Source of the DNA: a virus
Lineage: Duplodnaviria > Caudoviricetes
IMG/VR virus record: IMGVR_UViG_3300035002_000018
Location: 1-47,489 of that record
Reading direction: 5' to 3' (one strand)
DNA: 47,489 nt
The notes under the pieces are model-generated. The model did no database searches. It saw only the letters and a list, made by a program, of their open reading frames with translations, and was not told the origin of the DNA. Numbering within the stretch: the stretch's first letter is position 1; every line of letters begins with the position of its first letter. This document shows positions 1 to 47,489 of this stretch, piece after piece. A program made the translations under genes and the position numbers.

Positions 1-84
1 TCACTTATTGTATAAGGCTACAAATAAAGCAATGCAGGCAAACAGGATAATGGCTGCTATTTCTCTATCGTCGAGGCGTTTCAT
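1..84 (-). CDS. 27-aa membrane peptide (MKRLDDREIAAIILFACIALFVALYNK)
   Basis: Read by hand; ATG overlaps the stop of the 81..272 gene (ATGA); one hydrophobic helix. Confidence 0.5.
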   Translation of the reverse strand: MKRLDDREIAAIILFACIALFVALYNK

Positions 85-272
85 TCTGGCTTTTTGTCGT
101 AATCAATCTTTTGCTTGTACGTGGTGAACAGGATGGCACCGATTATGGGAGTACAGAAAATACACAACATAAAAGCATAGCCAAAGGAGTGGTTTCGCAT
201 GTCAGCCTCAAAAGAGACAAATAAAGAGGCAATCACATAAGCCGCTATCCCGGCAATTAAAGTAATGTCCAT
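81..272 (-). CDS. Small two-TM membrane protein in the repressor operon
   Basis: Two hydrophobic segments; co-oriented and tightly packed behind cI. Confidence 0.7.
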   Translation of the reverse strand: MDITLIAGIAAYVIASLFVSFEADMRNHSFGYAFMLCIFCTPIIGAILFTTYKQKIDYDKKPE

Positions 273-273
273 G

Positions 274-726
274 TTATTCTTTTATTTCGTATAAAATCAA
301 ATTTCTCATTTTCATTGGCTTTGCGGTAATGTCATCAACCGCAAAAACCATTATTTCTTTTATTGATTCATCGAATTCTGTAAATTTAATAACTACTGAT
401 GCCGATTTTGTGCCTAAACTAATCCTGTAAGTTAGCGTCACTCCATTTTTTTTCTCATAAGAATAGTTATCTACATGTGCATCTTTGATGTAAAAATAAT
501 CAGGAATATCAACGGTCACATAATTTGCTTCCCCGTCTGAGTTCGAGGTAATGTTTACATGTGCCTCTTTATATTTATCAGAAATGGTTTTACCGGTTTT
601 GCTTTCAAACTCAGATACTTTAGCGGTAGTTATATAGACTGCTCCAGTTTTCCACCATGGAGGGCTAATTTTTTGTGAGTTGCCAACAAAGGGGAGTAAT
701 AAAAGCCCCAATAATAGAATTTTCAT
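274..726 (-). CDS. Secreted hypothetical protein
   Basis: N-terminal MKILLLGLLLLPFVGNS|Q signal peptide. Confidence 0.75.
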   Translation of the reverse strand: MKILLLGLLLLPFVGNSQKISPPWWKTGAVYITTAKVSEFESKTGKTISDKYKEAHVNITSNSDGEANYVTVDIPDYFYIKDAHVDNYSYEKKNGVTLTYRISLGTKSASVVIKFTEFDESIKEIMVFAVDDITAKPMKMRNLILYEIKE

Positions 727-737
727 TGTGGTTTAAT

Positions 738-1271
738 TTAATGAGTTTCGTGTTTCCCGTCGTCTGCCTCCCCTATATCTTTATGCCCAGTTAGGGTATC
801 TATTGAGAGGTTAAAATAATAAAGCCTGTGGTGAATCCCGAGATTACCTTCTAGGTTCTTTGCCCTGAAAGAGTGAGACATTTTCCAGCCCTTAAATACG
901 GGTTTAAAAACATTTAAAATTGAATCAGCTTTTTTCAGGCAAATATCCATTGAATCACTCGCCTCTCTCGACCGTTTCAAGTATAAATTTAGTAAAGACC
1001 CGTAAGTAATGTAACGGGATGCTTTTTCGTTATTCTCTTTTGATATTTCCAAAAAACTATCAAACTTTTCAAGCCATTCTGTATACTGCCTGTCATCCCC
1101 TACATCGGTAAAAGCACTATCAAGTTTACCAAATTCAACAACCTTGTAGCTGTCAAAATTATTCAATGTCTTAAAGAGATGATCTTTAATAAGTTTCTTG
1201 GCTTTTGCCTCTGGCGAAGGACTGGAGCAACCAGCCATAAAAAATAAAAGAATAAGTGCTATTCGCTTCAT
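738..1271 (-). CDS. Lipoprotein (possible superinfection-exclusion type)
   Basis: Start MKRIALILLFFMAG|C gives a lipobox; ATG overlaps the cI stop (TAATG). Confidence 0.75.
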   Translation of the reverse strand: MKRIALILLFFMAGCSSPSPEAKAKKLIKDHLFKTLNNFDSYKVVEFGKLDSAFTDVGDDRQYTEWLEKFDSFLEISKENNEKASRYITYGSLLNLYLKRSREASDSMDICLKKADSILNVFKPVFKGWKMSHSFRAKNLEGNLGIHHRLYYFNLSIDTLTGHKDIGEADDGKHETH

Positions 1272-2068
1272 TATTTTATAAGTTGAAAAGTTGACTGTGT
1301 ATGCTTGTTCATCCAACCGTCTACCATCCAAACACTTTTCACCAGGCTTTTGGGTACTTCGTAGTCATCATAATGCGGATTATGGCTATGGAGCAGCAGA
1401 TGTGTTTCTTCCTTCCGGGATCGCTTGATATACTTGAGAAATCTTCTGCCGTCATTAAGCCCGATAACATATATCTGGCCATACTCGATGGCATCAAGCC
1501 AGGCCTCTATTTTTTTGATAAACATACGACTTCCTGGCGTAAGTAAAGGGCTCATACTATCGCTGTAAACATTAACAGCAACGCAGCCGGAGAACTCTGG
1601 AACAAACAAGTAATCAACCGGGGCAGTGCCGTTCTTGTCATCTACTAAAGCGAGATTTGATTTCGAAGCGGCAACATCAAGATCATAAACGGGAATGGCC
1701 TGCTGAGACGATCCGTTCTTCCTCTCCCTTCTTTTTTCAATGTAAGTTTTAGCATCTTCAGAAGTTTCGACAAGCGCAGCTCCGGGCACTTTGTAATAAT
1801 CATCAGGTTCACGAACAACGTATAAGTTGTGATCTTCTTCCGGTTTGAATTTGATATGCTTATGTGTTAATGCTTTATTCTCTAAATCTTCCATGGTAAT
1901 ACCTGCATAATCGGCGATTGCAGCCAGTACAATGGCTTTCGGCCTTACGGTAGTATTCTCGTAAGTCTTCAAATTGCTGATATTCGTCTTTATCAACTTT
2001 GCAAAATCCCCTTGCTTTTTACCACTTAACTCCCTGATTAGCTTTATGTTCTTATTTAATTGCAACAT
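1271..2068 (-). CDS. cI: CI-like phage repressor (XRE HTH + S24 peptidase)
   Basis: N-terminal HTH (IKLIRELSGKKQGDFAKLI..ISNLKTYE); C-terminal DSMSP Ser and FLKYI Lys; divergent from cro. Confidence 0.9.
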   Translation of the reverse strand: MLQLNKNIKLIRELSGKKQGDFAKLIKTNISNLKTYENTTVRPKAIVLAAIADYAGITMEDLENKALTHKHIKFKPEEDHNLYVVREPDDYYKVPGAALVETSEDAKTYIEKRRERKNGSSQQAIPVYDLDVAASKSNLALVDDKNGTAPVDYLFVPEFSGCVAVNVYSDSMSPLLTPGSRMFIKKIEAWLDAIEYGQIYVIGLNDGRRFLKYIKRSRKEETHLLLHSHNPHYDDYEVPKSLVKSVWMVDGWMNKHTQSTFQLIK

Positions 2069-2095
2069 TGTTTTAAAAATAAATATCAACCTTAT

Positions 2096-2128
2096 TGATT
2101 TTTTTCGACTTTCTCAACCATATCTTTG
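2096..2128 (+). promoter_or_regulatory. Putative rightward early promoter (Bacteroidota -7 box TATCTTTG at 2121-2128)
   Basis: Matches TAnnTTTG consensus in the cI-cro intergenic region. Confidence 0.55.
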
Positions 2129-2182
2129 ATTTATCAAACGAAAAACATACTAAAAACAAATCAGTAACAAATTAACCACAAA

Positions 2183-2413
2183 ATGACAACCGCCCAAAAA
2201 ACACAGATGGAAAAGGCAAACGATGTTCTGGAACAAGAACTAAAAGCCAATGTGACCTCTGAAGATCGCCAGGCAGCTGTAACGGAGTTGGATTTCTCGC
2301 TGTTCACCGTTGCCACTTACCTGACAGGAAAGGGCAAAAACCTTGATACGGCTATGAAGCTGATTGAATTTTTCAGGAAACGGATTAGTGATAGAGAGAA
2401 GCTAATCGCTTGA
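2183..2413 (+). CDS. Cro-like HTH regulator
   Basis: 76 aa, divergent from cI, HTH-like AAVTELDFSLFTVATYLTGK. Confidence 0.65.
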   Translation: MTTAQKTQMEKANDVLEQELKANVTSEDRQAAVTELDFSLFTVATYLTGKGKNLDTAMKLIEFFRKRISDREKLIA

Positions 2414-2476
2414 ATTGTTTAACAACGAAAAGCAAAAGTAGATAAGAACCTCAACACCCGCAATAGCAAAACTACC

Positions 2477-2725
2477 ATGCCCATTGACGCAGAGATATTA
2501 AAAGAACTGAGAAACTTCAACCGCAACGTTGAGTGGTTAAAGGCGAATGCGAATAAATCAAAGCGTTGGGTAAAGGTGGGTGCAGTGATTGAAATAACCG
2601 GATGGGATTTCAGACGATTGGACAGGGCCAGAAAGAACCATGAGATCGAATTTAAGAAGGAAGGCCGGAAGATATTTTATAACCTGGATTCTATACCGCA
2701 AATCCATTTGAAGCAAACAGCATGA
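2477..2725 (+). CDS. Excisionase-like / winged-HTH DNA-binding protein
   Basis: WVKVGAVIEITGWDFRRLDRARK..KEGRKIFYN resembles Xis/MerR-type HTH. Confidence 0.55.
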   Translation: MPIDAEILKELRNFNRNVEWLKANANKSKRWVKVGAVIEITGWDFRRLDRARKNHEIEFKKEGRKIFYNLDSIPQIHLKQTA

Positions 2726-2952
2726 TTAAGATAGCAGCAATATGTATTCTACTTCTTTCCTCTTGCGCTGTAACAAAGCAGGAGTGGGTTACCAGTTATA
2801 AGGTTACACATATTCAAAAGGTGAGTACCGGGTTTGAGGTATATGTAAAGATGGGCCGCTACGATATGATGACAATCATGCCAGTGTTGCCCGATACAGT
2901 GAAACCCGGGGCCATGCTTAGTTTTTACCGATTTGTAAAAGTTAAACGATGA
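2722..2952 (+). CDS. Small lipoprotein
   Basis: Lipobox LLSS|C; ATGA overlap. Confidence 0.65.
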   Translation: MIKIAAICILLLSSCAVTKQEWVTSYKVTHIQKVSTGFEVYVKMGRYDMMTIMPVLPDTVKPGAMLSFYRFVKVKR

Positions 2953-3095
2953 AAAAGAATAACTCAATACCTGCGCTGCCTTACATGAAGGCGGTGGCAC
3001 AGTTCGCCCGGTCAAAAGGATTACGCTTTTTCACATGGGCAGAACAGATGAACGCTATTCAACTGTACGAATCAAACGCCGCAAGGCTCAACTGA
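2949..3095 (+). CDS. 48-aa hypothetical protein
   Basis: Read by hand (MKKNNSIPALPYMKAVAQF...); ATGA overlap with upstream gene. Confidence 0.5.
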   Translation: MKKNNSIPALPYMKAVAQFARSKGLRFFTWAEQMNAIQLYESNAARLN

Positions 3096-3096
3096 T

Positions 3097-3201
3097 ATGG
3101 AACTACTTATATCCCTCGGCATCGTGTTCACTATGTGGGTATTTGTTTACCGCTTTGAGAAGTGGGCACAGGCTGATAAACGCAAAAACCAAAAGCCATG
3201 A
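3097..3201 (+). CDS. 34-aa membrane peptide
   Basis: Read by hand (MELLISLGIVFTMWVFVYRF...); ATGA overlap with next gene. Confidence 0.5.
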   Translation: MELLISLGIVFTMWVFVYRFEKWAQADKRKNQKP

Positions 3202-3401
3202 ATGAAATAACCAAAGAAGTGATCATTGTCACCTCCATCGCTGCAACACTGGCTGTAATGCTGTTGATCGGTACGATTGCCTGGATTACATGGGCGCAGA
3301 ACAAAGCAGAGAAGAAAGCAATGGGCCATGATGAATGGAAGGGGTTTGTGATGAGCCGTGAAGCGGATATGAAATTATCAAAAGACGTTTTTGAAGCATA
3401 G
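3198..3401 (+). CDS. Small single-TM protein
   Basis: N-terminal hydrophobic helix; operon packing. Confidence 0.6.
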   Translation: MNEITKEVIIVTSIAATLAVMLLIGTIAWITWAQNKAEKKAMGHDEWKGFVMSREADMKLSKDVFEA

Positions 3402-3417
3402 GCAAGCATAACCAATC

Positions 3418-3583
3418 AGGGCTGGATTTCCATACGGCCCTCTTAAAAAACATTTCTCAGTGGACGGTTAATGGTATGGGACCGGTGAAATCGGTGAAGC
3501 CGGTCCCTCTTTAAAACGAAACATCTTATTCCGGCAGTTGGCGAAATCATGCAGAAATCAGGGAACATCAAAGACTGCCGGAT
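3418..3583 (+). other. Intergenic cluster of three stem-loops
   Basis: AGGGCTG/CGGCCCT (3418-3441), GGGACCGG/CCGGTCCC (3478-3507), TCCGGCAGT/ACTGCCGGA (3530-3582). Confidence 0.6.
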
Positions 3584-3601
3584 TATTAAAATAACAGCAT
3601 C

Positions 3602-3922
3602 ATGATAACTAACGATCAGATAACATTAATGAGAAAGGCGGTAGCCGCCTATGATCTCGGCAACCAAAGCAAAGGAGAGGAAAAGAAAACTTTTGAATCC
3701 TTGCTTAAAAATACGGTTGAAAGTCTAAAACATTCCTTTCAGAAAGAACCGGAACTAACTAATTACGATGCCTGGCAGTTAGAGAAACACGGCAATATAC
3801 TCCCTTCACCTGTTGTATTGCCTTCTGGAGAGATTGAGAACGGTCACGAAGGGATTCAACGTCATGCCGAATGGGTAGAGCAACAGGCTGCGCAACAATT
3901 ACACGAATACGAAAAATACTAA
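3602..3922 (+). CDS. Hypothetical protein
   Basis: ORF in early operon. Confidence 0.7.
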   Translation: MITNDQITLMRKAVAAYDLGNQSKGEEKKTFESLLKNTVESLKHSFQKEPELTNYDAWQLEKHGNILPSPVVLPSGEIENGHEGIQRHAEWVEQQAAQQLHEYEKY

Positions 3923-3924
3923 TC

Positions 3925-4593
3925 ATGAATAAGAGCGATTCAATCGTAAACATTTCTAAAGCTATTGTAGCCGTAATGAACGAGGTAAAGGGTATTGAGA
4001 AGTCAATGACTGTTGGTAGTGGTACAATGTCTTACAAAGGTGTCCCGGACAAAGAAGTAAAAAAGATAGTTGGGGATTCAATGGCTAAGAACGGCCTGTC
4101 AATTCTTCCAATCGGTGTAACTCCGTTGACAAAAGTCGAACGTTGGGAAGAAACATACAACGGGCAGGTAAAGCAAAAGCAGTCAGTATTTACCGAAGTA
4201 ACAACTGATTATTTGTTGATACATACCAGCGGGGAGTATATCCAGTTATCAGGATATGGTCACGGTGTAGATACACAGGACAAAGGAGCTGGGAAAGCAA
4301 CAACCTATGCTCTTAAATATACCCTGCTGTATGCCTTCCTGGTTCCAACCGGAAAGATTGACGATGCTGATATGATTCATTCAGATTCTAATGAAGTACC
4401 TCAAAAAAAGCAGCAAAAAAGAATCCTACCCGCTGAAGATTTCCAAAGAATGATAGAAGCAATAAAATCAGGCAAAGTAGCCATAAGTGATCCTGTGATA
4501 AACAGTTTCAGTTATGATACTGATCAGTATACAAAACTTCAATCCGTAATCAATGAAATTAAAAATAAAGCGAAAGAACCTGCTCTCTCGTAA
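3925..4593 (+). CDS. erf: ERF-family single-strand annealing recombinase
   Basis: G.G.D..DKGAGKATTYALKY.L...F.VPTG..DD signature; start at MNKSDSI. Confidence 0.85.
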   Translation: MNKSDSIVNISKAIVAVMNEVKGIEKSMTVGSGTMSYKGVPDKEVKKIVGDSMAKNGLSILPIGVTPLTKVERWEETYNGQVKQKQSVFTEVTTDYLLIHTSGEYIQLSGYGHGVDTQDKGAGKATTYALKYTLLYAFLVPTGKIDDADMIHSDSNEVPQKKQQKRILPAEDFQRMIEAIKSGKVAISDPVINSFSYDTDQYTKLQSVINEIKNKAKEPALS

Positions 4594-4759
4594 AATGACA
4601 AACCTCCGGCTTGACCCGGAAATGTTTGACTGGTTATTGATAAAAGCAACAGAGGAAAACAAAAGCATCAACAGATTCATTACCGATATTTTAGAAGAAA
4701 AGCGAAATGTACACCCCATCAAATCTAACATCACCAGAACTCATTCACAAGGAGCTTGA
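4553..4759 (+). CDS. Ribbon-helix-helix (Arc-like) DNA-binding protein
   Basis: TNLRLDPEMFDWLLIKATEENKSINRFITDIL pattern. Confidence 0.6.
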   Translation: MKLKIKRKNLLSRKMTNLRLDPEMFDWLLIKATEENKSINRFITDILEEKRNVHPIKSNITRTHSQGA

Positions 4760-5120
4760 AGAAATTCAGGCTTTCCTTGAAGCCCAATATGCAGCCGATC
4801 TACAAGATGAGGTACAAAAAAGATTTGATTCGTTAGGGGCTTATATGGCACGAAGCGGGAAGTTAAAAGCTGATGCAGAATGGCATTATAATTCACTGGT
4901 TGAAAGCTCAATCATGGCCGCCCTTAAAAAGGGTTACGAAGAAAGGCTTTCAGCATCTACGGTCAACAAATTCGTTGAATCGGCAGCAAGAAACTATAAG
5001 TTTTTGGTAACATGGTCTGACAGGGTTAATCGTTCAGCAACTCATCAGCTTGAATGTATGCGGTCTGTCATGAGCACATTAAGAAGTGAACGCTTCGCAA
5101 ATAATTATGGTAAGCAATGA
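4707..5120 (+). CDS. Helical hypothetical protein (possible recombination mediator)
   Basis: Helical ORF next to erf; function inferred from position only. Confidence 0.6.
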   Translation: MYTPSNLTSPELIHKELEEIQAFLEAQYAADLQDEVQKRFDSLGAYMARSGKLKADAEWHYNSLVESSIMAALKKGYEERLSASTVNKFVESAARNYKFLVTWSDRVNRSATHQLECMRSVMSTLRSERFANNYGKQ

Positions 5121-5467
5121 GTGAATACCTATTAAAACGCCGGGCCATCATGATGGGTATTAAAGAGCCTGATCAAAAGAAAGATGCAAAGCCCATTCAG
5201 AACAAAAGCGACAAAAGGAAAGAGGTAGATAAGGAGTATCGGAAGATCGTTAAAGAGATGCTGAAGGATAACCCGAATTGCGAGATTAAGGAAACCGGCT
5301 GCACGAAGATAGCGACCGGGCTTCACCACATGAAAAAACGTACCCCTGCAACATTATTAGACAAGCAGTTTTTAAAGCGCAGTTGCAATAACTGTAACCT
5401 CTATGTTGAATTACACCCATTGGAAGCAATAGAGAAAGGACACTCAATAAGTAAATTCAAAAAATAA
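5117..5467 (+). CDS. HNH-like endonuclease
   Basis: CEI..GC..ATGLHH...CNNCN..VELHP motif. Confidence 0.7.
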   Translation: MSEYLLKRRAIMMGIKEPDQKKDAKPIQNKSDKRKEVDKEYRKIVKEMLKDNPNCEIKETGCTKIATGLHHMKKRTPATLLDKQFLKRSCNNCNLYVELHPLEAIEKGHSISKFKK

Positions 5468-5472
5468 ATATC

Positions 5473-5853
5473 ATGTCAACCGTAACAGACAAAAAGGCCG
5501 TTTTGAACCTTTCTATTTCAAAACAAAGGGAGATCATCCGTAAAGAACTCAGTAAAGATGAAATGGATGATATAAGAACTTCAATAACCAACAATCTCCA
5601 GAAGTTACACGAGTACCAGGAAGAACTCGACGAAGTTAAAGCTGAATACAAAGCAAAGATGAAGCCGTTGGAAAAGCAAAATGGTAAACTACTGGTAGAT
5701 ATTAAAAACGGCTTTATTGATGAATCCATCGAAGTAAGCCTTGTTCCTGACTATGATAATCGCATCGTTGAGTTTTACAACGAAGAAGGTGTAAAAGTTG
5801 GCGAACGCCGAATGATGATGAGTGAATTACAGGGTACTCTCAATCTGAAATAA
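5473..5853 (+). CDS. Hypothetical coiled-coil protein
   Basis: ORF in early operon. Confidence 0.7.
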   Translation: MSTVTDKKAVLNLSISKQREIIRKELSKDEMDDIRTSITNNLQKLHEYQEELDEVKAEYKAKMKPLEKQNGKLLVDIKNGFIDESIEVSLVPDYDNRIVEFYNEEGVKVGERRMMMSELQGTLNLK

Positions 5854-5879
5854 TTTCTCCAAACCAATAAACATTTAAA

Positions 5880-6584
5880 ATGGAAACAAAAGTAACCGTT
5901 GCCCCTACAGGTAACGAAATCATTATTCGTGAAGGTAAAGCTGAGACAATTTATGAGCCACGGAAGGTTCATTTACAGGGCGATATTAATGCTCCGGGGG
6001 CTTACTTTAACAGCAGATGGGAGCCACAGATAAAGCACCTGAAAGATCGTACCCACCTGGTGGTGGATCAGGAAAACCTATCCCTGCAATTGGTGGTGAA
6101 TGAAGCCGATCACCATGCCGTTATCGTAGAAGGTAAAATGGAATTCTTTAAAGAGTTTCTTTCCTTCAATATCAACCGGCAAAAGAACTACACTATTGCA
6201 GAGCTTTATAAAATGCTGCGGTTGAAAAGAGCTTACTTCAAAGATCGCAGTGCCCATGCTGCCATCCTGGATCAGCTTAAAAAGTTTGAGGCTAAAACAG
6301 AAGTTGAATTTAAGAACCTCAACGACTTCAAGGGCTCAACTGCCATGCAAAAGATACAGGTTTGCAAAACGAACCTGTCTTACAACTTCGTTTTGGAAAT
6401 TCCCATTTACAAGGGACTTCCTGCTATGCAATTCCCGGTAGAGATTGAATTTGAGCCCAACGATGGAAGTATTATCTGCTGGCTAATCAGTGAAGATGTA
6501 GCCGAACTGGAAGTAAAGCAGCGTGATGAAGTGATTGCTGCTGAGATTGAAAAATTTAAAGGCATAGCAATTATTAAAAAATGA
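5880..6584 (+). CDS. Hypothetical phage protein (possibly DUF2303/YfdQ-like)
   Basis: C-terminal F.LEIPIYKG....FPVEI pattern typical of this family. Confidence 0.55.
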   Translation: METKVTVAPTGNEIIIREGKAETIYEPRKVHLQGDINAPGAYFNSRWEPQIKHLKDRTHLVVDQENLSLQLVVNEADHHAVIVEGKMEFFKEFLSFNINRQKNYTIAELYKMLRLKRAYFKDRSAHAAILDQLKKFEAKTEVEFKNLNDFKGSTAMQKIQVCKTNLSYNFVLEIPIYKGLPAMQFPVEIEFEPNDGSIICWLISEDVAELEVKQRDEVIAAEIEKFKGIAIIKK

Positions 6585-6883
6585 CCACCACAACGCAGCC
6601 ATACCACCCACAAACAATAGAAGATAAAATATTATCCTTCTTTGACGTAAAGAGAGAGGAAGTATTCATTCCAAACCGGGGCAAGGAGCGTATCGCTACC
6701 ATCCGGCAGATAATAGTCTATTGTTTGTGGAGGTATTCAGGGCTCAAATGCTTTGAAATAGGGGAAAGGGTAAACCGACATTATACAATCATCATTCATA
6801 GCGTCAAAACGATCCACAACCGCTGCTCAGTAGACCAGGAGTTAAGAAACCAAGTTATTGAAATTGAAAAACTGTTTGAATGA
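6581..6883 (+). CDS. DnaA C-terminal-like HTH protein
   Basis: R....ATIRQIIVY......GL...EIG..VNRHYTIIIHSVK matches the Bac_DnaA_C pattern. Confidence 0.8.
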   Translation: MTTTTQPYHPQTIEDKILSFFDVKREEVFIPNRGKERIATIRQIIVYCLWRYSGLKCFEIGERVNRHYTIIIHSVKTIHNRCSVDQELRNQVIEIEKLFE

Positions 6884-8223
6884 ACCAAGATCCTGTATTT
6901 ATCATTGTTGATCTGTTTGGTGGTGGAGGTGGAGATGCTACCGGGTTTTTCAATGCCCGGTTAGATGGCCAGAAAATTGCGAAGGTCATCATTTGTGTGA
7001 ACCATGATGAAGTTGCTTTGAAAACACATGCTCACAATTATCCATTCGTAAAGCATTTCCGGGAGGATATCAGGACGGTTGATCTTTCGCAGTTAAAAAG
7101 CATCGTTGATTATTACAGGTCTTTATATCCGGCTGCTTACCTGGTTATCTGGGGTTCGTTCCCTTGCCCTCACTTTAGTAAGGCATTAGGCAATAAGCCA
7201 AAAGATGAGGGGATCAGGACAATGGCCAGATCACTGTATATGAATTTTGATACAAAGCAACAGAAGCACATTCCGGGTAACAGTTACATACAGGTACTTG
7301 ACCCTGATTATATCTGGATTGAAAATGTGGAAGAGTTTATGAGCTGGGGGCCATTGTGTGATAAAGGCAGGCCAATATCAAGAAAAAACGGGCAGGATTG
7401 GATGGCTTGGAAAACAGATGTCAATTCCTTTGGTTATTATGACGATTGGAGAGAATTGAATAGTGCAGATTTTGGAGCAGATACCAGCCGCAACCGGCTA
7501 TTCGGAATATTTGCCCGGCATGGGCTTCCTATTGCATGGCCAGAGCCTACACATAGCAAGAACCCACAGCAGAACGGAATTTTTGGTAGTTTGAAGCCTT
7601 GGAACCCCGTAAAGAATAGGATTGATTTTAATGATGCGGGGAAAAGCATTATTCACCGAAAAAAGAAGCTCACAGAAAAAACAATACGGGGAATTATAAA
7701 GGGAGTAAAGAAGTTTGCTCTAAATGGTGATGAGTATTTTTTGTATCACTACTATGGCAATAGCTTTTCCACCTCGATAGGTAAGCCTTGCCCTTCTTTC
7801 CGTACAAAATCATCAGTTTATTTAATTCAGGCGTTTATTCATAATCCATCGCATGGTGGTAATTGTACCTCTATCAATTCTCCCTGTCCGGTCATTGTAG
7901 CAAGGCAGGATAAGGCCCCCTTGAGGTTGGTAACCTGTATTAAAAATGAGGCATCAGTAGTAACTGAAGAAAGCGATTCACCTGCTTACCGGGAGTTAAA
8001 GCAGCTGATGATCGATAACAACATACAGGATATTCTTTACCGGCCACTACGGATACAGGAAAAGAAGGTGATACAAGGATTTCCTGCAGATTATCATTTC
8101 TACGGAACGTTAGCCCAACAAAATAAGCAGATAGGTAATAGTGTGGTGCCGTTAATGGCTCAGGTAATTGCTGAAGCGATGGCCCATCGGATAATTGACA
8201 AGCAAAAAAATAAAGTAGCGTAA
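6880..8223 (+). CDS. DNA (cytosine-5) methyltransferase
   Basis: Motifs DLFGGGGG, SFPCPHFS, ENV, TSRNRLF, QGFP, QIGNSV. Confidence 0.92.
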   Translation: MNQDPVFIIVDLFGGGGGDATGFFNARLDGQKIAKVIICVNHDEVALKTHAHNYPFVKHFREDIRTVDLSQLKSIVDYYRSLYPAAYLVIWGSFPCPHFSKALGNKPKDEGIRTMARSLYMNFDTKQQKHIPGNSYIQVLDPDYIWIENVEEFMSWGPLCDKGRPISRKNGQDWMAWKTDVNSFGYYDDWRELNSADFGADTSRNRLFGIFARHGLPIAWPEPTHSKNPQQNGIFGSLKPWNPVKNRIDFNDAGKSIIHRKKKLTEKTIRGIIKGVKKFALNGDEYFLYHYYGNSFSTSIGKPCPSFRTKSSVYLIQAFIHNPSHGGNCTSINSPCPVIVARQDKAPLRLVTCIKNEASVVTEESDSPAYRELKQLMIDNNIQDILYRPLRIQEKKVIQGFPADYHFYGTLAQQNKQIGNSVVPLMAQVIAEAMAHRIIDKQKNKVA

Positions 8224-8230
8224 AGAGAAT

Positions 8231-8467
8231 ATGGCCACTATCCCAAAAAAGAAACCCGAAGCATACAAAGAAGATATGAAGCAAAACTGGCTCATTAATT
8301 CTTATGCAAGACACATGACTGACCAGTTTGGTTTTAAGATCACATACGGGAAAACCTATACTCTTTATTTTAAGGACAACCCGATAACAACTCTGTACTC
8401 CCTGCAAGCCGCTAAATTAATCAGTACCATTATTCTTAACGATACAATTATGAATAAACCATGCTGA
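8231..8467 (+). CDS. Hypothetical protein
   Basis: ORF in operon. Confidence 0.6.
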   Translation: MATIPKKKPEAYKEDMKQNWLINSYARHMTDQFGFKITYGKTYTLYFKDNPITTLYSLQAAKLISTIILNDTIMNKPC

Positions 8468-9087
8468 TCCTAAAAACCGCTAAGCAGATCGCAATCGACA
8501 ACGGCAATAAGCTACTTCCTTGGTGCGAGGTGCTGAATGTGGCCGGGAGCATCCGCAGGGGAAAGCCGGAAGTGGGAGATATCGAGATCATCTGCATACC
8601 AAAGATGATCAGCACCGGGTCGGTGGACTTGTGGGGTAATGACGACCAGAAGCAGATTGTTCACCCGGAATTCACCAAAACGGTGATGAGTCTTGGCCAG
8701 GTGCTTTCCGGCAAACCAGATGGCCGTTATATGAAGATCATGGTAAAGAATCCATATGCTGGCGCCAAAGAAATACAGCTGGACCTGTTCATGCCGCAGC
8801 GCAATGACTATTACCGGCAATATGCCATCCGTACAGGCTCTGCAGACTATGCACAGAAGGTAATAGCCACCGGGTGGAGGAAGAAAGGCTGGGTGGGTTG
8901 CAATGGTGATCTGCGGTTAGAAAGCGAATGCGAAGGCACTAAAGGCCCGGATGGTAAGATGAAATGGAAGTGTATCGTAAATAATCCGACCCTCCCACCT
9001 GCCTGGAGCAGTGAGGAAGACTTTTTCCGGTGGATAGGCGTGGACTATGTGCCACCATCAGCCAGGTATGTTCAGGTGTTAATGTAA
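8461..9087 (+). CDS. Minimal family-X DNA polymerase / nucleotidyltransferase
   Basis: AGSIRRGKPEVGDIE, QLDLF, RTGS, SEEDFF..IG.DYVPP.AR; no lyase or PHP domain. Confidence 0.85.
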   Translation: MLILKTAKQIAIDNGNKLLPWCEVLNVAGSIRRGKPEVGDIEIICIPKMISTGSVDLWGNDDQKQIVHPEFTKTVMSLGQVLSGKPDGRYMKIMVKNPYAGAKEIQLDLFMPQRNDYYRQYAIRTGSADYAQKVIATGWRKKGWVGCNGDLRLESECEGTKGPDGKMKWKCIVNNPTLPPAWSSEEDFFRWIGVDYVPPSARYVQVLM

Positions 9088-9108
9088 TGAATTGAAAAAC
9101 TAACGGCT

Positions 9109-9717
9109 ATGTTATCAATAGAAGAAATATTAAAAGAGATTGAAATCAGGGACGAGCATCTTCCGCAAAAGAAAGAGACTTATTACAAGACACTGCTCAG
9201 CTTCAGGGATTACTACCAGGCTCATGAAAAGGAGATCATCATCCTTTCTAAAACACATCCTCACACCTGGTATGAATCGTACCCTATTGACTGGAGCACA
9301 GTACTGACGCCCATTGAAATGGAGATATGGGATATCATCCGGTCAACCGGAAGGATAGTAATGTATCCGCAGTATCCTGTTCTGAACTACTTCGTTGACT
9401 TTGCCAACCCGGGTAAAAAGATAATAGTTGAAGTGGATGGGAAGGATTATCACACCGACAAGGATAAAGACTATTTACGGGACCAGGAACTGTATAGTAA
9501 AGGCTGGAAGGTGTTCCGGATCAGTGGAGCAGAAGCATATAAGCAGGTAGAATATGATGAAGACGAAGAAGGTGATGATTACGTGGATTGGGTGAAAAAT
9601 ACAGGTGAGGGTATCATCTGGGCCATGCGGCAGATCTTCTTTGAAAACTACGATGGTCAACACCGTGGCCTTTACGAGACAACATTAAGTAATCACAGTT
9701 CTTTTTATAAGAGATAA
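9109..9717 (+). CDS. DUF559 / Vsr-like endonuclease
   Basis: TP.E..IW, QYPV..YFVDF, IVEVDG..YH, D..RD..L...GW.V.R. Confidence 0.85.
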   Translation: MLSIEEILKEIEIRDEHLPQKKETYYKTLLSFRDYYQAHEKEIIILSKTHPHTWYESYPIDWSTVLTPIEMEIWDIIRSTGRIVMYPQYPVLNYFVDFANPGKKIIVEVDGKDYHTDKDKDYLRDQELYSKGWKVFRISGAEAYKQVEYDEDEEGDDYVDWVKNTGEGIIWAMRQIFFENYDGQHRGLYETTLSNHSSFYKR

Positions 9718-9718
9718 G

Positions 9719-10630
9719 ATGGCAAGACCTGATAAAAAAGGGATAGACTACTACCCAAAGGATATTGATGCAGACCAGGACGATAAGCTCGGGATGATCA
9801 TTGGTGAATTCGGGGTAAAAGGCGAATTACTGTTCGATAAAGTATGCGGCTGGATATATAAACATGAAGGGTACTATATGAAGTGGGAGGAAGACGTACA
9901 ACTGAGGTTCTTGAGACGCTACGATTACTGTGGTTTCTCCTTGAGTTTCATAAATGAAGTTGTGCCGAGGTTCATTAAGTGGGGTTTGTTTGATAAAACC
10001 GTGTTTGATGAGTTTCAGATTCTCACAAGTAAAAGGATCCAAGAGACATGGATGGAAGCCAGTAGAAAGCGAACCGGCAGAAGATACATTAAAAAAGTAT
10101 GGCTTTTAGAGGTTTCTTCCGGCTTACAGGCGGAAGAAATGGACGAAAAGGCGGAAGAAACACCACAAAGTAAACTAAAGGAAACTAAAGGAAATGAAAT
10201 TAAAGAAAAGAGTAGAGCTAAAGCTCTTGTCGTTGCTGACGCAACTCCGGACAATGCCCAACAGGTTTTGAGAAGTGAATACACAGCGTTGGTAAAGCAG
10301 CTGACGGGCAACGATCTGAAAACGGTGATCACAGGCCTGAAGGAGTTTATCCACGATAAGAAGCCCCTATTCATTGAGCCCTACCAGGAATTCTGGAACC
10401 TGTTCGCAGGTAGTTACGGGCTGGCCAAAGTGGAAGTGCTCAGCGAAAGCCGTAAAAGAAAATTCAAGACCCGCATATCAGAACCCGGGTTTGATTTCCT
10501 AAAGATCCTGGAAAAGATAAAAGCCAGCCCCCTGCTTCGGGGAAAATCGGGCGACTGGAAAGTAAGCTTTGACTGGATACTGGAGAACGATAACAACTAT
10601 GCTAAAATCTTAAACGGGAATTACGATTAA
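9719..10630 (+). CDS. Phage replication initiator (DUF4373 N-terminus)
   Basis: MARP.KKGIDYYP.D; LTSKRIQ; C-terminal SFDWIL..NNY.KIL.GNY; directly upstream of dnaB. Confidence 0.85.
   Translation: MARPDKKGIDYYPKDIDADQDDKLGMIIGEFGVKGELLFDKVCGWIYKHEGYYMKWEEDVQLRFLRRYDYCGFSLSFINEVVPRFIKWGLFDKTVFDEFQILTSKRIQETWMEASRKRTGRRYIKKVWLLEVSSGLQAEEMDEKAEETPQSKLKETKGNEIKEKSRAKALVVADATPDNAQQVLRSEYTALVKQLTGNDLKTVITGLKEFIHDKKPLFIEPYQEFWNLFAGSYGLAKVEVLSESRKRKFKTRISEPGFDFLKILEKIKASPLLRGKSGDWKVSFDWILENDNNYAKILNGNYD
10113..10204 (+). repeat. Iteron-like repeats inside the initiator gene (putative origin)
   Basis: AGGCGGAAGAAA at 10128 and 10149, inverted TTTCTTCCG at 10113, AAACTAAAGG x2 at 10172/10182. Confidence 0.55.
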
Positions 10631-12126
10631 TGCAACCACAGAACCAAAATAAAGACCGGGCCGTAAGGAGGAAACCATCACTGGAGCTTTCCACCATGGT
10701 GTATGGTAAAGTGCCACCACAGGCAAAGGAGCTGGAAGAGGCTATCCTTGGCGGTATGATGCTGGAAAAGGGTGCGGTGGACCGGGCTATCGAATTCATT
10801 AAACCGGAAAGTTTTTACGTTGAAGCCCACCAGCTGATTTTTAAAGCCATACTGGACCTGCACGGTAAAGGATGGCCCATTGATATCCTGACAGTAACCG
10901 AACTGCTGAGGGAGAAAGGTGAACTGGAAATGGTCGGCGGTCCGTACTATGTAACGAAGCTCACCAATGCCGTTGTTTCTTCTGCGAACATCGAGTTTCA
11001 CAGCAAGATCATTGCTCAGTATCACATGAAACGGGAACTGATCAGGATTGGTGGGGAACTGATTGCTGGTGGTTACGAGGATATGACCGATGTGCAGGAC
11101 CTGCTGGACGAGCATGAGAAAAGTATGACGATGATCACCACACAGCGATCTGGTGACAACGTGCAGGGCATTGATGCCGGCCTGGTGAAGATGATCCAGC
11201 GGGTAGAAAGTCTTCGGATGAGTAAGAAGGATATTACCGGTGTTACCAGCGGCTTCCCATCACTTGACCGGATAACATACGGTTGGCAGAATACAGACCT
11301 GATCATCCTGGCAGCAAGACCGGCAGTAGGTAAAACCGCTTTTGCCTTGAACATTGCACGGAATGCAGCCAAAGCAGCAGAGCCGACACCAGTAGCTTTT
11401 TTCTCCCTTGAAATGAGTACAGAACAATTAGTGATGAGGATCGGTGCGGCCGAGAGTGAAATATGGCTTGAGAAAATTGCAAGAGGAAAGATGGAAGAGT
11501 TTGAAATGAAACAGCTGTATACAAAAGGTGTTCAAGCACTGGCCAAGGCCCCCATATTTATTGACGATACTCCCGCCCTGAACATTTTTGAACTCCGGGC
11601 CAAATGCCGCAGGCTGAAAAACAAACACGATATCGGACTGGTGATCATTGACTACCTGCAGTTGATGAGAGGTGTAAATGAATCGAGAGGAAACCGGGAG
11701 CAGGAGATCAGCCAGATATCGAGAAACCTGAAAGGCCTGGCCAAGGAATTGAACATTCCAATTATTGCACTGAGCCAGTTGAGTAGGAAAGTAGAAGACC
11801 GGAAGGGAGATAAAATGCCCCAGCTGAGTGACCTCCGGGAATCCGGCGCCATCGAACAGGATGCAGATATGGTAATGTTCATGTATCGCCCGGAATATTA
11901 TGATCAGAACTCCAATGAAATGGGAGAAAGCACCAAAGGACTCACATTAATAGACATCGCAAAACACAGGAACGGTGTATTGGCCAGGGGAAATGAAGCG
12001 GTGAAGCTGAGAGCCTTATTGCATATCCAAAAATTCGTGGAATGGCAGGATGATATCGTTACCTCATTAAAACCTATTGGTGGGAACTGGAGGCCGGTTG
12101 CACAAGACGACGACGAAGCTTTTTAA
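10630..12126 (+). CDS. dnaB: Replicative DNA helicase
   Basis: AARPAVGKT Walker A, FSLEM, IIDYLQL, SQLSR, LSDLRESGAIEQDAD, AKHRNG. Confidence 0.97.
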   Translation: MQPQNQNKDRAVRRKPSLELSTMVYGKVPPQAKELEEAILGGMMLEKGAVDRAIEFIKPESFYVEAHQLIFKAILDLHGKGWPIDILTVTELLREKGELEMVGGPYYVTKLTNAVVSSANIEFHSKIIAQYHMKRELIRIGGELIAGGYEDMTDVQDLLDEHEKSMTMITTQRSGDNVQGIDAGLVKMIQRVESLRMSKKDITGVTSGFPSLDRITYGWQNTDLIILAARPAVGKTAFALNIARNAAKAAEPTPVAFFSLEMSTEQLVMRIGAAESEIWLEKIARGKMEEFEMKQLYTKGVQALAKAPIFIDDTPALNIFELRAKCRRLKNKHDIGLVIIDYLQLMRGVNESRGNREQEISQISRNLKGLAKELNIPIIALSQLSRKVEDRKGDKMPQLSDLRESGAIEQDADMVMFMYRPEYYDQNSNEMGESTKGLTLIDIAKHRNGVLARGNEAVKLRALLHIQKFVEWQDDIVTSLKPIGGNWRPVAQDDDEAF

Positions 12127-12142
12127 ACCTAAAAATATAACG

Positions 12143-12343
12143 ATGAAAAAAGTAAAAGTGTATATCAAAAAGTCCAGGAACGGGCAGTTCTATTTTACAA
12201 TCCATGCAGCCAATGGTAAAAAGCTTTGCCATTCAGAAACCTATACCCGGAAAGACAGTTGCCGGGAGGGCTTTGTGGTGATGAGGTTGGGCCTCAACTG
12301 TCACGATCTTGAAGTAATTGATACAACAGAAAAAAAGAAATGA
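12143..12343 (+). CDS. DUF1508 (YegP-like) protein
   Basis: GQFYFTIHAANGKKLCHSETYTRKDSC motif. Confidence 0.8.
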   Translation: MKKVKVYIKKSRNGQFYFTIHAANGKKLCHSETYTRKDSCREGFVVMRLGLNCHDLEVIDTTEKKK

Positions 12344-12453
12344 GCTGGTCCGAAAAACATATTAAAGACTTGCAGTCCCGGCGAGTGGGTGAAGAAATTT
12401 CGGGTTTGAGTGCGAATCCCGATGGGGCCGCAAAGAAAGACACAGGAGTTTGA
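12340..12453 (+). pseudogene. Probable 5' stub of a phage gene (MSWSEKHIKDL...) fused to the cassette array
   Basis: ATGA-coupled start; after ~10 codons it runs into cassette leader sequence. Confidence 0.4.
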
Positions 12454-12506
12454 AAAACGGGTGGATTTCGTTCCCTAAGAACCCCAAAAAAGAACAAAGA
12501 GAAAAT

Positions 12507-13061
12507 ATGAACTTATTTGATTTAAATGTACATACGGTAAAAAATGGGCATGAAAAATTTGCTACTGACTTTCAGACAAAGCCTGAAGTTTGTAAGTATA
12601 TGGTATCTCTGTTACCAACAGGGGTAAGGACAGTATTAGAGCCAACACCGGGCATTGGGAATATTGTTGATGCCTTAGCTGGTTATGATGTAACAGCTCC
12701 AAAAGACTTTTTTTTATTGGATAAGAAAAGATTTGATGCAGTTGTAATGAACCCTCCATTTTCTTCTAAGTACGCAAATATGGAAAATGCGCCTGCAGGA
12801 ATAAATAAACACAGGATGAGGTTGGGGTACCATATACTTACTGAGTGTATGGAAATGTCTGATATCATAATTGCTTTAATGCCGTGGTTTACTATTTCTG
12901 ACAGCGATGTAAGGTTGAGATATTTAAAAAAATTTGGTTTAAAATCACTAACAGCCTTGCCAAGAAAAACATTTGAGTATGCAAGGATTCAGACTGTTGT
13001 GATAGAATTACAGAAAGGGTATAAGAGTAAAACGATTTTTGAAGTATATGACTGTCTCTAA
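12507..13061 (+). CDS. Small N6-adenine/N4-cytosine DNA methyltransferase (cassette 1 cargo)
   Basis: FQTKPEV, VLEPTPGIGN (SAM-binding), MNPPF catalytic motif. Confidence 0.85.
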   Translation: MNLFDLNVHTVKNGHEKFATDFQTKPEVCKYMVSLLPTGVRTVLEPTPGIGNIVDALAGYDVTAPKDFFLLDKKRFDAVVMNPPFSSKYANMENAPAGINKHRMRLGYHILTECMEMSDIIIALMPWFTISDSDVRLRYLKKFGLKSLTALPRKTFEYARIQTVVIELQKGYKSKTIFEVYDCL

Positions 13062-13099
13062 TCTCTTTGTTCTTTGGGGTTCTTAGGGATTGCGGTCCC

Positions 13100-13198
13100 A
13101 TCGGTCTCAGGCGTTTGCGCCGGACTGCGATAGATGCGAAGCAGATAGTAAAGCAGGACGGTGCAACTTTTGGGTTTGTCTGGCGCAAAAGCCATGTT
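13100..13198 (+). other. attC-like site 1 (ATC...GTT)
   Basis: Stem GGCGTTTGCGCCGGAC (13110-13125) / GTCTGGCGCAAAAGCC (13178-13193). Confidence 0.75.
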
Positions 13199-13240
13199 CA
13201 CGGCAGTGCCAGCTTTTAATGAAATTAAAAACTATAAGAT

Positions 13241-13504
13241 ATGAACATTAACAGGGAATTGCTAATGGATTTTTTTAAATATTACTGTGACACAACTGAT
13301 GACGAATATCTCGGTAGAGAAGAAGTCATTGTTGATGACTATATCCTATTTAAAAAATATCCATGTGGGATGCCAAACCCAAAAGAGCCTGAGACCGTTC
13401 ACGGCAATGAGGCGGAAAAAGTAGTTTGCAAATGTAATAACCCACATTTATATCAAGACGCTGGGTTTAATTGGAGATGTTCATTATGTGGCAACCCGTT
13501 TTAA
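13241..13504 (+). CDS. Hypothetical protein with C-terminal Zn-ribbon (cassette 2 cargo)
   Basis: CKC..PH...WRCSLCG. Confidence 0.7.
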   Translation: MNINRELLMDFFKYYCDTTDDEYLGREEVIVDDYILFKKYPCGMPNPKEPETVHGNEAEKVVCKCNNPHLYQDAGFNWRCSLCGNPF

Positions 13505-13561
13505 TTGCAAACGGTTTACGCCGTCCGCCGCTTTCCTGGCTGTTGCGGCGGCATTGCCGTG

Positions 13562-13681
13562 AACGGATAGGGCTTGCAGAAGTTGGGGCATTTCTGCAAT
13601 CGGTTCAGCCCATAGGTGCAGCTTGGATTTAGGTGAAGATGAGTTTTAGGGTCAAGCCCCAATTTTTGCAAACCCAATGTT
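13562..13681 (+). other. attC-like site 2 (AAC...GTT)
   Basis: Stem GGGCTTGCAGAAGTTGGGGC (13570-13589) / GCCCCAATTTTTGCAAACCC (13656-13675). Confidence 0.85.
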
Positions 13682-13802
13682 CTATGCAGTGCCATCATGC
13701 TACTTCCTGTCGCTGAATAGAATTAATAAAGCTGGGTGTATTTGTTTTTTGTGCTGCGGAGCTTCTTAAAAATGTATTTTCTAACAATTAAATAAAAATA
13801 AA

Positions 13803-14195
13803 ATGGCAAATGAAACAAGTAAACAAAGGTTAGCAAACCTTATTCAAAGTTATGAGCAGGTAGTTAAATCCGCTCAATCATTGTACGATGATGCTGAATT
13901 AAAAAGTTGGGCTATTGACCGCTCACTTGAAGCACAAGGAAAAATAACAGAAATAAAGAAAAAGCTGAAAGATACTTTTTCAATTGATTATGATGCTGAC
14001 ACTGCAAAAACAAAGGTAATAAAAGAAGGTAGCAGCGTTGAAGTTTTGGTTAATCACATGGACGGCATGAAAGGCTCGACAGCCACAATCAAAAGCTATT
14101 CATTGCCTGCTAATATTTCCGACATTACGATGAAGGACGGCATGAAAATGAATAACCATAAGTGGTTAACCAACGATGAGGTTAAACTAAAGTAA
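13803..14195 (+). CDS. DUF1541 (YdhK-like) domain protein (cassette 3 cargo)
   Basis: GSSVEVLVNHMDGMKGSTATI ... NHKWLTNDEV resembles the DUF1541 repeat. Confidence 0.7.
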   Translation: MANETSKQRLANLIQSYEQVVKSAQSLYDDAELKSWAIDRSLEAQGKITEIKKKLKDTFSIDYDADTAKTKVIKEGSSVEVLVNHMDGMKGSTATIKSYSLPANISDITMKDGMKMNNHKWLTNDEVKLK

Positions 14196-14220
14196 TTATT
14201 CACTTTTAAATTCAAAAAAA

Positions 14221-14292
14221 ATGGGAAAAATGAAACCTGGTATGCCAATGCCAAAACCGAAACCAAAGCCGAAACCAAAGCCGAAAAAGTAA
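14221..14292 (+). CDS. 23-aa Pro-Lys repeat micropeptide MGKMKPGMPMPKPKPKPKPKPKK
   Basis: A-rich leader; varied Pro/Lys codons; followed by a hairpin. Confidence 0.45.
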   Translation: MGKMKPGMPMPKPKPKPKPKPKK

Positions 14293-14298
14293 GGCTTT

Positions 14299-14333
14299 AA
14301 TGTAAGCCGGATGATTATTGTCTGGCTTACATT
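14299..14333 (+). terminator. Stem-loop (possible terminator) inside cassette 3
   Basis: AATGTAAGCCGGA / TCTGGCTTACATT. Confidence 0.5.
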
Positions 14334-14420
14334 TCATTAAAGAACGAAAAGTGTGGCGTTGGCAAAAAAACAAATACATGATATGTCGCTCAATAGAATT
14401 ACAGGTGCGGCATTGCATAG

Positions 14421-14524
14421 AACGGCCCGGAAATTGCCGAAGGCCGCCCCGTTCACTGCGAAGCAGAGAGTAAAGGGGAGGACTGAGGCCGAAACAAACT
14501 GGCGGCTTTTGGCAATTTTATGTA
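14421..14524 (+). other. attC-like site 3 (AAC...GTA)
   Basis: Stem AAATTGCCGAAGGCCGCC (14431-14448) / GGCGGCTTTTGGCAATTT (14501-14518). Confidence 0.8.
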
Positions 14525-14664
14525 GGCCGCCGTCCGGCTGGTGGGTAAGGGTTTGTTGAGTTTTCCGGGCCGTAGGGGCCGCCAAGTAACGCCGGGAGTT
14601 TGAAGAATGAAAACGGAGGAGTTACGTTCCTCGCAACCAAATTGTAAACATTAAAAGAAAAATT

Positions 14665-14976
14665 ATGTGCGAAGAAATCAAAAATGCAACACAAGCATTT
14701 AAACAGCATGACGCCTGTGATGAATGTGGTAAAAGAACAGACGGGTTAATGACCTGCACATATTCACATGATGGCAGCGAAACAAAACTGTGCCCAGATT
14801 GCATTGAGGGTAGCGGTTTTTGTTTACGATGCGGATATTATAGTGCAGGTATGAGCAGTTTTGATTTTTCCGATATGCCCGGATATTGCTCTGAGTGTAG
14901 GGATGAAATAAAGGCAGAAGAAGATGACGACCCTGATTTTGATGCCATATACAATCCGTGGGAATATCCGGATTAA
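14665..14976 (+). CDS. Cys-rich zinc-finger protein with acidic tail (cassette 4 cargo)
   Basis: Four CxxC motifs (CDEC, CPDC, CLRC, CSEC). Confidence 0.75.
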   Translation: MCEEIKNATQAFKQHDACDECGKRTDGLMTCTYSHDGSETKLCPDCIEGSGFCLRCGYYSAGMSSFDFSDMPGYCSECRDEIKAEEDDDPDFDAIYNPWEYPD

Positions 14977-15015
14977 TTTTTCTTGCTTCTATTTGGTTGC
15001 GAGGATGGCGGTCCC

Positions 15016-15328
15016 TACGAAAACGCATTTACGCCGTAGGGCGAATTGAAGATAAAATAAAAACATATTCTTATGCGCAGTCATATTCTATTGTTGAGAG
15101 ATAATTTAAAAGCTCAGTTAGAAAGAGCATATCAGGATGTTGAAAAATACGAATCAACCGAAGACCCTGATGGAGAAGTAGTTTACAACGAAGGTAAAGC
15201 GCAGGGCAAAGCCAATGCTCTTTCTAACGTTATTCAAAAGCTGAATTTTATTTTATCGGCAAATGAGTCCGAAGGCGGAGATAAAGATGGCAAGTAGTGA
15301 ATTGCCCTATGGCGTTAAATGCAGTGTT
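15016..15328 (+). other. attC-like site 4 (TAC...GTT) with a gene in its loop
   Basis: Stem GCATTTACGCCGTAGGGCGAATT (15025-15047) / AATTGCCCTATGGCGTTAAATGC (15300-15322). Confidence 0.75.
15073..15297 (+). CDS. 74-aa hypothetical protein (cassette 5 cargo)
   Basis: A-rich leader; ORF fills the hairpin loop. Confidence 0.65.
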   Translation: MRSHILLLRDNLKAQLERAYQDVEKYESTEDPDGEVVYNEGKAQGKANALSNVIQKLNFILSANESEGGDKDGK

Positions 15329-15473
15329 GTAGGCCGTCCCGACCTATCACGCCATACGCAGCCATCTTTATCAGCAGGGCAAATGCGTTTTCGTTGTCGG
15401 CCATTTTAGAGCCTGTGGACGCATTAGTCCGAGGTACGAGGACGGCGGACACTGCACGGGAGGGATGGCCGAC

Positions 15474-15658
15474 AACGGATTTCGCATTGCCGATGTTTGA
15501 GAGTAGTAAAAAATAAACAATATGAAAGATAATTTGATTCCACTTGTTACAGCTTCATTAATGGAGTGTGTAGTTATATTGATTCTTGTAATTGTTTATT
15601 TTTTACGAGAACGAAAACAGCGGTGAAAAAGACGGTCAAATAGCGGCAAAGCGATGAT
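15474..15658 (+). other. attC-like site 5 (AAC...GAT) with a small gene in its loop
   Basis: Stem GCATTGCCGATGTTTGA (15484-15500) / TCAAATAGCGGCAAAGC (15636-15652). Confidence 0.7.
15522..15626 (+). CDS. 34-aa single-TM peptide MKDNLIPLVTASLMECVVILILVIVYFLRERKQR (cassette 6 cargo)
   Basis: Read by hand; A-rich leader, hydrophobic core, basic C-terminus. Confidence 0.5.
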   Translation: MKDNLIPLVTASLMECVVILILVIVYFLRERKQR

Positions 15659-15825
15659 ATACGAAGTTTGCTGCCGCTGTGAACGACTCCGTCTTTTTCT
15701 TGCGAAATCCGATATACAAAATTTAGGTAGTGGGAGTTGCCCGGTCTAAAAAGTCGAAAATAGATAGACTTCCGGGCAACGAAGCTACCGTGTGTGATGG
15801 TCTTGTGCGGCAGCAAATTTTGTAT

Positions 15826-15866
15826 ATCATATACTTATGCGAACCATAGTTTAAAATCAACAACTT
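15826..15866 (-). other. Candidate attI-like primary insertion site next to the recombinase start
   Basis: Last core ATC (15826-15828) is followed by non-palindromic sequence, then the recombinase ATG 38 bp later. Confidence 0.55.
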
Positions 15867-16703
15867 ATGATTGAGCATTATCAGGCTGAAATAAGAAAGA
15901 AACTGAACCAGCAATGGAGGATGGATCGCAAATCAATAGTGACCATCAAAGGCTATAACTATGCCCTGGACCTGCTGCTGGAGAAACTGCCGGTTTACTT
16001 TGACGAGTACAACACGGACGACCTGGTGGCTTATTGCCTAACTATTCCTGGCATCAACAAACGGGACCTGCAGATCACCATGATAAGGGCGGTGTACCGG
16101 ATCATGCATAATACAAACCTGGACTGGAAGCTATTCCCATTCATCAAACGAAAGAAAAAGATCCAGCCACGGTTCAATACACAGGAGGTACAGGCATTGA
16201 TCAACGCTACGGATAATATCGGACACAAGCTGATAATGCTCACTCAATTTGCAGCCGGCCTCCGGGTGGGTGAAGTGGTGATCTTGAAACGGAAGGATTT
16301 GTTTAAAGAAGAAGGGTTCTTATTCATCGATGGGGAAGGCATCAGTAACGACCGGTTTGCACCATTGCCTGATAATGTGTTCAGGATGCTGGATGAATTC
16401 AGTAAAGACAAAAAGGAAAATGCTTTTATCTGGACGGGTCAATACGGCGGACACCTAAGCACCAGGTCAGTTCAGCAGATCATCAACCAGTGCAAAGCAA
16501 AGGCAGGTATCAGTCACACAGCTAACAGTCATGGTCTCCGCAGAGGCTATGCTACCGAATCGGTTCGTGGCGGAGCTCATATGCTTGCTCTCCGGGATAT
16601 CCTAGGGCACTCAGATATAAGAACCACCCAGATATATACCGGTACCAGCCATGAATTTTTGAAAGAACAATTTAATCCGGCAGCTGAACTGAAAGTTGCA
16701 TGA
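15867..16703 (+). CDS. Tyrosine recombinase (XerD/integron-integrase-like, no IntI-specific insertion)
   Basis: AGLRVGEV, HGLRR, LGHSDIRTTQIY; the usual KG..DR loop reads GEGISNDR. Confidence 0.92.
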   Translation: MIEHYQAEIRKKLNQQWRMDRKSIVTIKGYNYALDLLLEKLPVYFDEYNTDDLVAYCLTIPGINKRDLQITMIRAVYRIMHNTNLDWKLFPFIKRKKKIQPRFNTQEVQALINATDNIGHKLIMLTQFAAGLRVGEVVILKRKDLFKEEGFLFIDGEGISNDRFAPLPDNVFRMLDEFSKDKKENAFIWTGQYGGHLSTRSVQQIINQCKAKAGISHTANSHGLRRGYATESVRGGAHMLALRDILGHSDIRTTQIYTGTSHEFLKEQFNPAAELKVA

Positions 16704-16734
16704 CAGATTAACCTAAACCAATTATCAAATAAAA

Positions 16735-17004
16735 ATGAAAAAGCCACCTACTATCCTACAACAGCAAGAAATCCAAAAAGGGCAATCGTATAAACTCAAA
16801 GAACTTCCTTGTGGTGTGAACTTCCAACTTCCCGAATCACACGATATCTATTCCACAATCACCCATCCCAACCTGGCAAGGACCATGGGCAACTACAACG
16901 CTAAAAGGGACTGCTGGAATGAAACACAGAAGCGAATGGAGCTGATTCAGTACAATCAGCAAGTAATAATATTTTCGGAAAATATTGAAAATTCAGAAAA
17001 TTAG
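16735..17004 (+). CDS. Hypothetical protein
   Basis: ORF with A-rich leader. Confidence 0.6.
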   Translation: MKKPPTILQQQEIQKGQSYKLKELPCGVNFQLPESHDIYSTITHPNLARTMGNYNAKRDCWNETQKRMELIQYNQQVIIFSENIENSEN

Positions 17005-17012
17005 TATATTTG
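16987..17012 (+). promoter_or_regulatory. Putative late promoter upstream of terS
   Basis: GAAAATTCAGAAAAT + TATATTTG (-7 box); same motif upstream of the capsid gene. Confidence 0.6.
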
Positions 17013-17019
17013 GGGTACA

Positions 17020-17529
17020 ATGGTTAGTAAACCAAAAAAGAAAGCAGCCCAAAGAGGGAGGCCCACAAAGTATTTACCTGCGTATTGCGACCAGGCAAGA
17101 AAGCTATGTCTATTAGGCGCAACTGATAAAGATTTAGCCAACTTCTTCGATGTAAATGAAGATACCATTCATCAGTGGAAAAAAGATTATCCGAAATTTT
17201 CCGAGTCCATAAAAGAAGGGAAATCGGTAGCTGATGCAAATATTGCTGATCGCTTATATCAAAGGGCAATGGGATTTGAACACGATAGCGAAGAGATCAA
17301 AGTAATTCCCACAGGCAAAGGCTCTAAGATTCAGAGGGTGCCTATCCGAAAGATTTATCCTCCCGATACCGTTGCTGCCATATTCTGGCTAAAGAACAGG
17401 CAAAAGGAAAAATGGAGAGACAAGATTGAGCAGGATATAACCAGCGGGGGGGAGAAGATTACAGCATTATCAGCTTTGCCACCAGATGATCTGAAGGCAT
17501 TACTGGGAATCAAAAAGAAACTTGGTTAA
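17020..17529 (+). CDS. terS: Terminase small subunit
   Basis: GRPTKY, LCLLGATDKDLANFFDV..DTI..WK, PPDTVAAIFWLKNR...WRDK. Confidence 0.9.
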   Translation: MVSKPKKKAAQRGRPTKYLPAYCDQARKLCLLGATDKDLANFFDVNEDTIHQWKKDYPKFSESIKEGKSVADANIADRLYQRAMGFEHDSEEIKVIPTGKGSKIQRVPIRKIYPPDTVAAIFWLKNRQKEKWRDKIEQDITSGGEKITALSALPPDDLKALLGIKKKLG

Positions 17530-18929
17530 TGGATGCGTTACAGCTTCTTAACATACCGGCAATTGAGATAGAAAAAAAGCTCTTTGAACTTGGCGATTAT
17601 GATTTTATCACCCAAACAGAAAACGGAAAGAATCTAAAGCAAGAACTGGCCTTAAAAGAACTGCACAGAGGATTAGCCAGGGAAGTTTTATACGGCGGTG
17701 CTGCTGGTGGTGCTAAATCATGGACCGGCGCAAGCTGGTTGACTTTTATGTGCGAGTGCTATCCAGGCACCAGGTGGTTTGTTGGCCGGGAATCGTTGAC
17801 CGATCTAAGGAATGCAACCCTGTTAACGTTCACAAAGGTGTTCAAGGCTTATGGGGTCGAGGGAGTGATTTACAAAGACAAGGACCACTACCTGCAATTC
17901 GCAAACGGAAGCCGAATAGATTTCATCGATCTTGCTTTCTACCCGAAGGACAAGGAATATGAACGATTCGGTTCGTTTGAATATACTGGTGGATGGATTG
18001 AGGAAGCAGGGGAGGTGAATTTTGGGGCTTATGATGTGTTGAAAACGAGGATAGGTAGGCATTTGAACGATCATTATGGCATCAGACCAGTGCTGTTCAT
18101 TACTTGTAACCCGAAAAAGAACTGGCTTTATTACGAGTTTTTTACACCCTGGAAGCTGAAAAAACTATCAAAGACAAGATTATTTATTCAGGCTTTTGTA
18201 CAGGACAATCCGGCCATTGAAAGCACATACATCGAACAGCTGAGGTCGCTGAATGATAAGTCAAAGAGGGAAAGGTTATTACTCGGGAATTGGGATTATG
18301 AAGATGATCCCGCAGCTCTTTGCGAATTTGATGCAATCATTGACATGTTCACTAACGATCATGTGAAGCCAGGGGAGAAAAAAATAAGTGCTGATTTGGC
18401 AATGAAGGGTAGGGACCGATTTGTAGCCGGCTGCGCAAGCGGGTTGATAGTTAAAATAGAGATTGATAAAGAGTATTCGCCTGGTAAAGAAATTGAGGCT
18501 GATCTGAAGAACCTGATGATCAAATCAGCTGTACCGAGAAGCAAAACAGTAGTTGACAGTGATGGTTTAGGATCTTATTTGGAAAGCTACTTAACCGGCA
18601 TTTATGAATTTCATGGTGGTGCCAAACCTTTTGATTTAAAAGAGTACGGCAACCTTAAAAGCGAGTGTGGTTATAAGCTGGCAGAGGTAGTTAATAAGCG
18701 ATTGATAAAGGTCATTTGCAGCGAGGATCAAAAGCAAAGGATTATCGAGGAGATGGGGGCGCTGAGGGCCAAAGATGTGGATGCAGATGAGACGAGAAAA
18801 CGGATAATCGCTAAAGATCAAATGAAAGAGTTACTGGGGAGGTCACCGGATTATCTTGACATGCTGATTATGTTGATGGTTTTTGATATCAAGCCTAAAA
18901 GAACTGGTAGTACGGCTGTTGAACGCTAA
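17529..18929 (+). CDS. terL: Terminase large subunit
   Basis: YGGAAGGAKS Walker A, WIEEAGE Walker B, TCNP, ADLA..G.D, RSPDYLD. Confidence 0.93.
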   Translation: MDALQLLNIPAIEIEKKLFELGDYDFITQTENGKNLKQELALKELHRGLAREVLYGGAAGGAKSWTGASWLTFMCECYPGTRWFVGRESLTDLRNATLLTFTKVFKAYGVEGVIYKDKDHYLQFANGSRIDFIDLAFYPKDKEYERFGSFEYTGGWIEEAGEVNFGAYDVLKTRIGRHLNDHYGIRPVLFITCNPKKNWLYYEFFTPWKLKKLSKTRLFIQAFVQDNPAIESTYIEQLRSLNDKSKRERLLLGNWDYEDDPAALCEFDAIIDMFTNDHVKPGEKKISADLAMKGRDRFVAGCASGLIVKIEIDKEYSPGKEIEADLKNLMIKSAVPRSKTVVDSDGLGSYLESYLTGIYEFHGGAKPFDLKEYGNLKSECGYKLAEVVNKRLIKVICSEDQKQRIIEEMGALRAKDVDADETRKRIIAKDQMKELLGRSPDYLDMLIMLMVFDIKPKRTGSTAVER

Positions 18930-18940
18930 AACAAAATACA

Positions 18941-20632
18941 ATGATCCTATCGTTTAATGAAATAAAAGAGATTCTGCTGAACAACCCGGCAAGGAAAACC
19001 TTAGTGGAGGCCAGGAATTACGCTAGCAAGATGCGAAGGCATTTGTACGGTGAAAATCTTTCAAGCCACATTGCAAAGATTGACGGCTACGAAAATAAAA
19101 CGCTTCATGATCTCCGGGTGAAGTACATCAGGAACAACAAGGATATATTTTCGAGGCTCAAACGCCCGGTTGATAAGGTATTCAGCGCAAAAGGTGGATC
19201 TGTCTATTACAATCTTCCTGATACAGCTGACAAAAGAGCCAGGCAGCTATCATCTGACATTGTAAAGGGCTATTCGATAAAGCAGTGGAATGAGAATTAC
19301 TGGAAACCGCATTTCATTGATGATCCCAACGGGATTATTTTCATGGAAATATTACCCGCCCAACAGGTTCAGCTATATCGCAGGATCAATAAGTCATACG
19401 TCTACCCAACCTATCGCAGTACAAAAGATATCTACGACTATTTTATCAACGGTTCTAACCTGGAATACGTTGTTTTCTATGTATCAAAGACTGAGAAGAA
19501 AAAAGCCGGTTTTGACGAGGCGTTGATCATTTACCGGGTGGTTGACGATTCAAAGGATTATTGGGTAAAGGTCGAGGGGGAGCAAATAACCATTATTGAC
19601 GATCAGACGTTTCCAAATTACTTCATGAAAGTTCCGGGAATGCTGAACAGCGATATTATTGATCCCAATAACGATAATATCCGGTTGAGTTTATTTGACG
19701 AGGTAATGGAGTTGGCAGAGGATTTCCTGATCACCGGGTCAATCAAAAAGACGCATAGCTTTTTGCATGGCTATCCTAAGTACTGGGAATATGCAGATGA
19801 TTGCTCAGCATGTAAGGGTACAGGGTATAATGAGGGAGAAACATGCAAGACCTGCAACGGGTCCGGTAAAGCCCATATGTCAAAGGTTAGCGATGTAAAA
19901 TTGATTGATTACCCCCAAACAAAGGACACTCCAATTATTACCCCTCATGTTGGTGACTATATTTCTCCTGATAAATCATTTTGGGAAATGTCCACAACTG
20001 ACCTGCAGTTGTTGGAGAGGTTAATGCACCTGACTTTATGGGGCTCAGACAGCACTCCTAAGACGCAAGGCATGAGCCAGGATCAGGAAGGGCAGAAAAC
20101 AGCGACCGAGATTGTCGGGGAATTGAAGCCACAGGCTGACAGGCTACATGCGATCACAGAACAAGCTGAGAAGCGGCACAAGTTCATTCTCGATATGGCC
20201 GTTCAGATACAGATTTCACAGTCTTACCAGGGATCAACTGTCAACTACGGCAAAAGATACATGCTTGAAAGCCCTGATGTTATTTTCGAGAAATACTCCA
20301 AAGCAAGGAAAGACGGCGCCGCTGCATCGGTATTGGATGACCTGCTGATCGAATACTATGAATCAAAGTACGACAGTGACCCTGTGAAACTGGCTATTCA
20401 GATGAAATTAATGCGGGTAGAGCCGTTCATCCACAAGACTGCAGAGCAGGTTAAAACACTGGCCCCTGATGAGAATGATTACAAGACGAAGTTGTACTTC
20501 AGCGAATGGGTTCAGACGATGAATGAAGCGCAGTTATTAGTCACAGATGCTATTGGACTGAGGGATTTACTGGCTCAGTATGTATCTGAGAAGAAATTAC
20601 CACAACCAGAGCCTAAACAGATAGCGGCATAA
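18941..20632 (+). CDS. Portal protein with inserted DnaJ-like Zn finger
   Basis: Position after terL, size, KTATE motif; CSACKGTG...CKTCNGSG. Confidence 0.75.
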   Translation: MILSFNEIKEILLNNPARKTLVEARNYASKMRRHLYGENLSSHIAKIDGYENKTLHDLRVKYIRNNKDIFSRLKRPVDKVFSAKGGSVYYNLPDTADKRARQLSSDIVKGYSIKQWNENYWKPHFIDDPNGIIFMEILPAQQVQLYRRINKSYVYPTYRSTKDIYDYFINGSNLEYVVFYVSKTEKKKAGFDEALIIYRVVDDSKDYWVKVEGEQITIIDDQTFPNYFMKVPGMLNSDIIDPNNDNIRLSLFDEVMELAEDFLITGSIKKTHSFLHGYPKYWEYADDCSACKGTGYNEGETCKTCNGSGKAHMSKVSDVKLIDYPQTKDTPIITPHVGDYISPDKSFWEMSTTDLQLLERLMHLTLWGSDSTPKTQGMSQDQEGQKTATEIVGELKPQADRLHAITEQAEKRHKFILDMAVQIQISQSYQGSTVNYGKRYMLESPDVIFEKYSKARKDGAAASVLDDLLIEYYESKYDSDPVKLAIQMKLMRVEPFIHKTAEQVKTLAPDENDYKTKLYFSEWVQTMNEAQLLVTDAIGLRDLLAQYVSEKKLPQPEPKQIAA

Positions 20633-20658
20633 TTTTTCAAACCAATAAAACAACAAAC

Positions 20659-20913
20659 ATGGCAAAAGCAAAAAAGACGGCTGATCCTGAATTAGTGGAT
20701 TCATTCGTCGAGAAAGATTTAACTGGTAAACAAAGTAAATCATCTGGCGATCATTTCCAGGAATGGGAGTGCAAGATCGTAAAGGGCAAGGCCGAGAAAT
20801 TGAAGATGAACCGGGCGGTGGTCAAGATCACCGAGTATGAAGCCGAGGTCCTGAACAAAGGCGTTGAGGAAGGCGGTAACTCTTACGGTAAGATGTACTT
20901 CCGTCCTGAATAA
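20659..20913 (+). CDS. Hypothetical head-module protein
   Basis: ORF between portal and scaffold. Confidence 0.65.
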   Translation: MAKAKKTADPELVDSFVEKDLTGKQSKSSGDHFQEWECKIVKGKAEKLKMNRAVVKITEYEAEVLNKGVEEGGNSYGKMYFRPE

Positions 20914-20939
20914 TTCAAAAACCATATTAAAATAAAATC

Positions 20940-21770
20940 ATGGCACTTAAAAAAGAAGCGATTGAGAAGATCGCAAAACTGACAAAGATCAAAACAGCAG
21001 ACCTTGAAGCTGCACTGAAAGACGAAAAAGAGGTTGATGTAACCATCCCCGAAGATATAACCACGTTCACCAATGATGAACTGGAAAGCCGGGACCAGGC
21101 TCAAAAGAAATTGGGTGAAAAGGATGGCCGGGAGATCGGCATCAAAGAAGTGAAGAAAGCAGCCGGCCTGCCTGAAGAAGCGCCGAGTAAAGACCCGGTG
21201 AAAGTAGCACAGGCCATCATAGACAAGGCTACAACCGATGCGAAGGTGAAGCCGGATGAAAAGGTTACCCAACTGACTGAGCAGGTTAATTTGCTCCAAA
21301 AGCAATTGGGAGAAAAGGACAATGAAGTCACTCAGCACAAAACAGCGGCTCAACAGGAAGCATTAAACAGAAAGATATTGACTGCGTTCCCGAAAGAAAG
21401 GGCTTCGCATTTGAACGAAGATGAGTACCTGACACTATTGAAAGGGCAATACCAGTTCAAAGAAGTGGATGGCGCTATCATCGTTGAAAAAGACGGAAAG
21501 CCACTGAGAGATCCGAAAACAACCAATCCTCTGCCATTAACAGATGCGGTGAAGTCAATCTTCACGGAAAGAAAGTGGGTTGAAGAAGGCGGCGCCGGTG
21601 GAGCTGGTGGCCGAGGTGGAGCAGGATCAAGCGGCAGCGGTAAGCCTACAAAACTTTCCGACCTGAAGGCAAAGTTCACTGCTGAAGGAAAGAACCTGAA
21701 CGGAGAAGAATTCTCCAAAGCAGTAATGGCAGCGGTCAAAGAAGACAAGGATTTTGATATGAATGGTTGA
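20940..21770 (+). CDS. Capsid scaffolding protein
   Basis: Charged coiled-coil, Gly-rich C-terminal linker, directly upstream of the capsid gene. Confidence 0.7.
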   Translation: MALKKEAIEKIAKLTKIKTADLEAALKDEKEVDVTIPEDITTFTNDELESRDQAQKKLGEKDGREIGIKEVKKAAGLPEEAPSKDPVKVAQAIIDKATTDAKVKPDEKVTQLTEQVNLLQKQLGEKDNEVTQHKTAAQQEALNRKILTAFPKERASHLNEDEYLTLLKGQYQFKEVDGAIIVEKDGKPLRDPKTTNPLPLTDAVKSIFTERKWVEEGGAGGAGGRGGAGSSGSGKPTKLSDLKAKFTAEGKNLNGEEFSKAVMAAVKEDKDFDMNG

Positions 21771-21792
21771 TTGTTTCCGGTGTATATAATCA

Positions 21793-21822
21793 AAAAGCCC
21801 CTTAAATTAACGAGGGGCTTTT
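21793..21822 (+). terminator. Rho-independent terminator
   Basis: AAAAGCCCCT / AGGGGCTTTT. Confidence 0.75.
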
Positions 21823-21881
21823 CTGTATCAACTGTAAGAATGGGAAAGGAGTACTAAGCTACACAATTTTCATTATTTACC

Positions 21882-21903
21882 GAAAATTCAGAAAATATAT
21901 TTG
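21882..21903 (+). promoter_or_regulatory. Putative late promoter upstream of the major capsid gene
   Basis: GAAAATTCAGAAAA directly followed by TATATTTG; same motif as upstream of terS. Confidence 0.6.
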
Positions 21904-22041
21904 GCGGTTCAAAAAAAGTTGTAATTTAGTACTGTCGTTTTAATCGCAGGTTCGTGATTTCTACGGCAAGTCTGATAGGGGCAGTCGCTCCAGGTATTAT
22001 CCCGCAGGTCTGCGGAAAGCATTTCTCCAACATTTATTAAA

Positions 22042-23067
22042 ATGGCAAATTTTGATACGTCGAACCTTCTGACGGCCCAAGTAATGGCCAACAAGAAGTA
22101 CGAATCACCTGAGATGCGCATGAAACCAGCACCTGCTTTCGGCCTTCTCACTGCAAACGAATCTATCCTGATCGTTGGTGCAGAAACACTGAAAACAAGG
22201 GATGACAGAGCTATTGAAGCTCACCTGTTGACCCGTACAAAAAGAAACTCCGGTTCTGCAAGAGCGCATGATCACTCCGGCACTATTGATGACAGCCAGA
22301 AAGTGACACTGGTATGGACAACCAAGTCAGACAAATTCGCTATCAGCCTAAAATTGCTGGATAAATCCATATTGGATTTCAATACAGTACTGGCCAATAA
22401 AATGGAACAGGCTTGTATGAACATCTTGGAGGACAAAGAAACCGAAGCAGTCGCATACCTCCGGGCACAACGTGCCACTCAGCAACCCACACTGAAAGGG
22501 ATCACATTCAGCACAGCTAATGACAGTGCTGAAATTTCTGCGAATGATGCAGAAAGCAAGAAATTCTTTGCCCGTGTACGGTCACTGATGCGCCAGAACT
22601 ATTTCAGTTCAACATTGGATATGATAGTTGATTCTAACCTTGCTGTTCAGGCTGAATTCCTGGCTGCTCAGGGAGTGGGTAATGCCACTAACTACGGTTA
22701 CCAGTTTAACGGTATAAGCATCGCAGAAAGCGTAGAGTTGGAAGATCCCAACTATGCTGACGGCGCTGCATTGGTGATGCCTTCAGGATCTGCATGCGCA
22801 CTGAACTGGATTCCTAAACAAAACCGCATGGGCTGGGGTGATTACAACAGCTATGTTGGCGGATATGGTACGTTTACTTTCCTCGGTTACACTTTTGCTG
22901 TTCATGGTTATGCTTCAAGGGCGAATACCAGTTCCAGCAACGGTGATACTCAGGACGTGACAATGGAGTTTGAAGTTTCCCTGGATTCTTCTTACAACAA
23001 AGCCCCGCTGAACTATACCACAAACAGAACTGATTCTGTAATCGTGCAGGTTGGCCAACTTTCCTAA
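22042..23067 (+). CDS. Major capsid protein
   Basis: 341 aa after the scaffold; composition and position. Confidence 0.75.
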   Translation: MANFDTSNLLTAQVMANKKYESPEMRMKPAPAFGLLTANESILIVGAETLKTRDDRAIEAHLLTRTKRNSGSARAHDHSGTIDDSQKVTLVWTTKSDKFAISLKLLDKSILDFNTVLANKMEQACMNILEDKETEAVAYLRAQRATQQPTLKGITFSTANDSAEISANDAESKKFFARVRSLMRQNYFSSTLDMIVDSNLAVQAEFLAAQGVGNATNYGYQFNGISIAESVELEDPNYADGAALVMPSGSACALNWIPKQNRMGWGDYNSYVGGYGTFTFLGYTFAVHGYASRANTSSSNGDTQDVTMEFEVSLDSSYNKAPLNYTTNRTDSVIVQVGQLS

Positions 23068-23096
23068 ACCCCATTAATCACTACAAAAAATAAGAG

Positions 23097-23525
23097 ATGA
23101 AAAAATTACTTTTTCTTTTGGTGATGGTGGCAGGGATGTTATCAATCACACAAGCGCAGACGTTCAAGCAAATGGGAGTGGTTGCCGGTGATACTATTGT
23201 CACCAGCTCCAGCAAGGACACCGTAAGCAAGATTATACCGGTAACAGCAGGGTATTCTACCGGTGCAATCAAAGTTGAATACACCAAAACGAGTGGTACG
23301 GTATCGCTGAAAGCATACCTGTATCCTGGTGATGGTACTGACTTTGAAACTGCAGCTACGGATTCCAGTGCAGCCTTTTCAGATGCTTCCGGGTATGTAT
23401 ATTTTACTAAAACATCGTGGCCCTACTCGCATTACAAAGTACAGATCAGGGCTGCGAATGGTGCAAATACTACTCAGAACGTACCGATCAAAATAAAGAC
23501 GCTATTCAAACGATTCGACGATTAA
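23097..23525 (+). CDS. Beta-rich protein with signal peptide (possible decoration protein)
   Basis: MKKLLFLLVMVAGMLSITQA|Q. Confidence 0.7.
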   Translation: MKKLLFLLVMVAGMLSITQAQTFKQMGVVAGDTIVTSSSKDTVSKIIPVTAGYSTGAIKVEYTKTSGTVSLKAYLYPGDGTDFETAATDSSAAFSDASGYVYFTKTSWPYSHYKVQIRAANGANTTQNVPIKIKTLFKRFDD

Positions 23526-23538
23526 TAAAGCTCTTTGA

Positions 23539-24585
23539 ATGGCCTACTCTAACGGATATAATCTCACGACCGTTTTGCCAAAGCTGTTTGGCCGGTTAGC
23601 CTGGAGTACAGATCAAACACTGAACACAGCTAATAAAACATCAGCAAGCGGACGGTATTTTGATGACGGAAGTTTTCACGCGTTGGTGACGGTGGCTAAC
23701 ATTAAAGCCACTGTCCCCGATGCTTCCAGTTGGGATATTTTTTTTACGTCAAAACAAAATGCGGTTATATCACGGTGCCTGAATTCTGTGTTTAATGATG
23801 CAGAGTTTTTTGAGCAGACGTTCTTATATGACCGTTGCCATGAGGTTGAAACCTTAGTTCCAAATCAGGGTAAAGCGGTAGGGTATAAGATTGAGATGGT
23901 CAAACGTTTCGATGTTACCGTTCAGGCGAATAGCCTTCAGTTGTTCTTTGACGGGGTGGCTACGTTCAATGTCTACTTGTTCAAGCAAGGAAGTAAAACA
24001 GCAGTTAAAACGAAGTCCGTTACTACTGTAGCTAAAGAAAAAACCAATATTGATTTAACAGATTGGTACCTGAATTACAAAGAATCACCCGTTTACTATG
24101 TGGTTTACTTCCAGAATGATCTTGGTAGTGTAAAAGCAATCCAGGAACAGGCAGATGAATGTAAGACACTGATGTTTGATGCTGATTCTTTTATGGCAGA
24201 TACAACAGGTACTGATTTTGACCGGGATCAGCTGGCGGAGTATGAATACCCTAACGGGCTGAATATGCAAATGAGTTCTTTCAGGGACTACACGCAGAAT
24301 ATACTCAATCAGCCGGCTTTGTTTGATAACCTGCTGGGATTAACCATGGCTTACCAAACGATCGAGGATATGATCTATTCCGTTCAGAGTTCAGGGGCAG
24401 AGAGGATTATTAAAGAGCAACTGTTAAACATAGGCATTCAGCTTGATTTGAATGGTGTAGCCCCAATATCTGAAAGCCCTCGGGTTGTAGGATTTAAGCA
24501 ACGGATCGATCAGGAAGTGGCGAGAGTAAAGAAAGCCTTTTATCCAAAGCCTAAAACCCAAATTGTGAATTATGCTGATCACTAA
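23539..24585 (+). CDS. Putative head-tail adaptor
   Basis: Position after the capsid gene. Confidence 0.55.
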   Translation: MAYSNGYNLTTVLPKLFGRLAWSTDQTLNTANKTSASGRYFDDGSFHALVTVANIKATVPDASSWDIFFTSKQNAVISRCLNSVFNDAEFFEQTFLYDRCHEVETLVPNQGKAVGYKIEMVKRFDVTVQANSLQLFFDGVATFNVYLFKQGSKTAVKTKSVTTVAKEKTNIDLTDWYLNYKESPVYYVVYFQNDLGSVKAIQEQADECKTLMFDADSFMADTTGTDFDRDQLAEYEYPNGLNMQMSSFRDYTQNILNQPALFDNLLGLTMAYQTIEDMIYSVQSSGAERIIKEQLLNIGIQLDLNGVAPISESPRVVGFKQRIDQEVARVKKAFYPKPKTQIVNYADH

Positions 24586-25141
24586 AACAAATCCGGTAGG
24601 AATTGACTGGTATATTGATCAGCTACAGAAAAGATTGCACAGTAAGTTAGTTGTAGCCTGGGAGTTATCGGATCAGTCAGAATACAAATGCTACGGCAGA
24701 TGCCACAGGAATAAAACTAAAGACGGGTACATCGCTGAGAACTATGTAGGCAATGACAAGTACGAGGAACTATACTGGGATAAAACACTAACGGCCATTT
24801 CGTTCTTTGGAATTACACGGGAGATAAAAGTAACAACAGGCCATGAGGCAGATGTGCACCTGGTGTTTTTCGCTGACCTGGATAAACTGGGTTTAAAAAA
24901 TATAGACGGGGCGTTGATCACCCACCGGGCAGACGAGGAACTAAGAAAAACGGTTACTGATGTTATTGGTAAGCATTTATTCGGCTTTTCGGTTACAGGG
25001 ATTGAACTATGGCTGGAGAATGTGTTACGGGAATATCCCGGAAGCCGCAGGGACGACCGGTTGAAGTATGTGGATATGCACCCGGTACATTGTTTCAGGA
25101 TCAATCTAAAATTATTATACAACGCAAATAAAATTTGTTAA
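24572..25141 (+). CDS. Putative tail terminator/neck protein
   Basis: Position directly before the major tail gene. Confidence 0.5.
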   Translation: MLITKTNPVGIDWYIDQLQKRLHSKLVVAWELSDQSEYKCYGRCHRNKTKDGYIAENYVGNDKYEELYWDKTLTAISFFGITREIKVTTGHEADVHLVFFADLDKLGLKNIDGALITHRADEELRKTVTDVIGKHLFGFSVTGIELWLENVLREYPGSRRDDRLKYVDMHPVHCFRINLKLLYNANKIC

Positions 25142-25159
25142 CCCTTTCAATTTTATAAA

Positions 25160-26131
25160 ATGGCACTTAATTCATGTTCAACTATTGGAGGTAATACTGG
25201 CGGATCAGCTTGTCAGGGTCGCAGGGAAACACCTACCATTATGATAATCGGCGGTAAGGAGTTTTCATCTTCTGACTACGCTGATGCCGCAACGCAGCGA
25301 GCGGCCATTATTGCAGCTACAAAACTGGGAACCGGCAGCGCAAATAAATTGTTTGCTTTCCCGGTGATCAACAAAGTAACGAATAACACTGAGGCAGATA
25401 CAACAGGATCACTTCCGCTGGGATCTCCTGTAAGGCTTCGTAAAGGCCGTCCTTCATACTCTTTTGTTCTGCAGGATATCAGCCAGCAGCAGTATAAAAA
25501 CCTTTTACAGTTCGACAACAAAGTTGTTTCTGTATTCACTTTTGACGATGCTAACCAGTTCTGGGGCTATCGTGGATTGGGTTCAACCAATGCACTGAAT
25601 ACCGAAGTGTTCAAAGGTGAAAGAGCAAGGATCTCTGTATCTGGAAACGGTTTCAAGGATTCCGAGAACATCGAAACCGGCCAAACCCTTGTAACTGTCA
25701 GCTACCTCTCTATTGATGATTTTGAAAAGAGAGCTGCTTACATTGAATTACCCGATTTCTCCAGCGGCGATGTTGCCGGCCTGGTTGATGTTGAACTGGT
25801 AGAACCTGCAGCCCACGTTTCCAACGTTCACAGCCTTGTTCCTTACATCAAAACTCCGGCACTGTCTGGTGACCTGGATATCGGTGCAGAATATGGTACT
25901 GGCCTGGCTGCGCTGACATGGACGGCTTTCACCGGTGCGACCTACGGAACGTCTCTGACTATCACATCCGTGGCTTACACATCTGGTAAGTTGGTATTCA
26001 CTTTTGATTCTACTGCATACACAGCCCTGGCAAGTGGTGCAAAGATCAAGCTGGTGCCTCCAACCGTTGCCGTCATGGACGCTGCGGACATTACAGGTAT
26101 CGAGATCGGTTACATCATCTTAACTAAGTAA
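25160..26131 (+). CDS. Major tail tube protein
   Basis: 323 aa, Thr/Ala/Gly-rich, followed by a short ORF and a terminator. Confidence 0.65.
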   Translation: MALNSCSTIGGNTGGSACQGRRETPTIMIIGGKEFSSSDYADAATQRAAIIAATKLGTGSANKLFAFPVINKVTNNTEADTTGSLPLGSPVRLRKGRPSYSFVLQDISQQQYKNLLQFDNKVVSVFTFDDANQFWGYRGLGSTNALNTEVFKGERARISVSGNGFKDSENIETGQTLVTVSYLSIDDFEKRAAYIELPDFSSGDVAGLVDVELVEPAAHVSNVHSLVPYIKTPALSGDLDIGAEYGTGLAALTWTAFTGATYGTSLTITSVAYTSGKLVFTFDSTAYTALASGAKIKLVPPTVAVMDAADITGIEIGYIILTK

Positions 26132-26132
26132 C

Positions 26133-26309
26133 ATGGTATTTGAAGGAATAAATATCACCGCTGATTTCTTCAAGGATAAGACGTTTAAGCAGTTCAAAGA
26201 AGAACTGAAGGCCCACGGATTATCCGAGGAAAAACTGAAAGAAGCGTATGAACTGATAACAGGTAAGAAGCTAACCCCTGCAAAACAGGCTGACGTAAAG
26301 CAGGAATAG
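26133..26309 (+). CDS. 58-aa hypothetical protein
   Basis: Read by hand (MVFEGINITADFFKDKTFKQF...); 1 bp after the tail gene stop. Confidence 0.6.
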   Translation: MVFEGINITADFFKDKTFKQFKEELKAHGLSEEKLKEAYELITGKKLTPAKQADVKQE

Positions 26310-26336
26310 CCATGATGTTTTTAAAATGGTAAAACC

Positions 26337-26365
26337 GGGGCGGGGTATATGCCCTGCCCCTTTTT
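26337..26365 (+). terminator. Rho-independent terminator
   Basis: GGGGCGGGGT / GCCCTGCCCC + TTTTT. Confidence 0.75.
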
Positions 26366-26368
26366 GTT

Positions 26369-26797
26369 ATGGCATCCATCAGGCAAATGTTAAGAAAGTT
26401 TGAGCAGTTAGATACTGATTCTATCATTCAGGATGTAATGATCGAGAGCCAGGATAAAATGGCCGACATGAATGCTGAGCAGATCAACTCAGGTATAAAA
26501 GCAGACGGTTCCATTATGCCTGATTATTCATTCAGGTCCGTTTTCCAGTATGGTAAGCCCCCGGGGCCCATTAAGTTAAGAGACAAAGGGGATTGGCAAC
26601 AAGGCCTATATGCAAGGGTTGATGGAGATAAGGTAGTATTTGCATCCTCTGACAGTAAAAATGACAAACTGATCGATAAATACGGTGTGCAGATTGTGGG
26701 GCTCAGTGATAAATTCAAAATAGAGGTCATAAGGGAATCGATCAGGCCAGGGATCAAAGAAAAGATGTTTGTGGCAACCGGGTTAATGATGAAATGA
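26369..26797 (+). CDS. Putative tail-completion/neck protein
   Basis: L.D.G motif (LRDKGDW) as in gp10-like neck proteins; position. Confidence 0.5.
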   Translation: MASIRQMLRKFEQLDTDSIIQDVMIESQDKMADMNAEQINSGIKADGSIMPDYSFRSVFQYGKPPGPIKLRDKGDWQQGLYARVDGDKVVFASSDSKNDKLIDKYGVQIVGLSDKFKIEVIRESIRPGIKEKMFVATGLMMK

Positions 26798-27000
26798 TGG
26801 GATGCGAATCTTGCCATATCGGGGTAATGGGTCAGCAGATGGCTTTAAACGACATTGTTTTACAGGCGAAAAAATATGCTGTTGAAAATGAGAAAACTAT
26901 GGCCATATACAAAGAGGGGTACGACTACCGGTTCATCGAATACAGCATCGCAGCCGAAAACGGATACCAAATTGTCCAGGTTGTATCAAAACATAACTGA
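26794..27000 (+). CDS. Small CxxC protein
   Basis: ATGA overlap; MGCESC start. Confidence 0.55.
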   Translation: MMGCESCHIGVMGQQMALNDIVLQAKKYAVENEKTMAIYKEGYDYRFIEYSIAAENGYQIVQVVSKHN

Positions 27001-27586
27001 ACTACCTCTTACCAATTTTATTGACGCTTACGTTGATAATAAACTTTCAGCGCTGATCATCGAAGGCAATCCCACTGAGCTTGAAATATTACAGGCATGG
27101 GATAAAATCAGGATTCAGTATGCCGATGCTGTTGCCGATCCACAATTCAAGAATTACGCTATTACAAAGGGCCAGGCAGCGCAGTTAGAATTGACAATGG
27201 AAATGGCAACTATCCTGATCAACGAATTGAGATTACACTACTGCACCAATTTACACGAGCGAATAAATAAGTTGTTTTCGTACAAGTTCAATTTTGATGC
27301 TACCGATTATGAGAAGTACGAAAATGAACTTAGGAAAGCAGAAAGAAGGATGGGGGGATGGAAGATTGAACTGTCTTTGAAAAAATCGGCAGTTGAGAAG
27401 ATGGAGAAAGGGATGCAGGGCGGAGAAGTAAACCGGGAGTATTTCCAGGGGCTCAAATTAACGATCCATACCCATTTCAAAGTACCGCTGATTAACGAAA
27501 ATACAACTACCTGGGAGTTCTGCGAACTATTGAAACGGATCAGAAAGGATATAGATAACAGTAAACCCAAACAACGTGGCAGGTAA
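26855..27586 (+). CDS. Putative tail assembly chaperone (start uncertain)
   Basis: Helical ORF directly upstream of the tape measure gene. Confidence 0.5.
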   Translation: MFYRRKNMLLKMRKLWPYTKRGTTTGSSNTASQPKTDTKLSRLYQNITELPLTNFIDAYVDNKLSALIIEGNPTELEILQAWDKIRIQYADAVADPQFKNYAITKGQAAQLELTMEMATILINELRLHYCTNLHERINKLFSYKFNFDATDYEKYENELRKAERRMGGWKIELSLKKSAVEKMEKGMQGGEVNREYFQGLKLTIHTHFKVPLINENTTTWEFCELLKRIRKDIDNSKPKQRGR

Positions 27587-30554
27587 CGAAGACTTAATAT
27601 CAAATTTTATTGACCGGGTTGGATTTGGGGAAGATGCTGAATTTGCAAAATCCCGTCTGATGGAGGTATTGGCTCTTTATGATAAACTGGCTAATACCAA
27701 AGTTGGGTTGGGGACTGATAAGATGACCGGTGTAGATGCCGGGTTAAAGTCTGCTGCATCTTCTTTAGGCGCCTATGATCAGACTTTACAGCGGGTTTCT
27801 CAGCGTATAGCGCAGATGAACGGGCAGAGCAAGGAGTTTACGAATGTACTACTGTTAGAGGCAAAGGCTTCAAAGGAACTGGCCGCTGCGAAATTGAACG
27901 AGGCGAAGGCGCAAACGGAATCAGCCAAACAAAAGCAGATAGCGGAGAAATCATCAAAAGAGGCTATTAAAAATTCAGCCGCTGAAAAGAAGATCATTGA
28001 CGATGCAACGAATGATTATTTACAACTGAGCCGGTCCTATACTGAAGCGGCATTAAGAGCAAAGAACTATGTGCTGAGGTTAGGCGAAGGTCACCCGATA
28101 GCAGTACAGGCGGTAAAAGATGCAAATGATATCGGGAATGTACTGAAGAAATTGGACGCTTCGGTCGGGCAGAATCAAAGGAATGTGGGTAATTACGCCA
28201 GTGCTTATAATGGCCTCGGTATTTCATTTGCACAGGTATCTCGTGAATTACCTTCTTTAGCTATAAACTTTCAAACATTTGCTCTTGCTATATCGAATAA
28301 CCTGCCTATGGTTGCTGATGAACTCGGAAAGGCAAGGAGGGAAATTGCACAATTAAAAGCGGAGGGTAAAGACGCTCCATCACTATTGAGCAAAATCGGG
28401 AAATCAATATTTTCCTGGCAGGTTGGTTTATCTGTAGGCATAACACTGTTTACTTTATTCTCAAAACAGATTGGAGCTTTCTTTGTTTCATTGTTTACCG
28501 GTAGTAAAGTATTTGACGAGGCAAAAGAAAAGTTGAAGTCTTATACCGCTGCATTATCAGAAGCCAATAAGCAAAAGATCACCAATTCAGTAGGTGATAT
28601 TACAACACTTGAATTAGTAAGAGATATCCTCAATGATACCGCAAAATCATTAAAGGAAAGAACTGAGGCGGCGAAAGCATTTAATCAGATTGCTGATGAA
28701 TCCAATAAACTCGATCTCACTCAGCTGGATAACCTCAATAAAATAAATGACAGCATTTCTAAGCAAATAACACTGATTGAGAAACGAGCATTTTCGAGGG
28801 CAGCTGAATCAATACTGGCCGATAAAGCAGAAAAACTATTATTAGCTCAACAGGAAGCGTCTATTCAGGCAGAAAAGGATTTTATATTAGAAAGGGAGTC
28901 AGATCAAGCTCAACAAAAACAATTTGGTATTTCCGAAGTTTCAGTAAATGGTATTAAGATAAACCAGTTAGAAAGGTATAATTCACTACTTGACCAGCAA
29001 TCAATAAAGAATAAAATAGCTAATAACGAAAACGTTAAAAGGGCAAAGGCTGATTTTGATGCAAGTAAGCAGGCCTTACGTGGGTTAATAGACTTGCAAG
29101 GCTTTACTGCTGATTCAGGTAATGAGGATAAAAACAAAGACGTATCAGAACAAAGGCGCCGGGCTTTATTTGAGATCGAAAAGCTAAAACTGGAAAGGTC
29201 CATCGAAACAAACAAAGCCATCTTTGAAGATGAGAAAAAGGATTTTGTTGTAAGGTTAGATGCCTTTAAAAACTACCTGGACGACAAGAACAAATTAATT
29301 GACCTGACAGCCAATTTCGAGAAGGGCAAAAAAGAAATACTGTCCGAAGAAATCGCTTTGATCGATGCGAAGCAAAAGGATGACAAAATAAGCCTTGAAA
29401 CCGAGCAGCAGAATACCCTTGAAAAACTCCGTGAATCTGAAATGAAGAAGATCCAGGAGGATATGAAGCGGAGGCGGTCGGTTTTAATGTTTGCTTATGG
29501 TGAAGAATTGGTTGATGCAGAGAATTATTATGATGAGCTGGCAAAGATTGGTTTAATATCATTTGAGAAAGCAAAAGAATTAAAAAAGCAGGAGGAAAAA
29601 TTACAGGAAGATTTTTATAAGAAAGTAGGAGATCTTGCTAAAAAGCAAGTTGAAGATGATGATAAAAAAAGAAAAGAACAACGGGATAAAAGAATAAAGG
29701 AACAAGAGGACTTTAATAAGAGAAGGAAAGAATTAGAACAGGAATTAATAAGAGAGTTAACTGATTTGTCATTTACTTTTTTTACAGCCTCTATAGAAAA
29801 ACAGAAGAATGCGATTCAGTTACAAGTTGATGCAATCGAGTTAAGAAAGCAAAGAGAAATTGATGCCGTTAACCAAACTGTTTCGAATCGGCAGCAAGCT
29901 GCGGCTGAAATTCAAATTATTGAGGCGAGAGCAAATGCTGAAAGAGAACAGCTTCAAAAGAAACAAAGAGACCTTGATATAAGAAAGGCTCAATTTGATA
30001 AAATACAATCAATCGCAAGAATAGTACAAGAAACCGCTATAGCCGTTATTAAATTAACCGGCAGTTTAAATCCGGCAGACAAAGCTCTGATACCATTAGT
30101 ATTATCAATCAGTGCAACGCAGATAGCCGCTATTGTAGCGCAACCGATTCCGAAATATAGAGAAGGTACAAAAGATCACCAGGGAGGACGAGCAATAGTC
30201 GGAGATGGAGGTAAAGAGGAAATTGTAATTACCCCTGATGGTAAGGTGATGAAAACCCCTGCAAAATCAACGCTTGTTGACCTGCCCAAACACTCTATTG
30301 TTTTACCTGATGCAAACATCGCTATGAACTATGCACTGAAAGGTGTAAATGGGCTGAACCAGTCAAAAGTTGAAAATGCTCCATTAATTGACGGGATTAT
30401 GATTGCCGGTGAAATTTCTTCTATGAAAAAGGCTGTTGTATCAGCCATCAAAAAGCAGCCTCAGCCGGTTACGCTGGTTGAAAATGTATTATCCCGGAGA
30501 ATAAGAAGGGGTGACAATTCAAACACTTACTTAAATAATAACCTGCAGGGATGA
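27576..30554 (+). CDS. Tape measure protein
   Basis: 992 aa coiled-coil, QRNVGNY motif, hydrophobic segment, C-terminal QPIPKY.EGT..H.GG.AIVGDGG. Confidence 0.88.
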   Translation: MAGNEDLISNFIDRVGFGEDAEFAKSRLMEVLALYDKLANTKVGLGTDKMTGVDAGLKSAASSLGAYDQTLQRVSQRIAQMNGQSKEFTNVLLLEAKASKELAAAKLNEAKAQTESAKQKQIAEKSSKEAIKNSAAEKKIIDDATNDYLQLSRSYTEAALRAKNYVLRLGEGHPIAVQAVKDANDIGNVLKKLDASVGQNQRNVGNYASAYNGLGISFAQVSRELPSLAINFQTFALAISNNLPMVADELGKARREIAQLKAEGKDAPSLLSKIGKSIFSWQVGLSVGITLFTLFSKQIGAFFVSLFTGSKVFDEAKEKLKSYTAALSEANKQKITNSVGDITTLELVRDILNDTAKSLKERTEAAKAFNQIADESNKLDLTQLDNLNKINDSISKQITLIEKRAFSRAAESILADKAEKLLLAQQEASIQAEKDFILERESDQAQQKQFGISEVSVNGIKINQLERYNSLLDQQSIKNKIANNENVKRAKADFDASKQALRGLIDLQGFTADSGNEDKNKDVSEQRRRALFEIEKLKLERSIETNKAIFEDEKKDFVVRLDAFKNYLDDKNKLIDLTANFEKGKKEILSEEIALIDAKQKDDKISLETEQQNTLEKLRESEMKKIQEDMKRRRSVLMFAYGEELVDAENYYDELAKIGLISFEKAKELKKQEEKLQEDFYKKVGDLAKKQVEDDDKKRKEQRDKRIKEQEDFNKRRKELEQELIRELTDLSFTFFTASIEKQKNAIQLQVDAIELRKQREIDAVNQTVSNRQQAAAEIQIIEARANAEREQLQKKQRDLDIRKAQFDKIQSIARIVQETAIAVIKLTGSLNPADKALIPLVLSISATQIAAIVAQPIPKYREGTKDHQGGRAIVGDGGKEEIVITPDGKVMKTPAKSTLVDLPKHSIVLPDANIAMNYALKGVNGLNQSKVENAPLIDGIMIAGEISSMKKAVVSAIKKQPQPVTLVENVLSRRIRRGDNSNTYLNNNLQG

Positions 30555-32590
30555 GTTTGAAGCTATTTCAATATTATTTACTTGAAGAAGATGGACGTTC
30601 AAACTACATCAGCAACGGTATTGTAACTACCCGTGGTATTCCAACTCCTTTACCACAAACACCGGACGGATGGCAGGGCATATTACTTGCCTGGGAAAGG
30701 AACATGGCAAAGCAGGGCATCGTACGGGCCTATTCAAAAGAATTGGGCTATGTACTTGACGGAGCAATGATTCTCAGGGATGCTTTTTACAAAGGGAGCA
30801 TTGACCGGAAATTATATTTACTGTGCCAGAAATTGACACTTGAATACGCAGCTACCTACCGGTGGGTGTATAAATACTTGTTCAAAGTTGAGGTTGATAT
30901 GACCACAATAAAAGACGGAGAGGATATTGTAAAAGCAAGCCTGATGGAAGGTGGATTATCAAAAATGCTGAAGGCGAATGAGAATACCGTCTATTCAATC
31001 CCCTTCGATGACGATGCGATCAATATCACCCATACCGGGCTGAAGTTATTCAACTCTTTTAAAATACTACTGTTAGAAAACGGTAGTGGGGTAAGCAATT
31101 TTGCCGGGATGGTTCACACCAGCCAGGATGAGAATAAAAAAGGAGGCACAGGAGTAGCGGTATTCGATATTGCCAAAACATTGAACGTCGGCAGCCCGGA
31201 TTTAGAAGTACTTTATTTTGGCGAGGTTAGACTTGATGGAAGGGCTGTATTTTCCGGGAGGTTTACACTGAACCCGCTGGAAACGGATGTAGTAATTAGT
31301 TTGCAGGTTTATAATAATGGGGTATTCAGAACACAGGTAAATACAAGTGCCTTAGGGCTTCCGGCTGGCTCTGACTATGATTATTTAGAAACCATACAGC
31401 TGATAAAAGGAGACAGGCTTTATTTCATTGTATCATTCTTTTACCTGGAAACCACCTTAACAATGGATTGGGATGTGGTCTATCCAACATCTACTTATAA
31501 GGCATTTCTCCGCAAAGATTTATTCAGGAAATTGATTGCTAAGATTTGCGGGTATGAAGATTACGCTGTTTCTGAATTATTGGCCAATGGAGACAGGGCA
31601 ATTACCTGTGGGGATGCTATCCGGGGTTTTGACGATGCAGTCATAAAAGTATCGCTGAATGATTTCTTTGAGGACGTAGATACGGACCTGATGGCAGGAA
31701 TGGGAATAGAACCAGGCGCAGCGGCCGGTCCGTTAATTGCCGGTGACCGGGTAGTAATCGAGGCCAGGGATCATTTCTACGACTTCAGCAGCCCGATAAA
31801 TATAGGGGAACCTTCTTCCCGGCCAAATGTGACATACACAAATGACATAGCCTTTAACCGGGTAAAAACAGGATGGGCGAAGACAGAGGTTGAAGATACC
31901 AACGGACGCTATTCATTCAATGGATCGCAGCAGTGGACATTACCGCTGTTACGGATCAATAAAGAATATAAACTGACTTCACCATTCAGTGCAGATCCTT
32001 ACGAGATCGAATGGGCTAGAATCAATTTGGATGGCAAAACCACAACTGATAGCAGCCGGGATAATAAGAATTATGTCCTTGTGGTCGAAATGGTAACACC
32101 TGGCGAATACCGGTTAAAGAGAGACGCAACACAGGCCGGTTCTGATCCTGATACCTTTGGTGTTCCTGATCCTGCAACGATATTTAACATCGATCTGAGC
32201 CCCAAAAGAAAGCTACTGAGACATAAGAGATGGATTCGGTCAATCCTGCACAATTACCCCAATGAAAAGATTATACAGCAGTCAGCAGAGACAAACGGCG
32301 ATATTATCACAACAGTAGCCGGGCTGACAGTTGACGAAAACGCTGATATCCCTGTGGAAGATTTAGGACTTCCCATGTTCCTTCCATACTATTTTGACTT
32401 TGAGGCGAAATCACCTGTGAATTTATTTGAATTACTAGAAGCAAATACAAACCGCTGCTTTCAGTTTACCTGGGAAGGTGTAACCTATTACGGATTTCTT
32501 ATAAAGGCTGGCATGGCGCCGAATACCAGCGAAAAGCAGGAATTTAAGCTATTAGCCACCCCACAAAACGACATGACAAACCTTATATAA
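30551..32590 (+). CDS. Tail tip / baseplate protein
   Basis: Position after the tape measure gene. Confidence 0.6.
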   Translation: MSLKLFQYYLLEEDGRSNYISNGIVTTRGIPTPLPQTPDGWQGILLAWERNMAKQGIVRAYSKELGYVLDGAMILRDAFYKGSIDRKLYLLCQKLTLEYAATYRWVYKYLFKVEVDMTTIKDGEDIVKASLMEGGLSKMLKANENTVYSIPFDDDAINITHTGLKLFNSFKILLLENGSGVSNFAGMVHTSQDENKKGGTGVAVFDIAKTLNVGSPDLEVLYFGEVRLDGRAVFSGRFTLNPLETDVVISLQVYNNGVFRTQVNTSALGLPAGSDYDYLETIQLIKGDRLYFIVSFFYLETTLTMDWDVVYPTSTYKAFLRKDLFRKLIAKICGYEDYAVSELLANGDRAITCGDAIRGFDDAVIKVSLNDFFEDVDTDLMAGMGIEPGAAAGPLIAGDRVVIEARDHFYDFSSPINIGEPSSRPNVTYTNDIAFNRVKTGWAKTEVEDTNGRYSFNGSQQWTLPLLRINKEYKLTSPFSADPYEIEWARINLDGKTTTDSSRDNKNYVLVVEMVTPGEYRLKRDATQAGSDPDTFGVPDPATIFNIDLSPKRKLLRHKRWIRSILHNYPNEKIIQQSAETNGDIITTVAGLTVDENADIPVEDLGLPMFLPYYFDFEAKSPVNLFELLEANTNRCFQFTWEGVTYYGFLIKAGMAPNTSEKQEFKLLATPQNDMTNLI

Positions 32591-33547
32591 ATGCCAACGA
32601 ATACACTTATATATCCACATATCAACGGCCTGACGGTTTACAAGGAAACACCGGACACGGATGACCGGTTTTTATCCAAACACATGGACGACTGGCAATT
32701 TTCCGATACTATCCTTCCATGGGAAGAGATTACCGATTGGTGTCAGCCGTGGATGAGTTCGGATACTACCAAATTGCAACTGCAGAGTACCTACGGCCCA
32801 GTTAATCTGAAGATGTACCGTCTTGAGGATGACGTGCTGATAGATACAATCCCGTTTGTGAACATAATCGGCAACTTTAATAACACAGACCTGAGAATTT
32901 ACGAGGTAGATGTTGATCTATCTACCTACGACGAGGGCTGTTATTATTTCCGAATAACGTTTGGAAGCCCGGTCGCACTAACCTTGCGAACAAATAATAT
33001 TGAACTTTCGGAAATTATTGAAAATACTTTACTTTTGGAGTACAAGCATCCTTCGTTCAGGGAGGATATGATCTTTGAAACTGGCATATTCCCATCAGTG
33101 AGAGTACCTGGATGTATTAAGTACGAAAGAACGGCAAGTAAAAGCACAGTGTATGAAGACCAGCCGCTCAATAACGAGGTGTTACGGTCCGTGAATTACA
33201 GGATATCGAAACTCTATATCGGGATAAATGAATACGGCCAGGGCTCAGGTATTCCTGATCACTTCGCTGATAAGATAGCAAGAATGATCGGCTGCTCAGA
33301 TTTATTATTCGACGGCCGGTATTATGCGAAGAAATCTGAAGGTGATGACCTCGAGGCAAAGGATTCTGAAGGCTACCCTATGAGAGGTTGGACGATTGAT
33401 TTGAGAGACAAGTTCAACCGGGCAAGTAAACACTACGTGAACGAGATCGGGCAGAATGCACAGGTTGCAGTGATGATCAATATTGATGGCAAGGGATTCG
33501 CAAATAGCAATTCCGGCAATGTAACAACAATAACAGGATTTCAATAA
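32591..33547 (+). CDS. Minor tail protein
   Basis: Position in the tail module. Confidence 0.55.
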   Translation: MPTNTLIYPHINGLTVYKETPDTDDRFLSKHMDDWQFSDTILPWEEITDWCQPWMSSDTTKLQLQSTYGPVNLKMYRLEDDVLIDTIPFVNIIGNFNNTDLRIYEVDVDLSTYDEGCYYFRITFGSPVALTLRTNNIELSEIIENTLLLEYKHPSFREDMIFETGIFPSVRVPGCIKYERTASKSTVYEDQPLNNEVLRSVNYRISKLYIGINEYGQGSGIPDHFADKIARMIGCSDLLFDGRYYAKKSEGDDLEAKDSEGYPMRGWTIDLRDKFNRASKHYVNEIGQNAQVAVMINIDGKGFANSNSGNVTTITGFQ

Positions 33548-35004
33548 TGGCACATATACCTTTCAAAGCAACAGTTTCAGGATATACAGGAAAGTTACTT
33601 TTCCGGTGGGTAGAAGCCTCTGCGCCTTTAGCAGAGGTAGGCAGGTCCGCTGCTTTAGACTTCCCTTATGATGACGCTTACGATATTTTAGATGTAAATC
33701 CGGTTGTTCATATAGTTGAATTTTGGAGATCTGATGACGGAATTGCTCTTGATGAATTAATTCAGGATTGGAGTGTAGATGCTTCTAAAAGTGAGGAAGT
33801 AATATTTATACGAAATGAGTATAAGGTGGGCCGTGGGAATACTGAAGGAACAGAGGGTAACGGTGATTACTGGATTGATCCATCTAATGAAGATACAGAG
33901 CTAATTGATGAACGGATTGATGGCTATACTAAGTCAGAAATGATTGTCCATGAAGCTGGTTACGGTGACAGATCAGTAGATGAATATGAGTTAAGAACTG
34001 GAGGAGGTATTGTACTTCAGGATAGTAATACTTTTAACCAAGATACAAGATGGTTTATTACTATTATAAAAAAGATATTAGTAACAATCCCATCAACAAC
34101 TACAAATCAAAATCAATACGCAGGTGTTTCGGTAGTAACAGCTGACAGGGATATTTATATAGATTCCACAGATAACCTTTACAATAAACTGGTAATTGCC
34201 AATAAAGCAGGGGCGGTATTAACACTAAATTTCCCTGATCTGGCTTTGATTCCTAACCATACCAGGATCACATTCAATACGCATACAGGCTCATACAACT
34301 ACCTGAAATTACAGCTTGACACAGGCGACACAATCAACTACTGTGGTCAGGCAAGGAATGTAATTTATATCCCCAAATGTGAAATAGTTTCTTTCTACTT
34401 CTTTGATGGTGCAGGTTATGTTACTGACCCGCCTCTGAGAGCTTTATTGAGAGGTACAGTAGTTGGGGATATGGACAGCAGCCGGCATACTGACACAGGT
34501 GCCTACTTACTAGCAGACGAAAGCACAGGAGTATTAACCAAAGCGAATTACCCGGGATTATATGAATTCATTGAAAATTTACCGGCTTCTCATTTTGTTG
34601 CTTTGGGAACAGGATCGGGTCAATGGTCAGAAAGCACAACAATCAATGGAGTAACAGTTTACCCTTATAAATCAAAGTATGGTATTGATACGATTTCTGA
34701 AACATGCAGGGTTCCGCATTTAAAGAATTTAGGGGCAAGATTTATTAATACCGGAGAGTATCCCGGACGTTATCAACACGATGCAGTGGGGCCTTTTGAT
34801 TTAGAAGTAAGAACAGGATCGGGGGGGAGTAGTACAAATCCATTAAATCAAGGTGGAGGAGCTATTGATTGCGGCTTTTCGGGGATGGATAGCTTGGGTT
34901 CGTGGCTTTCTAATGGTTCTTATGGCTCAGAAAAATTAATACGATTTACGGGGACAGAAACAATAATGAAAAATTACGGTGAAATACCTTTTATAGTACT
35001 ATGA
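33547..35004 (+). CDS. Tail fibre/baseplate protein with collar-like C-terminus
   Basis: YPGLY...RVPHL..RF......GRYQHD pattern like tail-collar domains. Confidence 0.6.
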   Translation: MAHIPFKATVSGYTGKLLFRWVEASAPLAEVGRSAALDFPYDDAYDILDVNPVVHIVEFWRSDDGIALDELIQDWSVDASKSEEVIFIRNEYKVGRGNTEGTEGNGDYWIDPSNEDTELIDERIDGYTKSEMIVHEAGYGDRSVDEYELRTGGGIVLQDSNTFNQDTRWFITIIKKILVTIPSTTTNQNQYAGVSVVTADRDIYIDSTDNLYNKLVIANKAGAVLTLNFPDLALIPNHTRITFNTHTGSYNYLKLQLDTGDTINYCGQARNVIYIPKCEIVSFYFFDGAGYVTDPPLRALLRGTVVGDMDSSRHTDTGAYLLADESTGVLTKANYPGLYEFIENLPASHFVALGTGSGQWSESTTINGVTVYPYKSKYGIDTISETCRVPHLKNLGARFINTGEYPGRYQHDAVGPFDLEVRTGSGGSSTNPLNQGGGAIDCGFSGMDSLGSWLSNGSYGSEKLIRFTGTETIMKNYGEIPFIVL

Positions 35005-38000
35005 TAAACATAAAAAAGGGGTTCCGGGATAACTACCTGGCCCCCTTCTTAACTATTTTGCTGTTTGCAACTTCAGTAGTAAGTAATGCGCAAGTAAAGC
35101 AGAATTACCCGCAGTATGGCGGCACATGGAATAGATTGTATTTAAAAGATACAGGTGCTTTCAGATTACCAACTACTATTCTAGGCGTTAAAGACGCAAA
35201 TGCCGGTCTTGACACCGCTCAGTTGAGGTACGATAAAGCCGATTCATCAGTAAAAGTATATACCGGTTCCCAATGGCGTACAATAGGATCGGGGACAGGC
35301 GGCATAGGCACTGATAACGCCAACGTAGGTTCAGGATTTCGCTTAGTAAAGCCAGGCACCCAGGAAATTAAGACCTTGTTTGCGGGCTTTGGAGTTATCC
35401 GGGATAGTACTACCAATACAAATGGGATCACTGATAAGATAGATTCAACAACCGTAGGTACCAAGGCCTATTCTCTTTCTCTTTATGATATTCTCAACGC
35501 TACAAAATTAGCTGCAAGCGACACCGCAGGCAAATGGGTCGGTAATATTTGGATTAGCGGTGGCAACCTATATATGCGTATCAATGGTACCTCAACCAAT
35601 TTGGGTGCAGTGGGTGGCAGTGGAGGTTCACCAGGTGGGAATAACACCAATCTTCAATTCCTACGAAACGGTGCATTTACAGGTTCGGATTCACTGAACT
35701 GGACCGCTTCAGGTCTTGAATGGAAGGGAATGCTGATACAGAAAAATAGTGCGGGTACTGAACAGATGCGAATCTTCAGCGACAACCAGGTAAATACCTT
35801 TATCGGTTATCAATCAGGTTTGGTCAACAACTTTGCTGCAGGAGGAACAGATAACACCGGTGTCGGATATGAAACTCTCATCAGTAACACCACTGGTACT
35901 TTAAACACCGCAGTCGGGAAAAGAGCATTGATCACCGTTAGTACCGGGTCAAATAATAGTGTGGTGGGTGCTGGCTCTTTCCAAAAAACGACAGGCAGCA
36001 ACAACGTAGGCCTTGGATTCCATTCCGGGTTTGAAAATACAAGTGGCCAGCGTAATTCATTTATGGGTACTCTCGCCGGGCAGAACAAAACCACCGGTGA
36101 TGACAACGTGCTGGTAGGCTATCAAACAGGTGGTAATGCTTCAGGGGCTTTCAATAATGTGACAGCGGTAGGTACACAGGCATTGATACAGTCAACAGGT
36201 AATAACAATACAGCCATTGGTTATCAATCTATGTACAGTAATACTACCGGTACGAATAACACTGCCTTGGGTTATGCTACTGGCTACGGACAAACCGGCA
36301 GTAGTAATGTGCTGATCGGTTACCTGGTAGGCTTAAATGCCAGCACCCGGAGCAACAGGTTGATGATCGATAACGCAAACACCGACAACCCGCTTATAGA
36401 TGGAGATTTTAATGCAGATACCTTACGGATCAATGGTAAGTTATACATCTCTACAACAGATAGTAAAGTACCTGCTGATACTGCCAATTACGTTCCGGCC
36501 TGGATTCATAAAACCACAGGTGAAGTTGCAAAATCAACTTTTCATTACCAGAGTGCGGGCGGTGGCGGAACTCCAGGAGGCAGCAATACACAATTTCAGT
36601 ATAACAACAGTGGCGCATTTGGAGGAACTACAATGGGTTATAATAACAGCACAGGAGCTGTAACCTTAACCGGATCATCAAACACCTCGCAGTTTACTAT
36701 TAAAGCCAATTCAACGCAGTCCAATTCAAATCCTTTACTCCGGTTGCAGAATAGTTCAGGCACTGATCTTCTATGGATGCACTCCGATAATGCGGTCAAT
36801 ACGTTTGTTGGTGTAAGTTCAGGAACAGCGAACGATTTTGCGGGGGGCGGTACGGATAACACAGGATATGGATACGAGACACTAAGCAGCAATACAACAG
36901 GATCATTGAATACGGCCATTGGTAAAAGGGCCATGATCATGAACGTAACTGGTGCCGGTAACAGTGCAGTAGGTGCCGGAGCACTCCAGAAGACAACCGG
37001 AAGTAACAATGTGGGGATTGGGTATCACTCAGGTTTGGAAAATACAAGTGGTGGAAAGAATACGGCAATAGGAACACTGGCATTATCCAACCAAACAACC
37101 GGGTCCGAAAATACAGTGGTGGGCTATCAGGCTGCCGGAAACGCAACCGGGGCATTTAGTAATGTGACCGCTGTAGGTACGCAGAGCTTAATTCAATCAA
37201 CAGGTAACAATAATACCGCAGTTGGATATCAGACTTTGTACAGCAACACGACAGGCACCAATAATACCGCTATTGGGTATGCGGCCGGTTACGGGCAAAC
37301 AGGAAGCGGAAATGTTACAATGGGTTACTTAGTTGGATTAAATGCCAGTACCAGGAGTAATCGCCTGATGATAGACAATGCGAATACTGACAGGCCTTTG
37401 ATTGATGGAGATTTTGCAGCCGATACGCTGATGATTAATGGTACAATGTATATCAGAACAACGGTAAATAAAGTACCTGCTGATACTTCAAGCTATAAGC
37501 CGGTTTGGATCAATACAACCACAGGAGAATTGGCTAAATCCACCTTTCATTACCAAGCTCCAACTCCAACTATTCAGCAGGTGTTGACGGCCGGTTCCAG
37601 TTTTTCTACAAGCCATGTAATAGATGCTGGAACGAACGATTTTGAAATGTTTAATGCAAACTCAATTGAGTTAAATTCAGATATCAGAGCACAGATTTCA
37701 GCAGACCAAAACGTTTTTCAAGCCGTTCCAGATTCAACAACTTCATCAAGAAAGATAGTATATACAAGTAATATCAACGGTTCTCTCACAACCCCCAATT
37801 CATTAGTTACAAGGTCATTAATGGATAGTATTTATAAGTCACCACTTGCCAATGTAACTGATGTGGGCAACGTAGGAACAGGAGTTGACGACCTGATGAG
37901 TTATACAATACCAGCTGGCAGACTGGCATCTGATGGCGAATTCGTAGAGTTCACTGCCGTTGTCACCTTCGCAGCAAATGCCAATAATAAAACAGTACGT

Positions 38001-38267
38001 GTAGTGTATGGCAGCACTGAAGTATATAACAGCTCAGCGCAACCGCAGAACGCAGGAACTATGGTGATCAGAGGAACGATTATCAGAACAGGCGCAGCTA
38101 CCCAGGACGTTGATATCAGTGTATCAACTGATGGTGCATTATTCACCAACCTGTCAAAGTACACTGCCACCACCGAAACACTTTCCGGGGCAACAACATT
38201 GAAGCTCACCGGTGAGGCGACCAGCAACAACGACATTCTTCAAAAATCATTACGTGTAAAATATTAA
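35001..38267 (+). CDS. Large fibre/adhesin-like protein with signal peptide and duplicated NTAxG beta-roll blocks
   Basis: ~14-residue repeats (NTAVG/NTAIGY); signal ...ATSVVSNA|Q. Confidence 0.75.
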   Translation: MINIKKGFRDNYLAPFLTILLFATSVVSNAQVKQNYPQYGGTWNRLYLKDTGAFRLPTTILGVKDANAGLDTAQLRYDKADSSVKVYTGSQWRTIGSGTGGIGTDNANVGSGFRLVKPGTQEIKTLFAGFGVIRDSTTNTNGITDKIDSTTVGTKAYSLSLYDILNATKLAASDTAGKWVGNIWISGGNLYMRINGTSTNLGAVGGSGGSPGGNNTNLQFLRNGAFTGSDSLNWTASGLEWKGMLIQKNSAGTEQMRIFSDNQVNTFIGYQSGLVNNFAAGGTDNTGVGYETLISNTTGTLNTAVGKRALITVSTGSNNSVVGAGSFQKTTGSNNVGLGFHSGFENTSGQRNSFMGTLAGQNKTTGDDNVLVGYQTGGNASGAFNNVTAVGTQALIQSTGNNNTAIGYQSMYSNTTGTNNTALGYATGYGQTGSSNVLIGYLVGLNASTRSNRLMIDNANTDNPLIDGDFNADTLRINGKLYISTTDSKVPADTANYVPAWIHKTTGEVAKSTFHYQSAGGGGTPGGSNTQFQYNNSGAFGGTTMGYNNSTGAVTLTGSSNTSQFTIKANSTQSNSNPLLRLQNSSGTDLLWMHSDNAVNTFVGVSSGTANDFAGGGTDNTGYGYETLSSNTTGSLNTAIGKRAMIMNVTGAGNSAVGAGALQKTTGSNNVGIGYHSGLENTSGGKNTAIGTLALSNQTTGSENTVVGYQAAGNATGAFSNVTAVGTQSLIQSTGNNNTAVGYQTLYSNTTGTNNTAIGYAAGYGQTGSGNVTMGYLVGLNASTRSNRLMIDNANTDRPLIDGDFAADTLMINGTMYIRTTVNKVPADTSSYKPVWINTTTGELAKSTFHYQAPTPTIQQVLTAGSSFSTSHVIDAGTNDFEMFNANSIELNSDIRAQISADQNVFQAVPDSTTSSRKIVYTSNINGSLTTPNSLVTRSLMDSIYKSPLANVTDVGNVGTGVDDLMSYTIPAGRLASDGEFVEFTAVVTFAANANNKTVRVVYGSTEVYNSSAQPQNAGTMVIRGTIIRTGAATQDVDISVSTDGALFTNLSKYTATTETLSGATTLKLTGEATSNNDILQKSLRVKY
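35622..37556 (+). repeat. Intragenic tandem duplication (~0.95 kb x2)
   Basis: Both blocks run GG.PGG.NT..Q...SDN.VNTF.G...NASTRSNRLMIDNANTD.PLIDGDF...AKSTFHYQ. Confidence 0.85.
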
Positions 38268-38270
38268 TCA

Positions 38271-39506
38271 ATGAAAAGAATTGCTTTTTTATTACTGTTT
38301 TTACCTTCTATCGTATCAGCCCAGTTAAAAACTTCCGGGCCAAACGAAGCGTCCGGAATGCCGGGGCTTTTGTACAGTGCCAACAGCTGGTCCTCCTTGG
38401 CAAATGATTGGGACACTAATTCGGTCAACGCAAATATTGTCAGCAATAAGATCAGGCTCTCTGCAGGTGCCAATTCAGACCTTACCCATTACTTCAGCTA
38501 TAAGGATTCACTGGCAGCTTCTCATGTAAAGCTGACGGTGAAATGGAAGATGACAACTGCGAAAACAGCCAATGACTATGGCCTGGCTCTCGGGTTCAGA
38601 TCAGTGAACAGTACCAGCCTGAACCATAATGTGATGATCTATGATCCTTCCACCGGTGGAACAGCTGGCCGCTTCCAGGTCTTCTTTGTGAATAACGGCG
38701 GATCACTTACCAACCTGTTTACCATGGGCGCAGGATCTGCGGTTTCTTATTCTCAAAATGATTATGTGCTGATGATGGTGGAAAAGAACAATAACCAGTT
38801 CCGCTGCTTCGTGCAGAACCTTACAACTAATGCACAAGCTGACACCACGTTTACGATGGCTGCTGCCGGATCGGGAATGTGCCCGGCTAATTTTTATGAG
38901 CCTACAATATTCTCACAAGGCCCTGCGCAGACATGCGAGATTGATTCCATTGCCATACAAGTTTTTGAACCGCAGAACGCAGATATCCTGGTGATCGGTG
39001 ACAGCAAAGTAACCGGTTACGAGGCCACATGGTCAAATACCTGGTTATCCGGCTTACATAAATACTACCCTTCTATTTCTATTCATGCCGGAGCTGGTAA
39101 TAAGATAGCTGATGCACTGAAGACGATACCGTATATCATTTCATTGCGGCCAAAGAATGTGATCATTGCCATCGGTAGTAACGATGTGCGGCAGGGAATA
39201 TCCTCGGGCACCTGGCAGGCCAACTATGTGAGCATGACAGATCAGCTCATTGCAGCGGGTATCAACGTCATCCACCTGAAGCCGATGAAAGAGACGGTAC
39301 TTGATTTGGCAGCTCAGCGCAACTGGATTGAAACAACCTACCCGGGAAGATTCATTGATACATGGCAGCCCTCCACAAGGACAGGATTTCTTGCTTCTGA
39401 TGCTATTCATCCAAGCACTAAAGGGCACAAGTGGATACTGGATATACTGAAAGCAGAGCTGCCAAGATTTTTAGTGAACGTAAAAGCAATAAACCCCAAC
39501 GAATGA
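38271..39506 (+). CDS. SGNH/GDSL hydrolase with signal peptide and N-terminal beta domain
   Basis: IGDS, AIGSND, SDAIHP motifs; MKRIAFLLLFLPSIVSA|Q. Confidence 0.85.
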   Translation: MKRIAFLLLFLPSIVSAQLKTSGPNEASGMPGLLYSANSWSSLANDWDTNSVNANIVSNKIRLSAGANSDLTHYFSYKDSLAASHVKLTVKWKMTTAKTANDYGLALGFRSVNSTSLNHNVMIYDPSTGGTAGRFQVFFVNNGGSLTNLFTMGAGSAVSYSQNDYVLMMVEKNNNQFRCFVQNLTTNAQADTTFTMAAAGSGMCPANFYEPTIFSQGPAQTCEIDSIAIQVFEPQNADILVIGDSKVTGYEATWSNTWLSGLHKYYPSISIHAGAGNKIADALKTIPYIISLRPKNVIIAIGSNDVRQGISSGTWQANYVSMTDQLIAAGINVIHLKPMKETVLDLAAQRNWIETTYPGRFIDTWQPSTRTGFLASDAIHPSTKGHKWILDILKAELPRFLVNVKAINPNE

Positions 39507-39850
39507 AAAAACTATTTACCATCCTGCTGATATGCGTTGCTCTTATCAGTCAGGCACAAAACAGAACAAGAGGTTACTTTATTTCTGACGACAGTATGCG
39601 ATTGGTCTTACCTACGATTCCTCCTGAGCTGGACACCACATTTTGCACACAGGTTCTGTATACACAGGCAGGTGCTTCTTACACCTCGGTGAAAAAGAAA
39701 AATGTGAAGTGGATTCTTATGAGAAAAAAGCCTGATGGGAAGTATTATACATATGACGATAAAGGCGAGGAACTGGATGTATTTATGTATAGACCAACAA
39801 ATACCGACTCAGGTCAGCCGAAATGGATTTTTTATTTATCGTTTTATTGA
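39503..39850 (+). CDS. Secreted hypothetical protein
   Basis: MKKLFTILLICVALISQA|Q; ATGA overlap. Confidence 0.7.
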   Translation: MKKLFTILLICVALISQAQNRTRGYFISDDSMRLVLPTIPPELDTTFCTQVLYTQAGASYTSVKKKNVKWILMRKKPDGKYYTYDDKGEELDVFMYRPTNTDSGQPKWIFYLSFY

Positions 39851-40132
39851 ATGAAGCGAGTCGTAATATATAAAGTGATTGATACCGGCGAGGTGAAGTA
39901 TGATGATCTGGACATAAGGATCTGCAATCTTGTAGCGAAAGGGTTTACCTACGGCTCGATAGCTAAGGCGCTGGACAGGAGTAAAAAAACAATAGAGGGG
40001 CGGGTTTTGAATATGTGTTTAGCGGTGGATGCGGATAATAAAATTGAAATGATTTTGAAAGTTATTGCAAAGGGGATCATTAAAAACCCTTTTGATAAAG
40101 ACATTCAATCACCAAACACTGGCGGGGATTAG
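39851..40132 (+). CDS. LuxR-type HTH protein
   Basis: ICNLVAKGFTYGSIAKALDRSKKTIE. Confidence 0.75.
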   Translation: MKRVVIYKVIDTGEVKYDDLDIRICNLVAKGFTYGSIAKALDRSKKTIEGRVLNMCLAVDADNKIEMILKVIAKGIIKNPFDKDIQSPNTGGD

Positions 40133-40160
40133 CCAGCAAGATGATTGGATATTGGACACC

Positions 40161-40190
40161 GCCCTGGGTTTCTACTCTGGGGCTCTTTTT
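40161..40190 (+). terminator. Stem-loop / possible terminator
   Basis: GCCCTGGG-TTTCTA-CTCTGGGC followed by TCTTTTT. Confidence 0.45.
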
Positions 40191-40212
40191 AAAAACGATA
40201 AAAACTAAAACC

Positions 40213-40518
40213 ATGCAGATAAAATTTTGGAGAGGTGTATTCACCGACAAAGACGGGAACCCCAGCAGCAAAAGGATTATTCTTTTTACGCTGATCCTGG
40301 TATTCGTTGCCGTTGTGTTCATCAATTTACTGATGGGTAAAAACCTTGACAGTGTATTAAAAGAACAACTGTTTTACCTGGTGATCTATACGCTGGCCAC
40401 AGTATTTGGTGAAAATGTAACCGGGATATTCAAAAAGAAAACACCGGGACAGGAAACCACTCCCATTGTACCACCGGAAGAAGGTATTGGCGGAGGTACA
40501 GTAGGTACACCAAAATAA
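40213..40518 (+). CDS. Holin-like two-TM protein
   Basis: D..G.PSSKR then two TM helices. Confidence 0.55.
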   Translation: MQIKFWRGVFTDKDGNPSSKRIILFTLILVFVAVVFINLLMGKNLDSVLKEQLFYLVIYTLATVFGENVTGIFKKKTPGQETTPIVPPEEGIGGGTVGTPK

Positions 40519-40523
40519 TAAAC

Positions 40524-41000
40524 ATGAGAAAGCTAAAAGTATTCATCATTTATTTTCCTGTGTTGCTGGTATCGCTGCAAGTGATAGCCAATATGCTGGC
40601 TTTGATCAGCTGGGATATTTATAACTCGATCGGGTTTTACCTCAACACTTTTTTGGGGACAAATATGCTGTTTGCTTTTTTCCTGGTGGCATTCACCTAC
40701 ATGTTTAAGTTCTGCACCATAAGCAGGGTGGCGGCATGGACAGAGGTAGCATTCGGGGTTAATTACCTGATAGTGCAGCAGGATAATCTATATAATATTT
40801 TGTTCCAGATCATCAGTGGTTCTTTAGCTGTGTTTTTCACCTTTCGGCATTATATAAAGAAGTTCCCTTTCTGCCGGTTGAGTTTATTGACAAAGTTTCT
40901 GTTGAGCATAGTAGCTACTGGGAGCTGCGCAAAAGGCGTTGAGAAGTGGGAAAAGGATTTAAAAAACGACTTAATCAAAAGGCATTATGAAAGGCTTTGA
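40524..41000 (+). CDS. Multi-TM membrane protein
   Basis: Four hydrophobic segments. Confidence 0.65.
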   Translation: MRKLKVFIIYFPVLLVSLQVIANMLALISWDIYNSIGFYLNTFLGTNMLFAFFLVAFTYMFKFCTISRVAAWTEVAFGVNYLIVQQDNLYNILFQIISGSLAVFFTFRHYIKKFPFCRLSLLTKFLLSIVATGSCAKGVEKWEKDLKNDLIKRHYERL

Positions 41001-41199
41001 GTTGATTCTTGGTATTGTAGGAGCCATTGGAACAGTAGGGGCAATACTGGCATGGTGGTTATCTAAACTGTTAAACGATAAAAAGGAAATGACGATAATG
41101 GTCATGGATATAAAATACATGAAGGAAAAGATTGATGACATGAAGAAGGATATTGACCACCTAACTGTTAAAATCGAATACTTAAACGAAAAAGACTAA
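40987..41199 (+). CDS. Single-TM plus coiled-coil protein (holin/antiholin-like)
   Basis: N-terminal TM, charged heptads. Confidence 0.55.
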   Translation: MKGFELILGIVGAIGTVGAILAWWLSKLLNDKKEMTIMVMDIKYMKEKIDDMKKDIDHLTVKIEYLNEKD

Positions 41200-41201
41200 T
41201 C

Positions 41202-41372
41202 GTGAAAAAAGTAACTATTGCCGCTATTGCTGCCTTTATCCTGCTGATGTTATTCACGCTGATTATGGCAAGCAGCTGCGTAACTACTCAGCCGGTGCCT
41301 GATACCCGGCCAGTAAATAATAATCATCAACTGGCTAAACAGGCCGAACAAATCACAAACTCGAAACAATGA
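41202..41372 (+). CDS. Small lipoprotein
   Basis: Read by hand; GTG start, ...IMASS|C lipobox; ATGA overlap with next gene. Confidence 0.55.
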   Translation: MKKVTIAAIAAFILLMLFTLIMASSCVTTQPVPDTRPVNNNHQLAKQAEQITNSKQ

Positions 41373-41857
41373 AATATTTACTAATCATTCTGCTATTCGC
41401 TTCCTGTAATCCGCTGAAAAAAGCGCAGCAAACATTTGATGCCAACAAACCAGCAGCGGCCGAGTACTGCGCAGACAGGTTCCCGGTAAAGGATAGCCTG
41501 ATCAAAGGCGATACGCTGGTTACAACTGATACGGTTTACTTCAAGGAGTATGAGAATGTAGTCACAGTTGATACGTTCAGAACTATGCCGATCACTAATA
41601 CCCGATACATAACTAAGACCATCAGGATTACCGATACCATCATTCGCAGGGATAATGCCAGGGAGCAGGTACTAGAAGCTAGACTAAAGAATACCCAACA
41701 GGTATTGGAAAACAACAATACCGTTCTTGAGAAATGGAGAAGCGATTACTATGGAATGAAAGACAAGCGGGATAAATGGCGAATAAGGTTTTTTATCCTG
41801 CTGGGGTTAACTATTGCCTATGTAGGCTTGCGGGTAAAAAAATTGATACCATTTTAA
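41369..41857 (+). CDS. Unimolecular spanin
   Basis: N-terminal lipobox LFAS|C plus C-terminal TM helix. Confidence 0.75.
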   Translation: MKYLLIILLFASCNPLKKAQQTFDANKPAAAEYCADRFPVKDSLIKGDTLVTTDTVYFKEYENVVTVDTFRTMPITNTRYITKTIRITDTIIRRDNAREQVLEARLKNTQQVLENNNTVLEKWRSDYYGMKDKRDKWRIRFFILLGLTIAYVGLRVKKLIPF

Positions 41858-41870
41858 TAAAACTAATCAC

Positions 41871-42713
41871 ATGGCTTTTTCTTCAGCAAATGCACTCAAT
41901 GAATACCTATCCGGCTCACGGCAGCGGATACCGTTTATAAAAACAGCAACAAGAACAACGGTTGTCAACAACCCGTTTTCGATGTTCGATATTGCCGGAG
42001 ATCCGGGAGCGGGAACACTGGCCGGTACATCTACTGCAAACGGAGTTGTACCTACTGATGCCACAACCGGGTGCCCTATAATCAATCCTTTCGGCAGTGG
42101 TAATACCGGTTACCTGACAAGGGTTGAATGTTCAAGCAGTGCCGTTTCAAGAATTGCCCTGTACGATATGGTGTTCAAAGCGGGGGCCTATGCTTATAAC
42201 TCAGGCACTACAAACCTATCATCTCAACCGGCTATCAGTAGTCGTTGTCCGGATTATCCTGGATCGGGAACCGTGTTTGGTAACGGCATGGAAATATGGA
42301 TTGAAGTATCAACTGCTTTTACGTCTGCCACTTCATGGAGTGTGCAGGTTACTTATACCAACAGCGATGGAACCACCGGAAGGACCTCTATAGGATTAGC
42401 CGCCCAGGCAGCAGCCGGTCTTACAATAGGAAAGATGTTTGTGATATCGCTGGCAGCTGGCGATAGCGGTGTACAAAAGATAGAGAGTGTGATTGTAACA
42501 ACAGGTGCAGCTGCATCAGGAGCTTTTAATGTACTGATCATGCGTAAGCTGTGGGAAGGAAGAATTACACAGTCAAACGGTATGGTCGTTGACAATATCT
42601 TACAAACAGGTGCGCCCATTGTATTTGCAGATTCTGCAATTGTCTGTGTGGTAACACCGGACGGAACCAGCAGTGGTACACCTAATATGAATTTGGAAAT
42701 AACGAATGCCTAA
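41871..42713 (+). CDS. Putative structural/fibre-associated protein
   Basis: Gly/Thr/Ser-rich beta protein. Confidence 0.55.
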   Translation: MAFSSANALNEYLSGSRQRIPFIKTATRTTVVNNPFSMFDIAGDPGAGTLAGTSTANGVVPTDATTGCPIINPFGSGNTGYLTRVECSSSAVSRIALYDMVFKAGAYAYNSGTTNLSSQPAISSRCPDYPGSGTVFGNGMEIWIEVSTAFTSATSWSVQVTYTNSDGTTGRTSIGLAAQAAAGLTIGKMFVISLAAGDSGVQKIESVIVTTGAAASGAFNVLIMRKLWEGRITQSNGMVVDNILQTGAPIVFADSAIVCVVTPDGTSSGTPNMNLEITNA

Positions 42714-43758
42714 TATACTCCGCATACCGAACAACAGGCTAACTACCCCGGATCTTATACCTAAAAAGATAAGTGATTCCGGCTACCTGGTGGCCATGGG
42801 ATTCTTTGCGGAAGAAAGCGGGGGTACTGAAAATATTACCGGATCAGTGGCCGGTTCTTCTGTTGTGACAGGTAGCTTATCCGCCACAGCGGACATAGTG
42901 GCCACATTAGCTGGCTCATCCACTGTAACGGCGCAGTTGCAATCAATAGTACCAGTTACGGGTACCAGTTCCGGAACCAGCAGCGTCTCAGGTACAGCTT
43001 CTGCAGTAACTGCCATCACCGGGACCAGTGCAGGGATAAGTACTACAGCAGCATTATTGATATCCACAGCATCAATCACCGTGGTGATCACTAGCCAGTC
43101 ATCAATAAGCGGATCACTTTCAGCAGTATCATCTGTTACCGGTACGACATCAGGCATCAGCAGCGTATACGGAACGGCCATAGCTACAGCGGCAATGGTC
43201 GGCAGTTCATCTGCTTCAAGTTTAGTCGCAGCTATACTTACCAGCACGGCATCGGTAACAGCGACAACCAGCGGTTCGTCTTCAGTGAGTGGTATCCTGT
43301 CTGGCAATTCTTTGAATGAATTAACAGGCACAGCGGCCGGGACCAGTACTGTATCAGGTGCAGCCGTCGTAACCATAGCGGTAACAGGTTTATCTGCTTC
43401 TGAATCTTCAGCATCAGCCGTATTGGGTGCAGTGATCAGCATCAGCGGTACTGCATCCGGGATCACTGTTATTGATCCGGTGGATATGATTATTAATGCT
43501 GCACTGTCTGGCAGTTCATCTGGTATCAGCACCTGCGCAGCTATTATCTCTACTGCCGTGCCGGATGAATTACTGGAGATCATCGGTCTGAATAGTATGG
43601 TGGTAACTGTACTGAGTATGAACAGCAGTGTGGTAACGCTTCTGCTGATGAACTCGGCAGTGGATACAGAAAGGCAAATGAGTTCTGCAGTAGTCACGGA
43701 AATAGAATTGAACGGCCAGGTAACTGATCTTTTAAACTTAAAATCAAGAGTCAAATGA
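42706..43758 (+). CDS. Ser/Thr/Ala-rich repeat protein (fibre-like)
   Basis: ~20-aa quasi-repeats (ITGTSAG.S.V.G.L). Confidence 0.65.
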   Translation: MPNILRIPNNRLTTPDLIPKKISDSGYLVAMGFFAEESGGTENITGSVAGSSVVTGSLSATADIVATLAGSSTVTAQLQSIVPVTGTSSGTSSVSGTASAVTAITGTSAGISTTAALLISTASITVVITSQSSISGSLSAVSSVTGTTSGISSVYGTAIATAAMVGSSSASSLVAAILTSTASVTATTSGSSSVSGILSGNSLNELTGTAAGTSTVSGAAVVTIAVTGLSASESSASAVLGAVISISGTASGITVIDPVDMIINAALSGSSSGISTCAAIISTAVPDELLEIIGLNSMVVTVLSMNSSVVTLLLMNSAVDTERQMSSAVVTEIELNGQVTDLLNLKSRVK

Positions 43759-44033
43759 GCGTATATAACGGGCAAGGCCTTTTAAAAATATCACTGGAAA
43801 CCGGGCAGGACCTTACTGATGCAACCAGTCCAAAGGTATTATTCGAAAAACCTGATCGTACAAAAGGAGAGTGGACCGGTACCGTATCGGGTACCAAGAT
43901 CGAGTATGCGGTGCAGGCAAATGATATTGATCAGAAGGGCATCTGGCGGTTCCAGGTTAAATACACCATATCAGGCAGAGATGCCTACGGAGAAATAGAC
44001 AAGATCGAATTCAAACAAACATTAAACGCATAA
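43755..44033 (+). CDS. BppU-like small Ig-fold protein
   Basis: DLTDAT...FEKPD..KGEW...IEY....DIDQKG.WRFQ. Confidence 0.55.
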   Translation: MSVYNGQGLLKISLETGQDLTDATSPKVLFEKPDRTKGEWTGTVSGTKIEYAVQANDIDQKGIWRFQVKYTISGRDAYGEIDKIEFKQTLNA

Positions 44034-44035
44034 CC

Positions 44036-44476
44036 ATGTCAAAGAGTAACACTTTTGAAAATGATTTTTTACTGCTGCTTTTCAATAACACCAATGCAGC
44101 CAGCATCGGCGACGCCACCGGGCTCAGAGGCAGCTCAGCAGCCGGTAACCTGTATGTAAGCTTACACTCCAGTGATCCCGGCGAAGCGGGAACCCAAAGT
44201 ACCAATGAAGTGGCATTTACCAGCTATGCACGGGTAGCAGTTGCCCGCAGTGGTGCCGGCTGGACTGTTACCGGCAATGCGGTAGAGAATGCAGCAGCTG
44301 TAGCCTTCCCGGCTTGCACAGGAGGATCAGCAACAGCCACGCATTTCGGTATCGGTACTGATGCATCAGGAACCGGTAAGTTATTATTCAAAGGAGCATT
44401 GGGCAGCTCTGTCGCTATCTCTACAGGAGTAACAGCGCAGTTTGCAGCCGGTGCTATTGATATCACTGAGGATTAA
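44036..44476 (+). CDS. Phage minor tail/fibre protein
   Basis: LYVSLH.SDPGEAG...NEV...SYARVAV...N...VAFP...THFGIG motif common in phage minor tail proteins. Confidence 0.7.
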   Translation: MSKSNTFENDFLLLLFNNTNAASIGDATGLRGSSAAGNLYVSLHSSDPGEAGTQSTNEVAFTSYARVAVARSGAGWTVTGNAVENAAAVAFPACTGGSATATHFGIGTDASGTGKLLFKGALGSSVAISTGVTAQFAAGAIDITED

Positions 44477-44502
44477 TTATTCATTCAAATAAAACCATAA
44501 TC

Positions 44503-44997
44503 ATGACAAAGAAAAAGAATCCATTGAAACCGGCTATTATCGCCTTCTGTTCAGTGGCTGCATTACTCGTTATTATTTTCGTTGGCATTAGCAGCAGTAA
44601 TTCCTTCAAGGAAACACACAACGATGCAATCCCGCAAACGGTGGGAGCTGATGGACGTTACCAGGCAGGATCAGCAGAGTTCACCCGGATTGAGATTTCA
44701 CCTGCATTGGCACTTGAATTATCTGATCATACCTGGATGTGGGTAGGTGGTATTCTATTGGGCCTGTTGGGTATTTTTATTTTACTGGTATCAACTAACG
44801 TTGTCACCTTCGATGGTCCCGCTCCTTCCAGAATAAGCTTTGCTTTGTTGGGTGCTATTCTTCTATGCTTTTTTGCAGCATATAGTTCAGCCTTTGCCAA
44901 TAACGATATTGAATTGACTCCTGATCAATACAATATCGTGAAGGGTGACAAAGCGAAGATTGAACAATTGTTCAGGGATAAGGAGCTTGTACGATGA
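44503..44997 (+). CDS. Three-TM membrane protein
   Basis: Three hydrophobic helices. Confidence 0.65.
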   Translation: MTKKKNPLKPAIIAFCSVAALLVIIFVGISSSNSFKETHNDAIPQTVGADGRYQAGSAEFTRIEISPALALELSDHTWMWVGGILLGLLGIFILLVSTNVVTFDGPAPSRISFALLGAILLCFFAAYSSAFANNDIELTPDQYNIVKGDKAKIEQLFRDKELVR

Positions 44998-45566
44998 AGA
45001 CATACACCATCAAAAAAGACCGGCACCAGGCAAAGCCTGCACAGTACGGGCTATTCATTGGCCGGGTGCATCTGCGGTACCAGGTGCAATTCACCGAGAG
45101 CTGCCGGTACTACCTGGAAGGGATCGACAGCCTTGATATCAACAAACTGATCGGCGTTGCCTATGTTAGTTTCCCGGCTATCTGGTTTGTGCTGAAGTCG
45201 TATTTCAATGCCCTGCGAAAATGGAATGGTAAGTTGATCAAAGCCCTCCATCATTATGATTCAGCCAGGATCGGGTTCTCTTATAATGAAAAGGATGAGC
45301 GGATGATCCTGCATTCCTATTGTTACATCCAAGGTACCCGGGTAGACCGACCAATTACTTCAGTAACTATTCAGGAAATATTCATTGCCGATATACTGGC
45401 CCACCGGCACGGTGAGTATTGCCTGACCATTGAGAAGGAAGAGAAAAGCATTTACCACGGCGAAAAGAAAAAGCACTCCCGTTGGTTCAGCTATCTTCTT
45501 TCGCTGATGTTTGGCGGTAACAGGGCGGCAACTCATAACATGAAAATCAAAATGAAAAAGCTATGA
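44994..45566 (+). CDS. Hypothetical protein
   Basis: ATGA-coupled ORF. Confidence 0.65.
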   Translation: MKTYTIKKDRHQAKPAQYGLFIGRVHLRYQVQFTESCRYYLEGIDSLDINKLIGVAYVSFPAIWFVLKSYFNALRKWNGKLIKALHHYDSARIGFSYNEKDERMILHSYCYIQGTRVDRPITSVTIQEIFIADILAHRHGEYCLTIEKEEKSIYHGEKKKHSRWFSYLLSLMFGGNRAATHNMKIKMKKL

Positions 45567-46036
45567 GCAAAATACTTTTCTGCGATGATCAGAAAGCGAT
45601 CATTGCTAAATATGGGAAACCGTCCAAAGAACCGGATTATCTGGTATCCTTCCCGGCGCCATACCCGTTGTATTATGATGGCAAGCTCGTAAAATCCATC
45701 CGCTGTCATAAGCTGATCAAAGAACCATTACAAGCGGCCATGACAGAAGTGGCAGAAGTGTATTCTGAAGAAGAAAGAAGGGAACTGGGGCTCGATCAGT
45801 GGGGGGGCTGTTATAATTACCGGTTGATGCGGGGCGGCACAGAACTTTCCACCCATAGCTGGGGGATTGCTGTTGACTACGATCCTGCCCGGAATCAATT
45901 AAAGTGGGGAAAGGATAAAGCCAGGCTGGCAAAGGATGACTGTAAGCCGTTCTTCGATATTTTTTACAAACATGGTTTTGTAAGCCTTGGCAGGGAGAGG
46001 AATTATGATTGGATGCACCTGCAGATTAATAAATGA
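45563..46036 (+). CDS. Endolysin, M15-family peptidase
   Basis: GCYNYR.MRGG..LSTHSWGIAVD ... DWMHLQ. Confidence 0.88.
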   Translation: MSKILFCDDQKAIIAKYGKPSKEPDYLVSFPAPYPLYYDGKLVKSIRCHKLIKEPLQAAMTEVAEVYSEEERRELGLDQWGGCYNYRLMRGGTELSTHSWGIAVDYDPARNQLKWGKDKARLAKDDCKPFFDIFYKHGFVSLGRERNYDWMHLQINK

Positions 46037-46203
46037 CTCATTCCATTGACTATAAGGGATATACAATTTACTGTGAAAACGGGTTATACTATATTGGTAC
46101 AATCCCTCACAAAAAGTATTTCACATTTCAGGCGGCAAAGGATGAAGTTGATAAAAAAGAGGAGGGAAGTTCTATTGTTGATTTACGAAAGCTAAAAAAT
46201 TAA
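46033..46203 (+). CDS. 56-aa hypothetical protein
   Basis: Read by hand (MTHSIDYKGYTIYCENG...); ATGA overlap. Confidence 0.5.
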   Translation: MTHSIDYKGYTIYCENGLYYIGTIPHKKYFTFQAAKDEVDKKEEGSSIVDLRKLKN

Positions 46204-46204
46204 T

Positions 46205-47215
46205 ATGCCGGGGAGTAAGACATCTGAATTAGGATTAACTGCAAGGCGTTACAGATCAGAATATGGTATGGAGATGCCTACATCGAAGCTCGCAAGGATT
46301 ATGTATAAAGAAAATACTTTGCTATTTGACAATGTTGAGCATGCAAGAAAGGTGTTAAGGTATCACGAAGGAAAGGACGGAGATAAATCGAGGAAAAAGT
46401 TAACTGATAGGACTTTTGTAATGGAAGAAGCCCGGCCTTATAACCCGTATTCATTGCCTAAAAGCGATGAATCTATATATGTTCCTTTCGAGATAAAAGG
46501 ACACAAAAGGATAGCTGTTTTCACTGATATACACGTTCCTTTTCATTCGATTGATGCAATAACAGCCGGTATCAGATATTGTAAAAATGAAAAGCCGGAT
46601 GCTTTATTACTTAACGGGGACACATTGGACTGCCACAAGTTGAGTCGGTTTATCAAAGACCCAAAAAAAAGAGACTTCGCAACGGAACTTGAAGTATTCA
46701 AGTCACTGATTGAAGTGTTTGAAAAGCAGTTAAAATGCAGAATATATTTTAAGGTCGGCAACCACGAAGAACGGTATGAAAATTTTTTACTGGAGAAGGC
46801 GAAAGAGTTAAAAGGGGTTAAAGAATTTGAATTAGAAAATATCATTAAAGCGAGGGCGAAAGGTATTGATTTTATTTCAGATAAGCGGGTCGTCAAGATA
46901 AATGAACTACACGGTATACACGGTCATGAATACGTTGGCGGAATATCAGCCCCAGTAAACCCGGCAAGGGGATTGTTTTTAAGAGGTAAAGTTTGCTGCT
47001 TTCAGGGACACAACCACCAAACCAGTGAACATACAGAGCCAACCATGTCAGGAAAGATGATTACCACATGGTCAATAGGCTGCTTGAGTGAATTACACCC
47101 AGCCTATATGCCGCTAAATAAATGGAATCATGGCCTGATGTTGATTGATGTAGATAGCAATGGGCAAGATTACGAAGTAAGAAATAAACGAATTTATAAA
47201 GGGGAGGTTTTATAA
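46205..47215 (+). CDS. Calcineurin-like metallophosphoesterase
   Basis: DIH, GD..D, GNHE, HGH, GHNH motifs. Confidence 0.88.
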   Translation: MPGSKTSELGLTARRYRSEYGMEMPTSKLARIMYKENTLLFDNVEHARKVLRYHEGKDGDKSRKKLTDRTFVMEEARPYNPYSLPKSDESIYVPFEIKGHKRIAVFTDIHVPFHSIDAITAGIRYCKNEKPDALLLNGDTLDCHKLSRFIKDPKKRDFATELEVFKSLIEVFEKQLKCRIYFKVGNHEERYENFLLEKAKELKGVKEFELENIIKARAKGIDFISDKRVVKINELHGIHGHEYVGGISAPVNPARGLFLRGKVCCFQGHNHQTSEHTEPTMSGKMITTWSIGCLSELHPAYMPLNKWNHGLMLIDVDSNGQDYEVRNKRIYKGEVL

Positions 47216-47285
47216 TGGCTAACAAAGATATTCCGATAATGAAAAAGAAAAAACATGGCATTGAAAGAATAAAAACCGATTACTG

Positions 47286-47489
47286 ATGGCAAAGAAGATC
47301 AAAATAGAACTTGACTTTGACCACGGCCAAAAGGTTTATTTGGTCACTGATCCAGAACAGCTAGAAAGGGTTGTAGGCGATATACGGCTGGTTCCCGGAG
47401 GCGTAGCAATCTATTATCTTAAATGCGGAACCGAAGAAAGCGAACATTATGAATTTGAGATCAGTGATACCAAAAAAGTAATTGAATAA
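47286..47489 (+). CDS. Hypothetical protein
   Basis: ORF ending at the window edge. Confidence 0.6.
   Translation: MAKKIKIELDFDHGQKVYLVTDPEQLERVVGDIRLVPGGVAIYYLKCGTEESEHYEFEISDTKKVIE

What the first reader, a model, noticed from the sequence alone, without database searches (positions are those of the whole stretch)
12367..16703. Phage-borne integron-like cassette array beside a non-IntI tyrosine recombinase
Seen: six modules lie between the replication genes and terS. Each cassette body opens with GWW and closes with its own reverse complement: GATggggccgcaa 12421 / ttgcggtcccATC 13102; GTTcacggcagtgcc 13196 / ggcattgccgtgAAC 13564; GTTctatgcagtgcc 13679 / ggcattgcatagAAC 14423; GTAggccgccgtcc 14522 / ggatggcggtcccTAC 15018; GTTgtaggccgtccc 15326 / gggatggccgacAAC 15476; GATatacgaagtttgctgccgc 15656 / gcggcagcaaattttgtatATC 15828. 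Between the bodies are five sequence-diverse hairpins of one shape: WWC, a 5-7 nt spacer starting with G, an arm, a loop, the complementary arm, 2-3 nt ending in T, then GWW. Established: self-complementary cassette ends and structure-conserved attC sites are the integron signature. Inference: the adjacent 278-aa recombinase shuffles these cassettes. Unusual points are the location inside a phage, the relaxed cores (AAC/TAC/ATC), and an enzyme lacking the IntI I2 insertion, so standard integron finders may miss it.
Basis: partly seen in the sequence, partly recalled or inferred. Interest (0 to 1): 0.93.

Follow-up and report, generated by a model that had tools for sequence, protein, structure and literature searches.

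The report
Phage cassettes carrying their own splint
This prophage carries a row of small DNA cassettes that relatives swap at exactly one base, much as integrons do, and four of its five whole cassettes hold an inner mirror copy of the seam they would form as a circle, which likely frees them from the fixed integron recognition code.

Summary
The array is real. All six end pairs are at the stated places. Relatives gain, lose and reorder cassettes exactly at NN|C: one contig joins 15017 to 15828, lacking two cassettes; another holds cassette 13562-14423 between new neighbours. Homology to two recombinase loci starts at or just before C15828, an attI-like site. The unit is left hairpin plus body. 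It belongs to a Bacteroidota Xer-type integron-like system, already noted in this scan but not found in print.

New here: 4 of 5 whole cassettes carry an inner 22-23/24-base reverse copy of their own circle junction (shuffled maximum 15-17). In 60 curated cassettes, 8 of 9 with non-AAC cores have it, against 2 of 51 with AAC cores. It is predicted to out-fold the attC-type hairpin by 12-22 kcal/mol.

It may be slow, or rely on the host enzyme. Works like an integron; not one. No activity shown.

The parts
12372..13101 (+). Cassette 1, left end lost; N6-type DNA methyltransferase ORF 12450-13061; inner junction copy with G at 12421; AT|C end
   Evidence: (PF02384); intact family start in X9 record 21
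13102..13563 (+). Cassette 2 (AA core): hairpin 13102-13195, attC partner G13196, 87-aa ORF 13241-13504
   Evidence: X10 record 1 spans 13102-13565 with the inner parts diverged
13386..13409 (+). Inner reverse copy of cassette 2 circle junction (23/24), inside the ORF
   Evidence: 13375-13429 kept with 2 differences while both flanks diverge in X10; same pattern in X4
13564..14422 (+). Cassette 3 (AA core, no inner copy, 13/24): hairpin, G13679, 130-aa DUF1541 ORF 13803-14195
   Evidence: identical cassette in another context in X2 record 10; same gene in AA cassettes of other phages
14423..15017 (+). Cassette 4 (TA core): hairpin, G14522, 103-aa Cys-rich ORF 14665-14976
   Evidence: begins at 14423 after 1059 foreign bases in X9 record 21; ends at 15017 joined to 15828 in X9 record 26
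14561..14584 (+). Inner junction copy of cassette 4 (22/24)
15018..15475 (+). Cassette 5 (AA core): 74-aa ORF 15073-15297 inside the hairpin loop, G15326, short non-coding body
15382..15405 (+). Inner junction copy of cassette 5 (23/24)
15476..15827 (+). Cassette 6 (AT core): 34-codon ORF in the loop, G15656, non-coding body
   Evidence: relatives with the same boundaries in chromosome locus L149 and phage L155
15700..15723 (+). Inner junction copy of cassette 6 (23/24)
15828..15850 (+). attI-like docking site; fixed C of NN|C, 39 nt before the recombinase start
   Evidence: same sequence after AT, TA and AA cassette ends in window, L002, L003; contigs of X4 and X9 also break at 15828
15867..16703 (+). 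278-aa XerA-like tyrosine recombinase: R133, H222, R225, H248, Y257 kept; beta2-beta3 lysine replaced by G158; no IntI insertion
10630..12126 (+). DnaB helicase (left context)
17020..18929 (+). Small and large terminase (right context)

Best explanation
This is an array of mobile cassettes that relatives gain, lose and reorder exactly at NN|C sites beside a fixed docking site, likely by integron-style tyrosine recombination on folded single strands, and four whole cassettes carry an inner copy of their circle seam that likely acts as a splint for both ends. SHOWN: precise exchange at NN|C; unit = left hairpin + body; docking site tied to the recombinase gene; inner copies; their enrichment in non-AAC cassettes; loss of the catalytic lysine. 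INFERRED: (a) the window + strand is the folded strand, because mismatches between paired ends are mostly G.T-compatible on it and host arrays have the same geometry; (b) a circle inserts at the docking site by a cut between NN and C (about 0.8); (c) in the array the copy pairs with both cassette ends at once and sets the two cut points side by side, so excision no longer needs the neighbour's core to match and the core can drift to AT, TA or AG (about 0.4); (d) the phage protein binds the site and is a slowed enzyme or works with the host's lysine-intact relative (about 0.75 together). Genes lie on the strand the phage transcribes, opposite to chromosomal cassettes, so they would be read as part of the replication-to-packaging transcript.
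For: Joint 15017->15828 skipping 810 nt, 0 differences over 113 nt of cassette 4 (X9 record 26). Cassette 3 at 13562-14423, 0 substitutions, new flanks. Cassettes 2 and 4 with matching limits in X9 and X10. Cassette 6 relatives in L149 and L155. Homology break at C15828 in L002 and from 15825 in L003, with different upstream cassettes. Same geometry and attI-like ends beside lysine-intact recombinases in L070, L077, L084, L165. Copies 21-23/24 in 10 of 60 cassettes, 13-18 in the other 50; 8 of 9 non-AA against 2 of 51 AA (Fisher p 1.5e-7; 2e-4 with related cassettes collapsed). The opposite framing (body + right hairpin) gives only 13-15/24. Copy kept while the ORF around it diverges. In array context the right end pairs with the copy in 8 of 8, and both ends in 6 of 8. 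Recombinase under purifying selection, dN 0.067 and dS 0.611 against L002.
Against: The lysine loss argues against full activity: no Cre K201 substitution recombined in vitro, and only weak in vivo activity remained (PMC2943603). In the circle the copy duplex is predicted to bury the attC-type fold (pair probability 0.00 against 0.98-1.00), which would hinder insertion unless protein or folding kinetics override it. One TA-core cassette has no copy (L179) and two AA-core cassettes have one. In 2 of 8 the left end did not pair with the copy (0.01, 0.03). The 60 cassettes were hand-curated, and L149 and L155 were fetched for likeness to cassette 6. Copy cassettes also sit in arrays where no lysine-less enzyme was seen in the DNA held (L188 is beside a standard-type recombinase gene).
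Confidence: 0.6

Rival explanations
1. Same array, but the inner copy is a lock. It buries the recombinogenic hairpin so that the cassette is rarely excised, making these selfish or stabilised cassettes that clog docking sites.
For: The copy fold beats the attC fold by 12-22 kcal/mol in 8 of 8. Copy cassettes are often nearly empty and sit next to attI-like sites (window, L002, L149, L188, X9 record 26). Fold competition tunes attC recombination in classical integrons (PMC6393395, abstract).
Against: Copy cassettes are mobile: phage and chromosome for cassette 6, two copies 3 bases apart in L188, clean absence in X9. A lock need not match the circle seam on both sides.
Confidence: 0.2
2. The copy is a relic or template of cassette birth or end repair: cassette ends were copied from an inner sequence by fold-back synthesis.
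For: In cassette 2 the copy lies in coding sequence. The attC partner looks like a degraded repeat of the copy. The methyltransferase gene occurs mostly bare, and once in a different cassette frame.
Against: The copy stays conserved while the ORF around it diverges. Its distance from the attC partner is 50-56 nt in 6 of 8. The displaced arm has its own partner in the alternative fold. These fit ongoing selection better than a relic.
Confidence: 0.12
3. The adjacent protein is a non-cutting decoy or regulator, and the host recombinase alone moves the cassettes; the array is in effect an enzyme-less cluster with a docking site.
For: Catalytic lysine and the second loop lysine absent in 12 of 12. 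53 of 121 family genomes carry the array-linked recombinase type. Of four other phage or prophage-like arrays checked, only L165 showed a recombinase in the DNA held.
Against: R, H, R, H and Y are invariant down to 59% identity, and the docking site travels with the gene.
Confidence: 0.25
4. Ordinary phage mosaicism with chance hairpins or terminators.
For: The region between replication and terminase genes is often variable in phages (general knowledge).
Against: 0 of 100 shuffles give a cassette. Single-base-exact breaks in several studies' contigs. Terminator-like and promoter-like counts are at chance level.
Confidence: 0.02

Closest known systems
Classical integrons (IntI, attI, attC cassettes)
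   Same: Docking site beside a tyrosine recombinase; cassettes with self-complementary ends; cut at the G|NN position; sequence-diverse folded sites; model resembles VchIntIA 2A3V (TM 0.75).
   Different: No IntI insertion; no catalytic lysine; core AAC/TAC/ATC/AGC; spacers of 5-7 and 2-4 nt; genes on the folded strand and sometimes inside the loop; inner junction copy.
Phage CALINs and phage-borne integrons (Qi et al. 2023, PMC9892861; read parts 1-3 of 7)
   Same: Cassette clusters in phages, including Polaribacter phage P12002L with methyltransferase genes.
   Different: Those were found with IntI/attC models, and the tested sites recombined with IntI1 at G|TTRRRY. Here there is a docking site, a non-IntI enzyme and variable cores.
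Bacteroidota Xer-type (Phage_int_SAM_4-like) integron-like arrays (unpublished scan notes; seen here in L070, L077, L084, L157, L161, L163, L165)
   Same: Same site geometry, attI-like end, 89-residue Arg-to-His spacing; cassette 3 and cassette 6 types are shared.
   Different: Those are nearly all AAC-core without copies, and the four enzymes checked keep the lysine. This clade is one isolated 50% cluster.
XerA/XerC/XerD
   Same: Best sequence and fold matches.
   Different: Scores below the curated cut-offs; linked to single-strand-type cassette sites, not to dif.
Guide or splint pairing in IS200/IS605 ends and IS110 bridge RNAs (recalled, not from a call)
   Same: Base pairing, not protein, would line up the joint.
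   Different: Different enzymes; here the guide would be DNA inside the cassette, and its role is untested.

Membership tests
Integron | Tyrosine recombinase (PF00589) | tested here: met
   E 9e-24; fold matches XerA and IntI
Integron | IntI-specific additional domain (definition as quoted in PMC9668308) | tested here: not met
   TIGR02249 64.7 bits against cut-off 265, best stretch 196-259; Arg-to-His spacing 89, as in Xer-type relatives; 319-325 alignment columns against 2A3V for 278 residues
Integron | attI site next to the integrase with insertion at G|TT | tested here: met
   Conserved site with break at C15828 and variable neighbours; insertion point G|NN on the minus strand
Integron | attC with conserved AAC/GTT core | tested here: not met
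   Ends in the window: AT, AA, AA, TA, AA, AT; AG in L002
Integron | attC folding as an imperfect single-strand hairpin with unpaired spacer and extrahelical bases | tested here: inconclusive
   Such a fold is predicted for copy-less circles (P 0.98-0.99) but is out-competed in copy cassettes; no IntegronFinder model was available
Integron | Exchangeable cassettes | tested here: met
Integron | Pc promoter driving cassettes away from intI | tested here: inconclusive
   Genes point toward the recombinase; promoter scans at chance level
Integron | Demonstrated integrase-dependent recombination | not testable with these tools
   Needs bench assay
Active tyrosine recombinase | R-K-H-R-H/W-Y catalytic set | tested here: not met
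   5 of 6 kept; K replaced by G in 12 of 12, kept in 148 of 149 nearest relatives
Bacteroidota Xer-type cassette system | NNC-spacer-arm-loop-arm-spacer-GNN sites and attI-like end beside a Xer-type recombinase | tested here: met
   One detector calls window, host and phage arrays; shared cassette families
Bacteroidota Xer-type cassette system | Phage_int_SAM_4 (PF13495) N-terminal domain | tested here: not met
   No PF13495 hit for the query, though most of its top distant homologs have it

The most novel reading that the evidence does not exclude
A self-splinting class of gene cassette: each carries a DNA guide that base-pairs across its own two ends, so the joint is specified by the cassette and not by a fixed core sequence. 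A phage recombinase that has shed the general-acid lysine has specialised on these pre-aligned substrates. The same copy may be the template from which new cassette ends are made, which would open the unsolved question of how cassettes arise.
Probability: 0.25. Interest if true: 0.95.

Novelty: new variant of a known kind. Interest (0 to 1): 0.8.

Why it matters
It gives base-exact comparative evidence that a non-IntI cassette system exchanges genes among Bacteroidota phages and chromosomes, in a phylum where integron finders report almost none (PMC9024848 passage). The inner junction copy is a new, directly testable design element that tracks with escape from the AAC/GTT rule. It bears on how structure-specific sites are recognised and, possibly, on how cassettes are made. 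A conserved recombinase clade missing only the catalytic lysine is a sharp enzymology question.

Tried and rejected
Rfam: 0 matches in 12100-17100. Recombinase relatives: none in viral contigs or genome contigs; 1 of 401 family genomes hit A1 at 1e-45, and that was a 385-aa distant type. Docking-site pattern: 0 in viral contigs. Family-A end pattern: 30 loci; the parts of the output I could see (it was cut) were GC-rich chance hits, and I did not use them. Copy pattern: 3 viral loci, one a truncated cassette 4 relative and two chance, plus 1 of 391 genomes, chance. 24 methyltransferase loci: no convincing junction copy (3 calls, null 0-1). Cassette 3 gene: 0 of 401 genomes. The first AlphaFold model was too poor to use (pLDDT 59); the second (pLDDT 91.6) returns no coordinates, so a substitute lysine could not be checked. 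The host genome of L001 was not held, so a host enzyme in this lysogen is untested. Small-share runs that I did not lay (16 of 24) are not used. Rejected: body + right hairpin as the unit; terminators or promoters as the explanation.
Full report
Context. The window is a temperate phage: repressor, DnaB, terminases and portal are present. An identical 16.8-kb stretch lies in a 1.72-Mb contig (L001) and in a 144-kb contig of the possible source run X1, so it is a prophage. A Chitinophagaceae-like host is inferred: a cassette 6 relative lies in G361, drawn from the family of G001 (= L069, titled Chitinophagaceae). The array lies between DnaB (ends 12126) and terS (17020).

Observation. A detector that needs only G...C pairing plus the hairpin geometry calls the five chained cassettes and three overlapping alternatives within the array, nothing elsewhere in 47 kb, and nothing in 100 shuffles. 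Two hairpin loops hold ORFs. Module 1 has lost its left end.

The crossover and the unit. BLAST homology of L002 (recombinase 88% identical) begins at C15828, and that of L003 (69%) at 15825. The three loci share the sequence from that C onward, after AT, TA and AA. L002 has two whole, different cassettes upstream, one with a GCT/AGC core. Of 24 listed runs I laid 8; one, X1, may be the source and is not counted. X9 record 26 joins 15017 to 15828, lacking cassettes 5 and 6 exactly. X9 record 21 resumes at 14423 after 1059 foreign bases. X2 record 10 is cassette 3 (13562-14423, 0 substitutions, one 12-nt repeat deletion) between other neighbours. X10 records 1 and 6 span 13102-13565 and 14413-15019. 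X4 record 15 starts at 15828. The output tables were cut, so further pieces were not seen. Cassette 6 relatives have the same limits in a chromosome (L149) and mid-array in another phage (L155). So the unit is left hairpin + body, cut at NN|C, which is G|NN on the minus strand, the integron position. This is comparative evidence of exchange, not observed recombination.

Relation to host arrays. Chromosomal loci L070, L077 and L084 have the same geometry, AAC/GTT cores and an attI-like end next to a recombinase with the lysine intact, at its 5' or 3' side. Their genes lie on the strand opposite to that used here. Phage L165 has such an array with a lysine-intact 278-aa enzyme; L161 and L163 have arrays with no recombinase in the DNA held. 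Earlier scan notes describe this system (AI notes, three marked as partly fallen). Four paper searches aimed at it listed no paper describing it; I judged this from listings and a few passages. Qi et al. (PMC9892861; parts 1-3 of 7 read, supplements not seen) report 17 phage CALINs, including a Polaribacter phage. PMC9024848 (passages) reports one complete Bacteroidetes integron. PMC8618304 and PMC9668308 were seen as passages.

The inner junction copy. Joining a cassette's last 12 and first 12 bases gives its circle seam. The reverse complement occurs inside cassettes 2, 4, 5 and 6 at 23, 22, 23 and 23 of 24, against shuffled maxima of 15-17; cassette 3 gives 13. Both L002 cassettes have it (21 and 22; one search used a start one base off for the first). 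An unrelated-looking 274-bp AT-core cassette with a copy occurs twice in chromosomal array L188. Of 60 cassettes, curated by hand (offset and unchained calls dropped; four L188 calls replaced by the real boundaries), 10 score 21-23 and 50 score 13-18. Non-AA cores: 8 of 9 with a copy. AA cores: 2 of 51 (p 1.5e-7; 2e-4 when related cassettes are collapsed to four families). The sample is not random. In X10 and X4 the copy region of cassette 2 aligns while the coding sequence on both sides does not. The copy lies 50-56 nt after the attC partner in 6 of 8. With DNA parameters the copy duplex beats the forced attC-type fold by 12.1-21.6 kcal/mol in 8 of 8, and in most the displaced arm finds another partner. 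In array context the right end pairs with the copy in 8 of 8 and the left end in 6 of 8. A perfect 23-bp match will win any equilibrium fold, so this shows competition, not function. Four searches of scan notes found no mention. My paper searches on cassette creation and alternative attC folds showed none in their listings, but no search named this feature directly.

The enzyme. It is XerA-like, below all curated cut-offs, with no IntI insertion. A confident model (pLDDT 91.6) matches XerA and IntI 2A3V. Its clade is one isolated 50% cluster (526 bits against 162 next). R133, H222, R225, H248 and Y257 are invariant, but the loop reads DGEGI[SNG]NDR: the catalytic lysine is glycine in 12 of 12 against lysine in 148 of 149 nearest relatives, and the second loop lysine is also gone. 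In Cre this lysine is the general acid; substitutions gave no in vitro and only weak in vivo recombination (PMC2943603 passages). Yet dN/dS against L002 is about 0.11, and the docking site stays with the gene in otherwise different phages. I put slowed but active at about 0.45, partner of a host enzyme at 0.3, and decoy or regulator at 0.25. A related array-linked recombinase type is present in 53 of 121 family genomes; I checked the lysine directly only in L070, L077, L084 and L165 and in the alignments.

Mechanism. Most likely a cassette circle folds its + strand and is inserted at the docking site by a cut at NN|C (inferred from integron chemistry, general knowledge). After insertion a cassette with an unusual core faces a mismatched neighbour, which should hinder classical excision; four of the five internal sites here are mismatched in this way. 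The inner copy pairs with both of the cassette's own ends and would align the two cut points whatever the neighbour, which explains why core drift goes with the copy. The main difficulty is that the same duplex hides the attC-type fold in the circle; the lock and relic readings remain open.

Verdict. A real, mobile cassette array that works like an integron but fails the IntI and core tests. It is a new variant because of the self-matching copies, the free core and the lysine-less enzyme. Interest 0.8.

Noticed in passing
L188:15567-15841 and 16670-16944 (minus strand; G064:C3): Two copies, 3 bases apart, of a 274-bp apparently non-coding AT-core cassette with a junction copy in one chromosomal array, one at the attI-like end.
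   Followed up: partly
L034 around 6001-6597; L035-L057: Relatives of the cassette 1 methyltransferase are mostly bare phage genes; of 21 flanks read by eye only L034 had GTT...AAC cassette ends. This hints that cassettes are made from ordinary phage genes.
   Followed up: partly
window 14221-14292: Tiny ORF with a Lys-Pro repeat inside cassette 3; a 12-nt unit is missing in contigs of X2, X11 and X13.
   Followed up: no
window 15073-15297; L002:1113-1316: Genes carried inside the hairpin loop, with a nearly empty body.
   Followed up: partly
L002:1490-2365 and 2906-3850: The docking site and recombinase sit in a phage with a different terminase and a separate phage-type integrase on the other strand, so the module moves between phages.
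   Followed up: partly
L179:16028-16908 (minus strand): Chromosomal TA-core cassette without a junction copy, beside an attI-like site at the 3' end of the host recombinase gene.
   Followed up: partly
L149:1262 (minus strand); run X2 record 10 right flank: AT-rich attI-like ends with no recombinase gene next to them in the DNA seen.
   Followed up: no
L157:763-8460: At least eight chained AAC-core cassettes on a short contig of G100, with phage-like genes on the folded strand in the part read.
   Followed up: partly
window 6880-8223 and 8461-9087: A C5 DNA methyltransferase and a DNA polymerase beta-like gene (weak Pfam hits) upstream of the replication genes.
   Followed up: no

Follow-up and report, generated by a model that had tools for sequence, protein, structure and literature searches.

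In the window, i.e., the whole stretch of 47,489 nucleotides analysed here, a Bacteroidota phage carries an integron-like row of cassettes adjoining a Xer-type recombinase without insertion, and in four of the five complete units there is an antisense stretch of 23-24 nt that copies the junction of the unit's two ends. This copy, termed site 2, may well be a fold switch that controls the direction of recombination, by which a cassette would enter the array and tend to stay. That a switch in single-stranded DNA acts on recombination is rather likely; the particular direction of the switch, i.e., lowered excision with insertion from the circle, has about an even chance of being right. Each of the four two-site units also has a longer, bulged antisense copy, site 1, located 50-201 nt upstream of the perfect copy. 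The two-site layout, in which site 2 is accompanied by a helper helix (x with x') and by a hairpin predicted to bury site 1, is new here and is found in four unrelated cassettes. The features are summarized in Table 1.

Table 1. Cassettes, sites and recombinase of the array (positions in the window).
Feature	Position	Strand	Remarks
Cassette 1 (C1), left-truncated	12349..13102	+	cargo N6 DNA methyltransferase 12507-13061
C1 site 2	12411..12433	+	12421-12433 pairs with right end 13090-13102, one G.T
U2, two-site cassette	13103..13564	+	87-aa ORF 13241-13504 crosses site 2
U2 helper segment x and site 1	13167..13211	+	x 13167-13177; bulged attC-like arm, core 13196-13198
U2 x' and site 2	13375..13409	+	x' 13375-13385, then directly site 2 13387-13409 (perfect)
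U3, ordinary single-site cassette	13565..14423	+	site 1 core 13679-13681; without site 2
U3 cargo		+	DUF1541 protein 13803-14195 and 23-aa Pro-Lys ORF
U4, two-site cassette	14424..15018	+	Cys-rich 103-aa ORF 14665-14976, 3' of site 2
U4 module	14493..14642	+	x 14493-14500; site 1 core 14522-14524; x' 14550-14557
U4 module, continued		+	site 2 14562-14584; hairpin y 14586-14625; distal arm 14628-14642 pairs with 14991-15005
U5, two-site cassette	15019..15476	+	74-aa ORF 15073-15297, 5' of site 1
U5 module	15280..15404	+	x 15280-15291; site 1 core 15326-15328; x' 15361-15372; site 2 15381-15404
U6, two-site cassette adjoining recombinase	15477..15828	+	34-aa ORF 15522-15626, 5' of site 1
U6 module	15625..15789	+	x 15625-15635; site 1 core 15656-15658; x' 15689-15699
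U6 module, continued		+	site 2 15701-15724; hairpin y 15726-15789
Array end, candidate attI-like docking position	15826..15866	+	candidate by position; no left arm after last core
XerA-like tyrosine recombinase, 278 aa	15867..16703	+	R133, H222, R225, H248, Y257 kept

The original prediction drew the units to end in a WWC core, and these borders are borne out. Two arms per unit agree with one and the same pair of ends, which fixes the borders, and a contig of another run (X4) is in accord: it has U3 whole between different neighbours, with coinciding borders at 13562 and 14423 and 0 other letters. Perfect matches also arise with mirror-drawn borders. Borders on the mirror (GTT) side were rejected, as both arms would then need to match a neighbour and the X4 contig also speaks against them. 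Gain or loss of whole units at a conserved core, a trait of integrons, is seen for U3 in that contig and in four Flavobacterium phages, which differ by whole units at TAAC. A joint leading from a unit end back to its own start was listed in none of the four runs compared (contigs only), and the run comparison listed no strand-change joint either; the ORFs and arms of the array all face one way. These contigs gave no circle, folded strand or recombination product, and the one compared run that is labelled RNA is marked as probably DNA. All cargo ORFs are encoded on the + strand, where the G.T pairs are found and the folding energy is lower.

The four antisense copies were confirmed where they had been placed, composed of 10+13 letters in U2 (perfect) and U4 (one G.T), 12+12 in U5 and 10+14 in U6, as was the half match in C1. 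The best matches in the four two-site units comprise 23, 22, 22 and 23 of 23 letters, against a maximum of 15-17 when the borders were fixed and the unit interior was shuffled 300 times per unit. All 11 exact 10+10 matches of the whole 47.5-kb window sit within the array, and U3 has no perfect copy (best 13/23). In C1, site 2 is still accompanied by the helper helix and the downstream hairpin; its site 1 has decayed and its left arm is missing. The left half of its site 2 has no partner at any cassette border in the window; the only exact 10-mer copy of this half, at 33493, was rejected, as it lies within an ORF and no WWC core precedes it.

The antisense copy had been regarded both as an unusual element and as a sign of circular intermediates. 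The former stands for the second, bulge-free copy, which is absent from 128 of 128 distinct other units, and falls for the copy itself: an attC arm is such a copy, and all single-site cassettes have one. Since every cassette of the system has a bulged, attC-like antisense arm, such a copy alone is no evidence of circles. Moreover, when the integrated strand is folded as a linear molecule with flanks of 20 nt, both cassette ends are paired with site 2 in three of four units, so that circles are not shown by site 2 itself and the claim was overstated.

Upon circularisation in silico, as the original prediction suggested, the freely folded circles choose site 2 in all four units, with DNA and RNA parameters and a core-pair probability of at least 0.999. 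The site-1 fold costs 25.4, 21.6, 14.6 and 16.1 kcal/mol more in these circles and 0.0 in the control U3. A gap of 15-25 kcal/mol counts against a switch in balance and amounts to a trap that closes in one direction. The predicted folds and the gap support the conformational lock that had been listed among the options. Single-site control circles place the core on site 1 in 41 of 42 cases, and the coding strand folds lower in 42/42; in the array, site 1 duplexes are lower on the + strand in 5/5 units. The imperfect, strand-biased hairpin with unpaired spacer known from integrons is thus present in both sets, and site 1 of the two-site units retains the unpaired-spacer geometry of single-site cassettes. 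The x:x' helix is better than shuffled partners in all four units (p = 0.0005, 0.028, <0.0005 and 0.002; 2000 shuffles). Counts of loop motifs did not separate DNA from RNA, and both parameter sets give one fold.

Integron-type cassettes are thought to leave and enter through one folded site, the direction being provided by protein, strand choice and replication. We propose that the two-site cassettes may set it by folding. As long as the single-stranded stretch is limited to the left part, the left arm and site 1 would form the bulged attC-like hairpin, as predicted for truncated folds of the left part in three of four units. With the entire cassette exposed as a single strand, x would pair with x', site 1 would fold back on itself and leave its core in a loop, and both cassette ends would be captured by site 2, in the circle as a 23-24-bp duplex across the junction. 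As the attC-like site would be only transient, excision and stray recombination would be lowered. The circle would offer a double-strand-like core that a Xer-type recombinase could insert, comparable to the folded DNA of CTX phage, and cassettes of this kind would enter the array and then tend to stay.

Selection on pairing within a single strand is indicated by three compensatory changes, a retained G.T pair and an island of conservation. Between U4 and C1, three of 13 site-2 pairs are changed on both sides, none is broken, and the G.T is at the same place. The covariation anticipated for homologous cassettes is found for this pair. L083, a U4 homologue in another phage, speaks against the proposed switch: it has a different left arm, with which its site 2 pairs imperfectly (about 7/9 with a bulge), and in its fold site 2 is not paired with that arm. 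The P0347 protein and the U2 ORF share essentially only residues 46-65, coded by 13376-13435, a stretch that comprises x', site 2 and the start of hairpin y. In contigs of run X2, the match resumes at 13374 in one and at 15689 in another, where x' begins in U2 and in U6, respectively. The loop letters around the changing site 2 are kept among U4, C1 and L083, and a contig of run X3 has different letters immediately before the same hairpin. Hairpin y is 97% paired with one compensatory pair, which is not significant with three sequences (178/500 shuffles). We also note an A/G-rich bulge before the inner stem of y in U2, U4, U6, C1 and L083, not in U5.

The recombinase belongs to PF00589 and aligns to XerA-type proteins without insertion. 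With the IntI model TIGR02249, the two matching stretches reach 64.7 bits, far below the cut-off of 265, and the IntI-specific insertion, which PMC8138268 calls essential, is absent. The five residues given in Table 1 are invariant in 11 of 11 homologues. The catalytic R-K-H-R-H/W-Y set is incomplete: residues 155-162 (β2-β3 loop) contain no lysine, and the loop is acidic, in all 11 close homologues. R163 lies within five residues of the loop, and an arginine occurs there in lysine-bearing relatives too. The loop lysine is described as essential in Cre and Xer (PMC2943603), so the neighbouring recombinase may not be the acting enzyme. The last core is without a left arm, 38 nt before the recombinase start, and the ends of other arrays are laid out alike.

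Integron cassettes and the units of this array share the head-to-tail order, a 3-nt core, an imperfect hairpin on a preferred strand, units that come and go as a whole at that core, and a tyrosine recombinase at the array end. In an integron attC, too, the folded arm copies the circle junction imperfectly in antisense, like site 1. Phage-borne attC clusters exist (Qi et al. 2023, PMC9892861), and attC recombines as a folded single strand (PMC8946536). Unlike integrons, the array has a recombinase without the IntI insertion, an asymmetric unpaired spacer, and ORFs on the folding strand, the mirror image of the opposite-strand ORFs of integrons. The second, perfect arm and the helper helices also differ from integrons as described in the accessible portions of PMC9892861 and PMC8946536.

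The single-stranded circle of CTX attP(+) pairs two inverted site copies into a duplex for Xer, and the fold sets the direction (PMC4246890). For the cassette circle, a fold of inverted copies into a duplex is predicted in four of four units, and this duplex may be a recombinase substrate. CTX employs one fold, dif-like sequences and host XerCD, in contrast to a cassette-specific site, a competing attC-like fold and a cassette array as target; the arms vary between cassettes. IS110/IS1111 elements resemble the units in that the internal sequence of a bridge RNA or seekRNA can pair with the element's own circle junction. These, however, use a DEDD recombinase and an RNA whose two loops bind both strands (PMC11208160), whereas the copy here is one contiguous antisense run adjoining a tyrosine recombinase; no DEDD family was found in the 28 ORFs scanned of the 93 listed for the window.

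The closest relatives are TAAC-bounded arrays, sampled as about 125 units from IMG/VR records, Flavobacterium vB_FspS phages and Polaribacter phage P12002L. Left arm, site 1, right arm and borders are as in the present array, of which U3 is a plain member of this group. Their units end in TAAC or CAAC in 123/128 cases (TAAC in 112/128), and the two-site units in GAAC, CTAC, CAAC, TATC and CATC. With no second two-site cassette among the 128 units, of which about 3-5 are probably spurious, the layout rests on one array. The heuristic cassette detector missed U4 and U5 in one scan, which also skipped GC-rich loci (>52%); two-site cassettes with a poor site 1 are thus covered only by the separate site-2 scans. 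In overlapping scans of 0.94, 1.46 and 0.74 Mb, no antisense junction with at least 22 Watson-Crick pairs was found outside the window. Motif scans gave one true homologue, L083; the other matches (one in genomes and five of six in another scan) were put down to chance, as was a candidate in L146, which lies within an ORF. No further two-site cassette came from 21 phages examined as complete or almost complete records (40 stretches), no such array from the scanned loci of terminase relatives (80 kept of 580), and no cassette homologue in named phages or plasmids from BLAST with the array. Scans based on the recombinase gave no close homologue in IMG/VR, and the best in JGI metagenomes reached 34%. 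Rfam 15 gave no match at gathering score (one at E 3.3, 21.7 bits vs 45). Literature searches gave no description of a second perfect arm, although such sites could be among the phage attC sites tabulated for PMC9892861, and none of TAAC-bounded arrays of Bacteroidota phages beyond single attC calls.

The same fold could also serve the opposite direction to lock-and-insert. As an excision splint, site 2 would hold both ends adjacent in the integrated strand, in a half-Holliday-like form, and one exchange would free the circle. The flanked linear folds of three units fit this reading, as does a product duplex that is perfect over the sealing point. Nevertheless, single-site cassettes bridge their ends through site 1 and move without site 2, and the presence of site 2 in five of the six units here fits retention better than eager excision, if weakly; we consider the splint rather unlikely. 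Also unlikely is a fixed scaffold, made up of x, site 1, x', guide and hairpin y, in which site 2 serves as a programmable guide slot and through which a family of lysine-less tyrosine recombinases would recognise cassette junctions by base pairing and not by their sequence. An RNA whose variable guide, in a fixed scaffold, pairs with junction DNA and directs or licenses the altered tyrosine recombinase would account for the location of site 2 on the coding strand, the loop letters kept around it in U4, C1 and L083, the X3 contig that differs just before the hairpin, the absence of TAAC ends from all five two-site units (112/128 others), and the acidic lysine-free loop. Yet neither a Bacteroidota-type -7 motif on the + strand of the array nor more sigma-70 sites than expected nor an Rfam match was found, the guide would by fold prediction be sequestered by the cassette's own ends, U3 moves with a non-TAAC end and without site 2, and bridge RNAs work with a DEDD enzyme and two loops (PMC11208160). 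This makes the RNA reading distinctly unlikely.

An inverted repeat of 23-24 bp centred on the core has the usual size of a simple tyrosine-recombinase site. With the junction of a double-stranded circle, site 2 could thus form a second recombination site leading to inversion or resolution, and there is one case among related Flavobacterium phages in which nothing but the hairpin between the two cores is exchanged, a hybrid that L083 resembles. The kept G.T and the helper helices, however, make sense only in a single strand, and the uniform orientation and lack of listed strand-change joints also render this very unlikely. A switch in mRNA controlling cargo or downstream genes, with no role in recombination, is consistent with the identical fold under RNA parameters and with ORF leaders of U4, U5 and U6 that pair with their own 3' parts; it is highly improbable given perfect pairing centred on the recombination core in 4/4 units and ORFs that lie before, across or after site 2 depending on the unit. 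Most improbable, and already largely refuted, is the view that site 2 has no function and was left behind by template switching or by the making of the cassette, or that it is an ordinary attC arm under wrong borders, despite the perfect matches under mirror borders, the imperfect L083 and the rarity of the feature (0/128). The two arms matching the same ends fix the borders, in agreement with X4, and the covariation, the conservation island and x:x' in four unrelated units need selection; the helper helices and covariation likewise disfavour the scar of cassette making that the original prediction had entertained.

If the single-strand fold switch is real, it would be a natural DNA device, common to four unrelated cassettes, in which the cassette sets its own direction by strand displacement. 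If the guide slot were true instead, it would constitute a nucleic-acid-guided tyrosine recombinase system with a specificity rewritable via 23 letters. Whether the excised cassette is single-stranded, and how it is folded, becomes testable with a few compensatory mutations, and the switch could explain the persistence of some cassettes in phage arrays.

All four internal antisense copies of the circle junction (23-24 nt) that the original prediction had claimed for these cassettes are found at their positions. The best antisense matches score 23, 22, 22 and 23 of 23, whereas 300 shuffles of each interior between fixed borders reached at most 15-17; U3, an ordinary single-site cassette, scores 13, within chance. 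The exact 10+10 matches in the whole window, 11 in number, are all located in the array. U2, U4, U5 and U6 each carry two antisense copies of their joined ends, whereas U3 carries site 1 alone. Site 1 is long and bulged beside the core; site 2, situated 50-201 nt downstream, is short and perfect precisely where site 1 fails, and the listed mismatches of both are G.T on the + strand. The features are collected in the table. The window corresponds to a provirus record 47,489 bases long, and named relatives of the terminase point to Chitinophagaceae as hosts. We also note that the loop region in each of U2 and U4 contains the mini-hairpin GCGAAGC (13136-13142 and 14458-14464), which is unusually stable in DNA; it is not enriched across single-site cassettes.

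Coordinates of the array, its neighbours and the complementary leader segments
Feature	Position	Remark
dnaB	10630-12126	upstream of array
Cassette C1	ends 13102	left-truncated
Unit U2	13103-13564	two sites
Unit U3	13565-14423	single site
Unit U4	14424-15018	two sites
Unit U5	15019-15476	two sites
Unit U6	15477-15828	two sites
Tyrosine recombinase, 278 aa	15867-16703	between dnaB and terminase genes, with the row of small units
Terminase genes	17020-18929	downstream of array and recombinase
Leader/3' complement pair	14655-14665/14974-14984	
Leader/3' complement pair	15051-15062/15246-15257	
Leader/3' complement pair	15506-15521/15591-15606	
Leader/3' complement pair	13736-13750/14365-14379	

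Consecutive inverted repeats permit two alternative divisions into units, and a mirror drawing of the borders likewise yields perfect matches. The borders of the original prediction are retained because only with them do both arms fit the same left and right end. Comparison with other sequences agrees: record 23 (902 letters) of run X4 covers 13562-14423 with 0 other letters and both flanks foreign. Among four Flavobacterium vB_FspS phages (L139-L142, 1.6-9.8 kb), whose long TAAC-bounded arrays are rich in DNA methyltransferases, the differences consist of entire units delimited at TAAC, with a single place where only the hairpin differs. U3 also contains a 23-aa Met/Pro/Lys repeat ORF (14221-14292), the repeat being 12 nt shorter in the X4 copy. 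A 37-aa ORF (12340-12453) spans site 2 of C1, as an 87-aa ORF does in U2; coding across site 2 looks incidental, since frames vary between homologues.

In predicted circular folds, with DNA or RNA parameters, both ends pair with site 2 in all four two-site units, with a core-pair probability of 0.999 or more. Helper segments are common to the four despite unrelated sequences: x, directly 5' of site 1, is predicted to pair over 8-12 bp with x', directly 5' of site 2 (p against shuffles 0.0005, 0.028, under 0.0005 and 0.002). In these folds site 1 is drawn self-closed with its own core in the loop, and next after site 2 comes a hairpin y. Holding the core on site 1 raises the folding energy by 25.4, 21.6, 14.6 and 16.1 kcal/mol, compared with 0.0 in the control U3. 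Strands ending 25 nt past site 1 are predicted to form the site-1 hairpin with 12, 9, 23 and 4 pairs, clear in three and poor in U6, and when flanks are included in the linear strand, site 2 is predicted to pair with both ends in three of the four units. Each cargo ORF is preceded by an AT-rich leader complementary over 11-16 bp to the 3' part or trailer of the same ORF; entire cassettes are therefore predicted to adopt rod-like folds, with fold z-scores from -6 to -12.

Site 1 is a common feature of a large cassette family. Our detector returned 128 distinct units of this build, a few probably spurious, from IMG/VR records and cultured Flavobacterium and Polaribacter phages, and site 2 is absent from all 128. 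Among single-site units no longer than 520 nt, the core sits on site 1 in the circular fold of 41 of 42, and the coding strand folds lower in 42 of 42. An antisense junction copy is thus normal in such cassettes, and the original interpretation stands only in part, the oddity being the second, perfect copy. Similar hairpin-bounded cassettes adjoin the recombinase gene in metagenome loci with XerA-type recombinases (L007, L008-L010).

The region around site 2 is homologous between U4 and C1, and of 13 site-2/right-end pairs three have changed on both sides, none is broken and one G.T pair is retained. The U2 ORF has two matches among nine candidates, one being itself; the sole other protein has an unrelated N-terminus, is identical over residues 46-60 and shows further identity to 65, and the codons of residues 46-65 (13376-13435) cover x' and site 2 and run into the beginning of y. 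In run X2, matches of contigs restart where x' begins in U2 (13374) and in U6 (15689). One contig of run X3 has the U5 ORF inside the U6 frame (15053-15255 and 15477-15828), next to the recombinase, which indicates that cargo is exchangeable while the frame persists. These X2 and X3 joints, from metagenome contigs aligned at 82% likeness, are weaker evidence. Against selection, the U4 homologue of another phage (L083) has a different left arm, which its site 2 matches only partly. U6-like frames adjoin the recombinase in several contigs, and U6 may occupy the first position permanently while its cargo is exchanged.

The nearest relatives of the recombinase are XerA-type proteins, and alignment to these reveals no IntI insertion, an element described as essential for integron function (PMC8138268). 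Its family is a small one of 11 sequences, which form a single cluster at 50% identity and in which R133, H222, R225, H248 and Y257 are invariant. The β2-β3 loop (residues 155-163, 16329-16355) is acidic in all 11 members and has a lysine in none, whereas XerA, XerD and the next relatives do carry one; the corresponding lysine of Cre acts as general acid, and variants with a substitution there have almost no activity (PMC2943603). The recombinase may be a weak or altered enzyme, or work together with one from the host; for many arrays of this kind the record contains no recombinase (1 of 5 records).

Beside the anatomy, borders and covariation, which are directly observed, the coding strand is predicted to possess two exclusive folds, of which site 2 wins once the whole cassette is single-stranded. 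The bulged site 1 would then exist only transiently, so that excision would be damped along with stray recombination. The circle would present a perfect core ready to be inserted, comparable to CTX phage, where two inverted sites fold to give one-way integration (PMC4246890). Alternatively, this fold could act as a splint for excision. A guide RNA acting through site 2 is possible but unsupported: no promoter signal in the array, Rfam match or RNA reads were found, and bridge RNAs, as described in PMC11208160, differ in enzyme and layout. No circle junction is listed in four runs, which consist of contigs only, a form that loses rare molecules.

The site-1 geometry of single-site cassettes is that of the attC bottom strand (PMC8946536), whereas their ORFs are reversed relative to classical integrons. 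Qi et al. (2023) reported attC clusters in phages, one of which, from a Polaribacter phage, recombined with IntI1 (PMC9892861); section 3.4 and further passages of that paper make no mention of a second arm, and a literature search of main articles found no published description of a perfect one. New in this analysis are the helix of helper segments, the burial of site 1, the energy gap between folds and the conservation island. Judged by its integrase and by ORF orientation, the array does not belong to the integron family; its two-site cassettes carry a novel integron-like site. The cultured phages L139-L142 are a ready experimental system.

Follow-up and report, generated by a model that had tools for sequence, protein, structure and literature searches.

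The 23-nt sequence at positions 13387 to 13409 of the window, the whole stretch of 47,489 nucleotides analysed here, is a perfect complement of the joined ends of the cassette in which it lies (hereafter the anti-junction), and is at the same time read in frame as the linker of a predicted 87-residue protein. It is probably the constant middle part of a mobile cassette with two slots, which would move by integron-like recombination of folded single-stranded DNA. The arrangement is real and unusual, a new form of integron-like cassette in which two exchangeable protein modules are joined by a linker that is both coding and self-pairing.

The window is a provirus record that displays genes for a repressor, an ERF annealing protein, a replication initiator, DnaB, a terminase and a portal protein, as read from 28 scanned open reading frames (ORFs) out of the 93 listed at 80 residues or more. 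The host is presumably a member of the Bacteroidota, judging from resemblance and from leaders rich in A/T. Six small units form an array between the DnaB and terminase genes, and the gene of a 278-residue tyrosine recombinase comes after them. The relevant features are as follows.

3871..4593, + strand: single-strand annealing protein (ERF family) encoded in this prophage, a candidate for homology-driven linker swaps
12420..13101, + strand: remaining part of cassette 1, c4 family, with an N6-methyltransferase cargo
13102..13563, + strand: cassette 2, a mobile unit of 462 nt
13564..14422, + strand: cassette 3, simple type with the first core (B1) only and a DUF1541-like gene
14423..15017, + strand: cassette 4, anti-junction at 14562-14584 (one G.T pair), gene in slot 2
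15018..15475, + strand: cassette 5, perfect 24-nt anti-junction at 15381-15404, gene inside the attC-like loop
15476..15827, + strand: cassette 6, perfect 24-nt anti-junction at 15701-15724
15828-15866: attI candidate
15867..16703, + strand: 278-residue Xer-like tyrosine recombinase (PF00589, E 9e-24) adjoining the array, the candidate enzyme

The right half of the cassette 1 anti-junction (12420-12433) matches the ATC core of that cassette, for which no left end was found, and cassette 3 contains no anti-junction. A scan for promoters and terminators was uninformative, its promoter part returning fewer hits than shuffled sequences. Short ATG-initiated ORFs of 37, 48/65 and 31 residues overlap the anti-junctions of cassettes 1, 5 and 6, respectively, which makes the non-coding status given to the other units in the preliminary description provisional; the first (12340-12453) crosses the cassette 1 anti-junction with a start that overlaps the upstream stop, a possible second overprint. 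In cassette 5, helix x (15280-15291) lies within the final codons of a 74-residue ORF (15073-15297). A perfect 14-bp inverted repeat (12592-12605 / 12828-12841) is located inside the methyltransferase gene of cassette 1, and cargo genes appear to fold too. Away from the array, positions 35954-37388 contain a direct repeat with 1005-nt spacing and 71-72% identity inside a 1088-residue ORF (35001-38267), probably a duplicated tail-protein domain.

The scaffold of cassette 2 comprises three conserved blocks around two variable slots, arranged as follows.

13102..13210, + strand: left scaffold block, conserved, with an attC-like arm
13102-13112, + strand: left end L, in the left block
13159-13166, + strand: helix y, in the left block
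13167-13178, + strand: helix x, in the left block
13196, + strand: GTT of the first core B1, in the left block
13211..13374, + strand: slot 1 (approximate limits), an A/T-rich leader and N-terminal module, where relatives carry unrelated DNA
13241..13504, + strand: 87-residue ORF, made of slot-1 module, linker and slot-2 module
13374..13385, + strand: x*, the 12-bp perfect partner of x, coding (P-N-P-K)
13375..13429, + strand: central block, the conserved in-frame linker PKEPE[T/A]VHGNEAEK
13387..13409, + strand: anti-junction B2, pairing perfectly over 23 nt with the junction of cassette 2, in-frame PETVHGN
13424..13516, + strand: slot 2 (approximate limits), a C-terminal CxxC module with short complementary ends GTT...AAC
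13507..13565, + strand: right scaffold block, conserved, with the right end R at 13552-13563

Positions 13387-13397 are the reverse complement of 13102-13112 and positions 13395-13409 that of 13552-13566, giving 23 Watson-Crick pairs out of 23 between the anti-junction and the junction of cassette 13102-13563. The same nucleotides encode (E)PETVHGN(E) of the ORF 13241-13504, and a perfect anti-junction in frame inside this ORF, as originally proposed, is thus borne out. With the ends fixed by loci outside the window, the probability of a chance match is ~6e-12 (~420 places x 4^-23, calculated by hand), and chance as the source of the 23-mer match is already refuted. A scan of the whole + strand revealed three matches of 23-24 nt, every one of them inside the array, against 16 nt for the best match elsewhere. 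From the minus-strand control blocks of a separate comparison, one that overlapped the array was left out. Each of the four window cassettes with a whole anti-junction matches its own ends (4/4), and each does so with unrelated sequence. The spacing of 50-67 nt after the first GWW core, previously noted for the other units, was recovered at 50, 67 and 55 nt in cassettes 4, 5 and 6, respectively, while the core-to-core distance from the first GWW core of cassette 2 is 201 nt. In two outside loci the scan found no anti-junction (L009) or, in the rest of the contig, only that of cassette 2 (L002), indicating that many cassettes lack one.

A degenerate pattern for the linker peptide that left 10 third positions free, run against metagenome DNA, retrieved five matches, namely the window's own contig and two near-identical haplotype pairs of the cassette 2 scaffold (L002/L005 and L003/L004). 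All five carry identical bases at the free third positions; because the copies share recent ancestry, this synonymous-site identity is by itself weak evidence. The left block of cassette 2 is present in these four outside loci, and the right block where the contig extends, with different flanks and with unrelated DNA in both slots. Every DNA copy that keeps the linker carries the left end, and also the right end wherever the contig reaches it, such that among these copies the peptide does not occur regardless of flanking sites, the outcome that would have refuted the preliminary description. A single match in a genome collection (L006) uses different codons, lacks the scaffold and was set aside as a chance match. 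Two Logan contigs repeat the scaffold: X8 with blocks matching 13102-13210, 13375-13429 and 13507-13565, and X12 with a left block matching 13098-13208 and the central block matching 13375-13429. The slots hold other letters (slot 1, 136 in X8 and 122 in X12; slot 2, 78 in X8). X12 was flagged as probably DNA and carries no evidence of expression, and X7 and X14 do not cover cassette 2.

Other units of the array also occur elsewhere. Cassette 3 is found whole with different flanks in X3, and cassette 4 is found in X8 (14413-15019) and at a joint in X4 (14641-14989), with relatives at L007 and L008. Thus, cassettes 2, 3 and 4 have different flanks at the same ends, as discrete units moving between exact sites. 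The cores AAC, ATC and TAC occur, and the RYYYAAC box consensus is partly kept. The crossover is placed on either side of the C in the AAC/ATC core, next to the integron A|C position, and is limited to this extent by the right core of cassette 6, which reads ATC-A. A mirror parsing, in which units run from anti-junction to anti-junction, is formally symmetric and was rejected, the relatives breaking at the outer ends. Scans of viral contigs with the 87-residue protein, the recombinase (single and aligned), the linker patterns, the left block and P0020 returned none, the sole matches being two loci found through the motif of cassettes 1 and 4; BLAST against phages and plasmids gave no DNA match, and no circle or excision joint was present among the contigs of seven runs. 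L007 and L008 have a common conserved array-start sequence just upstream of their c4-family cassette; cassette 1 of the window, also of the c4 family, heads its array. On the minus strand of L002, simple-cassette ORFs (1311-1571 and 1647-2261) start in the hairpin loop and run through the B1 core, suggesting that genes overprinting sites are common in this system.

Whether the linker co-varies with each cassette's own ends, the check suggested in the preliminary description, was addressed between and within scaffold families. From one family to another, every anti-junction keeps to the ends of its own cassette. Among c4-family cassettes, L008 displays 11 of 11 pairs with three compensatory changes relative to cassette 4 of the window, and a right end that fits its own anti-junction poorly; L007 pairs at only 6 of 11 left-end positions. 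Within the cassette 2 family, L003 pairs at 23 of 23 positions and L002/L005 at 22 of 23, with one uncompensated mismatch. The linker protein P0060, whose left end reads R-P-Q (R-S-Q in the window) and whose linker reads E-V-V, implies, from its translation, that the T-A pair at 13105/13394 has become C-G, a compensatory change. The sole common linker change, T/A (30/17 of 48 proteins), is an A-to-G substitution that keeps a G.T or G-C pair. Pairing of x with x* is 12/12 in the window, 9/12 in L002, 10/12 in L003 and 11/12 in L004, and the encoded residues change. Selection at the nucleic-acid level, which had been proposed as one of two alternatives from the perfect match, is supported by the own-end matching of the four cassettes and by the compensatory changes in L008 and P0060.

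A search with the single 87-residue sequence revealed four homologs that are alike in the linker only. A profile search extended these to 48 proteins, and an exhaustive search, which returned 38, added six, giving 54 linker proteins, for few of which DNA context is at hand. In this set, the linker PKEPE[T/A]VHGNEAEK has 35 unrelated families on its N-terminal side and about 38-41 on its C-terminal side, the latter mostly CxxC modules resembling zinc fingers, and these are paired in 51 combinations. The reassortment is stable over score thresholds of 50-90 (null maxima 44-47). Proteins with the same N-terminal part have a common C-terminal part in 3 of 34 pairs, and those with the same C-terminal part a common N-terminal part in 3 of 23-27 pairs. 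In particular, P0032 and P0033 are identical over their N-terminal part (36/36) and match at 3 of 26 C-terminal residues, and P0043 and P0054 are identical over their C-terminal part (28/28) and match at 5 of 42 N-terminal residues. Some combinations occur on many contigs (P0016 on 31, P0041 on 20, P0051 on 16); assembly chimeras at the common 55-nt block could inflate some combinations, not the family numbers. No four-way reciprocal module set was found (0 cycles among 54 proteins), and crossover at the linker is therefore indistinguishable from independent slot replacement.

A CxxC motif is present in 43 of the 54 C-terminal parts, a few being C2H2-like or free of cysteine. The in-frame GTT that opens both the anti-junction and slot 2 encodes Val in 48/48 and 44/54 proteins, respectively. 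The window protein has no Pfam, PHROG or NCBIfam match, and the earlier terms "helical N-terminus" and "Zn-ribbon" are motif-level readings; among the linker homologs, Pfam gave sub-cut-off zinc-finger matches in 5 of 53. ESM Atlas matches score below 0.9 and serve as leads only, and a weak gam-like PHROG match in 3 of 54, which spans the linker, was not trusted. An in-frame ATG-initiated ORF enters the linker in all three unrelated slot-1 DNA cargos (p = 0.001-0.002 each), making translation of the fused ORF likely. The proposal that the ORF grew across scaffold sequence agrees with the mixing of modules around a common linker in 54 proteins, but its "de novo" part goes too far: the modules fall into families that differ by conservative substitutions, which points to module shuffling. 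Both readings offered in the preliminary description, constraint at the DNA level and assembly of the ORF across the scaffold, are supported and mutually compatible.

Cassettes 2, 4, 5 and 6 display a common design in unrelated sequences, with the order left end, helix x, B1 pairing imperfectly with both ends, x*, anti-junction and right end. The + strand has two mutually exclusive predicted folds, an attC-like hairpin through B1 and an anti-junction fold in which the anti-junction pairs with both ends and x with x*, the latter being predicted as more stable. The lowest-energy DNA circle fold uses the anti-junction in 4/4 cassettes. Structure z scores lie between -6 and -12 relative to 25 shuffled sequences, for a slice offset by one base from the unit as finally delimited. 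When the anti-junction was blocked, the circle folds gave the B1 hairpin, of which cassette 4 regained just the left arm. In 10/10 comparisons the + strand is predicted to form the more stable B1 helices, with 13 G.T pairs against one on the minus strand. The B1 hairpin contains an unpaired spacer and single mismatches, with no clear bulges.

The recombinase scores best among NCBIfam models with a XerA-like one (145.7 bits, cut-off 220), and reaches 64.7 bits, in two stretches, with the integron integrase model TIGR02249 (cut-off 265). BLAST returned distant matches below 60% identity, about 22-33% among the best 30 of 315. The R-HxxR-H-Y residues are invariant in eight aligned homologs. Tyrosine recombinases usually have a catalytic lysine at the site that is held here by a family-invariant DGEGI.NDR (residues 155-162), with R, HxxR, H and Y kept. 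The candidate link between recombinase and array rests on adjacency; together with the core and the strand bias, this makes it likely that the enzyme acts on the B1 hairpin of single-stranded DNA. A 98%-complete phage (G002; L008/L009) has a cassette array with a c4-family cassette and contains no PF00589 gene and no tyrosine recombinase, suggesting that the enzyme may act in trans. In the proposed mechanism, the neighbouring recombinase would excise and insert entire cassettes via the B1 fold, at either A|C or C|G, the anti-junction fold would lock the junction, damping excision or stabilising the circle, and swaps at the linker would be either homology-driven at the 55-nt block, by ERF, or recombinase-driven at the GTT core. 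As the linker is held by pairing and is stop-free in one frame, any exchange there would yield an in-frame hybrid protein, and since the gene of cassette 2 runs through the fixed block, exchanges there join modules in frame. The integron-like cassette therefore likely doubles as a means by which new hybrid proteins are put together in nature.

The full extension of this scheme, a recombinase-driven combinatorial protein library in which a two-slot scaffold, a guide serving as both linker and exchange site, nested cassettes and a bistable single-stranded DNA mobility switch act together to produce dozens of hybrid zinc-finger proteins, is put forward tentatively. A related and doubtful proposal is that the linker is a dedicated site for protein shuffling, in which the recombinase would cut slot 2 at its GTT...AAC ends and the anti-junction at its GTT core for programmed exchange of modules. 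The in-frame GTT that starts both elements, and slot cargos whose complementary ends differ between copies, are in keeping with such a site. Its products, on the other hand, would be indistinguishable from what homologous recombination gives. Every observed move of a whole unit uses the outer ends, and the anti-junction forms a perfect duplex without the unpaired features that, in the accessible part of PMC7439510, attC sites need. In run X4, a homolog of the cassette 5 gene (29 differences in 203 nt, 15053-15255) lies inside the cassette 6 scaffold (15503/15607), with complementary extra letters on both sides, this cargo thus moving between unrelated scaffolds. The presence of this gene in an unrelated scaffold is not readily explained by shared flanking homology and speaks for a second level at which cargo moves in a structure-directed way.

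Alternatively, the anti-junction may serve mobility only, the ORFs being weakly functional read-through products that ERF-type recombination reshuffles and whose fusion is unselected. The low information content of the linker, the absence of a family match for the window protein, the early stop in slot 2 of L002/L005 and the ERF gene in the prophage lend this account some weight, leaving it conceivable and still rather unlikely. It fits poorly with the entry of slot-1 ORFs into the same frame in 3/3 DNA cargos and with in-frame CxxC/C2H2 slot-2 fingers in 43/54 proteins, though for the latter the protein search selects for frame.

It is improbable that the two folds act in the transcript, in processing, as a translational switch or as a circularisation guide, with ribosome passage setting the fold. 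The folding strand is the sense strand, the switch helices are inside the ORF and predicted RNA folds give the same helices, all as expected of an RNA element, but the units move as DNA with exact ends and most sister anti-junctions have no convincing ORF. Rfam gave no match at E <= 1 in 12000-16000, and hence no known structured RNA family. GNA triloops have DNA-specific stability. Mini-hairpins with such loops number eight on the + strand and one on the minus strand (mean 2.8, maximum 9 in 500 shuffles), and 7 versus 1 in L002, whereas GNRA/UUCG hairpins number 0 on the + strand; the enrichment is a modest hint that may point to DNA rather than RNA. An artefact of chance complementarity or assembly chimeras, for which the metagenomic origin of the assemblies and the repeated 55-nt block could speak, is very improbable given the chance value of ~6e-12, the recurrence of the design in four unrelated cassettes, the inability of chimerism to create 35 and 38-41 unrelated module families, and the several combinations found on many contigs.

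The preferred reading, a mobile cassette with a translated, self-pairing centre, may be compared with known systems. In integrons, attC is located downstream of the gene and the recombined strand is antisense to it. In contrast, the hairpin described here precedes or encloses the gene, and its folding strand is the gene-sense one. The recombinase falls below the IntI cut-off and scores higher with the XerA-like model, the outer arms are 14-22 bp long and the cores vary (ATC/GAT, TAC/GTA). Further departures from integrons are the second, perfect anti-junction with its x:x* helix and the internal slots with a translated linker. In phage mosaicism, short conserved linker or boundary blocks allow homologous recombination to swap unrelated modules; here the block differs in being inside a gene, in frame and complementary to the ends of its own element. 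In IS110 bridge RNAs and IS200/IS605 guides, an element-internal sequence pairs with the element's own junction, whereas cassette 2 has a continuous complement, of the 23-24 nt seen in the array, beside a tyrosine recombinase. The 28 scanned ORFs, to which the long + strand ORFs of the array belong, encode no DEDD or HUH transposase.

The AAC/GTT core and the crossover at or next to A|C appear partly integron-like, the integron crossover being placed between A and C in the accessible part of PMC7439510. The array beside a tyrosine recombinase, the predicted strand-biased hairpin and the methyltransferase cargo also resemble integron cassettes and attC sites; phage CALINs and attC clusters in phages, including a Polaribacter phage, are known (PMC9892861, in the portion available). 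Fused integron cassettes, as described in the available portion of PMC8876359, arise through attC loss and are then fixed, one giving a bifunctional protein. They are likewise hybrid coding units within cassette arrays, but the structured block of cassette 2 is intact, conserved, translated and reused with dozens of partners. The accessible sections of a review that lists integrons in Bacteroidota contain no anti-junction cassette design (PMC8618304), and no description of anti-junction cassettes or of natural in-frame module shuffling was found in the literature searched, most subscription papers being outside its scope. An artificial parallel exists: attC sites were engineered as peptide linkers with IntI1 and proposed for combinatorial module shuffling, according to the accessible part of PMC7439510. 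Cassette 2 similarly displays a recombination-site structure overprinted on a protein linker, and differs in being natural and in having a perfect anti-junction overprinted there instead of a canonical attC. Integrons shuffle whole genes, and the shuffling of protein parts through a translated recombination structure has so far been engineered. Cassette 2 suggests a concrete way in which the numerous small orphan zinc-finger ORFs of phages may come about, and it has a bearing on the origin of cassettes and of new genes; were the recombinase itself to perform the swaps, it would represent a ready-made, structure-directed tool for domain shuffling.
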